Shown here piece by piece: positions 1 through 55,120 of a stretch of 55,120 nucleotides of DNA (positions within the stretch are counted from its first letter, which is position 1; each line of letters starts with the position of its first letter). This stretch comes from Octopus sinensis (taxonomy: Eukaryota). Made by a program: the position numbers and the translations under genes. A model generated the notes under the pieces. It searched no databases, was not told where the DNA came from, and saw only the letters and a list, made by a program, of their open reading frames with translations. The stretch covers positions 1 to 55,120 of the forward strand of contig NW_021833792.1 of NCBI RefSeq assembly GCF_006345805.1. Reading direction: 5' to 3'.

Positions 1-520
1 TGCCAAAAGTATAAAAATTGGTCAGTTGAACAATGAAAATGAGTTATTTTCAGATGAAATGCAGGTGTCATAATTTTGTGCATTTTGCAGACATAAGAGA
101 TGCCCTCCTAAGCAAAGTGATAATCCTTGCTACATTATTCCAAGTGTTTAAAAATGCTCCAAAAGTTATGGTGTGGGGAGCTATTTGTGCTGGTGGAAGA
201 TGCAGAGTGTGGTTTATGCCTTAAGGTGCAACTATCAAGGGAACTAATTACCTTGAAATTCTGCAAACAAATAATCCTGCCATTTATGGAGATCAAGCAG
301 TGTACACACTTCCAGCATGATGGGGCACCATGCTACCAGATGAGCAGTAAAGCAGTGGCTAAGCAATTCAGGGTAAGAGATCTTGGGTCCATGATCAGGA
401 CACTGCCTAGATCTCAACCCAATAGAGTTGGGTTATTCTGAAACAGAAAGTAGCTGCTTGTAATCCAACATCACTATTGGAGATGAAAAATTCCCTCCAA
501 AAAAGTCTGGACTATGGAGG
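1..520 (+). mobile_element. Tc1-family (DDE) transposase remnant
   Basis: Frameshifted motifs KKYKNWSVEQ..IFSDE, KVMVWGAI, FQHDGAPC and DLNPIE, typical of Tc1 transposases; truncated at the window edge. Confidence 0.8.
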
Positions 521-537
521 TAAAAAAGAGGTGTTAT

Positions 538-760
538 TTACAAACAGGAAAAAATATAGGAAAATTTGTTGTTGAAGTTATAGGAAAGATAAGTTAACCT
601 CTTTTCTCTGTTTTTAATTAACATATTTTTCATTGATTTTGAATGATAACTAAGATTATTAAAGTCTCTTAGATTTATATTGGGCTGATGATATGGTTCA
701 TATTTACCAGTTATAAGATTAAAGTTAAAATCCAATAGAATTGAAAAATATTTTTTGAGA
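538..760 (-). mobile_element. Penelope-like element RT C-terminal remnant
   Basis: ORF 538-735 DFNFNLITGKYEPYHQPN...SYHSKSMKNMLIKNREKRLTYLS matches the PLE pattern LD..L.TGKYEPY.KPN...SNHP..I....I.KRLS.LS. Confidence 0.65.
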
Positions 761-1020
761 TTTTGGGAAACATAATTTAATGAAACAGCAGTGGTAAATC
801 AAAGAGAGAGACAGTGAGGCAGAGAGAGAGGGGTCAGAGTTAGGTGGTCAGGCAGTAAATACAACACGAGGAGGAAGAATATTCTTAGGGATTTTGTGTA
901 ACATAAATTAATGAAACAGGGACTTTGGGAAACATAATTTAATGAAAATAAACATAATAATTAAATAAACATACGTATTGTAACTAATAATTATCAAGAA
1001 ACTATATATAAATTAATATT

Positions 1021-1140
1021 TTAACAATAATAATCAAACACAATACAATTCATAAAATGTTCTTTGATAAGATAAGTAACGTATTTATATAACAATATCA
1101 TTTAATTTTGAATTGTATTGTGTTTGATTATTATTGTTAA
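1021..1140. repeat. 32-bp perfect inverted repeat (hairpin)
   Basis: ttaacaataataatcaaacacaatacaattca (1021-1052) is the reverse complement of 1109-1140. Confidence 0.9.
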
Positions 1141-1250
1141 GATTTAACTTAGCTGTTTATTAAATAAATAAATTCATTAATAAATAATTTAATTTAATAT
1201 AAATTAAATTATAGCATTTTAGTTTTCACTTAATGTATATTTTGTATTTT

Positions 1251-1953
1251 AGACCCAGGAAGACCTGAGATGAGGTGGTGAAGCATGACCTTCGAACATT
1301 GGGCCTCACCGAGGTAACGACTAGTGACCAGGACCTTTGGAAATATGCTGTGCTTGAAAAAACTCGGCAAGCTCAAGTGAGACCATAACCTTGTGGCCTA
1401 TGCCAGAGGTGTAACCAGTCCACTTATGCGTACCTTTCCTTCACTGGACACTAAACTCTGCTTGCGAAGACCTGTTGAGGCAAGTGAAATCGAAATTGAA
1501 ATCAAATTCAAGGACTGGCATCCATGCTAGTGGAGCACTAAGAGTACCACTTGGGCGTGATCGTTGCCAGAGTAGCTGACTGGCTTCCATGCTGGTGGCA
1601 CGTAAAAAGTACCATTCGAGTGTGATCGTTACCTGCATCGTTTTACTGACACTTGTGCTGGTGGCATGCGGAAAAACATTCAAGTGAGGTCATTGCCAGT
1701 GTCACTGGACTGGCTGCTGTGCAGGTAGCACATAAATAGCACCATTTGAGCGTGGCGGTTGCCTGTACCGCCTTACTGGCCCTCATGCCGGTGGCACATA
1801 AAAGCACAGAGTGGTTGGCATTAGGAAGGGCATCCAGCTGTAGAAACTCTGCCAGATCAGATTGGAGTCTGGTGCAGCCACCTGGTTTGTCAGAACCCAG
1901 TCAAATCGTCCAACCCATGCTAGCATGGAAAGCGGACATTAAACAATGATGAT
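1251..1953 (+). mobile_element. RTE LINE 3' end and tail (severely 5'-truncated)
   Basis: Similar to the 3' end of the RTE at 4910-5556 (RPRKTWDEVVKHDL-like frame); ends ccaacccatgctagcatggaaagcggacattaaacaatgatgat. Confidence 0.8.
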
Positions 1954-2317
1954 ATATACTTATTTTGTTTTAAATATTTTAATTTTCTAGTAATGATATA
2001 TTGTTTGTTATTTTTTCTTATATAAGTTAAAATTTATTTTCATAGATATAATAAATATTTATACCTATTTATTCTAGTTTTATTTATACCAGAATATATT
2101 TAAGATATTTCGTGTTTGTATTTTATGATATATTACTGTATTTTGTTTGATTTTCATTGTAAAATTATGTATTTTTATATTTATTTATATTTTCTTACAA
2201 GATTATATACGTACATTTATATATTTAATTATTTTATTGTTTTTATCTTGGACCTGAAAAGTGACTATATTTAAATTGAATTGATTTTACTGTTATCAGT
2301 TTGAAAATATAGCCACG

Positions 2318-5300
2318 AAAATGGGTAGATAAGGTAATTGAGGTAGTCAGAGTATGCGACAGAATACTTGAGATTAGATTAGTGGTTCATCATGGATTAG
2401 CAACCATTATATCGGCCTATGTCCCCCAGCCAGGGCTACCCGATGGACAGAAAAAGCGATTCTATAACACCCTACTGCAGACTACCTCGTTGACGAAGGA
2501 CAGGGACCTTTTCTTTGTGGCTGGTAACTTCAATGGGCATGTTGGACAACATGCTGGGGGCTTCCACGGCGTACATGGAGGCTACGGTTATGGTCCCCGC
2601 AACGAGGAGGGAACCAGGCTGCTGGAGTTCTGTGATGCGAATGATCTTATGGTTTGCAACACTAACTTCAGGAAACCTACCAGCCACCTAGTCACCTACT
2701 GATTGGGCCGACATACTAGCCAAATTGACTACATCCTTGCCAGAAAAAGGGAAAGATGGCTGCTTATAAATGCCAAAACTTTCCCAGGCAAAGAATGTAC
2801 CCCACAACACAGACTGGTAGTGAGTGACTTTAGGATCAGGACTAAGAGGACGACCAACATGGCGAAGAAGGGTCTGGAGACTTAAAGAACCTGCAAATGG
2901 ACAGAGATTTAGAGACATATTACTTGAAGCCTTTGATGAAATAGAAGGGGTTATAGCTTCACATGGGGTAGAAGACAACTGGAGGTTTCTAAGAGCCACT
3001 GACCAGATCTGTGGTTAGTGCAAAGTCCCCTCAAGAACCAAAATAACATGTTGGTGGAACAATATTGTTGATAGAGCTATTAGACAAAAGAAACAGGCTT
3101 GGAAGGACTGGAAGAACGGTGGTAGCAGGGAAGTGTATCAGACTGCCAGAAGGGAAGCGAGGAGGCAGGTGTATTTAGCCAGAGGGGAAGCAGATAAGAA
3201 AAAATTTGTCAATGTTCTGCACCGTAAGGATGAAAGACTTGAGGTATTTCGTGTTGCAAGACAGTGTGTGAGAGAGAATCGTGATGTGGTAGGAGAGAAA
3301 TGTGTTCGCATGGATGATGGTTCACTTGCGCTAAATGAGGATGCAAAGAGAGTGGTTTGGAGACACCACTATGAAAGGTTGCTGAATAAAGAAAATGCAT
3401 GGGATAAAGAGAGTCTAGGCAATTAGAAGCATGAAGACAGGGAAAGCCCCAGGCCCATCAGGAATTATTGCAGAGATGCTCATAATATCTGGCAGTGTCG
3501 GCTACAGCCTAGTCACCCGTATGGTTAACCAGGTGATACATGAAGGAGTCATACCCAATGACTGGTGTAGCAGCATAATAGTTAACTGCTACAAAGGTAA
3601 AGGTGACACCCTATATATAAATAATTACAGAGGTATCAAGCTGCTGGATCAGATAATGAAGGTTACGGAAAGGGTCATAGCCCAACTTATTAGGGAGAGA
3701 GTCAACTTGGATGAGACACAGTTTGGTTTCAGACCAGGGAAAAGCACCACTGATGCCATATTTCTGGTAAGACAGCTGCAGGAGAAATACCTAGCCAAAG
3801 ATAAGCCCCTGTGCCTGGCTTTCATTGACATGGAGAAAGCCTTTGACAGGGTCCCCCAATCCCTTATCTGGTGGTCAATGAGGAAACTAGGGATAGATGA
3901 ATGGTTAGTGAGAGCTGTGCAAGCCATGTACAGGGACGCTGTAAGTAAGGTAAGGGTTGGCAACGAGTACATTGAAGAATTCAAGGTAGAGGTTGGGTTC
4001 CACCAGGGTTCAGTCCTCAGCCCCCTCCTATTTATCATAGTTCTCCAGGCAATAACGGAGGAATTCCAGTCAGGATGCCCCTGGGAGCTCCTCTATGCTC
4101 ATGACCTTGCCCTAATTGTTGAGTCGCTATCAGAACTAGAGGAGAAGTTTCAAGTGTGGAAATAAGGATTAGAATCGAAGGGCCTTAGAATCAACCTAGC
4201 TAAAACCAAAGTCCTAATAAGTAGGAAGGCAGCCAAACCACAAATCCCTTCAAGTAGATGGCCCTGCTCAATCTGTAGTAGAGGTGTAGGTAGAAACTCT
4301 ATAAGATGTACCCAGTGTAAGCTATGGACACACAAGAGGTGCAGAAATATCAAAGGAAGGCTAGCTAGGAAGATAGTTTTTGTATGTGGCAGATGCTTGG
4401 GAGCAATAAACACTGAAAATACACAGAGACCAACTTCCGCTACATTCCAGGGAGAAAAACTAGAAGTAGTTGATAGCTTCCGTTATCTAGGCGACCAAAT
4501 AAGTAGCGGGGGAGGGTGCACTGAAAGTGTAGCTGCTAGAATAAGAATAGCTTGGACAAAGTTCAGAGAGCTCTTATCTCTGCTGGTTACAAAAGGCCTC
4601 TTGCTCAGAGTAAAAGGTAGACTGTATGATGCATGTGTACGAACAGCCATGCTACACGGCAGAGAAACATGGGCTGTGACTGCTGAGGATATGTGTAAGC
4701 TCGCAAGGAATGAAGCCAGTATGATCCGATGGATGTGTAATGTCAGTGTGCATGCTCAACAGAGTGTAAGTACCTTGAGAGAAAAGTTGGACCTAAGAAG
4801 CATTAGATGTGGTGTGCAAGAGAGACGACTGCGTTGGTGAGAATGGATGAGGATAGCTGTGTGAAAAAGTGCCACACCCTAGCCGTTGAGGGAACCTGTG
4901 GAAGAGGTAGATCCAGGAAGACCTGGGATGAAGTGATGAAGCACGACCTTTGAACATTAGGCCTCATCAAGGAAATGACAAGCGACCAAGACCTTTGCAA
5001 ATATGCTGTGCTCGAGAAGACCCGGCAAGTCAGATGAAACCATAATCCGTGGCCTATGCCAGGAGCATAACCGGCCCGCTTATGCATAGCTTTTCCTTCT
5101 TTGGTCACTAAACTTTGCTTGCGAAGACCTCTTGTGGCAAGTGTAATCAAAATCAAATCATTTCGATGACTGGCATCTGTGCTAGCAGGGTGCTAAGAGC
5201 ACCATATGAGTGTGATCGTTGACAGAGAGGCTATTCGAGTATGATCGTTACCAGCGACGCCTTACTGGCACTTATGCCTGTGCTAGTAGGGAGCCAAGAA

Positions 5301-5556
5301 CACCATCTGAGCATGATCGTTGTGATCGTTGCCAGAGCAGCCAACTGGCTTCCGTACCCAGGGCACGTAAAAGGGCACCATTTGAGCATGATCGTTACCA
5401 ACGTCGCTTCACTGGCACCTGTGTCGGTGGCACGTGTAAAAGATTCGAGCGAGGTCATTGCCAGTACCGCCTGACTGGCCCCCGTGCAGGTGGCACGTAA
5501 AAAGCACCCACTACACTCTCGGCGTGGTTGGTGTTAGGAAGGGCATTCAGCTGTAG
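2318..5556 (+). mobile_element. RTE-clade LINE, 5'-truncated and decayed (APE + RT)
   Basis: APE motifs IISAYVPQ, AGNFNGHVG, SQIDYIL; RT motifs GKAPGPSG, NYRGIKLL, QFGFRPGKST, FIDMEKAFD, HQGSVLSPLLF, LYAHDL; stops and frameshifts; 3' tail with internal repeats. Confidence 0.95.
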
Positions 5557-6800
5557 ATTTGAAGACAGAATATTTCCGAAGATTGAGGTTGGTGTTGCGT
5601 TCAAAAATGACTGGATGGAATAAAATCCAAGCAGTTAATATGTGGGTGATAGCATCACGTCAGTATGGAGTGGGAATTATAAAATGGCAAAAGAGAAATG
5701 AAGAAAATGACTATCAAGACTAGAAAAATGTTGACAGTACATGGAACCTTCTACCCTAAGAGTGACACTGATAGGCTGTACTTGTCCAGAAGAAAGGGTG
5801 AGAGAGGTTTGATCAGTTGCCAGAACTGTATCCAAGTAGAGGAAAACAGCCTCGGGTGGTATATAAAAAATGCCGTGGAGCAACTGTTGAAACACATGAA
5901 GAAGGCTGGCGTCATCAAAACTGACAATTGTGTAATTAAAGAAAAATTTAAACAAGAAATGAACAAAAAGAAAGAAAAAGCATGGAAGGAAAAGAAAACA
6001 TATGGTCAGTTTGCAAGAGATGTGAATGCCAAGACAAATACAGAGGACCAGTGGCTGTGCATGAGGAAGAGTGACCTGAAGATAGAGACAGAAACACTCA
6101 TATGTGTATCTCAAGAACAAGTGTTAAGGACCAATTATATGAATGCAGAAGTGACAACACTACCAGCAGCGGCAAATGCAGAATGTGTGGTGAGAAGAGT
6201 GAAACAGTATGGCACATTGTTAGCGAATGCCCAAAATTGGCACGACATGAATATAAACGACGCCATAATAATGTGGCAAAAATGATCCATTGGGAGCTCT
6301 GTGGAAATCATGGCCTACAGAGAGCAAATACGTGGTATGAGAAAACCCCAGAAGGAGTCACCAAAAATGAGAATTGCAAAATACTGTGGGATGTAATGGT
6401 CTAGTGCGATCACAGGAAACCAGACATTGTTGTAGTGAACAAAAAAGAAGAACATGTATAATAATCGACATTGCATGCCTTGGTGACAACAGGATCAATA
6501 TGAAAGAGAAAGAAAAAATAAACAACTGTGATGATTTAAAGTGGGAAAAAAGAAGGTTGTAGTCACTGAAGAGAGTAGACATGATACCAATATTAATTAG
6601 TGCACTTGGAAGTATCAGCACTCAACTACCAACATAAAAGATGGGTGCAAGTGTGAAGGTAGAACACCTACAAAAATCAGCATTGCTAGGAACTGCAAGA
6701 ATTCTTCACGGGGTTCTTGAAGCATGACCAGTAAACAAGTGTCACCTTAGTCTGCTGGCTGTGAACAGCTGACACTTTCCCTCATACCCAGCAAAATGAG
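5557..6800 (+). mobile_element. R4/Dong-like (restriction-like endonuclease) non-LTR retrotransposon 3' fragment
   Basis: PKSDTDRLYLSRRKGERGL, CCHC CRMCGEKSETVWHIVSEC, YKRRHNNVA, KPDIVV...IIDIAC...KEKEK. Confidence 0.9.
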
Positions 6801-6849
6801 TTTTCATATAATAGTAGTAATAATCATAATGAACAAATTATGGTTACAA

Positions 6850-7529
6850 AATGTTTGACAAGATTATCTCACACTTTCTCTACATGGATGATCAGAAATT
6901 GTATTCAAAAGATGACAAAGATCTGAAAGGGCCACTAGTAACAGCAAAAATATTCATTGATGACACCAATGTGGAATTTGGTCTTGACAAGTGTGCAAAA
7001 GCTTTGTTCAAATGAGGTAAACTGACAGCTAATACTACAACCCAACTTGATCAAGAAAACTTTTATAAGTATTTTATAAGTATTTTGGAATACACAAAGT
7101 TGAAGGGATTCAACACAGATCAATGAAAGAGAAGATCAGGAAAGAGTATCATAGACGTGTCAGAACAGTCCTGAATACTGAGCTGAACTCTCAGAATAGA
7201 ATTGTAACTATAAACTCCCTGGCAGTACCAGTTGTCCAGTATAGCCTTAATGTCATGAATTGGAATCTGAGTGACCTCCAGTATATGAACATAAAGACCA
7301 AGAAACTACAGACACTAAACAGGATGCACCACCCAAAATCAGATGTCCACAGGCTCTATCTCCCACAAAAGGAAGGCGGTAGAGCCTTAATCCAGCTTGA
7401 AATGTCCTATAAAACAACCACAATAGGACACCAAGTGTACATCTAAAGTCGGTAGACTGAATGATACAGCTGGTAAGACAACATGAACAGAGTATGAAAC
7501 TTCACTCAATTTCAAAGGAGGCATATAAA
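6850..7529 (+). mobile_element. Second R4/Dong-like LINE fragment (RT region)
   Basis: LYMDD, FGLDKCA, INSLAVPVVQYS, HHPKSDVHRLYLPQKEGGRAL. Confidence 0.85.
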
Positions 7530-7662
7530 TTAAATTATTTCAGAAATTGAAGAGATATTTGTTATAGCTACCATTCTATTTACTTTTAATATAAACTTTA
7601 TTACAGCTGAATTCAGCAGAAATATTGTTGAAGCAATGGAACAGCCAACTTGAACATAATTA
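7530..7662 (-). CDS. Candidate terminal (TM8) exon of the SLC1 transporter
   Basis: Pyrimidine-rich acceptor tttcctattcactatcag; phase 2 matches the previous exon; 43 mostly hydrophobic codons (NYVQVGCSIASTIFLLNSAVIKFILK...) then TAA. It lacks the canonical DRxRTxxN, so the true exon may lie outside the window. Confidence 0.4.
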
Positions 7663-7879
7663 CTGATAGTGAATAGGAAATTAATTATAAAATTATCTGG
7701 CTTCATAGTACAGTGATTTATTCTTGTACACCCCTTGATGATGATGTACCTTGTCACTACCATCAATCTTCTTTCCAGCAACTACTACTCTTATATAATG
7801 TAGGGTAGCCATGTATCTCCTCTGTAGTAAGACATCTGTGCCTATACTTCTATCAGTCTTAGCCGCTCAATACTACACT

Positions 7880-8225
7880 TCCACTCAGTCGAGGAATCTT
7901 GTCTTGCAAGTTAGTTGATGACATCACTCATACCAGAGCCATGAAAAAAGCATCTAGAATACTCTATAAAGTGGTTGGCATCAGGAGGGGGCATTCAGCC
8001 ATAGAAACCATGCCAAAACAGACATTGGAATTCAACGCGGTCCTCCAGCCTGTTGGATTCTATCAAACTGTCCAACCCATGCCAGCATGGAAAGTGGATG
8101 TATGATGATGATGTCATAAGAGGTGACAAAAAGGGCTAGCATCAGGAAGGGCATCTGACTGCAAATGTCTCAAAAAGTCCTATCCAACTCATGTCATGAT
8201 AAAGATGTCATAATGATGATGATGA
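7880..8225 (+). mobile_element. RTE-tail-related SINE-like repeat (degenerate)
   Basis: aagtggttggcatcaggagggggcattcagccatagaaac...ccaacccatgccagcatggaaagtgga...(gat)n is shared with other copies in the window. Confidence 0.7.
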
Positions 8226-8397
8226 GTATAAAAAATTGATTATTAACATCATATGACTTCCCAGAGAACTAATTTTAAAATATAGTAATCGCGGGTTGAT
8301 AAAAATGAAGGAAATAGAATATCTGAGATTTGGTATATTTTGTACCAACACAGTTGGGGATATGTTTTTAATAAATTAGAAAGCTGGCAGTACTTAC

Positions 8398-8532
8398 AAA
8401 AGCCATTCCAAGGCATAAAGCATGGCAACAGGTTTTGGATTAATATTCATAGAAGTCAGCAATAATATTAGAGTGACAATACTCGAGCTTGGTACACCAG
8501 GTAGAGCCATTGTAACTATGGCTGTAAGAACT
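8398..8532 (-). CDS. SLC1/EAAT-family transporter exon (HP2-TM8a), 135 nt
   Basis: caatag acceptor and GTAAGT donor, phase 2-2; encodes VLTAIVTMALPGVPSSSIVTLILLLTSMNINPKPVAMLYALEWL, which aligns to EAAT TATLASIGAAGIPQAGLVTM...LIIAVDWFL. Confidence 0.93.
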
Positions 8533-8796
8533 CTATTGAAATAAATGAAAATAGTTTCAAATTAGTCTATATAATAATCAGTTAGTATGGAGTGTATGTG
8601 TTCAATTTTATTATTGTTTATCTGTGAAAATTCACAAAGTTAAAATGTGACAACAGGTAGAAAAGATTTTAAGTAAAGAAAGACTGGACAATCATAAATA
8701 TAAAGTTGATATCTTTTTAAATTGGTTCAGCATCATAGATTTTGGGATAGAATTGAATAAGCTGACCTGATATTTGACTTCTCTTTTATCTTTTTT

Positions 8797-9140
8797 TTAC
8801 TTGTTTCAGTTATTAGACTGCAGCCATTAGTCAAATAAATCATCCCCAGTATTTTTTCTTAAACCTAGTACTTATTCTATCAGTCTATTTGCTGAACTGC
8901 TAAGTTACAGGGACATAAACACACCAACACTGGTTGTCAAGTGGTGGTGGGAATAAACACAGAAACAAAGACACACACACACATATACATACAACAGGCT
9001 TCTTTTAGTTTCTGTCTACAAGGCTTCGGTCAGCCTGTGGTTATAGTAGAAGACATTAGCCCAATGTGCCATGCAGTGGGACTGAACCCAGAACTATGTG
9101 TTTGGGAAGCAAACTTCTTACCACATAATCATGCATGCAC
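8797..9140 (-). mobile_element. tRNA-derived SINE
   Basis: Minus strand has an A-box-like gtggtaag and a B-box-like ggttcagtcc, plus an internal (CA)n; homologous copy at 32262-32570. Confidence 0.75.
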
Positions 9141-10389
9141 TTATACTTCTTTTATTCATCCTACAAGGATGAAAGACAAACTTGAACCACCAAAACTAAA
9201 ACTCAAAGCATAAAGGGTTGTCGCTAGATACCACAAGACATTTTACTTGGCCCACTTCCACTTCAACTACCCACTGCAGACAAGTGGTTGGAGTAAGGAT
9301 GTATTGTAGTGCTTCCTATCATGACTCAACCTTAGTATTATGAGCTAACAAAGCACCTATTAAAACACTTTTGATACCAATTCCTCTGAGACTGCCCTTG
9401 GTTCTATGATGTAAACTTCATATTTTAAAGTGATCTACGTTAAAACCTTCCAATTTCATATTAATTCATGTTCCAAACACAAACTTAATAATAACACCGT
9501 TGTTTCCTATTATTCTTCATTATTTTTACAATTAACTGAAACTAAGGCAGTGTATTTCAATAGAAATGTGGTAACAAAAAGGTTAGTTTTACAGTGCTAC
9601 CACTTCTTAAATTACATTCAATGGAATACCTTGCCACTTCTCTCAGTAGCCCAGTTCATTCATATTGCTTCCTACCTCCTAGACTCTGCACAAAATCTTA
9701 TGTACACCTCTTCTTTCCCAGAACACTACCCTCTAGAATTCCTTCCCTGCTTCTGCTTCTCCTGAAGTCATCAACTTGCAGTATTTTATGGGAATATTTC
9801 CTTCCACCAAACTCTCATAATCTGTAGCTATCAGTATAATCTTACATTATAAATAAAATCTTAATACAAAGTTGGGTCATTGTTGATCTGCTATAATTCC
9901 AATGATGAAACATGTACCGAGGCGTGAAAGTGTACTGGTTATAAGGAATTGAAGGTTGAGTCTCAAACATTTTTTTCATCTTGTAGTTAACACAGGAAAT
10001 ATAATAAAAGAAGGAAAGAGTGAAAAAGAAGAGAGAAGAGGAGAAAGATGCAAAGGAATAAAGGAGTGAATAATTGCACAAAGTATATTTGAGGGAATTC
10101 TCTTTTCAGTTGCCCAAATAGATTTTTCTTAACTCAATAATTCTTTCTACTGTATGTAGAAGACCAAAAGTTTTGGAGGATGGGTCTAGTCAATTACAAC
10201 GAGCCCAATGCTCAGTTGTAATTAATTTATACTATTTATAAGTAGAAAGACTTATGCTAACAGTTCTGGAAGACGGAAAGAAACTATATTGTGAGAATTC
10301 ACCCACAGGGCAAAACATCCAAAAATGTTTTATAGGCCTTGAAAGAATGAAAGGCAAAGTTGACCTCAGTTAGCTGCTGCTGCTATAAG

Positions 10390-10505
10390 TAATAATGATG
10401 ATGATGATGATGATGTTGGTGATGATGATGATGATGATGAGGAAGATGATGGTGATGATGATGATGATGAGGATGATGATGGTGATGATGATAATAATAA
10501 TAATA
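10390..10505. repeat. (GAT)n/(AAT)n microsatellite
   Basis: Read directly; abuts the 3' end of the Tx1-like LINE. Confidence 0.95.
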
Positions 10506-13500
10506 GGACTGCTTGTGAAAACCTCACAAGTCCACAACTAGAGTATGTGCCCTTTCCACTTTATCTACAGGCACATGCTTAGAGTAGGCCCATTCACTTG
10601 GGCCATTCTTGCAACATTCAGCCACCTTTTAACAAAATTGCTGGGGGTGGGGGGCAGAACTTCCCTCTCCATCCTCACTTTCTTTTTCAAGTGAAACTCA
10701 AAAACGTTGATGAGGCCAAAAATGAAAGTATCTATCTTCAACTCTTTCAATCTGGTCCACCAAATAACCTCTTTCGCTAAGGCTACCAGGCAAAGAAAAA
10801 CAGCCTGCCCTTCCTGGCCAAAGGAAGGTGGTGGGACTATCTTTACAATGGACTCAGCCAACAGCCAGATCTGTTCTACACACAACAGCAGGTATTTGAC
10901 ACAAACCCACAAATCAGAAATCACTGGACAAAAGCAAACAGAACAGGTTTGTTGCTCTGTGCGCATCTCAGGCAAGCCTGGCTGACTGCACTTGCGCGCC
11001 TGTAGAGTCTATCCTGAACAGGTAGTTCCCCCTGGTAGCACTGCCAGGCCAAGGATTACTGGAAATTATCCATAGGCCCCAGCCTGAAAATCTTCCAGAA
11101 CAGAGCAGCCAACTCATTTTTGTTGACACCAAGAGTCTCCCCAAGAATGTCATTGCATTTAACTACCACTAACCCTCTACAGAAAGTTGTAGTGGAATTT
11201 GTCCTACTGGCAGAGGAGTGTGAGCAATTGACGACGTGCCAGGTGCCCTGTCTTGGTCTACGTATGATCCAGGATTGCAGTTCAGTCAAAAAGACAAGCT
11301 GTGGGAAATCACATCTGACAAATGGCGACCACCCCTGCTCATCGACTAGGAAACACCAGAGATGTTGCAGCCTCAGTACATGTTTGTGCATCATAGCCAC
11401 AGCATACCCAACCCTCCATTTAATAGGTGCTGACAGTAAATGGAGCACCTGACCAGTGCAATGCGTCACTTCCAAAGAAAGCAGAAAAGTAGGTGCTCCA
11501 GTTTGGTCAGACTCAAAGTAGGACAGGCCACAAAGGGGAGGTGGTAGATGATGGATGCAATGTAAGCATTCGCCACCTCTGCCAGCTTCATTATGTCTAT
11601 GTGTTACATGAAGTGGAGGTTGTCATAGATGGATCTGCTTGGGATGGCACATGTTTGTACATGACTAATCAGTTCCTCGATGACAAGTGCCAATCTCTTC
11701 ACTAGCCCCATGGCCGAAATTTTGGAGTCTGTGTTCAGCAGTGTTATGGGCTGAAAATTTTCTATTTGACTCCCTTGTTTGGATCCTTTCTCAGCAGTGC
11801 CATTGCTCCTCAGCTCACAAAACTAAGAATTCTCCCGTTCTGCTGCCAGAAGTTGCCAGACAAGTCTGGTATATAATAGTAAAGCTTGTAGGGTAGACCA
11901 TTCAAACAAGGCAATTTTCTCCCCATGCAGCCCATCATTGCATCCCATATTTTTGAAGCTGTTATCAGCATTTTGAAATGCCTCATTCTACCTGCCAAGA
12001 GTCATGGCATGCCATGCCATCGCGGTAGAAGTCCATCCTGTGTTCTGGCATTCATCCCAAGCAGTTGGGCGAAGTGCCACTGAAATACCACACACATCTG
12101 CTCAAGCTCAAATACCGTGCACCCACTTTGGTCCAACAAAATCTGAATTGTGGCTTTGTTGTCACATTGAGTTTCTGCCATTTGGGCCCATCAAGCAGCT
12201 TTACTTCCCTTGTTTCTTAGAGTACATGCCTTAGCTCTGACAATGCATTCTTCATGCTTAGTGTTGAAAAATTGGTTGAAGACAAATCTTGCTGCCAGCA
12301 CATTGGTTTCAATGCCTCTCCTAAGTTCCTAACCAGCTTGCCCTCTATTCTATTTTTCCCTATCGCTAGTATCATGCTAGACCTAATCAATTTTGTTCTA
12401 ATTGCTCTTTTCAGGGCGTACCACCATTTGTTATTGAAGATTGACCCCCATTAACACCTGCTTAACTAACTCGCAAATTTGTAGTCTGTGTAGCTGATGA
12501 TTTTAAAAAGTGAACAACTTATATTATTCTTACCTACTGGCCTACAGAAAATTCTATCTAGATACAACCTGTATGACCTGATGCAGTTAGACCAGGTCAC
12601 ACTGGCACATTTGGGAAATCCAGCCAGTATCTGTTAAACAGTCGAAAACGTCTGAGCAGGTTTGCGAGGCTTTTGTACCCACCTCTTCTATCCGCAAGCC
12701 CCATATGGTCCAAATGTGGCTCTAAGACAGTGTTCCAGTCACCCATAAGCACTAAAGGACGAGACATTCCCAGGCAAACTTTTAGGCACCTGAAGAAGCC
12801 CAGTTGCCCAGCCTCTGTTGGAACATAGACAGCCACTAGCATGAAGGCACCCCTGTGTCACTACTGTTCACATCCATGACCACCAACTTACCTTCTGGGT
12901 CCAGGAAAATAGTCCTTATCTCGAGATCCAGGCCTCTCTGGAACAACACTGCAGTTCCACCTCCCATTCCCAGCTGACATGGAGATAAATATATTTTGTA
13001 TCCACTGAAAATGGGCATGAACATTTGTCAGTCAAAGAGTCTGGTTTCACTGATGGCTGCCACATCAACACTTAGTGACCTGAGGTTGTCGAATAGATGA
13101 CCCTATTTCCAAGGCAACCCCAGGCCATGTGCATTTATACTACCTATCATAAGTGAGGTTATGTTGTATAGAAGCAGAAAAGGCTACTTACTGTGATTTT
13201 GTTGGTGAATTGGGGACGGTTATTCTATCCCCATAGTTATTTGTAGTTGTTTCAACAAGCAGTTCATTGTTCAGTCTTTTGTTTATGTCTTTCCCAAAGG
13301 CCCCAACTCCTTCAGGATATTTTATCTTTATTTTGTTGTTTGTGTTTTGTGATGTTAGCAGGAATTTTATGCGTGGCATTAATTCTTTATTATTTGTGTT
13401 TATTGTTGTGTAGTTGATGATTGTGTGTTGCTGGTGTTGGGATGTGTGAGCTGTGAGTTATGTATGTGAACTGGATTGTGTTGCGGTGGTGGTGATGGTG

Positions 13501-14880
13501 CTGATAGGAATGTTGTTGTTGATGGTGCTGGTGTGGTTGCTAATGGGGGAGGTATTTGTGTGTTTGTTTTGCCAAGTGTCTCCTCAGTCATCATACCTGC
13601 CAGATTTTTATGTTTAGTTGGTGAATTTTTGTTCCTTTTTCTTTTTGACCAGGAAACTTGTTGCCATTTAGCATCTTCTTCTTCCACCTTCTGTGCAGGA
13701 CAAGTCTGAGCATTTGGAAAAGAGAAGAGGCAAATATTGTGGGGCTTTTTGGTTGTACTTTGTTGGTAAGGTTGCTGTTGTTTTGGGAGGTACTATGCTG
13801 TTATTTTTGTTGCTGTCTGGTGTATGGAAGCCATAGATGTTGGTGAGTTGTTTATTTTGTTTGCTGTTGTTGCTGCTGCTGTAATTGGTGTTACTGTTAC
13901 TGTTGTTTTTACTGCTCTAGTGGTCACCTGTCTCTGCCAGTACTGTTGCTGTTGTTGTTGTGTTGGAGGTGACTGCAGTAGCATGGTTTTCTCTTTTGTT
14001 TGCCTGGGGCAGAAAGCATTTAACTGGTTTGTTTGGCCACATATATGGCATATCAACTTTCTACCTTCTACTGCTACAAATAATTTTGCACCTCCAGGGA
14101 GCTCTATTAGACCTGGAATCTCCTCTGCAGTTGTGAAATCTGCATGCAACAAGAGTTCCATCCCTGTGCCATACTAGTTTTCGTTTTTAAATCAATGAAT
14201 TTGTAGAATTTTAATTCTGTCCTCTATGCCATACAACATGGTTGCTGCCAGCAAGATGTCCACTTCTGTGGCACCTCTGCTACCTTCACTTAAATGAACC
14301 TTCAACCGATTCTATAGAGGTCTCTGGTATTTTTTTGACCTGGATTTGTGTAGCTCTTTCTATTTTTCTTGTTTTCAAGGATATACATTTGTATATAATT
14401 GTTTGTTGTCTTGTTTCTTCTTGCACTTCCTCTGGTGTGTTAAGGTGGACTATCCTGCCAGTTCTGATTAGATACATTTTTGCTCTAGCCAACTCCTTTT
14501 CTGACAATTCCACCTCCTCTGTTCTCCAACCCACTATATGTTTGCTTAGAAAAAGCCACTATTGTCTGTGCTCTGCTAATTTTTTCTTTGTTTGACATGG
14601 TAGAGGCAGTGGTGGTGAAATCTGCAGGTGTTTGATGTGAAAGAATTCTTTTTTCCTTTCTCCCCCACTTATAACTACTGTTGTTGTTACTCTGGCTGGT
14701 CCTCATGATGGCAGTGGTGGTAGTGGTATTGCTGTTCTCCTCCACACCCTCCTTCATGCTCCCGTCAGTGTTGATGGGTGTGATGATTCTGTTGTTGCTG
14801 TTGCTCTTCCTCTCCCTCTCAACCACATTGTGGAGGAAATGAAATCTCACAGAGGCTGTTACAAGAAATGTCAACACCCT
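10506..14880 (-). mobile_element. Tx1/L1-clade LINE with ORF1 and ORF2, decayed
   Basis: ORF1 with degenerate zinc knuckle VEGRKLICHICGQTNQLNAFCP; ORF2 APE (SINAHGL, AAISET, LVAVYVP, LMGDWN) and RT (INLDQSKAFD-like, GCPLSPL). Confidence 0.85.
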
Positions 14881-15183
14881 TGATTTGAAAAGCCATGTTT
14901 GCAAATTTTGGTTTCAAAATATGAAATTTTGAATTGTTAAAAGTCAAAATTCATTCTTAAAGGGTGAATGTTTTGCCACCCCAGTTGGCCCTGCTTGTGG
15001 CAATCTGGGTTATCAAAATTACAGTTCAACAAAATATGCAAAAACAAACAGTAAAGCAACAAATTTGACGAAAAATTAACAGAACTCCGAACATGTGACT
15101 GACAGCTGTGTCTGGACACAAATGATAATAATAATAATAATAACAATAATAATAATAATGATAATAATAATGATAATAATAAT

Positions 15184-15470
15184 CTTGAGGAGACCTATTG
15201 AGTCAAGCACATCAACATAAAAAAAAAAAAATCAAATGGAAATTGCACCATCCGTACGTGGCCGATGCCAGCGCCGCCTTGACTGGCTTCCGTGCCGGTG
15301 GCATGTAAAAAGCACCAACCAATCATAGCCATTTCCAGCCTCCCGTAGCACCTGTGCCGGTGGCACGTATAAAGCACCCACTACACTCATGGAGTGGTTG
15401 GCTTTAGGAAGGGCATCCAGCTGTAGAAACACTGCCAGATCAGACTGGAGCCTGGATGATGATGATAATG
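15184..15470 (+). mobile_element. RTE-tail-related SINE-like repeat following an (AAT)n tract
   Basis: aaagcacccactacactc...gagtggttggc.ttaggaagggcatccagctgtagaaacactgccagatcagactgg is shared with 1251-1953, 24175-24563 and 54826-55118. Confidence 0.8.
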
Positions 15471-15932
15471 AATAATCCTTTCAACAAGGATCACGTTTCC
15501 CCAGTGATCAAATGGTACTTGTTTTATTGACCCCGGAAAGATGAAAGGCAAAGTCAACCATGGTGGAACTTGAAAAAAAAAATGATAATAATAATAATAA
15601 TATAATGGGCGTAATGGTCAAACGGCAGGAGCAATGGTCATGATGTTTTTTGGGAATACGATGGAGGTAATAAGGCAGGTTTTAGCAAAAAAAAAGAAAT
15701 GTGAAAAAGTATGGTCATTTAGTGGATATTGAAAGTAATTGTTCAGTTTACGATTGTACAAAAAAAGAGTAAAAATTAAGGGGAGATAACTCCTAATAAA
15801 AAATCAAAGGGAAGTAAATCATCTTACTTCTCTGAATTATGCCATAAGCTTTATTAAAGAATGATTGTGTTGGTTTTGGCTCATCTTTAATTGGTGTGTA
15901 GTGTACGCTTAGTGAAATTCTCTCTCTCTATC

Positions 15933-16733
15933 TGTTATATATACATAAGTACGGACATAGCAGATAGCAGCTAGCCTTTGGCCGCTTGGACCCTGTTGTG
16001 GCCACTAATCTGATTGGTTGGTATTGGCACAGTTTGTCTCTTGCTCTATTACGCACCAATGTGTGACCCAACCAATCTAAGCTTTCTGATAAGGTCATGT
16101 GAGAGTCTCTTCTAAATCTGTTTGAGCTGATAACTTGCTATAAAGCTTCATCGAGTCGAGGTCTTTTGATTCTAGACCTTCTAAGGTCTAACCACTGACC
16201 ACAGAGCACACAGCCAGTTCCAGTGACAGACAACATCAGCAGCTCACATGGAGACTCAACTTCGTTCAGCAGCATCAGAACCTCCAGCTCTGTCACCTGC
16301 ATCTTAATGTCAACAACATCTCTCTACGTACACCCAGGTTCTATCTCAACGCTGTTCGTGAATTACTTCACCATGGTTAACAGCAAATACAACCTGCAAG
16401 TTCTTCCTGTATCAAGTGACCGGCAGTGGCATAGTAGCCACAACTTCCCACATGACATGTGCCTCAATTGGCTCTGCCTCTTTGCCACAACTTCTTGTTA
16501 CAGCACCTCAACTATTGTGTACCTTACTACAAACTGGTATTTATCAACCTTGTGTCTGAACATTCTTCTAGCGTCCTATTATAGACTCTTTCAATGTTCT
16601 ATATTTTATCTCACACGCATACACCTTTGTTTGTACACACGTACACATTATGTATACATGACGGCCTGTCTATTATTATTATTATTATTATTATTATGTA
16701 CATATGATGTGCACACAGACACACACATTAACA
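15933..16733 (+). mobile_element. Probable solo LTR (about 800 bp)
   Basis: Begins TGTTA and ends TAACA; GC-richer than its flanks; no recognisable coding content; no clear TSD. Confidence 0.45.
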
Positions 16734-17096
16734 CCTAAAAAATCTTCTCTTAAACCTTCTAAAAAAAGAATGTAAGAATGGCCATGAGAAAGAAGAGGTG
16801 ATGATGAAATGGCTCCTTTAATACACCGCACGGTCGCTTACAATAATTGCGAAAAAGAATAAATGAGTATGAGTGTCAGAAGGAAAAGAAAGACACAACC
16901 GATAGAAGGTTTAAGAGAAGATTACAACAACATGGATTTTAAGATGTATTTCTTTGGAGGTAGTTTGAAGTATGCTATACTGTTGCTGTAAACTAGACTG
17001 AGAATAAATGCATGGTTTGGTCAGCCATCATTTGCAAATAAGTATGGCTTGCTAACATGACCACGCTTTTGCTAATTGTTTCATGCAATCCTAAGC

Positions 17097-18259
17097 ATTG
17101 GTCATCCCATAAAGGATGCAGTTTTTTTACACTTCTTTTATTTTTCAAAATTAAGACAACCAAAGTTCTGTTTTAATCTAAAATATACTCTCCTTCATTT
17201 GCTACAATGCTCTTCCATCTCTCTGGTAGACTTGCAAGGCTCCTCTTCCCAAATTTACTTGTTTGTGATGAAAAATACTCCTCCAGTACTGTTCTGACCT
17301 TGTCTACAGAATTCATATCTTTTGCATTCAAATGATTTTGAAGACTGCGGAATAAATGATAATCAAATGGGGCAATGTCTGGTGAACATGGTGAGTGGGG
17401 CATTGTTTCTCATTCCAACTGCTCCAGCCCTTGGAATGTCATTCTTGCTGTATGTGGCCGAGCATTATCCTGATGGAAGAACACCTTTCGTCTTGAAACT
17501 AGAGACGGTCATTTTTGTTCCAGCGCTGACTTAAGCTGTGCACAGTAGATCTCCTTTGTTATTGTTTAGTTCGGGTTTAAAAGTTCAAAGTGGACTAAAC
17601 TTTTCATACCCTCCTTTCCCTACCCACTACCTTCGACGCTTGACATTTTTATAGAGAAACCCAAAAAAGGTTCATTTGTGAGATATGACAGCAATATTCA
17701 CTCTCTGCATGTGATTAAACTCGGAAAGTTCATGAGAAACCCATTGACCCAATTTGCTGACTTTTGCTGATGGCATGCAGTTGTCGATAAATGATTGAAT
17801 GACCAAATCCAGAACTCTCTGCTAGTTCCTCAACAATTATGATGGAATTTTGTTCCACCAACGTTTGCAGGATGTCCTCATCAAGCTCTACAGATCTTCC
17901 AGGATGAGGCTCATCTTCTAGGCCCTAGTTTCTAGGTTGGAATTTCCGGAACTACTGTTGACAGTGGCTTACGCTTATTGTCTGATCCTCATATACTGCA
18001 TTAATATTCCTCCCATTTTCCACTTTTATTGAACTCATAAAGCAAAATATGCCAAATATGCTCTTCGTCACTTCTATATAGCTTTGTAAAAATAACTTAA
18101 AATTGAACTGCACTCTTCAAAATTTACACTAAAAATAAGGACAAGGTAAAATTACTACTTGCTTTTATAGCAAGTTGATGCTGGTAGTTTATCCCATCCC
18201 CCTCCGACTTTTAACTCATGCAATTGAATAAAACTGCATTATTTATGGGATGACACAAT
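17097..18259 (-). mobile_element. mariner (DD34D) transposon, decayed
   Basis: Imperfect TIRs gtcatcccataaa..atgcagtttt at 17101 and its reverse complement ending at 18254; HSPCSPDIAPFDYHLFRSLQNHL and RSGRSVELDED-like motifs. Confidence 0.9.
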
Positions 18260-18569
18260 AGATAGACATCTTCTTAGTCCTCTCACTATAAACCAGCAGA
18301 AAATATAATCTAATGTGGAAAAAATATAAAAATAAATAAAAATGACTTTAAATTTTATTTGTGTTTGACTATTACACGTTAAAAATTGTTAATTATGGGA
18401 TGAAAATGAAGACTTAATGTTACAGATATGGCATAATGAAAAAAGAAAATTTATAAAATATGTAATTTCCAGAAATGCTGCTAGTTCTCATTACTTCTGT
18501 GATTTAATAAACCACCCTTGCCCACCAAAAACAAACCACCCAAAATAAAACAAGAAATAGCTAACTTAC

Positions 18570-18764
18570 ACAAGTACTGTTATATTGCCAGCATTTAGAT
18601 GAACACCTTGGTAGTTTGCTAGGAACATAGCTGCTGTTACAATGAACACAGCACTGCCACCCGCATTTAAAGTCACTACTAGAGGTAGTGATACTCCAAC
18701 CACTCGTTTATCAGCACCATTTCTCTCCACAAGACTAGATTCCATTTCTGGAAAGGCAGCAGAA
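18570..18764 (-). CDS. SLC1/EAAT-family transporter exon (HP1b-TM7-HP2a), 195 nt
   Basis: tactttag acceptor and GTAAGT donor, phase 2-2; SAAFPEMESSLVERNGADKRVVGVSLPLVVTLNAGGSAVFIVTAAMFLANYQGVHLNAGNITVL aligns to EAAT SATLP..LEE.NGVDKRV..FVLP.GATINMDGTALYEA. Confidence 0.95.
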
Positions 18765-18894
18765 CTAAAGTAATAGAAAAAATAAATAGATAAAAAAAGT
18801 AAATTGTTGAAAATGAAAAATGATTTCTTTTGACTATTCAATGTTTATACTAGTTATTTAAAGTTATTATTAAATCCATTATACTATAGTTATA

Positions 18895-19035
18895 TGTGCA
18901 GGTGTGGCTGTAGATTAAGAATTTCACTTCCCAGCACATGACTTTGGGTTCATTTTCACTGCATGATATAGCCAACAAAAGGCTTGTGAGTAGATTTAGA
19001 AGACAGAAACCGAAAGCCCATTGTATATACGTATA
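18895..19035 (+). mobile_element. tRNA-derived SINE fragment
   Basis: gcaggtgtggctgt...ggttcattt...gagtagattt.gaagacagaaaccgaaagccc, same family as 8797-9140. Confidence 0.55.
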
Positions 19036-20302
19036 TATTCTTTTATGCATTTCAGCCCAAAGGGTGTGTCCATTCCAGGGCACCACCAATGTTAGAAAAT
19101 TACTATTTTTAAATCTCACAATGTGAGATGTTCAGCAACAGTACTTTGTAGTAAAGATTGTTTGCCAACATAACATGGCAGTCCTGTTTAGGACTAATGT
19201 TGTTGTAATTTAGCCCCAGGAGACATCGTCTCCAGCTGGCTATATGACACAATCCGTGTCCTTATATTTTCAAACCTCAGCTCAAAACAATATCTGTGTA
19301 TCACAATTTCTTGGTTATATCCCTTTATCAGCACAGAATAATTGTTTGAAAACTATATATTTTGAACAGGAATTTGGCAACGCCACCTCTAGCCAAACAA
19401 TTATTGTGCTGATGAAGAGAAATATAATTTAGAAAGTAGCAGAGGAAAATAGTGGGAGGGGGTTAAGAAAAAGGAATGGTGAGATAGTTAATTTATATTT
19501 ATCTTTATCATATTTATAAGATTTTATCTACAACCCTTTAGGAGTTGACAGTTATGTTCCAATTGATGGTAATAAATTAATTAATGTGAGATACCCTCCC
19601 TGACCCTTATTTTACTGGGACTATATAGCTAGCTTTATCTACATAAAAGGATATGTCTCAGAGCTGCTAGTAAGAGTATGACTGATGGAGAAGAGGTGAT
19701 AACTAGAAGGAGGAAGGGTTACTAGGTGTATCATAACTGAGCCAATTTGATATATCAAAAATTTAGAAAAGAATTTTAGAACAATATAAAGGCAAAAGGA
19801 TAGATAATTAAACTTAAACCTTAGAAATTGGGTACTTTAATATATAAGACAAAGTTCATGAGGCCTTTTCTAAGCATATTGCTATTATAGTAGGCTTTGG
19901 ATATACATTTTCCCCTAAATTCATTCTGTCAAAAGGAAACAATGTAATTATTTTGGTTTCTAGTACTGATGTAAATTGTGCTACAAAAAAAAATGGTTTA
20001 TCCTTTATATTGGAGATCTATATGGTCATCTGCATCTGAGTAGAGCGGTTTCTTTCAATTTGATGTAATGTTTTCATTGATCGATTAAATGGAGCTGCTT
20101 GAAATGGCCATAATGCACTGATACCTGGACATTCTTGTTACTTATTTGCTTTATATATATATATATATATATATATGACAAAAAAATTCTTAATGTACTT
20201 ATTTGTTCAGTTAAAAATCCTTAATAAACATCATCATCATTTAATGTTAGTTGTCCATGTTGCCATAGGTTGGATGGTTTGACTGGACTGGCATGCTGGA
20301 AG

Positions 20303-21245
20303 GTCCACAGCTTCTTCCCCAACCCAACCTGACTCGTTCCCCTGCTCCTGCCCATGCTGCCACACTTGCCCTTATCTCTCCAACACCACCCTCCTCACCG
20401 GCACCTATTATCAACTCCTTCACCTGCACTTCTATCAATATCATCTATTTCATCTATTGCCATTCTCTGTACATCGGACAAATGGGATGCCGCTTGGCTG
20501 ACCGGTTTGCGGAACACCTCCGAGACGTCCGTCTCAGCAATGACACCCCGGTCTCACGCCATTTCCGCTCTATCGGTCACTCTTGGCAACACCTGTCCGT
20601 GTTTGGATTGTCCGTGTTTGGATTGTCCTTGCACAGAGGCCATCTGGACTCCCGTTTGTGCCATGAACAGGGATAAATTTTCTCTCTTTGATCCTTTGTG
20701 CCAAAAGGGCTCAATTCTCCTCCCCTCTTCATCTGACCTCCCCCTACATCTCTTCACGCCTACTCTCTTTCTTCTCCCACACACCCCTTCCCCCTTCATC
20801 GTCAACCCTCCCCCATAAGCCCACCCACCCCTACACAACCTTTCCTATCCTTCTAATCCCACCCCATCCCTTACACTCTCCCACATACCCCGCCTCTACC
20901 CCAACCCTCAGCCTAACCCACACCCCACCCATGCTTTTCCCACCTCCCTACACAATCATAACACACCGCCACACATACACCAGCACTGACTAATTCCCAT
21001 CCCCACATTTTCACACATCAAGATCACCAGCCTTCTTTCACACGCACACACATGTGCATCTTCGTTTTGGGACCATTACTACTTTGTTATCTCCCCTACT
21101 TCTTAGCTCTCCTGTGTGATCCTTCTGTCCGGCATTTGCCATGATAGATCGGTAGCCACTACACACATTTTTTTCTCTCCTTGTTTCTTTCTGTGGAAGA
21201 GCATAGGCTCGAAACGTTAAAGACTTTTTCAATTCCTCCCTTCCA
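20303..21245 (+). mobile_element. Penelope-like element 3' part (GIY-YIG endonuclease plus UTR with hammerhead-like motif)
   Basis: FTCTSINIIYFIYC..LYIGQMGCRLADRFAEHLRDV...PVSRHF; the downstream tggaagagcataggctcgaaacgttaaaga (21194-21223) is a degenerate minimal hammerhead. Confidence 0.85.
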
Positions 21246-22682
21246 TTATATTTTAAAGTTTTTGATATGTGTGCCAATTAATACCTTATTTACTAAGAAT
21301 ATTCTCATAAAAAGTTCTTCTAAATCCCCTTAATTAATATTCAAAACCTGATAATGAATAGATAATAATATCTATGTTATTTAGTCTCTATTTCTATAAT
21401 GGTCTTGTTTGATCATTTCTTCACCCGATATTAAACACAAATCTCCCATGACAACTCCCATAATAAATAAATATTAATTTTAGTCTAGTAATTATAAAAT
21501 TATAATGTAATTATTAAGCATTTTCTTATAGAAGCTTACCTCACCTATTATAAATAAGCTAGGTATATCCTATATTAAGTTTTTAGAATACAAATCTAAT
21601 CTACCCCTTATCTACTATATTCTAAAATAATTTTATTTTTCCCTTTACTGATTTAAATTTCCTTCACTAAAATTTTAAACCATTTTATCTTACTCATTTA
21701 CCCACTATATCATCTTGCTGATAATACATTTCTATTGGGTTCACACTTAACCTATACAGAACCATACTGTTATAATTCACTATCTATTTTATAATACAAG
21801 TGAATACATTCTAAAGTCATTAACATGTAGAAAATATATGAAATTGTTTAGCATATTCCTTTAATTTAACTCATTAATACCAATAAATTACTATTTACTA
21901 ATTAACTATAAATTTATATTAATTTGATTTATATTTATATAAATATGAAATTATTTCTATATCCTCCATCCCTATATTGTATAAGATACTAAAATTATTC
22001 GAATTCTTTGAAAAAAACTATCTAAAATATACCTATTCAAACCACAAGTAGGATTATGGCTGTTAAATAGTTAAGTATTAGAAGTTTCTATTCTCCCTAC
22101 CCCGTCAGCTTTGGCCCACTAATTTTAGCTGAAATACATTCAACTGTACCAGAAGAAGTTAAACTGTCTCTTCGGCTATCTATAAAAGATAGATTCTTAG
22201 TGTTGTCTCCATTAGAATTGATAGAATAATATTAAACCCCCTCCCCCAATAGTAAATCTAAATAGCAAAGTAAAATCAGTGATAAGCAGTATCTCCATAA
22301 ATAAATATTAATTACTACCATGTTTCTGTTGATGAAACTGGTTTCTCTGTCTCCTCTTTGTGATGTTGGTAAATGGAATAAGTGTAAAAATGAATCTTTT
22401 CAATTTAAACTAAAATTCTTTATTAATATGCAGCTGAAGATTGCTGTACATTTTAAAACTGATGTAATACTTGCATTGTTTAATTAAATTAAGTCACTTG
22501 AAACGATTGTACTGCATTATCTTTGGATATCCTTGTTGCTTCTTTTGATTATAATTACTCCATTTTGAATTATATGGATAATACCATACCAAATTCTGGT
22601 GCCTTTAACTTAAGTACCATATTCAACTGAATCTAAATTTTTACTGAACTTATATATATATCTATATATATTCTTTAAGCCC

Positions 22683-22750
<68 letters not shown>

Positions 22751-22753
<3 letters not shown>

Positions 22754-23566
22754 AGAAATGGGGCAATAATTAACAATGAGAAGTGGATCATTGGTGTTTT
22801 AAAGTCATTATTTAATTAAAATAGGAGTATGTATTATTCCTTTACTTAGCCCATTGTACACACTGTATCGTACAAACTTTAAATAATAACTTTAGCCTTA
22901 TAATACTGCTTCCATTGAAATTACAGGGAGCAACTTAGAAGCTACAAATTAGCATTACATATGTTCAGTAACAATACCGAATATCCCCAATAGCTATAAT
23001 TCCTTCGGCTTACACTGCCAGTCAACTAGCCACTAAATGTAGGAATTATGAAAATAACTAAATATAAGATTAATCCAAACATGAAAACACAAAGAGAAAA
23101 CAGAACAATGTGAGGACGTGGAACAAGTATAGAGTTATTGGATGCTCAGGAAAGAAGGAAAGAAGGAGGGTTTAACGTTTCGAGCGGAGCTCTTTGTCAG
23201 AAACAGGAAAAGGAAAGATCCAAAGAAGGGAAGACAGAGGAAAAATATAAGATATAATTATAAAAATAAGATTATGGATTTAATGAACTCTCTTCTCTTT
23301 GATCCTCCTACTGACACATAGAATTATGTAAGTCACTAAAAGGTAAGACTATTGAATTAACAAACATTTTCCCTTTCTTTTTCTTTTATTTTATCTTTGC
23401 CATATAATCGTTCAGAAGATGTTTATCAATTGTAACAAGGTAAATGCAAATTTACCCTATTTTGATAAATAGAAGCAGCTGTAAACATACTCCTATTTTG
23501 ATTAAATAATGACTTTAAAGCAACAATGATCCACTTCTCATTGTTAATTATAGCCCCATTTCTTAT
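22751..23566. repeat. 82-bp inverted repeats enclosing about 650 bp (MITE-like or PLE inverted terminus)
   Basis: 22751-22832 is the reverse complement of 23485-23566 with a few mismatches; lies next to (TA)n(GA)n. Confidence 0.85.
23075..23245 (-). mobile_element. Penelope-like terminal repeat fragment with minimal hammerhead motif
   Basis: Minus strand 23204-23170 reads ttt CTGACAA agagc tcc gctc GAAAC GT TA aac (core G8 mutated). Confidence 0.65.
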
Positions 23567-24174
23567 CGTCTCTATATCTATTAAACCATGGTTTTACCTT
23601 TAAATTACCTACTACCATATACCTTATAACAAGGACTATATATACTGAGGTAATACACCAGGAGTGCCTACAGATACACCTATCCCTCAGATGGTTACAT
23701 AACCTCTATCTTACACTATATATATATATATATATATATATTGATATAGATATATTGTTATACTTGGTGATCATCACATTTTGTCAATTAAACACATGCA
23801 CTATATATTTGGTCTTCACTTCAGCTTTATTACTGAACATGTGGCTCTTTAGTGTAACTTTGGTATTTGCACCTACCCCATGTGTGACCATTTTCCTCAT
23901 CTGATCAAAGTAGTAGAGTGGCCAAGGACCCCATAAATCATTTGAAAAAATCCCTGTATGGATAACAACTGTAGAGTATGTAGACTAAATCTACAGATAA
24001 CTGTAAACTTAGGAATGTAGTTTATAGTATAAGGTGTACCAAAGGATGCTGCAGAAACAGGACAATGACATACACTTGGGAGATAGTATGTAGTGTAGGT
24101 GAGCAGATAAGTGAACATTGGTGGGAGCTCAAGGGGGGAAGAAACTCATGAATGCACTACAAACATGTTCAGTT

Positions 24175-24563
24175 AGAATCTGGCCTCCGTGCTGAGGGCA
24201 CGTAACAAACACCATCCGAGCGTGGCCGTCCGCCAGCCTCGTCTGGCACCTGTGTCGGTGACACATAAGAAAACACCATCCGAGCGTGGCCGTCAGCCAG
24301 CCTCGTCTGGCACCTGTGTTGGTGGCACATAAAAAACACCATCCGAGCGTGGCCGTCTGCCAGCCTCGTCTGGCACCTGTGTCGGTGGCACATAAAATCA
24401 CCCACTACACTCTTGGAGTGGTTGGCGTTAGGAAGGGCATCCAGCTGTAGAAACACTGCCAGATCTGACTGGCCTGGTGCAGCCTTCGGGCTTGCCAGAC
24501 CCCAGTTGAACCGTCCAACCTATGCTAGCATGGAAAGCGGACGTTAAACGATGATGATGATGA
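24175..24563 (+). mobile_element. Young RTE-tail SINE-like copy with three internal ~62-bp tandem units
   Basis: aacaccatccgagcgtggccgtc.gccagcctcgtctggcacctgtgt.ggtg.cacataa occurs three times (24208-24397); CpG-rich; (GAT)n tail. Confidence 0.85.
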
Positions 24564-24926
24564 ATAACATAAATATTAAGATATTATCAACACATAAAAC
24601 AGACGTGATACTCAGACAGATCACGGCGGCCACACAGAGAATAGTAGATAGACTGAGCCTCAACAGAAACCATGAATGGAATAACCCAACCCCCACTTCA
24701 TCATGCAACACAACCTAATGACTAAAGACAGAAAAAGAAAAAAGAAGACATACAAATAGACACACATACACATACTAAAGACAGAAAAAGAAGAAAAACA
24801 AAAATAAATAAATAAAAGACATGGGTACAGTGTAATGGGCAAACCCATATACATGCACACAAGACATACATACTAAACACATAGACACACACACACAGAC
24901 ATGTGCAGATAGGGAGGGATACATAA

Positions 24927-25157
24927 CATCATTATCATCGTCGTTTAACGTCTGCTTTCCATGCTAGCATGGGTTGGATGGTTTGACTGGGGTCTGGGAA
25001 GCCAGGAAGCTGCACCAGGCTCCAGTCTGATCTGGCAGTGTTTCTACAGCTGGATGCCCTTCCTAACGCCAACCACTCCGAGAGTGTAGTGGGTGCTTTT
25101 TACATGCCAGGGGAGGCTGGCAATGGCCACAATCGGTTGGTGCTTTTTACGTGCCAA
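24927..25157 (-). mobile_element. RTE-tail SINE-like copy, inverted relative to 24175-24563
   Basis: Reverse complement of the same 3' tail (catcgtcgtttaacgtctgctttccatgctagcatggg...). Confidence 0.85.
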
Positions 25158-26336
25158 AGACAAAATGGAATCAGCAGAACAAGAGGAAAGATGTGGGATA
25201 GAGAGTTGTTGAAGAGGTCACAGAATATGTGATGAAAGAACTTTGACAAAGAAACTAAAATAACATAATGATTTTTGTCTTTAAGTAACAACTGTTATAT
25301 TCTTTTTGTTTACTCCTAGAAAGTATGGCTAATATTTCCTTCAAACTGCTTTGTTGCATTTGTTCAAACCCCAAAGAATCCCTTTCAACACATGGCTATG
25401 ATGCTCCCCCACTACTCATGCTCATGATCAGAGATACACATATTGTTAGCCACTAAGGACATGTTCAAGGGGTTAACGTCAAGCAAATGACAAGCAAATC
25501 TGTAGTATTGAGCAGAATATTTGTTATAATGATATTTCTGCTTCAGCAACTCAGTGCTGAATCTGTCTGAAAATGGGTCAGTTTCAAAACACTGATGTCC
25601 AGTTAAAGTTTTATGGGATTAGTAGTAATTTCTTTTGATTTCTAGATGAAGCAAATAGGAAATAACACTTACTGACCAAAGAAAAAAATTTGTTACACAG
25701 TGTAACAGTAATAAAATTGAAGTAAAGACCAAATATATATGACTATCTCCAAGTATAACAATATCTGTTTCAGTGCATGATTTCACACTAAGAATCTTGT
25801 AAAACAAATACATAAATGTATATATATAGAAGATTTTGTAAACAAAAAAAAAAATAATTGATGCTGTCACAATACTAAAAAAAGATTTTCAGAAAATTAA
25901 TAACTACTTAAAAAACTTTTGAAGCCTTGTGATTGAATTTGGTAGGCAGAAATTACCATCATGTAAATGCTTGTGCCTCCTAACAGCATGACACCTTATT
26001 GAAAGAAGTTTTTGTATCGTGTATGTGTGTGTGCATGTGTGAAGTATAAAACAATGGTTTTATTTGGATTTGAACCCATGAGCAGGAGTCCGATACCATA
26101 TAAACCCAGCCATTTATAATATCATGGTTTTACTTTTTGTGTCCTTGAGCAAGGCAGTTCATTTCATATTGGTGCAGTCTTCTCAACTGAAATGCATACC
26201 AGCAAAAGCTGAGAGGACTGATAACTAATCTGGCAATCTGGCATGATTGTACTCTCTGTTGCTTTGAAACTGAGGTCATCTCTGGCCAAATGAGCTGGTA
26301 GACTTAATACAAACAAGATTTATTAAAAAAAAGTTT

Positions 26337-26412
<76 letters not shown>

Positions 26413-26499
26413 TTTGATACTTTGATAGGTTTCGGCCATTATTGGCCCAGGCCATGTCTAACTTAATAGCACCACCTTTATATATAGATCTATATAAAG

Positions 26500-27990
26500 A
26501 TCAAAATAGTTTGATTCAGACTCCAGAGTTTCAAGTATGTGGCTAGTCTTCAGCCATCGGAGTGTGAATGGGAGTTCAGTTGAAGAGAGTCAATGTTTAC
26601 TACTGGATATTAGCCTGCAATTGGTTGAGAAAGGTCATCTGGTATAGTGGTCTGATGTTGGTATTAAAAAACTCTTCAACTCCCATAATGTCAAGCTAAG
26701 CTACTCCTGCTTAGACAACACTGCATGCATCAACACACCCACACAACCTCTAACTTCAATTTGCAACATTCGGAACCCTACCACCTGCCCCCTAATAGGA
26801 TCCTGCTTCTCAAGGGCTGTAGTATACAGAGCCACCCTTACACCATCTGATGGCATTACTAGGTACTATACAGGCATGACAGTCAATGACTTCAAGAGAA
26901 GATATTCCCAGCACTTGCATTCATTTAGATTCAGGAACAGAGACAACTCTACTTCCCTGTCATACTTTCTCTGAAGACTTTGTGACCTCTGAGACAAAAC
27001 ACCCAGCATCAAGTGGACTATTATCAACAGAGTACCACCATATTCACCCAACATCTCTAATTGTCAGCTGTGCCTCTGTGAACAACTGCATATCATCTAC
27101 CAATCCACAGTATTCATCATCAAGAGATATGAGGTATTGTATTGTTGTCACCAGAGGTACACCAGAGGTACACTCTTCCGGTAAATTTCAAGTCACTGGC
27201 TGCCAACAACCTGGATATACCTCCTTAGTTACCAACCACCCCAACACTGCCTGTACCAAGGTCACTGCCACAAATTAACCCCCACTGCAAATCACCAATC
27301 CCCAACACTTCTCTATGCCTGTATACCTGCATACTCTCACCCCTTATACATGACCACACAAGTATATGTGCACACACATGCACGTGCATGAGTGTATGTG
27401 TACATCTGCTCATCGTTTGCATGTGCACAGATGTTTGTGCATGGGCATACATATGTGCACCCACACATGTGCATGTATATACATGTGCACACTTGCATGT
27501 CCTCATGTGCATATGTACATGGAATTAAAGGCTTGCGTGCACATGTGTATGTATATGTGTATGTCTGCATGCATGCGGATGTATGAGTGTACATCTAAGC
27601 ACATACACACTCGTATAAGTATGGATGCATACATGTAGATATATGGACATATACATGTACATATATACCCACACATCTGCTTCCCCCAACCACACAACCA
27701 GCTTCTTGTCTACCACGCAGTCGATCTCCTGTTCACCATGCAGTATTTTCCAACTAATTGTTATTGCTGAAATACCAACAACAGACCACTATACCATGTG
27801 ACCTTTCCCAATCAATCGCAGGAAATCAACCAGTAGTAAACATTGACTCTCTTCAATCGAGCTCTCATTCAGACTCCAATGGTCAAAGACTAACCATATG
27901 CTTGAGACTCAGAATACCAAGGAGTCTGAATCAAACTGTTTTGATCAATACATGTAACTCCCAATAAATGTGTTGAGTGCCCTTCTTTCT
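26500..27990 (+). mobile_element. Penelope-like element (Cys-linker plus GIY-YIG) with inverted terminal segments
   Basis: CNIRNPTTCPLIGSCFSRAVVYRATL...YYTGMTVNDFKRRYSQHLHSFR (about 26762-26930); 26499-26570 is an inverted, diverged copy of about 27866-27946. Confidence 0.8.
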
Positions 27991-28023
27991 ACTCACTCAT
28001 ACACACACACATATATATATATA

Positions 28024-28533
28024 AAGTAAATAAATGGAGTTGAACGAAAATGTTATTAAAATTCTTTCACTTTCGACATATGTTTTGAAGACAACATGGT
28101 TTTATTCCAAAGGAATAAACGGTGTAAAATGCAATCTTCTCATCAGGAAAGAAAGAGAGCCTATCTCAACAACAAGACATTATAACAATTACGATGACTG
28201 CCTAAATGATTGTAGTTGTTATAATGTCTTGTTGTTGAGATAGGCTCTCTTTCTTTCCTGATGAGAAGATTGCATTTTACACCGTTTATTCCTTTGGAAT
28301 AAAACCATGTTGTCTTCAAAACATATGTCGAAAATAAAAGAATTTTAATAACATCTTCGTTCAACTCCATTTATTTACTTATAATACACAAATTACTGCA
28401 CATTAACCCGGAGTTTCTACCTTTGAATAGGTCGCTTCATCCGTGTTACTTGCATGAATTTTGCTACCCTGGTAACTGTTTATTGAATTTTCCATGTTAA
28501 CGGTAAACAAAGGATAATTCCTTCATCCATTTA
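28024..28533 (+). mobile_element. Non-autonomous PLE-type terminal repeat with a 172-bp palindrome and hammerhead-like motifs
   Basis: Arms 28024-28195 and 28209-28380 are near-perfect reverse complements with a 13-nt loop; flanked by (TA)n on both sides. Confidence 0.85.
28250..28335 (+). ncRNA. Type I hammerhead motif, G12>A variant (mirror copy at about 28070-28155, minus strand)
   Basis: tttc CTGATGA gaagat...gtcttc AAAAC ATAT GTC gaaa; stems I, II and III are present, but GAAA reads AAAA. Confidence 0.65.
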
Positions 28534-28698
28534 AATATATATATATATATATATATAAATATATTTATATTATATTGAGGGTACTACTATTCGTAGATAC
28601 CACACGCTAAGAGGGACCAATGCGGTCAAAACTACTAAAATAAACAAAATTTTACCGAATGCAAAACTTCAAAGCAAATCATTTAAAAAAAGAATTTA

Positions 28699-28762
28699 GT
28701 TACATATCACCTGTGATTTCGCAATTAATGCAGAATATGCATTCCATGTTCATCAGTGCAAC
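28699..28762 (-). ncRNA. Type I hammerhead ribozyme motif (sense to the SLC1 pre-mRNA)
   Basis: Minus strand reads gttgca CTGATGA acatggaatgcatattctgcattaattgc GAAA tcac ag gtga TA tgtaac; stem I gttgca/tgtaac, stem III tcac/gtga. Confidence 0.75.
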
Positions 28763-29311
28763 AAACTCAAGATATATAAGAAAAAACATAACGTTACAAG
28801 CTCGATAGCCAACCACAGAATTCGTCGTAGCATGTACGAATGTTTATCTTTACATATCTATGAAAATGGCGGGCTTATTCACAATGCATTTTGGTAACAA
28901 ATTGCTTACTTGGAATAAAAATTTTGCATTCGGTAAAATTTTGTTTATTTTAGTAGTTTTGACTGCATTGGTCCCTCTTAGCGTGTGGTATCTACGAATA
29001 GTAGTACCCTCAATATAATATAAATAAATATTTTCAAAGTGGAAAAATTTACGGATTTTTTCTCTTACGAGGTTTTTCACGCTAACTACTGATAATTTCT
29101 TTTATCCTCAATTGTTAATTTATATTTTTCACCAGAATAGTTCAATACTAAATTTTTATTCTGAGTAAGCAATTTGTTACAGAAATGCATTGCGAATAAG
29201 CCCGCCATTTTCATAGATATGTAAAGATAAACATTCGTACATGCTACGACGAATTCTATGGTTGGCTATCGAGCTTGTAACGTTATGTTTTTTCTTATAT
29301 ATCTTGAGTTT

Positions 29312-29375
29312 GTTGCACTGATGAACATGGAATGCATATTCTGCATTAATTGCGAAATCACAGGTGATATGTAAC
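29312..29375 (+). ncRNA. Type I hammerhead ribozyme motif (identical inverted copy)
   Basis: CTGATGA 29318-29324, GAAA 29354-29357, stem III tcac/gtga, AUA cleavage triplet ending at 29369; the base of stem II is imperfect (A-C). Confidence 0.75.
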
Positions 29376-29719
29376 TAAATTCTTTTTTTAAATGATTTGC
29401 TTTGAAGTTTTGCATTCGGTAAAATTTTGTTTATTTTAGTAGTTTTGACCGCATTGGTCCCTCTTAGCGTGTGGTATCTACGAATAGTAGTACCCTCAAT
29501 ATAATATAAATAAATATTTTCAAAGTGGAAAAATTTACGGATTTTTTCTCTTACGAGGTTTTTCACGCTAACTACTGATAATTTCTTTTAAAGAGTTTAT
29601 CCTCAATTGTTAACCCATGCTAGCATGAAAAACGGACGCTAAACGATGATGATGATGATGATGATATTAAGTATAGGAAAGAATGGAGCTGAACGAAGAT
29701 TTAACAAAGTTCCTTTATT

Positions 29720-29808
29720 TTATTTTCGACATATGTTTCGAAGTCTGCAAAATCCCTAATTCCGAATGAATAAGGAGTCCATTATGCAGCTTTCTCTTCA
29801 GGAAAAAA
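29720..29808 (-). ncRNA. Canonical minimal type I hammerhead ribozyme within a PLE terminal repeat (29667-29825)
   Basis: Minus strand reads ttttc CTGAAGA gaaagctgca...tgcagacttc GAAAC ATAT GTC gaaaa: complete core, GUC site and palindromic stem III. Confidence 0.85.
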
Positions 29809-29822
29809 CAGCTTCGATAATA

Positions 29823-29865
<43 letters not shown>

Positions 29866-30032
29866 ATGTATGTATATCATCATTTATACATTTATATATA
29901 TTATACACTTTGAAACCCATCTGTATGTACCATACACAAATCTCTAGTTCTTATAAATTAAATGGTTAAGTTGTTAACCTGGTTTATATTATTTGTAAAA
30001 GTTCCATCAACAGTAATATTGTTTTAACTTAC

Positions 30033-30266
30033 CTGCTGGTGAAAGTAAATGCTAAAATATAAGGCCGTATGCAGGTGAAGAAGAACTTAAATGGGTTTTT
30101 CCGGAAAATAATAAGGTATATCAGATTCATGAAGACCAACATATGGCAAGCAAGTCCAATCAAAACAGTGAGGCTAAACATTCCAAGACTGGTGAAGAGT
30201 GTGCTGATGTCCTTAATACCGGCTACTGATGCCATTATCAAACTAGCGACGCCAATTGGAGTTATT
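30033..30266 (-). CDS. SLC1/EAAT-family transporter exon (TM5 end-TM6-HP1a), 234 nt
   Basis: ttttgttttgcag acceptor and GTAAGT donor, phase 2-2; ITPIGVASLIMASVAGIKDISTLFTSLGMFSLTVLIGLACH...IIFRKNPFKFF...LAFTFTS, typical of SLC1. Confidence 0.95.
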
Positions 30267-30339
30267 CTGCAAAACAAAATTCACAGAGCTGCAAGAACAA
30301 TTTAAGAATCACTAATAATATGAAACCCTCTCTTAAGGA

Positions 30340-31525
30340 AACAAGTCTTCTGAGATGAGTATAATTGCAGGAGAGATGATAAAAGCATCCAAGGTTAGGA
30401 CTTTGGGGTTAAGCGGGACAAACTTCAGATTGGTCAATAAAGAATTCTGGCAGATTAGCTACCAACTTTGTAACAAAGAGCTCTCATCCACATCTCCCAT
30501 TGATAACTCAGTAGGGGTTCTTCTCTGTATAGAGAAGAGCCTTCTGAGGAGGTGGGGAAAATACTAGAGAATGTATTCTCTAGCTGATCACTGTATGCTA
30601 AGTGACTGGAGCAATTGAAAAGACACCAAAGCAATCGGGAGGTGGGGTGTGTGTGTGATAATCCCTATTTTTAAAAAGGGAAACAAGAGAAAGTGCTCTA
30701 GTTACTGAACAATTCCCCCCCCCCCCAGCTAGCTGTCTAGAAAAGAGATGTAGGGAAATTGTTGAGCTCAAGGTAGCTGAAGAACAGTGTGGCTTCTGTT
30801 CTGGACCTAGCATAGCCAACCAGATATTCACTCTATGGCAGGTGTTTCAGAAATTATGGGAGTATTACCAACAAGAGTATGCTTGCTTTGTAGACCTTGA
30901 AAAGGCATATGACTGTGTGGAGGGTTTTGCAGAAATTTGGGATTAATGGGCAATTTCTAATTACTATGTCTTTATATAAATGCCAAAATATTTGTGTTTG
31001 GATTAATGGTGCTGGGTTGAAACTTTTCAATGTGGGTGCAGGACCTTGGCAGAGATGTGCATTGTCACCTTTCTTTTTCATAATTTTTATGAAGTGGAAT
31101 GATATGCACAGCTTTTTGTGGAAATGGAGTCACAATTGGTCAATGTAGGATCAGTTGGCTGATATTTGCAGATGACATGGTGCTACTTGACTCCTCAGAA
31201 GATATTTTCCAGCATTTACTGAATGGGTTTACTGATGAATGCTGCAAGGCAGAGATGAAAGTTAGTGTTGCTAAGACTGAGACTTCCCTGTATGTCAGTG
31301 GAAGATCACTGAGACAAGTGGAGAAGTTTAAGCATCTTGGGGCCGTGTTTACAACTGATGGGCAGCAGGAGACCTTATTGAAGGCTAAAACTGCATGTAC
31401 TGGCACAGTTATGTGCAAGGTTCAGCATTCAATCCTCAGGAGAGGAGAGGTTGGTAAAAGAATTCATCTTCAATTCAGTTTTTATACCTATCTTCATGTA
31501 TGGTCATGAATGTTGGGTAATGACT
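30340..31525 (+). mobile_element. RTE-like LINE RT fragment (a different family from 2318-5556)
   Basis: EEQCGF, FVDLEKAYD, QRCALSPFFFIIFM, LIFADDMVLL, QVEKFKHLG. Confidence 0.85.
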
Positions 31526-32261
31526 AAGGCAATTTTTTGCCAAAAAGTTGAAATTCATAAAAACATTCATTTCAAGGTTAAAACCAATGATAAAAAAACA
31601 TATTTTTACTATTAATCATTGTAATTAATCACTTTTTAAAGTTAATAAAGTTAAAATCATGCAATAAACTTAAAATAAAGTTAAAAAATGAAATTTCACT
31701 AAAAAGAAAATTTTTTTGATTAGATACTGAAAAGAATAAATAAATTCATAGATATATATTTTCATGTAGTGATTAAACCAAAATTTGATATGTATTTCTG
31801 CTAGTTTATAGTAGAACTGTGGTATTGGACGAACTCTTCAGAGTTATTTTTAGCATTCCCTGTAGCTTGTCCTACCCTTTGATATTAAAAATTATTTGAC
31901 ACCATGTATGTCCAGCCATTTGAACACAAACAAGTCTAGCATGTCAGTATAGTTTTCCTGTAAGACAAATTTCTAACTTCAATGTACTTTTACCAATATT
32001 AGTTTTTGGTGACTGATACCAAGAGCTAACATTGATTATTTGCATCTTTTTACCAATTCATAAAACAGGACTCTTTAAGAATAGAATTATTTAATACCAT
32101 CCAATTATAAGAATATCTACTAACAACTTTAATTCTTTGCACTTGTTATTTAGAAATTTTAAATTTACCATTGTAAGTAAGAACTTTTCCTTGCTGTACT
32201 TTTCACAATAAGTAAATGTGCAGTATGCTAGTTGTTTCTCAATATTTCAATTTTTCATGTT

Positions 32262-32570
32262 TTACTTGTTTTGGAGAATTTTTAGTCAAATGAATCAACC
32301 CCAGTTAATTTTTGTTAAGCCTGGTGGTCTCTTATTGCTGAACTACTAGATTACAAGGATGTAAACACACCAACATCAGTTGCCAAGCAGAGGGGGAGAG
32401 AAAAACACACACACACATACATGATGGCTTTCTTTCAGTTTCTGTCAATCAAATCCACTCACAAGGCTTTGGTTGACCCAAGGCTATGGTAGAAGACACA
32501 TGCAGTAGGTCTGAACCTGCAACCATATAGTTGAGAATCAAGCTTCTTCCCACTCAGCCGCACCTGTGCC
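32262..32570 (-). mobile_element. tRNA-derived SINE
   Basis: Homologous to 8797-9140. Confidence 0.7.
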
Positions 32571-32760
32571 AATATCTTTTTATGTATCATTTGAATTTTT
32601 ATCTGAGCTTAATTGAACTGAATCATTTTCTTTCATAGTTGCATTGCTAAATCTTTTTGAAGTTGATTGTGGAGTTCTTTTGTCATTGACTTATTGAGAC
32701 GCCTTTTTCCTGTTTCAAGTAATTATAATTTTGATTATTATGATTTTCTTATTAACTCAG

Positions 32761-35700
32761 ATGGCAAAGCCAAAAACATGTCAGAAAGCAAAAGCTCTTG
32801 AATTTACAGAAAAATTCTCAAAAGAATTTGTATTGTCTCACAATAACCAGTGATACTGCAGACTGTGCCTTGTTAACTACCTTAAAAAGACTAGTAAAAC
32901 TGAACAGTCACCTTTCAAATCATTGGAATTTACTGAAAATGATAAACCTTGGTGACTTAAATGTTTCTCGAAGCTGGCATTCCTTTGCACAAGCTCACTA
33001 ATCCAAGTTTGAGAAGTTTCTTTGATTCTATCAACACATCATTACAATCTCAATCTACATGCCGAAAATATGTTGATCTGCTTAATGCAAACAGCTGAAA
33101 ATTGCAAGAGCTGCTTGGCTGATCAAAATGTAATTCTAAATTGTTGATGAAAGTGAGACTGATGACAAAAAAATTCATAATGTACTTATTTGTTCAGTTA
33201 AAAATCCTTAATAAACATCATTATCATTTAATGTTTGTTGTCCATGCTGCCATAGTTTGGATGGTTTGACTGGACTGGCATGCTGGAAGTATAATTTGGC
33301 ATGGTTTTCTAGGGCTGGGTGTTCTTCCTAATGCCACCCACTCCAAGAGTGTAATGGGTGCTTTTACATGAAACCAGTATGGGTATCATTTGCATGACAC
33401 TGGGGTACGTTTAATGCCAATTTGCATGACACTGGTATTTCCATGACTGTGATTTTGCTCAGCTTGATGGGTCTTCTTCTGAAGCACGACATAATGTCAA
33501 AGTCTCAGTCATTGCCTCCATGAGGTCTAACACTCAAAAGGAACTCAGCCACTTTACCACTGTGAGGCCCAACATTCAAAAGATGTTCTTTACATGCCAC
33601 CAGCACGGGTGCACTTGTCTTGATGGGTTTTCTCAAGCACAACATATTACCAAAGATTTCAGTCACCAGTCATTGCCTCTGTAAGGCTCAAAGTTTGAAG
33701 ATCATGCTTCACCTCCTCATCCCATATCTTCCTGGGTCTACTTCTACTATAGGCTTCCTCCACAGTTAGAGATCGGCACTTCTTTACACAGCTGTCCTCA
33801 TCCATATGCATCACATGACCATACCAGTGCAGTCATCTCTTTTGCACACTACATCTGATTCCTCTTATGCCTAACTTTTACACTCTGTCAAACATACACA
33901 CTGACATTGCACATCCAGTGAAGCATACTGGCTTCATTTCTTTCAAGCCTATGCATGTCCTCAGCTGTCACAGCCCATGTTTCACTGCCATGCAGTGTAG
34001 CTGTTCACACAAAGGCATCAAATAATCTGCCTTTTACTCTAGAGAGAGGCCCTTTGTTGCCAGCAGGGGTAGGAGCTCTCTGAACTTTGCCCAGCCTAAT
34101 CTTATTCTCACACAGATATGCTCTCGGAGCGTCCACCTCCACTACTACCTTGCACACCTAAATAATGGAAGCTATCTACTGCCTCTAACTTGCCCCACTG
34201 GCAGTTGATGGAGTTTATTTTCTGTGCATTTTCAGCGTTTATTGTGCCTGTACACCTTCCACATACAAAAGTTAGTTTTTCTGTTAACCTTCCTCTGATG
34301 TTGCTGAGTCCAAAGTTTACCCCGGGAGCATCTTATGGAGTTTCTGCCTACACCTTTTCTATAGATTGAGCAGGGGTGTCTACCTGAAGGGATTTGTGAT
34401 TTGTCAGCCTTCCTACTTACTATAACTTTGGCGTTTGCTAGGTTAACTCTAAGGCCCTTTGATTCTAGACCTTGCTTCCATACCTGGAACTTCTTTAGTT
34501 CAGGTAGTAATTCAGCTACAAGAGCAAGGTCATCAGCATAGAGGAGCTCCCAGGGGCAGCCTGTATTAAATTCCTCAGTTATTACCTGGAGGACTAGTGA
34601 TGAACAAGAGGGGGCTTAGCAACAATCCTTGGTAAACCCCTATTTGTACCCTAAATTCTTTGCTGTACTCATTGCCCACCTTTGCCTTACTGGCAGCATC
34701 CCAGTACAAAGCTTGTACAGCTCTCACCAACCACCCATCTATTCCTAATTCCTTTACCCTCTCATCAAATTTCTCAATTAGGATGTTCCTAAATCTCTGA
34801 CCATATGAAAGGTCCTTTAGCTTCTAAATTCTTCTTTTCCAGATTGATTTGGTTTGTGGAATCCTTCTGGTCTGGAGTCTAAAGTCACTAATGAATAGTA
34901 ATGCTGGGGGTACATTCTTCACCAGGGAAAGTCTTTGTATTTAGGAGTAATCATGCATCCCAATGTCTGGTAGGTTATCAGGTGACTGGCTGGCTTCCTG
35001 AAGTTGGCTTCCTGAAGCAGATCAAAAGGTTATTTCCATCACAGAACTCCAATAGCCTTCTTCCTTCTACGTTTCGGAAACCAATTCCATGGATCCCATG
35101 AACACTATGGAAGATATCAGGCTGCTGTCTGACATGCCCATTGAAATCCCCAGCCACAAAGATGAGATCATTGTCACTCGTCTTTGAGGAAGCCTGCAGA
35201 AGAATATTATAAAAGTGGTCCTTCTGTTCATTTGGTAGGCCTGCTTGTGGGGCGTAGGCAGATATAATTGTAGCTATACTATTCTGCAAGAGTAGTCTGA
35301 GATTAAGTACTCTATTGCACACTCTGACCATCTCCATGACCTTATCCATTCATTTCTCTGCATGAAGTATGCTCACACCACCTATTCCATCACTGTTACC
35401 TTCCTAGAAGATTTTATACCTATGTGTCTTGCCTGTGAGGAACCTTGCTGAAGCTCCTCTCCACCTTACCTCTTGGCTCTGTTTAAGCATCTCAACAATC
35501 TAGTTAGACCTACATTTCAATGTGTCTATATTTACTCCTATTTTGGATGAAAGTAAGGTAACCATTGTGAATATAAGCATTACAGCAACTGCAAATATAG
35601 ATATAAATATGCCAAAAGAGGAACATAGTTTGGAAGAAGGGAGAGAGGTATGTAAGTCTTCTGGTGCAGAAGTGAGGCAAAGCTCTGTGGAAGTTTTTGG

Positions 35701-36650
35701 TATAAGGGAAGAGATTACTGGTATAAGAGAAGAGATTACCGGTATAAGAGAATGGATTTCTGGTACGAGAGAAGGGATTTCCAGTATTGGTGGTGGGGCT
35801 AGGAAAAGGTCAGCATATCGCAAACAAGAAATGGAAGAAAAGGTTAGCTTCACCAAAAGAAAATCAATTATAGCAGCAAAGGATAATAGTGAAGCAAAGA
35901 ACGATAGAAACACATGAGAATTATGTCAAGTGTTTAAAGGGATATAATTCTAGAAGTTATTTGAGGAAGTAACAAATTACAGGTTACAAAGTTATTTTAA
36001 CTCAAGAACATGTTAAATGAAGGAAAAGAATGATGAACAATTAAAATCTAGAGAAGTTTCATGTCATGATATGATGGTGTCAAATAGCAGGGCAAGATGA
36101 GAAGGTTTGAGAGAAACCATGTGCGAAGGGATTCTTTATATAATCTACAGCTGGAAGTAGTCAAATAAGTGGCTTGGCTTTGCCCCAAGAAAATTGAAAT
36201 AGCAGCAAAGGGCAATAGTGAAGCAAAGAATGATAGAAACACGTGAGAATTATGTCAAGTATTTAAAGGGATACAATCCTAGAAGTTAGAGAAAGTAACA
36301 AATTACGCCACCCAGATCAGCTCTAACTGTGGCAGTCATCACTCAGATCATCAATGATTAGCAAAGAGTTTGGCAGTTCCAAGAGAAAATTTTCTCCTAC
36401 TATTGTATAATGCTGCTCAATATATGGTAGCTGCTGGAAAAACATTGCAAGTTATGTACCCTAAGCTCTTCCATGTAACCTGCTTCTCCCACCTACTGCA
36501 CAACAGTGCTCTAAAAATAAAAGCCTTCTATCCTGCTGTTGATTGTCTGATTGCCACCATCAAGACTGCAACTGTAAAAAACAATGTTGAGAGCAATACA
36601 AAACTATTAAATACCCACCTCAGCCAATCGTGACCAGGTGGAATAGCTGA
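32761..36650 (+). mobile_element. hAT (CGGBP/DUF659-like) transposase remnant in two pieces (32761-33215 and about 36320-36650) split by an RTE
   Basis: N-terminal piece MAKPK...YCRLC and IVDESET; C-terminal piece LLLLYNAAQYMVAAGKTLQVMYPKLFHVTCFSHLLH (DAAxYM...CxxH motif), then PIVTRWNS. Confidence 0.75.
33216..35545 (-). mobile_element. RTE LINE with internal deletion, APE N-terminus to (GAT)n tail
   Basis: VNIDTLKCRS, QEVRWRGASAR, IISAYAPQ, AGDFNGHV, GCPWELLYADDL; tail at 33216-33400. Confidence 0.9.
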
Positions 36651-36654
36651 TTGG

Positions 36655-38660
36655 ATATTCTACAGCATGAAGACCAGTGGATTGAAGTATTTTGGTTTGC
36701 AAGACAGTGTGTCATGTAAAATCGTGATGTTGTTGGAGAGAAGTGTGTTCACATAGATGCTAGTTCACTTGTAGCTTGTGATTCTGCAGAAAAATAGGCT
36801 TCGAAGTACCACTATGAAAGGCTGCTAAATGTAGAGAATGCATGGGAGAAGGAGAGTCTGCCTAATGTGGATTCAACAGAAAGACCAGCAATCTGAGTAG
36901 ACAGTAGCTTGGTAAATAAAGCCCCTGGCCATCATGAATCACCCCTGAGATGCTCAAAATATCTAACAGTGTGGGTTATAGTCTAGTCACCTGAATAGTT
37001 AATCAGGCTGTACATGAAGGAGTCATCCCCAATGACTAGTGTAGCACTATAGTCAACTGCTGCAAAGGTAAAGGTGGCACCTTAGACAGAAATAATTTCA
37101 TAGGTATCAAATTGTTGGACTAGGTAACAAAAGTTACAATAAGCTAATTAGGAAGGGAGTTAGTCTAGATGAGATATGGCTTGGTTTTGTGCCAGGGAGA
37201 AGCACCACTGATGCTACATTCCTGGTAAGACAGCTGCAGGAGAATTACTTAACCAAAAATAAACCACTGTAGTTGGCTTTTGTTGACATGGAGAAAGCCT
37301 TTGATAGGGTCTCCCGGTCCCTTATCTTGTGGGTAATACAAAAACTAGGGATAGATGAGTGGTTAATGAGAGCTGTACATGTATAGTAATGAATTTAGTG
37401 GACAGGTAGTTCACCAAGGATCAGGTCTCAGCCTCATCTTATCCATCATTGTCCTCCAGGCAATAACAGAGGAATTTAAGACAGGTTGCCCCTGGGAGCT
37501 CCTCCATGCTGATGACCTTGTTCTTATAGCTGAATCTCTACCAGAACTAGAAAAGAAATTTCAAGTGTAGAAGCAAGGTCTGGAATTAGAGGGCCTTAGA
37601 GTTAATTTGGCAAAGACCAAAGTTTTAGTAAGTAGGAAAACAGATGAATCACAAAGTCCTTCAGGGAGATGGCCTTGCTCGATATGTAGAAAAGGCATAG
37701 GTAGAAACTCCATAAATGCAAGCTATGGACACATAAGAAGTGCAGTAATATCAGAGGAGGGTTAAGGCGGCAAGCTGGCAGAAACGTCAGCACACCAGGT
37801 GAAATGCTTAGCAGTATTTCGTCTGTCTTTACATTCTGAGTTCAAATTCCGCCGAGGTCGACTTTGCCTTTCTTTTTGGGGTCGATAAATTAAGTACCAG
37901 TTGCATACTGGCGTCGATCTAATCGACTGGACCCCTCCCCACAAACTTTCAGGCCTTGTGCCTAGAGTAGAAAAGAATATCAGAGGAAGGTTAACAGAGA
38001 AAGTAATCTTTGTCTGTGACAGGTGTATAGTACAATAAACACTAGAAGTATACAGAAAATAGACTCCATCAAATGCTAGGGGAGATACTTAGCAGTAGTA
38101 GTTATCTAGGTGACCAAGTAAGCAGTGGGTATGGATGCTCTGAAAGTGTAGCTGCTAGAATAAGAATAGGCTGGGCAAAGTTCAGGGACCTTCTACCTTT
38201 GTTGGTAACCAAGGACCTCCCCTCAGAGTGAAAGGCAGATTGTATGGTGCCTGTGTGCAAACAACCATGCTACATGGCAGTGAAACATGGGCTGTGACTG
38301 TAGAGGACATGTGAAAGTTTGAAAGAAATGAAACTGCATGCTTCACTGGATGTGCAATGTTGGTGTGCATGTATGACAGAGTGTAAGCATCTTGAGAGAA
38401 AATTGGACATAAGAGACATCAGTTGCTGTGTGCAAGAGAGAAGATTATGCTGGTATGGTCATGTGATGCATCAGCTGTGTAAAGAAGTGCTGATTTCTGT
38501 GGAGGGAATCTGTGGAAGAGATAGACTCAGAAAGATGTGGGATGAGGTGATGAAGCATCTTGGGATGGTGATGACAAGTTATCAAGACCTTTGGTGATTT
38601 GCTGTGCTTGAGAAAATTTGTCAAGCCAAGTGAAATCATAGTAATGATCAGTGCCAGTAA
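36655..38660 (+). mobile_element. RTE LINE RT-to-3' fragment
   Basis: FVDMEKAFD, HQGSGLS, GCPWELLHADDL, VQERRLCWYGHV; many stops; interrupted by a SINE. Confidence 0.9.
37766..37975 (+). mobile_element. Full-length tRNA-derived SINE with 19-bp TSD
   Basis: A-box-like ggcaagctgg, B-box gagttcaaattcc; TSD aatatcagaggaRggttaa at 37747-37765 and 37976-37994. Confidence 0.9.
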
Positions 38661-38669
38661 CATGTACCT

Positions 38670-40610
38670 ATGGTAGACACATAGCAAAGAGATAATACTG
38701 ACATGGACACACAGCAAGGACATACTTCCTACATGAACATACAGCAAAGACATAATCTGAAAATGGACACAGTAAAAAGGTAATCCTGACACAAAAACAG
38801 CAAGGATGTAGTCCAAATATGGACATAATCCCAACATCCCAAAATGGACACACAGGAAGGAGATAAACCTGACATATAGACACAGCAAAGACAGAATCCT
38901 AACACAGACACAATCCCAAGATGGACATACAACAAAGGGAAATACGAATATAGACACACAGCAAGGACATAATCCCAACTGGAGAGACAGTAAGAGCATA
39001 ATTCAAACATGGATACACAATGAGGGCACAATCACATGGACACAGAGCAAATCCATAATCCTTGTACGAACACAACAAAGGATGTAAAATCAGTATGAAC
39101 ACACAGCAAAGACATAATCCCAACATAGGAAGACAACGAAGGCATAATCACATGGACAGATAAGGACATAATCCCAACATGAACACACAGCAAAGACACA
39201 ACCCCGACATGGGAAGACAACAAAGACATAATCCCAACAAGAACACACATCAAAGATATACGAGGGGCGTTCAATAAGTAATGCCCCTGACCCACTTGCA
39301 GTTGTTTGATCTAGCTGAAACTTTACATGTGCACTTATTTATACCTCTATAGATTAAGTGGCGAATTACAGCTCTGAACTAATTGTGGTTTCTGATTTAC
39401 AGGTGTTTGAACTGAGTCAAGTGTGAAATGGAGCCTGTTAAGTGTCGAGCAGTGATCTGGTTTTTGTATTTGAAAGGACGCACACCACGGGAGACTTTTG
39501 ATGAAATGAAAGTAACTTATGGTGATGATGCCCCATCATATGACCTTGTAAAACGCTGGCATTGTGAATTCAAACATAGTCGGAACTCTGTGGAAACAGC
39601 TCCCAGATCTGGTCGCCCCCTTCTGCCGTTGATGAGACGTCTGTCCGTCAAGTTGAGGCTGCCATTTTGGAAGGTCAACGCATAACTATTCGCCAAATAG
39701 CCCATGAGGTCAAGATTAGTACCGGGTCTGTGGAAACTATCATTCATGACCATTTGCATATGCAAAAGGTGTCTGCCAGATGGATTTCCAGGTTGCTCAC
39801 ACCTTTCCAGAAGCAAGAACGCGTTGAGTGCTCGAGGATGAATTTGGAGATGTGCCAAGAAGATGAGTCAAAATTTTTCAAAAGACTGATCACACAGGAT
39901 AAAACCTGGGTCCATCACTATGATCCAGAGACAAAAGCCCAGTCAATGCAGTGGAAGCACTGTGACTCACCTCCTCCAAAGAAGGCAAAGGTGCAGTCCT
40001 CCGCTGACAAGGTTATGCTCACAGTCTTCTGGGACCAGGACGGAGTAGTGATGACAGATTTCCTGGCAAAGGGTACCACAATTACAGGAGCCTATTATGC
40101 TTCACTTTTGATGAAATTAAGAGAAGCTATCAAAATCAAGAGGCAGGGCAAGATCAGCAAAGGCATCCTCCTCCTGCAGGACAACGCTCCGGTCCACAAC
40201 TCGCGTGTCGCCAGATCAGAAGCACAGGCGTGCAGCTATGAACTCCTCCCCTTGCACCCTCTGATTTTCACCTCTTCCCAGCCATGAAGTTGATTTTGAA
40301 AGGAAAGCGTTTCCCAGATGATGCAGCCTTGATTTCTGAAGTCACGTCGTGGTTGGAGGACCAAGCTGGGGTCTTCTACAAAAACGGTCTCCAGAGCTGT
40401 ATCAAACAATGGGAGAAATGCATAACTCTGGGTAGTTCCTATGTAGGAAAGCCTAATAACTGTGCCAAGTGTCGTTGCTCTACTGCTATGGGAAGTGGGT
40501 CAGGGGCATTACTTATTGAACGCCCCTCGTAATCCCAACAGGAACATACAAGGAAATAATACTCTTGAATATGGACACAGACCTAGGAAACAATGAACAA
40601 AGATGTAGAC
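38670..40610. repeat. Degenerate ~28-30-bp minisatellite (ggacataatcccaacatggacacacagcaa), interrupted by mariner
   Basis: About 20 units in 38670-39258, resuming in register at 40532. Confidence 0.85.
39261..40529 (+). mobile_element. Near full-length mariner (DD34D) with perfect 37-bp TIRs and TA TSD
   Basis: TIR cgaggggcgttcaataagtaatgcccctgacccactt; TA at 39259-60 and 40530-31; PRSGRP, ITQDKTWVHHYDPE, LQDNAPVH; frameshifts and deletion of HPPYSPD. Confidence 0.97.
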
Positions 40611-40721
40611 ATGTTTGAAATTCAATGTGTCTTCTAAGACATAGAAGGTATTTGTCCATGTTTCAGTTCTTCCAGTTATAAAGCATTGCAAGTGTGAAAG
40701 TAAAAGAGATAATTTACTTAC

Positions 40722-40848
40722 TTAAACAAATACTTAAATATTTCTGCTGTGATGAGTCTGGTTGATTCAAAGAACATATGAAAAGGTTCTCCTTTTTCTT
40801 TCAAGGAACCAGCAGCCATACCAAAGAAAAAACTGAATGTAATAAGTC
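40722..40848 (-). CDS. SLC1/EAAT-family transporter exon (TM4c-TM5), 127 nt
   Basis: ctatctttacag acceptor and GTAAGT donor, phase 1-2; GLITFSFFFGMAAGSLKEKGEPFHMFFESTRLITAEIFKYLFK splices in frame to ITPIG. Confidence 0.92.
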
Positions 40849-41063
40849 CTGTAAAGATAGAATGGTATTAAAATTACTTGTATTGATATGTCATCACCCC
40901 CATCATGAAAATCCTTTTACTAGCTTTATCAGGTTCTCAAAAACTAATTTCTTGAATTTATTCATGCCTGGAATAATATCTGTTAATTACTTTCTATGCT
41001 TTTTTTTACTTTTAACAATTAGAGCTCATAAGGGATAACAGATTTCTTTCTTCCCATGCCATT

Positions 41064-42790
41064 TTAACCCTTTTGATACCAGACTGTCTGAATAAGGCTG
41101 AGAATTTTGATACTGAATGACACCAAAACAACTGAAATAACCTAGCCATATTTAAATGAGAATTTCAGTGCAAATCTTGTTAGTACATTCATGAAAGCAA
41201 TGTGATTTCACTGCATAAATCATTTGTTTGGGTTACAGTATTCAACATTATTTTGTGTGATATCTAACCTCTGTGAATCGTTGGAGATTTTTTCCCCCAC
41301 ATTTTTTTTACACCATTGTTTGAATTTTATTAATACTGACGGAAAATAGATAACAATTTTATGCTGTCAACTAGTGAATCAGAATCTGAAGGATTTTCAA
41401 CTGAAGATATGGAACAATCAAACAAAATATGCAGCCAACATAAAAATTACATGGTATGTGAAAATGAATTGGATATTTCTATTTCTGAAAGTGAAAGCGA
41501 TTCAGATGATAACTTAAACAGTGACAAAGAAAATGAATTTGTACCTGACTGGAACAAAAGCTTGAAAACTGTTTCTCTTACAAATTTTTCTAAAGAGGCT
41601 GGACCTAGTCACAGTCTTCCCCAGGAGACAAGACCATGAGAGTATTTTTAAAAGTTTTTCCTCCTAGTTTGCTTGAAGCAATTACTGTGGAAATTAATAG
41701 CTATGCAGAATATAAACAACATGATAAAAAAGACTGTTTGGGGTTTTCAATGTGCTTAGATGAAATCCAAGCATTTTTTGCCATCAATAATATAATGGGA
41801 ATAAGGAAGCTACCCAGAATGACAAATTATTGGAGCAGTGATAAACCTTTTGGAGAACAATATGTTTCCAGTGTCATGACATGGACAAATTTTAAATACC
41901 TATACATAAGGGACACTAGCAGAATACCAGTACAAGGAAAGCCAAACCTTGATCTCTTATTTAAATGAAGACCCCTCATCAACTGTGTTCAAATCACTTA
42001 TAAAACATTCTATATACCTGTCTGCTGATGAGGGTATGGTGGAATACAAAGGTAGAGTACATTTCCGATAGTTATATGCCCAGAAAACCCACAAAATGGA
42101 GGATCAAAATTTGAAAGATTTGTGAAACCAATACTGGGTACAGCTGTAGATCCAGTTTCTATACAGAGAAAAGTGACAATAATGTAAGCCAGCATGGCCT
42201 AGAGAGCAATGTGGTCTGGAATTTATCTCTCCCATGCCATAATCAAGACCATATATTATGTTTTGATCTGTTTTTGGTCACAGTGGCAATAAATTTAGGA
42301 GCTGTGACAGCATACATATATCCTACAGTAGAAAAACTAAAGCTTACCAGAGGGATATCGCTCTGAATTCAGCCAATCTCCATAAATTAGAAAAAATCAA
42401 GGATCACTAAAGGCAGTGCTGTGAATGTCTTCATCAAAGAAAAAGAAAAGCTCCCAGTTGTTGAAATGAGTTTCCAATATGTATTCTGCAAGCTCGCTTT
42501 ATGTAGAGTGGGGTGCTTTACAAGTTGCCATCATAGAAATATTGTGTGATTTGTATACATATAATTTGATTTTATAAATACTTTTTCAAATTTACCTTGT
42601 CTTTATTTTTTATTTACCTATAATTTTAATTTATTGGTATCAATTTGTATTGTGAATCATATTACATATAATAAAATAAAATGTGTATCTCATTGGTTGT
42701 GCTAGGTAAAGAAGAGTAAAACAACAAACAGCATGGGAGTGAGTGACAGTCAGAGGTGGTAAAGCAGGCTAACAGCATTCAAAAGCTTTG
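41064..42790 (+). mobile_element. piggyBac transposon, decayed
   Basis: TTAA-CCCTTT 5' end; acidic N-terminus; EIQAFFAI..IMGIRKLP...YWSSD, DEGMVEYKGR, MPRKPTKW, C-terminal Cys-rich region; the 3' boundary is approximate. Confidence 0.85.
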
Positions 42791-43947
42791 ACAGTGATAT
42801 TTTAATCAAAATAAAACTGCAAATTTTTATCATAAATTGTATTTAGTTTAGCAGTTTGAGACACACACACACACATATATACAATATATATATATATATA
42901 TATATATGAAATTAAATACTAAACACTTTTATTTTCAAAATATTATCATACACATAACATAGACATAGATGTTATGTGAACAAAAATAAAAAATATATAT
43001 GTGTATATATATATATTAGCAATAATTATAACAATATAGAACATAGAGACTTATTCATCCTCAAATTTTATTTCCTCTTATTTCACATTATTTTACAGTT
43101 TTATACACCATATTTTTATGGTCTTTATGACCTACACATGTTTCCAAGATGTTAAATACTGATCGACACGGTTAGAATTTTGTCAGTTCTGTTGTGGACA
43201 ACAGGTGGTGGTCTCTACAATATTTCAATAAGTAAATAAGTACACTATTATAAGAACCCCACGTTTTTGTTTTTGGATAAATATTAACTAGCCCTATTTA
43301 CGATAACATAAGTGCTATTCTCTTTCTAGACATATATATATATATCTCAAAGGTAAGCAGAGTTAGCGATTATAGTAACCAACTAAGGGATAAGAATATT
43401 CATATTTACTATCAGTATCAGTTACCTGTGTTATCCCTGGGCATGGGTATGCAGGCACACTATGCTCGTAGGGTACAGGTAACAACAGAATAAACAAAAG
43501 TTTATCAGGAATTAAATTTAAATAATCAGAAATGGAGAAAACTTTTGGTCAACAAATAAATAAATTAGACCACATCTGTAGATTATTTTTTAATACAAAA
43601 CATGACATAACATCTCTATGACATAACATTCTTACAGCCATTTCCACTTCCAATGCCAGTTGGTGCTTACGAAAGAAATTCTGAAAATAATATTCATCAT
43701 CTCCATAGCACATTTGATCTAGTACATGGAGCTTTATCAGAGTGAATACAAGTGCATAAAATAAAATAAACGAAGAGAATAGGGAATAAGAAAGAACATG
43801 ACCCCAAGAAGAGGCCAGGAGGTTCAATATATTAAGATAATTCCATTTTCCAGTGTAGGCAAGAGTGATCTAGCAATGATCTAGGGAAATATTTATGGAT
43901 TATTTCTCTCTCTCTCTCTCTCTCTATACATATATATGTATACATAC

Positions 43948-46203
43948 ACTAGCAATGCACTTTGGCATTGCCCAGGTGTTATGACTTACAGCCACTTTGT
44001 TCCTTTCTTATGGGTAGAATCAGCACAGTTAATATATAGCGAATTGGATTACTGGCGTAATGGAAGTTATTGTTTGTTTAAAAGTGAAGGTGGGGAGGGT
44101 ACAATTTGCATGGGTTTGCATGAAAGTGCTTTCTGTTCTTAAGAAGGATAACAAAGGGGGCTAATACAATTTTGTCCAGAAATCACATTTTCAAAATTTT
44201 AATTTCATACCTGTTCCCACCGCAATTTCTTAATTTGTAACTTTCTTATGAATTTTTATTTTTATCCATGTAGAAAAATACAGAGATTACGAATCTGGGA
44301 AATATCTTTTTTTAAGTTTAATTTTTTTTAAAGAAACATTCAATACCCCTTTCCTCACCTCACTCACCCATCACCTACCAAACTTTCAAAAAGTTAAAAA
44401 CACTCAAGGTTTCACTTTCATCTGATGTTTCATGCATGCATAGAATTGTACTGAAATAGCAGATGTAGAAAAGACTAGAGCACCACCAGAAAAATTGACA
44501 TGCTAGAAACAACAGGTAAACGACATTATTTCTGAAGCTTCCCCACTTTCCAAAAAGCTAAAAGTGAAGCATTAGGAATTTGTAGCTTTTTGAAAGTTGT
44601 GAGGTTTGGGAAGGAGATTTTTAGTATTCCTTTAAGAAAACAGAAAGAAAATTCTTAAAGATTTGTACTCTCTGTTTTTTTCTCCACGGATTACCAAGAA
44701 AAAAAATTGAAAAAGCAAAAAATGAAGAAATTGGGGTGGAGAGGGAGAAAACAGAAATTGGGAGAAATTTAGGAAAAAAAATTAGGTGGAGGCGGGTGCA
44801 AATGTCACCTCAGACATGCTAGAAACAACAGGTAAAGGATAGGATTTCTGTGAGAACAGAACAGTTTATAACAAAAATCAGGTTTTTAAATACACTCATC
44901 ACAAACACAAATTACAGAATAGAAAAAGGTGATTTCAAGTGGATTTGAGCTGTAATTTTGTGAGTGCACATAGGAAGAATTAAACATAATCCATACAGAA
45001 GTTTTACCTAGAGTGTCTGTGTGTGTGCAAAAGGAAGTTATTTTATGGAATTCTTTCGTTTGAAGCAGTAAAGTTGTCAACTCAACCATATGGTCGATCA
45101 TATGATCGTTAGTTTCAGTAAAAAATGTTTTCTTTATGCTTTGAAGAGAGCAGAAATTGAAAAGGTGACATTTGCTTTGAAGTGAGAGGAGAAAGTGAAA
45201 GATGTATGTACGTGTATATGAAATGGACGTGTGTGTGTGTGTGTGCATGTGTGTACGTGAGTGAGAGAGAGAGTGAAGGTGTGTTGTCATGTATTTTTTT
45301 GCATGTATTTTCCTCTCTCTCACACACACACATTATCTTTCATATACACATACATAAATACATATACATACATCATTTTTGTATGTATGTGTGCATGTGA
45401 GAGAGAAAGTGAGTGACTGTATTTCATCATAACATATAGAGAAATGGATGTCTTTTAAGGTACACACTCATATAGAAAATATGATGTCGTCGTCATGATA
45501 GTTGAATTATAGAAAGACTATAATGTTAAATTTTTGTGATGTAAATACATAAATGAAAATAAATTTTATTTGTTAGCCGAAAGATTACCAAATCTTTTGA
45601 TACCCCATTTGTCAAAATCAGCAATTTGCTTCTCCAATGTATTCATTAATTTCTGTTAAAATATTTTATTTCTTTATACTTTGAAGAGAGCAGAAACTGA
45701 AAGAGAAGAGAAAGTGAAACCGCAACATTTGCTTTGAAGTATGTGGCACTCACTCTGTATCTCTTTCTCTGTCTCTCTCACACACACATCTTTCATATAC
45801 ACTTACATAAATAAATATGGATACATCTTTTTTGTATATATGTGTATGTGTGTGCATGAGAGAGAGAGAGAGAGAGAAAGACAGAGAAAGTGAGTGACTG
45901 TATTTCCTCATAACATATAGAGAAATGGATGTCTTTTAAGGTACACAATCATACAGAAAATGTGACGTTGTTGTCATTGTGGCATAAAATGTTTACAATA
46001 GTTGACTTATAGAATAGATTATAATGTGAAATTTTTGTAATGTAAATATGTAAATGAAATTAAAGCTTATTTGGTAGTCGTAAAATTACTGAATCTTTTG
46101 ATACCCCATACATCAAAATTGGCAACTCAGCTTTCGAATGCATAAGGAACACATGTGCACACACACACACACACACAAACTCTCTTTTATATATATGGAA
46201 GAT
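43948..46203 (+). mobile_element. Non-autonomous Helitron/Helentron-like element with internal duplication
   Basis: 5' ACTAGC end; 3' (CA)n then ttttatatatat..gat; tandem duplication about 45120-45650 / 45655-46145; diverged internal inverted repeat. Confidence 0.5.
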
Positions 46204-46439
46204 AAGGGGCTATTAATCTATGGAAGAAAAGGAAAGACATTATATATAGTATATTGTTTCAGTATGTTGGTAAAGTTTTAATAAATCTTAATATGGTGAT
46301 TTGAAAACAAATATAAAACACTTTACCTTTCACTTATTTAACATCTGTTGTTGGATAAATTGTAAAAGTTTTGACTGAGCATACGATAGTTAATTCACTA
46401 AAGGGTATGGTGTTAAGTGATAGGAAGAAATGAAAGAAC

Positions 46440-46810
46440 GAAGTATTAAAATTTACTCTTCCCTTCAGTAAGCACATTCTGTTTCTTCCACTCTGTCCCT
46501 GTCTGTCGTTCTCACATTCTCTGTGTCTCTGTTTCTTCCTGTCTCCTCTTCTTTCCTGATATCAGCCACTCTCATTATGCCATCACATTTCCCTGAACCT
46601 AACACTTTTGCATCCCTCTCATTTTATCATATAATAAGCCCAACCCTCATAGTCAACCCATTATCGATTTTTATTGAAATCCAATTAGCCTATAAGTGGT
46701 TGTTAGCTCAACATGTATGCCAGGTTTGGTGAAGATTGGTTCACTGGTTTGGGCAGCAAGATGGTAATAGACAGACAGACAGACAGAAATTGCCATTTAT
46801 ACATAAAGAC
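46440..46810 (+). mobile_element. Helitron/DINE-1-like 3' tail
   Basis: atgtatgccaggtttggtgaagattggttcactggtttg...(ACAG)n aaattgccatttatac matches the typical end of this class. Confidence 0.5.
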
Positions 46811-46929
46811 AGAAAATTTTATTCTTTCATTTTAGTCCATTTTTCAATGCTTGCCCTCTCTGGTACAAGCCCCTATTTCCTTTTCCAAGTAAAGGATAAC
46901 ACATATTTTACTGATTTCATTAATCTAAA

Positions 46930-49900
46930 AGGATCCACAATATAACAGGGGTGATGAGAATGTAAACAAGTCATGCAGACATTGAAAAAAAAAATTTGTT
47001 TTTCATGAGAAAATAATTCACACGGAAAGGTTGAAAAATTTTGCATGTAGAGAAATTAAAAACTCAACAGAGGAGTAACAAACCTTTTTGTTGCATATAT
47101 TTTGAGAAAAATCCATAAAATTATGGAAAGCTTGTTAGAAGGTTTAGTTGAGTTGCAAAAACAATGACAAGAACTCAAAGAACAAGAACAACAACAAATG
47201 TTGCAACATATGCTACAACTAATAAAGTTGCTAATAAAACTGGAAAATATGTTTTTGCCAGACCATGTAGAAAATTTAATAAATGGATTTAAATATGACC
47301 TGGAAGAAGGAATCACTTTCGAGGCATGTTACCAAAGATTTTAACAAATTTTTGAAAAAGAATGCTAAGACTGAAGAAATGAAAGCGCATCTAATTCTGA
47401 GGAAACTGGCAACAATAGAGCATGAAAAATACTGTAACTTTATATTGACTAAAAGAGTTTCTGACATAAAATTCATGGACACAACTGACATTTTATGTAG
47501 GATGTTTAGTGAAAAAACATTGTTGTTCAACACATGTTTGAAGTGCTTGAATGCTGAGAAAAGTGATGAATTTACCACATATGTGGGTAGAGTGAACAGA
47601 GAGTGTGAGAGATTTAAACTAGATAAATAAACTCCAGACTTGTTCAAGTGCCTGATTTTTACTCAGGGACTTACTGCTAAAAAGGATGAAGAAATCAGAA
47701 CAAAAATTCTTGCAAAGCTGGAAATGAACCAAGATATAACTCTCCAGAAACTGTCATAAGAGTGCAATATGGTATTGAAAGTAAGGCACGACACAGAAGA
47801 AAACCAACACAGAGATTGTTTACAGATAAAACTAGTGCAAAAAAGTTGGAAGACAGATAAAATGTTTCACAAAAAGCATGATATATATCAGGAGATAAAC
47901 CCATGTATGGCATGTGGTGGTAGGCACCTGAGAAAAGAGTGTCCAAAACAATGAAGTATTTTCATTGTGGGAACACAGGTTACATTAAATTACAATGCAG
48001 ATCTAAGATGACAAAAAATTGGATCAAACAAGAAAAAATAAATAGTTTGTCATCAGAGAAAATAGTTTGTACAACAAACAGAAAATTCATGAAGGTGAGA
48101 ATTGAAACCACTAGTGTCAAGATGCAATTAGACACAGGTAGTGACATCACTAATCATAAATGAAGAAACATGGCAACAAATTGGTAAGCTGAAATCCTTT
48201 AAATCAAATAAAGTAGCATATGGTGTTACAGGAAAGAAATTATATTTCATTGGCGAATGTATTTGCAATGTAACTTTTCAAGGTGAAACGCAAAGGACAA
48301 TCATTTATGTGTTACAAAAATCACTAAACCTATTTGGCAGAGAATGCATGGAGTTATTTAAAAGGTGGGACACCCCCATTAGTGTTCTCTGTGAAAACGT
48401 AGTTGGTTAAAAGTTCGAATGAAGTCGATCAGCTGAAACAAAAAGAACTTTTAATTGTTTCCAAATGTTTTTTTGGAAAGATTAGCCTGTTGCACTCAAA
48501 CAAAAGTAAGGATCGTGGTAAAAGGAAAAGCAACACCTGTTCTTAGGCCCAAACAGAATGTACTGTTTGCAGCAGACTAGAAAGTTTAGTTATAATTGAA
48601 GAAGTTGACGATTCAGACTGGGCAGCTCTGATGGTTTATGTAAAGAAAAAAACTAATAAACTAAGAGAGTGTGCAAACTTTTCAACTGGATTAAATTACT
48701 GTTTATTTTAACACAGTTTTAACACAACTATCCATTAACAACAACAGAGGTATTCCTAAAACTAAATGGTCTCAAAGTCAGACCTCTTGGAGGCCTATCC
48801 ACAGATACAGGTACACGAAGATTATGCACAGTTTTTAACAATCAGCACACACTGTGGATTGTATAAATTCAAGCAGCTTCCTTTTGGAGTAAAACTGTTA
48901 CCTGCCATATTCCAACAAGTGATGGATGTATTGTTAAATGATTGTGACATTCAAATATTTGGGTCAAGTAATTGACAAAAGGGGATGATGGTCAAACCCA
49001 TCAAGGGCGATGGCAATACAGAATATGCCTCCCCCAATGAACGTCAAATTGTTACAAGCATTTTTAGGCTATATATATTATCAAGTATATATCCCGAACA
49101 TACACAACACAAGGGATCCACTAAACAAGCTGTTAAAAAAAGATGCCAAATGGTTTTGGTCAGAAAAATGCCAGAAGGCATTTGAGGAACTAAAAAGCAA
49201 GCTAACTTCAGATTTGTCATTTACACACTTCGATCCAAAGTTGGAAATGAAACTGGCAACAGATGCTATTGAGTACAGGGTAGTGCTGTACTCCTACACA
49301 AATGTGAAGATGGCAGCTAAAAGGCCATAGCTCATGCACAAAAGACGCTATTGCCAGTGAAAAAAATTATATCCAAATTGAAAAAGAGGCATTGATGATT
49401 ATATTTGGTATAAAAAAAGTTCCATAGGTTTATACTTAGTAGACGGTTTAGACTACAAACAAACCAAAGCCTGTTGCTAGTGATTTATGGATCCAAGAAA
49501 GGAATCCCAGTACATACAGCAAACAGGTTGCAGCGATGGGGCACTGTACTACTAAACTATGACTACGCAATAGAATTTACCTTCGAAAAAGTTAGGACAT
49601 GCTGACCGAGGGGAAAATTGAACACATAATGTGGAACATTGTATGAGAGTTACCAATAACTCTGGAGGAGATAAAGCGACATGCATCAAAAGACAAGTTC
49701 ATTAATGAAACAAAAAGATTCTGTGGTCAGTGAAAGAAAACAAAAAAAAGATCAAGAAGTAAACATATATTCAACATGCAATGGTGTACTGATGTATGGC
49801 CAAAGGGCAGTGATATCTAAGACTCTACAAAAAAGAATGTTGAAAGAATTCCATATTGGATATCTGGGGATTGCAAGGATGAAAGCAATTATGTGCAGTT

Positions 49901-51142
49901 ATGTGTACTGGCTGAAGATGGACAAGGAAGTTGAAAATGTAGTAAAAGGATGTGCTCTCGCAGCGAAATTGCCTACTCAAAAATGAGAGTTTTGGTTAGA
50001 ATTAAAAGGTCTATGGACAAGACTACACATCGATTTTGTGGGTCCATTAAATGGTTATTACAACTTAGTAGTAGTTGACAGTTTTACAACTGCCAGAAAT
50101 TGTTAAGTGCAAAAGACCAACCTCCACAGTAGTAATAAATTTTTTGCACAAATTATTTGCAAGATTCGGTATCCCATACATGTTGTATCTGATAATGGAA
50201 CACAATTTGTGTCCAGTGAATTTAGAAAATTCAGCAAAATGTTCACAGTAGAACATAAAACAATAGCACCTTACTATCCCAGATCAAATGAAAAGGCAGA
50301 GCATTTTGTGGACACTTTTAAAAGAGCTTTGAGAAAAGCAAACAAGGAAGCCACAGACGAAGTTGCTCTACAGCAACTCCTAAAGATATACAGGGTAATA
50401 CCAAACCCCAATACACCAGCAGGAAGCTCACCAGCTGAACTAATGTCCACAAGGAAGGTGAAATCAGTTTTTGATAAACTGTTACCTGGCGAGGAAAGAA
50501 AAAGTACCAAGAAAGACAGTCTAAAATTTTTCAAAATTGGTGATAAGGTGTACAGGAGGTCATATAAAAATGGAACACAGTACTAGGAAGAAAACAAAAT
50601 TACAAAGTACATAGGAAAAATGATGTACAGAAGTAAAAGCAGAAAAGGTATTGAAAAAGACAGAAACCAACTGAAGAAGAGATTTATAGAAAATGAACCA
50701 GACAAATTGGAAGAACCTATGGAATGGCAGTAAGACACATTCAGGTACCAACGCCATTGATCCCACTTGTACAAGTGGAAGAAAAAGGAAGAACACAGAA
50801 ATCCTACATAATAAATGCCAAAAACAAAAAAATATTAAGCTGGAAAAAATGCTAAAACGGGAGGAGGAGTGAATGAAGTAAAATAAAATTACTGGCTTCC
50901 CAAAGAGAAAAAAACAACCTAAAAAGTGAGATGTAGTGAAAATGGTACACTTCTTCCCAAAGTGATATGAGTTACCGTCAAGGTAGATGTTTCAAGTTAT
51001 TGTATTGCAGAGCTATCAGTGATAGCATGATAGACAAGTCAAAGATAATAAGACGCGGAATACCACCACAACATAATAAAGGTGACAAGATATTACAGTG
51101 GCAACAACAATACACAAATGGATGAGGATCCACACTATAACA
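46930..51142 (+). mobile_element. Ty3/Gypsy LTR retrotransposon, decayed; 3' LTR 50932-51142
   Basis: Gag, protease LDTGSDI, RT (DLLEAYPQI, LPFGVK...FQQVMD), RNase H (LATDA), integrase (VSDNGTQF, PYYPRSN..E); LTR TGT...ACA; the last 18 bp of the 5' LTR remain at 46930-46947, followed by a degenerate PBS. Confidence 0.92.
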
Positions 51143-51145
51143 TGC

Positions 51146-51187
<42 letters not shown>

Positions 51188-51245
51188 TATATCTATATAT
51201 ATATGTATATATATATATATGTATATATATATATAGTATAGATAC

Positions 51246-51276
<31 letters not shown>

Positions 51277-51468
51277 GATAGGGATATATATATATATAAT
51301 GGATATATATATATATGTATATATATATATATGTATATATATATATGGTATATATATATGTATATATATATATATGTATATAATATATATATGTAGATAT
51401 ATATATCTAGTATATATATATATATGTATATATAGATATATGTATATATATATTATGTATATAATATG

Positions 51469-51515
<47 letters not shown>

Positions 51516-51517
51516 GT

Positions 51518-51572
<55 letters not shown>

Positions 51573-51694
51573 GTATATATATATATTATATATATATATG
51601 TATAGATATAGATATGTATAGGTATATTAAGTATGTATATTATATAATATGTATATATATATATATTATATGTATATATTATGTATGATATATG

Positions 51695-51725
<31 letters not shown>

Positions 51726-51872
51726 GTATATATATATATAGGTATATGTATATATATATATATATGTATATATATATCATATGTATATATAATATATATG
51801 ATATATATATATAGATATGTGATATATATATATTATGTATATATTATATATATGTATAATATATATATATAT

Positions 51873-51915
<43 letters not shown>

Positions 51916-52936
51916 AATATAGATTATGGTAGATATATATATGGATATATATATATATATGTATATATGTATATATATATATATATATATATGTATTATA
52001 TTGTATGTATAAAATAAAAAATAATGTATATATATGTTATAGATAAATATATATAATATATTATGTATATATATGTAGATATGTATATATATGTATAATA
52101 TATATATGTATAATATATACAATATATGGTGTATATATATATGATATATATATATATGTATAATGTGTATATATATATATATGTATAATGTAATCTATTA
52201 GTTGTATATTATAGAATAAATGTCATATATATGTATTATGTAACATATGTATAAATGTATAGATATATGTATATATGTATATATATTATATATATATATA
52301 TGTATATATGTATATATATATGTATCTATATATGTATATATATATTATGTATATATATATGTATTGTTATTGTATTGCAGAGCTATCAGTGATAGCATGA
52401 TAGACAAGTCAAAGATAATAAGACGCGGAATACACCAACAACATAATAAAGGTGACAAGAATATTACAGTGGCAACAACAATACACAAATGGATGAGGAT
52501 CACACTTAACATGCATATATATATTATATATATATATATATAAGATATATACGAGATAATATATAATATATGTATGTATATTATATATATGTATATAGAT
52601 AGTATATATATGTATATATTTATATATATATATATCTATGTAATATATATAATATGTATTCCATAATATATATAAAAATAGAGCCATATATCTATATATA
52701 TATAGATATATATATGTATATATATATGTATATGCTATATATATATAGTTATATATATCCGTATCAGTATATATAATATGTATATATTATATATCTGTAT
52801 ATATATATAAATATATATATGTATATACAATGATATATATATGTCTATATAATATATATGTATAGATATATTAATGTATATATATAGTAGTATATATATA
52901 TATGTATATCTATATATATGTCGATATAGATATATG

Positions 52937-52967
<31 letters not shown>

Positions 52968-53137
52968 TATAGATATATATATATATATATATAGATATAT
53001 ATGTATATATATATATATATGTATATATATATGTATATATATATGTATATATATATGTAGATATATATATATATATGTATATATATATGTATTTATAATA
53101 AGATATATGTATAATATATTATTAGTTATTATATAAG

Positions 53138-53171
<34 letters not shown>

Positions 53172-53216
53172 GTATATATAATATATAATGTATATATATA
53201 TATATATATATTATAG

Positions 53217-53254
<38 letters not shown>

Positions 53255-53299
53255 TATATATATATATATATGATATATATATATGTATATATATATATG

Positions 53300-53332
<33 letters not shown>

Positions 53333-53361
53333 GTATATAAAAATTATGTATAGATAATATG

Positions 53362-53394
<33 letters not shown>

Positions 53395-53599
53395 GTATAT
53401 ATATGTATATATGATATATATGTATATATATATATATGTATATATATATATGTGTATATATATATGTATATATATATATATGTATATATGTGTATATATA
53501 TTATATATGTATATATGTAGATATATATATGTATGTATATATATGTATAAATGTATATATAGTATATAGTATATAAGTATAAATGTATATATATATGTA

Positions 53600-53642
<43 letters not shown>

Positions 53643-53734
53643 ATATATATATGTATATATATGTATATATATATATATGTATATATAGTGTATATATGTA
53701 TATATATATGTATATATATATATATATATGTATG

Positions 53735-53783
<49 letters not shown>

Positions 53784-53803
53784 GATATAGATTATATATA
53801 TAT
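51143..53803. repeat. Noisy (TA)n/(TATG)n microsatellite, 2.6 kb
   Basis: Read directly; contains a second copy of the LTR end at 52366-52520. Confidence 0.95.
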
Positions 53804-53827
53804 ATTTTTTTTTTTTTAGCTTATCAT

Positions 53828-54570
53828 ATAGATAGCTAAAAAAAAATTTTTCTTTTCACTTCTTGACTGCCGCACTACATTCGCCTGCTTGTTTGTTTAC
53901 ATCGTCTTTCCTAAATATCCCCTTATTATCATGTGCTGTCAATTTCTCCCCTTCTCCATATCACTTTGTCTGTTCTTCGCCCTAAATTATCCTTCATTTT
54001 TATGCGCTGATAATTTCTCCAACTTCGCGCATTCGCCTGCTTGTTTGTTTACATCGTCTTTCCTAAATATCCCCTTATTATCATGTGCTGACAATTTCTC
54101 CCCTTCTCCATATCACTTTGTCTGTTTTTCGCCCTAAATTATCCTTCATTTTTATGCGCTGATAATTTCTACCTTTTCTCCATGTTACTACGATAATTAT
54201 CTACGATAATTTGCCCAAACTTCGCTATCTTGAAGTCTGTTTCTTTAGTAAACTTCCACCTTGTCCGCCCTTGAAACTCAAAATCCCCTTCCGGTCAATC
54301 TATACTTAAAAGGACACCCCATGTGCTCTATTACTCATTCATCTAGCTGCGACCAATGCCAGAATATAGATAAGCTAAAAATTTTTCTTTTCACTTCTTG
54401 ACAGCCGAACTACATTCGCCTGCTTGTTTGTTTATATCGTCTTTCCTAAATATCCCCTTATTATCATGTGCTGTCAATTTCTCCCCTTTCTCATATCACT
54501 TTGTCTGTTCTTCGCCCTAAATTATCCTTCATTTTTTATGCGCTGAGAATTCTCCAACTTCGCGCATTCG
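53828..54570. repeat. ~152-bp unit repeated three times (53878-54029, 54030-54170, 54413-54570)
   Basis: cattcgcctgcttgtttgttta.atcgtctttcctaaatatcccc...tgcgctga.aatt; copies nearly identical and CpG-rich. Confidence 0.9.
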
Positions 54571-54825
54571 CGGTGCAAACGCCCCTGCCCACCCCACCAC
54601 CAATACAGGATATCTCTATTTTGCTCCATCTATACCGGATATCTCTTTCTCCACCACCATTATGGTGTCTACTCCTCGAACCCCCCCTCTTCCAACCTAA
54701 CTATTTCCACCATGTATACCCTCGTGATATCCTACGTTCTACTTGTCTAGAACCTGTCATCGTTTCTCCGTACACCCTCCCCACTGGTGCTCCCCTATAT
54801 TACTGCCACCCTCTCCCCATCCCCC

Positions 54826-55118
54826 GATGCAGCACCGCCTTGACTGGCTTCTGTGCCGTAGCACAACAAAAAAAAAAAAGCACCAACTGATCGTGGCCGA
54901 TGCCAGACCCCTCTGGCACCTGTGCAGGTGGCACGTAAAAATCACCCACTACACTCGCGTGAGTGGTTGTGGCATTAGGAAGGGCATCAAGCTGTAGTAG
55001 AAACACTGCCAGACCAGACTGGAGCCGGGGGCAGCCCTGGCTCCCAGACCCCGGTCGAAACCGTCCAACCCGTGCTAGCGTGGAAAACGGACGTTTAAAC
55101 GATGATGATGATGATGAG
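54826..55118 (+). mobile_element. RTE-tail SINE-like copy
   Basis: Same tail as 24175-24563, ending in (GAT)n. Confidence 0.85.
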
Positions 55119-55120
55119 GA

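Follow-up and report, generated by a model that had tools for sequence, protein, structure and literature searches.

The locus and its exons

The window, the whole stretch of DNA that was analysed, is an entire unplaced contig (C10263) of 55,120 bases from the Octopus sinensis assembly. Four exons of an SLC1 transporter gene lie in it, and these were located by tblastn with the orthologues from Octopus bimaculoides and Argonauta hians. The features are as follows:

42195..42013, minus strand: first 'exon' of the deposited partial gene model, residues 1-61 of P0002
40848..40722, minus strand: exon A, TM4c region, GLITFSFFFGMAAGSLKEKGEPFHMFFESTRLITAEIFKYLFK; tblastn 93% identity to P0003 residues 167-209
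30266..30033, minus strand: exon B, TM5-TM6 with the beginning of HP1, ITPIGVASLIM...ILAFTFTS; tblastn 91% identity to P0003 residues 209-286
18764..18570, minus strand: exon C, encoding the last part of HP1 and the SLC1 TM7 (TM7a, the unwound stretch equivalent to NMDG, and TM7b)
18667..18656, minus strand: NAGG codons AAT GCG GGT GGC within exon C, at the place of the family NMDG (read from the sequence)
8532..8398, minus strand: exon D, HP2 with the beginning of TM8, VLTAIVTMALPGVPSSSIVTLILLLTSMNINPKPVAMLYALEWL; tblastn 100% identity to P0003 residues 353-397

Exons A-D are each flanked by an acceptor AG and a donor GTAAGT, and the codons that are split between exons fit together. The original prediction, which was made from the window sequence alone, had described four exons with intact frames and consensus splice sites, and this description is borne out by the tblastn search with the orthologues and by the splice-site check. 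The segment at 42195..42013 was considered as a true exon and rejected; nothing in the O. bimaculoides or Argonauta proteins corresponds to it, it gave no Pfam match, and it is probably a modelling artefact that gave the deposited model a false first exon.

The true upstream exons of the NAGG gene are on other contigs of the assembly, as is its last exon. Each of the following was found once in the O. sinensis assembly:

C4430:8489-8710: exon 1
C13316:731-901: TM2 exon
C13316:17256-17390: TM3 exon, which reads ...LIVVILSNLLGS...
C7:87562651-87562749 and C7:87618248-87618397: two further exons
C8873:60712-60939: last exon, which reads DRLRSGNNLLSHILG..., with an open frame up to the stop

The TM8 sequence in the last exon is DRLRSGNNLLSH. 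The gene is complete, but it is spread over five contigs, one of chromosome scale and four small and unplaced. The protein deposited from the window (P0002, 'neutral amino acid transporter A-like, partial') is therefore partial.

In four sequencing runs, the intron stretches at 8654-9361, 10070-10423, 15026-15733 and 17150-18211 show summed contig depths from hundreds to 132,000, with many loose ends and false joints, and they behave like high-copy dispersed repeats. Intronic open reading frames at 17176-17409 (minus), 17733-17924 (minus) and 20269-20673 (plus) look transposon-like by eye and gave no Pfam match.

The TM7 exon and its NAGG motif

Exon C is part of an open frame on the minus strand of 18566-18844, the translation of which ends ...SSAAFPEMESSLVERNGADKRVVGVSLPLVVTLNAGGSAVFIVTAAMFLANYQGVHLNAGNITVLV. 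Its acceptor AG is at 18766-18765 and its GTAAGT donor starts at 18569. The 63-residue peptide of this exon alone passes the Pfam SDF family PF00375, with 36.3 bits against a curated cut-off of 27.9 (E 4.2e-9). When the animal's own genome was searched for SDF, exons B and C were above the cut-off, and PF00375 is precomputed on P0002-P0005, the full-length orthologues included.

At the amino acid level, exon C and TM7 of human ASCT1, ASCT2 and EAAT1 can be aligned with no gap, and NAGG stands opposite NMDG. The top PDB sequence match of the exon is human ASCT1 (7p4i, E 1.5e-9). Translation and alignment both bear out the earlier reading of NAGG for NMDG at 18656-18667; the Asp-to-Gly position is the codon GGT at 18661..18659. 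NMDG, a criterion of SLC1 / DAACS membership, is thus absent from its expected place at 18667..18656. The NAGG motif, the Phe-Ile pair downstream of it and the same TM8 sequence are also found in O. bimaculoides (P0003, P0004) and in Argonauta hians (P0005, 518 aa), and Phe-Ile is present in all three octopod species.

The Tyr-Glu pair of EAATs serves H+/K+ coupling. It is named as the 'YE' motif in a passage of PMC11297037. In exon C, Phe-Ile is opposite the Tyr-Glu of EAAT1 and the Phe-Gln of ASCT1 and ASCT2. The EAAT proton-site Glu is lost, as had been predicted, but its loss alone is not exceptional, because the ASCTs, which provide the best PDB match of the exon, lack the Glu too and have Gln there.

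Integrity of the gene

Words of exon C are found in 20 public sequencing runs, the types of all of which are guessed only ('RNA?' or '?'). Contigs of four of these runs (X1, X5, X6 and X14, from four studies with three organism labels) were placed on the window between 8300 and 18900. In each run exon C is covered over 18570-18750 or 18570-18766, with 0 other letters. One contig, record 25 of run X6 (567 letters), has its letters 178-312 on 8398-8532 and its letters 313-509 on 18570-18766. Exons D and C are fused in it precisely at the splice sites that were predicted, with the 10-kb intron absent and 0 other letters, and the exon C and D boundaries match these two contig pieces. Searches of the O. 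sinensis assembly gave no intron-less copy of the gene, and every exon is single; spliced mRNA is therefore the simplest source of the joined form, the type of the run being guessed.

The gene is intact and conserved in octopods. That it is an artefact or a dying gene, with GGT an assembly or sequencing error or the locus a recent pseudogene, is highly improbable. The locus does lie on a 55-kb unplaced contig, the gene is divided among five contigs, and the deposited model covers only part of it and starts with an exon that lacks support. Against these stand the identical NAGG in proteins of two further species, the agreement of exon C contigs from four runs in four studies, the open frames and consensus splice sites of all exons, the contig that joins exons C and D, and a conservation that differs by region. 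An assembly error at the GGT codon, which had been named as a possible refutation, is itself refuted by the four runs and by the NAGG of the two other species. The proposal of a young pseudogene fails on the open frames in O. bimaculoides and Argonauta hians, the spliced contig and the region-specific conservation.

Three predicted isoforms of O. bimaculoides are each missing a single core exon, namely the TM3 exon in P0003, exon B (TM5-6/HP1) in P0004 and exon C (TM7) in P0006. If these are real transcripts, their products could not fold as transporters.

Constraint and rate of evolution

Protein identity by region between Octopus and Argonauta was used as a proxy for constraint, with a canonical EAAT (P0288 versus P0289) as control:

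N-terminal tail: NAGG gene 22%
TM1-2: NAGG gene 75%, canonical EAAT 92%
TM3: NAGG gene 60%, canonical EAAT 95%
Extracellular loop: NAGG gene 59%, canonical EAAT 88%
TM4c-6: NAGG gene 75%, canonical EAAT 97%
HP1-TM7-HP2-TM8: NAGG gene 83% (112/135), canonical EAAT 99% (134/135)
C-terminal tail: NAGG gene 37%
Overall: NAGG gene 68-71% (342/506 = 68%), canonical EAAT 91% (497/544)

These identities clearly point to constraint on the NAGG gene that is strongest in the transport core. The core is 83% identical versus 22-37% in the tails, and the gene is intact in both O. bimaculoides and Argonauta hians, in keeping with the selection that had been surmised from intact frames in the window. In a mixture-model tree, the tip branches measure 0.31-0.33 changes per site for the NAGG pair and 0.05-0.06 for the canonical pair. 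By these measures the NAGG gene is evolving several times faster than the canonical octopod EAAT. Such fast evolution also fits a relaxed constraint or an altered, non-transport role.

Functional residues

Residues were compared in alignment A1, which has 50 divergent and 21 canonical rows, with GltPh numbering. The roles of the residues were taken from passages of PMC12668577 and, for ASCT2, of PMC11297037. Each line gives the role and position, the octopod residue and the count in the divergent rows:

Na3, T92: octopod Ser; Thr in 32/50
Na3, S93: octopod Asn; Asn in 34/50
Na1/Na3, N310: octopod Asn, kept; Asn in 21/50
Na2, M311: octopod Ala; Ala in 19/50, Arg in 17/50
Na3, D312: octopod Gly; Asp in 30/50
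Na1, D405: octopod His; His in 32/50
EAAT H+/K+ coupling, EAAT Glu: octopod Ile; Ile in 41/50
EAAT H+/K+ coupling, preceding Tyr: octopod Phe; Phe in 36/50
Substrate, T314: octopod Ser; Ser in 47/50
Substrate, D394: octopod Asp; Asp in 50/50
Substrate, R397: octopod Arg; Arg in 50/50
Substrate, N401: octopod Asn; Asn in 44/50

The substrate residues in Argonauta P0005 are D440, R443 and N447. The HP1 serines, S328-S330 in the same protein, are retained in the octopod proteins. In TM8, the Gly that precedes the Na1 Asp position is replaced by Ser in octopods. The change of the Na1 Asp itself to His sits in an exon outside the window, and the original prediction missed it.

Two published signatures can be set beside these residues. 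The Na+ signature, as given in a passage of PMC12668577, is [S/T]92-93, N310, [M/S]311, [D/E]312 and [D/E]405. Octopods have S, N, N, A, G and H at 92, 93, 310, 311, 312 and 405, and thus depart from it at four of the six positions (93, 311, 312 and 405). The bacterial H+ signature in the same source is a hydrophobic residue at 92, Leu311 and Asn405 (PMC12668577); the octopod Ser, Ala and His at 92, 311 and 405 do not agree with it either.

Predicted fold

An AlphaFold2 model of Argonauta P0005, made with alignment A1, has a pLDDT of 85.5 and a pTM of 0.84. HP1 and HP2 are retained in the model. Its TM7 is interrupted at N362-A363, and therefore the unwound segment is kept. In a structure search by VIA-align of 48,161 PDB representatives, the top match of the model is human ASCT1, 7p4i (Z 32.4, rmsd 4.0 A, 425/428 residues, 32% identity). 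The second is 9bh0, an 'ancestral uncoupled aspartate transporter' (Z 31.2, 269 residues aligned), and the next chain, which is unrelated, has a Z of 7.6. The GltPh/EAAT fold, with two helical hairpins and a broken TM7, is thus predicted for the Argonauta orthologue, the model being of that protein and not of the O. sinensis protein itself.

A divergent bilaterian group of SLC1 proteins

Full-length searches yielded 267 proteins and, in the representative library, 2,706 representatives at E <= 1e-10. The nearest relatives outside the octopods are about 40% identical and 'EAAT-like', and come from gastropods, bivalves, chitons, nemerteans, a cestode and hemichordates. Members from Haliotis, Ostrea, Crassostrea, Lymnaea, Liolophura, Lineus, Tubulanus, Anoplocephala, Ptychodera and others are labelled just 'excitatory amino acid transporter-like'; the deposited names 'ASCT1-like' and 'EAAT1-like' are automatic. 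No orthologue from squid, cuttlefish or nautilus was found in the protein searches or in the representative library, which may not include such sequences.

For a count of motifs, 249 of 268 proteins, each 380-700 aa long, were aligned. NMDG is present in 145 of the 249. Other motifs are NRDG (13), NMNG (13), NADG (9), GRCG (4), KSDG (4), SANG (3) and further variants. NAGG is confined to three rows, all octopod.

The phylogeny that had been suggested as a check was run at 89 and at 43 rows, and the gene falls inside a large divergent bilaterian group, a group that is provisional and defined here by sequence. The 89 rows are 36 named proteins, the first 48 of 95 eligible unnamed representatives and five more unnamed ones; the tree was made under LG+G4 by a quick search, with SH-aLRT support only and an arbitrary root. 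The 36 canonical rows are split off by a branch with a support of 100, and the octopod pair (support 100, stem 0.9) is within a 47-row divergent group (support 97). A 43-row LG+C20 tree has the same split, with 11 canonical rows at 100, and places the octopod pair on a stem of 1.32 inside a 28-row group (support 91). Neither tree settles the sister of the octopod pair, and both roots are arbitrary. Traits common to the divergent group are a TM8 of the form ...N-x-x-S-H, Glu at the GltPh D390 equivalent, Ile at the position of the EAAT Glu, P-S-[AS]-S in HP2 and the TM3 Asn. By tree placement and by these shared residues, the octopod proteins belong to the group. Loss of the Met, of the Na1 Asp in TM8 (mostly to His) and of the EAAT Glu (mostly to Ile) is general across the group.

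Loss of the NMDG Asp had been called unusual. This is true of the octopod combination, as only two of the 89 rows, both octopod, have neither Asp/Asn nor Arg/Lys. It does not hold as a single-gene oddity, since the Asp is missing in 27 of the 89 rows, with at least 14 changes on the tree. The NMDG Met is present in 35/89 rows with two changes, and the TM8 Asp in 36/89 with three. Among the 89 rows are 15 in which the motif lacks both Asp and Asn, and in 13 of these Arg or Lys stands in place of the Met, a count in which the relatedness of the rows is uncontrolled. The motifs of this kind include GRCG, GRAG, SRIG, ERIG and NKAG, among others, and in the bivalve clade with GR[CA]G the TM8 His position is Gln. 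The pairing suggests that a built-in positive charge may take the place of the cation.

Most of the interest is in the branch as a whole, of which the octopod gene is the most stripped-down sampled member. The SLC1 family is already known, but no description of the divergent branch or of the NAGG/NADG motif variants was found in the literature, subscription journals being outside the search. An oyster EAAT paper, in the part used here, does not discuss the motif (PMC11545548).

A further SDF protein is P0007 (821 aa) of Culicoides sonorensis, which apparently has two tandem SDF units, one with NMDG and one degenerate (SNTPG).

Other SLC1 genes of Octopus sinensis

The counts of other SLC1 genes in the O. 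sinensis genome are lower bounds, and the canonical motif is found in one of at least four distinct genes. The canonical gene is on C10 near 69.47 Mb (INMDGTALYEAV). Another, on C8 near 106.657 Mb, reads IINTNAGALYKS; its TM7 exon (~106,657,116-106,657,310, minus) is LPLGAIINTNAGALYKSVACIFIAQ, with NTNA for NMDG and Tyr-Lys for Tyr-Glu. Two near-identical compact loci with short introns, at C8852:110978-114451 and C8593:36697-40089, have a TM7 of VPLCASGSSAYITCA or VPICASGSTTYITCA, which is four residues shorter across the NMDG position, and a TM8 of DRLRTGVNYYNM. This pair could be a recent duplicate or two haplotype copies.

Possible function of the NAGG protein

From its residues, the predicted fold and analogy with known transporters, the octopod NAGG protein is tentatively proposed, with slightly less than even confidence, to be a carrier for an acidic amino acid-like substrate that works independently of three Na+. 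Since Arg and Asp are retained, the substrate would be an amino acid with an acidic side chain or an anion like it. Both buried acidic Na+ ligands are lost, the NMDG Asp to Gly and the TM8 Na1 Asp to His; in addition, Ala replaces the Na2 Met, and Asn takes the place of one Na3 hydroxyl. With these ligands lost, the binding pocket of the transport domain would no longer have to be neutralised and ordered by cations. It would be pre-formed, as experiments showed for the reconstructed Na+-independent bacterial ancestor, and the substrate would be moved by the elevator mechanism without three Na+. A passage of PMC12668577 describes such a Na+-independent transporter of the SLC1 family, the Na+ residues having been lost later in bacteria. 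The mode of transport might be facilitative, of the exchange type, or proton-linked via the conserved His at the old Na1 site; coupling through this His is a guess, because the bacterial H+-coupled signature is unmatched. A K+-driven return of the empty carrier is not expected, as the EAAT Tyr-Glu is Phe-Ile here. No transport, binding or ion measurement for the NAGG protein or its branch was found in the literature (subscription journals were outside the search).

Among the functions that had been suggested, namely an uncoupled carrier, another substrate, an anion channel-like role or a non-transporting subunit, the retained Asp, Arg and Asn favour a carrier that may still bind an acidic amino acid-like ligand, and the exon-lacking O. 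bimaculoides isoforms count against one. An unlikely alternative, to which those skipped core exons would lend support, is that transport has been lost and the protein kept for an uncoupled anion conductance, for ligand sensing, or as a modulatory subunit in trimers with the canonical EAAT. The same alternative would agree with sequence evolution several times faster than in the canonical octopod EAAT, with the disappearance of all side chains that couple HP2 gating to cations, and with a scaffold (TM1-2 and TM4c-6, 75% each) that is conserved nearly like the core. However, the substrate Asp, Arg and Asn are invariant or almost so in the 50 divergent rows, HP1, HP2 and the unwound TM7 segment are all kept in a confident model, and the transport domain is the best conserved region at 83%, as a working binding site predicts.

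The protein might, on the other hand, still be Na+-coupled through remodelled sites, with one or two Na+ held by backbone carbonyls, Asn113, Asn362 and Ser112, and possibly with a different substrate; this too is given a low probability. The sites Na1 and Na2 are largely built of backbone carbonyls, several of which each of them uses, according to a passage of PMC11297037, and some Na+ binding could therefore outlast the side-chain changes. The equivalents Asn362 (N310), Ser112 (T92) and Asn447 (N401) are kept, and sea water always supplies a Na+ gradient, so that there is no obvious pressure to drop Na+. Yet the Met and both acidic ligands (the 312 and 405 equivalents) are gone, four of the six signature positions fail, and mutation of any of the three sites is reported to diminish Na+-coupled binding and transport (PMC12668577, in part). 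The carrier that is independent of three Na+ is preferred to either alternative.

Perhaps the octopod gene belongs to an undescribed animal SLC1 subfamily in which the three-sodium mechanism was dropped by means of a built-in charge. This charge would be the TM8 His at Na1 and, in many lineages, an Arg or Lys at the Met position when the Na3 Asp is lost. Octopods would represent the end state, with a motif that has no acidic or basic residue, and the protein would move an acidic amino acid by the elevator mechanism, either independently of cations or with a link to protons. As read from the residues, this wider proposal is possible but doubtful. If true, it would be an animal parallel of the bacterial Na+-to-H+ transition.

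Significance

To our knowledge, the view in the SLC1 field is that every animal member conserves NMDG and both aspartates of the sodium sites. A conserved gene that has the substrate site but not the cation residues is a natural experiment on ion coupling in elevator transporters, and so is the wide invertebrate branch. The question of ion coupling has so far been addressed via reconstructed bacterial ancestors, as in the portion of PMC12668577 cited here. Cephalopods are predicted to have a second type of glutamate-family carrier alongside the canonical EAAT. Should the protein turn out to transport by ordinary Na+ coupling after all, the accepted set of essential Na+ ligands would have to be revised.

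Comparison with known systems

EAAT1-3 (SLC1A3/2/1) and the canonical octopod EAAT have the family, the fold, the HP1 serines and the TM8 Asp, Arg and Asn in common with the NAGG protein, and the retained Arg suggests an acidic substrate as in EAATs. The differences are at the coupling positions: EAATs have NMDG, Tyr-Glu, the TM3 Thr-Thr and the TM8 Asp, whereas the octopod protein has NAGG, Phe-Ile, Ser-Asn and His. ASCT1 (SLC1A4) and ASCT2 (SLC1A5) resemble the octopod protein in that the EAAT proton-site Glu is absent. However, three Na+ bind to the ASCTs (PMC11297037, in part), in which NMDG, the two Na+ Asp residues and the Thr-Thr of TM3 are all intact; the octopod protein does not keep these residues. 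In addition, ASCTs have Thr or Cys where the octopod protein retains the Arg for acidic substrates.

The bacterial Na+-independent and H+-coupled homologues, together with the uncoupled ancestor (9bh0), provide a precedent for Na+-free binding and transport, the Na+-site residues having been lost later, as described in part of PMC12668577. The changed positions of the bacterial H+ signature do not include Asp312, whereas the octopod protein has lost this residue, and the octopod case is an animal lineage independent of the bacterial homologues. Within the divergent bilaterian group most members keep the Asp (30/50 rows, in NADG, NRDG, KSDG and similar motifs), unlike the octopods. The octopod proteins also differ from the rest of the group in their long stem, of 0.9 and 1.32 changes per site in the two trees.

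Follow-up and report, generated by a model that had tools for sequence, protein, structure and literature searches.

Independent insertions at (TA)n tracts as the probable origin of a hammerhead-bearing repeat cluster in an octopus transporter intron

The repeat cluster at positions 26340–29860 of the window (the whole 55 120-nucleotide stretch of Octopus sinensis DNA analysed here, contig NW_021833792.1) very probably arose through independent insertions at AT microsatellites, which brought together truncated ends of Penelope-like elements (PLEs; families A, C and D), the end of a LINE and a family, B, likely moved by Penelope-type enzymes. A more specific reading, which we think possible though not probable, is that B and its sister family B3 are circular-RNA retrozymes in which homology to a parent is no longer recognizable and which a PLE enzyme inserts, that all inverted PLE insertions stem from strand-asymmetric priming, at the long site on one strand and the short site on the other, and that an excess of 5′ ends next to the predicted cleavage site records cleavage in vivo. 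These questions bear on which enzyme moves animal retrozymes and on whether PLE hammerheads cleave in vivo. A single genome here holds a retrozyme-like unit and autonomous PLEs with a common, countable insertion signature in hundreds to thousands of copies, and so lends itself readily to testing, since the RNA start sites are defined, the core varies naturally (G-C versus A.C, G12A) and a pairing rule is predicted.

Layout of the cluster and its hammerhead motifs

Five repeat families and one further repeat fragment occupy the region, so that the four adjacent elements counted in the preliminary description were too few. The cluster is ordinary stacking at (TA)n. The (TA)n runs said to bound or separate the elements, at 26340–26411, approximately 28011–28024, 28535–28558 (separating the long end of A from the short end of B) and 29826–29860 (at the 5′ junction of C), were all recovered, whereas none lies between B and C. 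What fills that interval is (GAT)n and a piece of a different common repeat (29614–29663, minus strand, a head fragment with (CAT)n), the motif of which was seen in 7 of 421 loci, window-derived loci included. Within the window, the long end of B and the short end of C are not joined to (TA)n. Self-comparison of the cluster showed inverted arms, 185 and 372 nt long, together with a direct repeat of 186 nt.

The location within a transporter intron was confirmed, as exon matches to a minus-strand SDF/SLC1-family host gene flank the cluster at 30035–30280, the cluster lying within the following intron, and at 18557–18766, the next exon match. Four of the seven cores have the same orientation as the host pre-mRNA, and approximately 230 nt separate the intact core of C from the exon upstream; the transporter transcript may therefore be affected, as a candidate effect only.

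The first (TA)n run adjoins a LINE and not a PLE, since 26412–26476 (minus strand) is the 3′ end of an abundant LINE, with a hairpin, a short repeated tail and no hammerhead core. A 27-mer from this end has 4449 exact matches, and the end adjoins (TA)n in 20 of 30 copies. This highly covered stretch was also considered as a hammerhead variant, a candidate ruled out because copies elsewhere run on into a LINE RVT_1 ORF (E 3e-26).

All five type I hammerheads previously recognized were found, at 28075–28146 (−), 28258–28329 (+), 28705–28756 (−), 29318–29369 (+) and 29728–29801 (−), and D adds two degenerate cores, at 26519–26553 (−) and 27883–27926 (+). Core strings alone are weak evidence, as six of the nine perfect-core matches in the window fall outside the region. 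No Rfam hammerhead family is among the 41 matches obtained for 24000–32000 (E up to 5), all of which are microRNA hits of hairpin type that stay under the gathering scores, and a strict hammerhead descriptor is passed by C only. In A, both cores read AAAA in place of GAAA; in B, both window cores carry an A.C mismatch at 10.1–11.1, and the window motif takes the hammerhead form at −9.5 whereas its minimum-energy fold, at −10.9, is a different one. In contigs assembled from sequencing runs, nearly all other copies of A have G at position 28318, thus the AAAA change is not the state of the family; these contigs, from four runs (three guessed to be RNA, one unlabelled), cover A, B and C at 90–99%, come from many copies and show no starts, ends or circles, so that nothing on expression is read from them.

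That the motifs are real follows from their multicopy conservation and covariation. Indeed, the core is intact in 44 of 49 copies of B, 17 of 28 of A and 31 of 38 of C, and the type I pattern in its B-type form gave 500 matches, B3 included. Among the 49 B hammerheads, core position 7 is free (A in 12, T in 19, C in 18) and 31 have A.C, not G-C, at 10.1–11.1. Between B and B3, 98.3% of cells are paired and five pairs changed on both sides, compared with 16–49% in slid controls, a covariation that comes mostly from the split of the two lineages and concerns a structure named by the analyst.

Penelope-like families A, C and D

On sequence grounds, A (28011–28530), C (29664–29811) and D (26491–27989) are 5′-truncated ends of predicted protein-coding PLEs. 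Family A comprises an inverted arm (28011–28208, minus strand, hammerhead 28075–28146), with its short 3′ end at +54 from the predicted cleavage site, and a sense arm (28209–28530, plus strand, hammerhead 28258–28329), with its long 3′ end at approximately +201. C is a solo arm (minus strand, short 3′ end at +66, intact core at 29728–29801), whose best other copies are 99–100% identical. Other copies of both families extend upstream into endonuclease (EN) and reverse transcriptase (RT) coding, the ORF being reached by 8 of 49 long arms of A and 16 of 50 of C; the RT is followed by a C-terminal GIY-YIG EN, with frames in order in four loci (L121, L124, L127 and L128), all with breaks. Of the 50 C 5′ ends, seven cluster from −157 to −130, immediately behind a TATA-like box, and the stretch between −157 and −712 has none; C may also have a short form.

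The RT of A and C is 36–40% identical to four RT+EN proteins of 713–720 aa and has the DKG motif changed to DKT (frames of L121 and L128), while EN translations, read by eye, are without CCHH and have CxxC and CxH near the C-terminus. The same features, DKT and CxxC/CxH without CCHH, are the Hydra diagnostics given in section 11 of PMC8557442, and on these motifs the predicted RT of A and C is assigned to the Hydra clade. As far as the part of that paper drawn on here describes it, the clade also shares with A and C the order of RT and GIY-YIG EN, the CxxC/CxH around E and N, insertion at (TA)n, head-to-head inverted arms with 5′ truncation and a 3′ terminal repeat that carries a hammerhead. 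In contrast to it, A and C have an Asn-rich linker without the CxCX5C cysteines, yet target (TA)n; they are thus filed as Hydra-like variants. A separate young Hydra family in the same genome does carry the CxCX5C linker motif.

Family D combines an inverted arm with a short end (26491–26665, minus strand, degenerate hammerhead-like core 26519–26553) and a sense arm (26661–27989, plus strand) holding a broken Hydra-type GIY-YIG EN (approximately 26648–27181), a 3′ UTR and the decayed core 27883–27926. It is an old putative EN fragment: other copies are 72–83% identical over the EN region, the EN is 31–34% identical to the proteins P0001–P0004, the DKT region was not recovered and the hammerhead has decayed. 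Most copies have CxF in the linker, where CxCX5C would be expected from the Hydra clade as described in the consulted part of the literature. That only this first element of the cluster keeps a GIY-YIG coding trace was borne out, through a Pfam match below the cut-off (E 0.036) and tblastn matches to four full-length RT+EN proteins (E 2e-22 to 3e-16). Pfam searches with the PLE RT and EN pieces, as with P0001 and P0002, gave no informative family, and matches to the CA/TG-rich segment of D were set aside as low complexity.

The suggestion that such elements may be undescribed in cephalopods does not hold for the clade, as the supplement of Craig et al. 2021 (PMC8557442) lists Hydra-1_Obim, an octopus PLE of the Hydra type that bears a hammerhead and prefers (TA)n. 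The particular families of this cluster differ from it, the hammerhead listed there for Hydra-1_Obim being unlike theirs when compared by eye, and we found no paper on B.

The non-coding family B and its insertion signature

Family B (28559–29613) consists of an inverted arm (28559–28930, minus strand, hammerhead 28705–28756) with a short 3′ end at unit position ~399, a partial upstream unit (28919–29118, plus strand, unit positions ~287–495) giving a partial tandem, and a complete ORF-less unit of 495 nt (29119–29613, plus strand, hammerhead 29318–29369, predicted cleavage after 29369) with a long 3′ end. The unit is low in GC (30%), its longest ATG frame is 49 aa, and a 27-mer has 537 exact matches. 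Among the matches listed, all 82 anchored loci hold unit pieces only. Of 126 arms from these matches, 33 run across the unit junction and 28 are longer than one unit, the longest reaching 1010 nt, a length equally consistent with a circle or a multimer. B occurs as monomers, dimers, one trimer (L137) and circularly permuted partial tandems. The sister family B3, non-autonomous with a 480-nt unit, surfaced in the search for a parent of B and also shows junction-crossing units; its apparent fixed 5′ end was a query artefact.

All four hammerhead families, B included, could in principle be broken ends of full-length PLEs, the parent ORF of B having escaped sampling. This is true of A, C and D, PLE partial tandems do repeat terminal sequence, and only 85 B loci were taken, from the first 100 of the 537 matches. 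What lies upstream of a full B unit is, however, the unit's own 3′ end, as the 33 junction-crossing arms show and as B3 repeats, and no linked ORF was found in 118 B, 36 further and 30 B3 loci (partly overlapping sets, among the matches listed), so that we judge this explanation very unlikely for B. Five Hydra protein pieces matched 5 of the 118 B loci, none contiguously with the B 5′ end, among the matches listed. Comparison of the B termini with A, C, D and the fourth, young Hydra family yielded no match, and the 1500 nt downstream of the EN in 30 loci of that young family contained no B match and one unlinked inverted B3 fragment. Of the families first described together as non-autonomous, only B deserves the term, since A and C reach EN/RT coding in other copies; a short multicopy form was found for B and may also exist for C, and an autonomous PLE sharing the terminus exists for A and C, which extend into RT+EN, and was not found for B among A, C, D and the fourth Hydra family. 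A B–A chimera at locus L191, the sole direct link between B and a PLE, could be a nested insertion.

The proposed targeting of microsatellites is supported by the 3′ ends. Among the matches listed, (TA)4 lies within 30 nt of 125 of 135 B 3′ ends, against 995 of 12 226 control positions (8%), the corresponding values being 54 of 71 against 6.4% for A and 65 of 82 against 6.5% for C. Each of these families has two fixed 3′ ends, long and short, differing by an optional tail of ~150 nt in A and C and 96–113 nt in B and B3, compared with 30–40 nt in the Hydra clade according to the part of the literature drawn on. Head-to-head pairs join a long and a short end (46 in B, among the matches listed, 18 in A, 30 in C and 9 in B3) and never two long ends; pairs with an unclassified arm number 6, 9, 4 and 5 for B, A, C and B3, respectively, the single short+short pair of B is a parsing artefact of locus L141, and, the anchors sitting in the tail, short+short pairs of sub-unit arms fell outside the sampling. 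Divergence within a pair is lower than from typical other copies (2.0% versus 3.8% in B, 2.2% versus 4.2% in C, 6.2% versus 7.9% in A). Inverted arms cannot all come from a single cDNA folding back on itself, since in several pairs (L145, L244 and L343) neither arm contains the other. Rows left out were the B duplicates L151, L165 and L166, loci L141 and L189, second copies in L184 and L191, and arms with unclassified ends.

With its partial tandem, inverted arm and optional tail, B has a PLE-like insertion anatomy; as it inserts in the same way as A and C, it likely borrows PLE enzymes. No autonomous element sharing its termini having been found among A, C, D and the fourth Hydra family, the partner is deduced from this anatomy alone. 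A non-autonomous B could instead be carried by LINEs, or spread as DNA through satellite-like duplication, with the hammerhead as a passenger. Abundant LINE ends do occur at (TA)n too (20 of 30 copies), and A, C, D and the fourth Hydra family provided no PLE sharing the ends of B. Yet B has two internal 3′ ends and no poly(A) or repeated tail, its overlapping head-to-head arms combine a long and a short end as in A and C, its copies are, among the matches listed, dispersed with few multimers, and the compensatory changes in the hammerhead speak against a passenger. Such a mode of spread is, in our opinion, very unlikely.

B, as a predicted element, fits a non-LTR retrozyme mobilized by PLE enzymes. 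In its genomic features B resembles the animal non-LTR retrozymes described in the parts of PMC7229834 and 10.64898/2026.07.22.740005 used for comparison: it is low in GC and ORF-less, each unit holds a single type I hammerhead whose stem III is palindromic or nearly so, and monomers, dimers and a trimer occur. The units of B and B3 exceed the 170–400 nt given there by Cervera and de la Peña 2020 (PMC7229834) and lie within the 51–972 bp given by Li, Clavereau and Pollet 2026 (10.64898/2026.07.22.740005), whose main text names no mollusc among its sampled invertebrates. Unlike those retrozymes, B occurs mostly as dispersed partial tandems and inverted pairs, and whereas the same passages argue for PLE mobilization from co-occurrence and pLTR homology, the case for B comes from the shared insertion signature, its parent not having been found. 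Non-autonomous Chlamys PLEs such as MRC1 and Chlamys-N4_cRei, as far as the consulted portions of PMC8557442 and PMC9977147 go, are likewise PLE dependants without coding sequence; they target microsatellites, form pLTR-like partial tandems and are strongly 5′-truncated. As a rule their 3′ end is also that of an autonomous partner, whereas no partner was identified for B, and most Chlamys elements are without canonical hammerheads, whereas B has one.

These features suggest a mechanism in which the GIY-YIG endonuclease would cut both strands of the palindromic (TA)n tract. Each cut strand would then prime reverse transcription inside the RNA, the long site being used on one strand and the short site on its partner; both cDNAs, copied from the same source locus, would stop early and be joined head to head. 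A multimeric or ligated circular B RNA could offer both start sites without an ORF, and copying across the unit junction would give circularly permuted partial tandems. The hammerhead would likely cleave only some templates, leaving cDNAs that end just past the site, and the terminal (TA)n left by fresh insertions would attract further ones, so that the cluster would grow. The part of Frangieh et al. 2024 (PMC11167929) considered here describes a related situation in vitro for Poseidon PAc, a PLE of the lizard Anolis, with two internal RT start sites that define the tail, as in the families here, AT-rich targets and both target strands cut and extended. Start sites were used alike on the two strands in that system, in contrast to the long+short genomic pairs and the excess of 5′ ends just past the cleavage site observed here.

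Distribution of 5′ ends around the predicted cleavage site

With AT content and palindromes as covariates, 5′ ends accumulate in the first 25 nt past the predicted cleavage site (+1 to +25; rate ratio 3.6, p 4e-7; one arm per insertion, L228, L351, L397, L400 and L402 also being left out). This is the strongest of 15 windows, the next (p 0.036) being −24 to 0, also raised with a rate ratio of 2.0. B3 repeats the pile-up, with 5 of 28 ends in 3.7% of the exposure (p 0.003), whereas in A the density at +1 to +25 (1.17 per 100 nt) is barely above that at +26 to +50 (0.92). Any cleavage would be partial, since 58 of 126 B arms, among the matches listed, read through the site.

Cleavage or RT stalling could cause this pile-up. 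That RT stalls at the foot of a folded, uncleaved hammerhead, or that junction microhomology rather than RNA cleavage is responsible, is to our mind a substantial possibility, somewhat short of an even chance. The B3 ends lie at +7, +8, +11, +15 and +22, +7 being the foot of stem I, and the raised −24 to 0 window points the same way. In the in vitro work on Poseidon PAc, moreover, hammerhead mutants had no effect on insertion, cleavage being dispensable, and no RNA reads ended at the hammerhead site, as reported in the part of PMC11167929 available for comparison. Against this, the effect persisted with AT content and palindromes taken into account, stem I itself contains some of the C ends (+1, +2 and +6), and the conservation of the catalytic core around a free position 7 suggests selection for chemistry and not for the fold alone.

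Composition of the cluster and its surroundings

Own-genome searches divided the stretch into repeat families. Longer copies of A (28011-28530) and C (29664-29811) extend upstream into a GIY-YIG-type endonuclease (EN), an Asn-rich linker and a reverse transcriptase (RT) with a DKT motif. Section 11 of PMC8557442 gives these features for the Hydra clade of Penelope-like elements (PLEs), and A and C match it except for the CxCX5C linker, which they lack. Between the two families the RTs share 72% identity; with four full-length database proteins they share 36-40%. D (26491-27989), whose copies share 72-83% identity over the EN region and whose hammerhead cores have decayed, is an older element of the A/C type. 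All three represent a known kind, the stump of a Hydra-like PLE: the supplement of PMC8557442 includes Hydra-1_Obim from Octopus bimaculoides, with a (TA)n preference and a hammerhead, so that for this clade the proposal of elements undescribed in cephalopods does not stand. Compared by eye, the Hydra-1_Obim hammerhead differs from the motifs in the window.

The Asn-rich linkers of A and C (L121, L122, L127, L128) are in A often expanded to (AAT)n; N-rich inserts are described in rotifer PLEs (PMC3846280). Both families target (TA)n though devoid of the Cys linker proposed to direct such targeting.

All five hammerhead motifs named in the preliminary description were recovered by a descriptor scan. 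Only the C motif (29728-29801, minus) passed the strict descriptor; the two motifs of A carry AAAA rather than GAAA, and those of family B (28559-29613) have A.C where stem II normally starts with G-C. Core strings alone are nonetheless weak proof, as six of the nine perfect-core matches in the window lie outside the cluster region and an Rfam search returned no hammerhead match. The repeat layout was as first described, with 185- and 372-nt inverted arms and a 186-nt direct repeat.

Both A arms share an identical core mutation (28086 and 28318) at a G kept in nearly all other copies, attributable to the source copy, to conversion or to recurrent CpG decay. Transcribed as part of the host pre-mRNA, the long inverted arms at 28011-28393 and 28559-29515 would pair into extended double-stranded RNA, which might serve as an editing substrate.

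SDF/SLC1 exon matches, both minus, flank the cluster at 18557-18766 and 30035-30280. A 65-nt LINE 3' end lies at 26412-26476 (4449 exact 27-mer matches; RVT_1 frame upstream in other copies), and past the 30035-30280 exon another non-LTR element is represented by broken RVT_1 fragments (30662-31509, plus). An AT-rich dinucleotide-type array of 2.7 kb (51146-53805) is followed by 71/152-bp repeats (53878-54183).

The B unit and its sister family

A tail-anchored 27-mer of B gave 537 exact matches, against 0 for the reversed control; 85 loci were sampled from the first 100 matches listed and 82 retained. All copies in these loci are pieces of a 495-nt unit and nothing else. Arms that cross the unit junction number 33 of 126, and 28 of the 126 are longer than one unit. 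ATG frames reach at most 49 aa, and none of 118 loci had Hydra coding sequence contiguous with a B 5' end. A hammerhead-anchored pattern (500 matches) led to B3, a 480-nt non-autonomous sister family (L392-L421, L386-L388) with 353 positions identical to B, a matching anatomy that includes the same two 3' ends, and hammerhead stems bearing compensatory changes.

The B core is intact in 44 of 49 copies, position 7 varying freely; pair 10.1-11.1 is A.C in 31 of the 49 hammerheads and G-C in 17. In an alignment of 21 motifs from B and B3, 98.3% of cells are paired (slid controls, 16-49%), with two-sided changes at four pairs of stem I and one of stem II, a signal that mostly splits two lineages under a structure named by the analyst. 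By eye, the alignment places two complementary blocks around the short 3' end in B and B3 (window 29461-29569); these could form a stem with the short-end start site in its loop.

At the sequence level, B behaves as a non-autonomous PLE. The preliminary observation is partly confirmed; the reading of the cluster as non-autonomous families is correct for B, one family of four. B shows both sequence-level features of non-LTR retrozymes, for which PLEs are named candidate mobilisers (PMC7229834); in vertebrates, co-occurrence and pLTR homology are reported to back PLE mobilisation (2026 preprint, 10.64898/2026.07.22.740005). PMC4209133 describes minimal hammerheads of the dimer type, and pairs on opposite strands separated by 100-700 bp. 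A 2026 Octopus vulgaris repeat annotation reports 31 recently active Penelope-like families, and its main text contains none of the terms hammerhead, retrozyme or ribozyme; our literature search found no description of B.

Pairing of 3' ends and position of 5' ends

The interest of these elements rests on a countable pairing rule and a 5'-end pile-up rather than on the cluster. Samples for A and C comprised 50 loci each, from the first 100 of 285 and of 144 matches, respectively. Among the matches listed, the 3' ends of every family fall at two constant positions. Relative to the predicted cleavage site these are +54 and about +201 for A and +66 and about +213 for C; for B they are positions 399 and 495 of the unit. 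Microsatellite targeting was borne out: (TA)4 occurs within 30 nt after the 3' end in 125/135 (B), 54/71 (A) and 65/82 (C) of the cases among these matches, versus 6-8% for control positions drawn from those loci.

Among head-to-head pairs with both ends classed in the matches listed, long+short combinations number 46 (B), 18 (A), 30 (C) and 9 (B3), and long+long combinations 0 in all four; the tail anchors are blind to short+short pairs of sub-unit arms. A lone short+short pair in B was a parsing artefact. The two arms of a pair diverge less from each other than from typical copies, which suggests that both derive from one source locus; later gene conversion could contribute. Simple fold-back is insufficient as a full account, since several pairs have two arms each with sequence that the other lacks. 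A tail with an inverted arm is already known for PLEs (PMC8557442, PMC3846280), although the tail length usually cited is 30-40 bp, versus 96-150 here. Two internal start sites are demonstrated in vitro in PMC11167929; in that system the strands are alike in start site, whereas the pairs here combine a long and a short end.

A 5'-end pile-up was predicted from early upstream starts and tested on freshly fetched loci, counting one arm per insertion. At +1 to +25, the rate of 5' ends per 100 nt at risk was 1.09 in B, 1.17 in A and 1.00 in C. This amounts to 31 ends over 2874 nt, while the flanking windows hold 46 over 11531 nt. In a separate test adjusted for AT content and palindromes, the rate ratio is 3.6 (p 4e-7), and this window is the strongest of 15; BLAST ends in AT-rich junctions are imprecise by a few bases. 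B3 repeats the excess (5/28, p 0.003). In A the following window has an almost equal rate, and 58 of 126 B arms read past the predicted site. Hammerhead cleavage is a somewhat probable source of the pile-up; RT stalling at stem I, which predicts nearly identical positions, is a serious though lesser candidate. Of 50 C 5' ends from the matches listed, 7 form a group behind a TATA-like box, at -157 to -130, and the stretch between -157 and -712 has none; this suggests that the C terminal repeat may yield a second, short transcript.

Candidate partners of B

A young, abundant Hydra family (L422-L451, e.g. G000:C17:47288735-47289178) has the canonical CxCX5C linker and frames of up to 727-766 aa; a simple pattern detected no hammerhead up to 900 nt downstream of its EN match. 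As B matched neither this family nor A, C or D, its putative mobilisation by PLEs is drawn from insertion anatomy, without homology. At one locus (L191), an A-like piece is joined directly to the B 5' end: the chimera, A-like +12 to +67 followed by B, is tandemly duplicated (L191:1542-2666) and possibly reflects an inter-family template switch.
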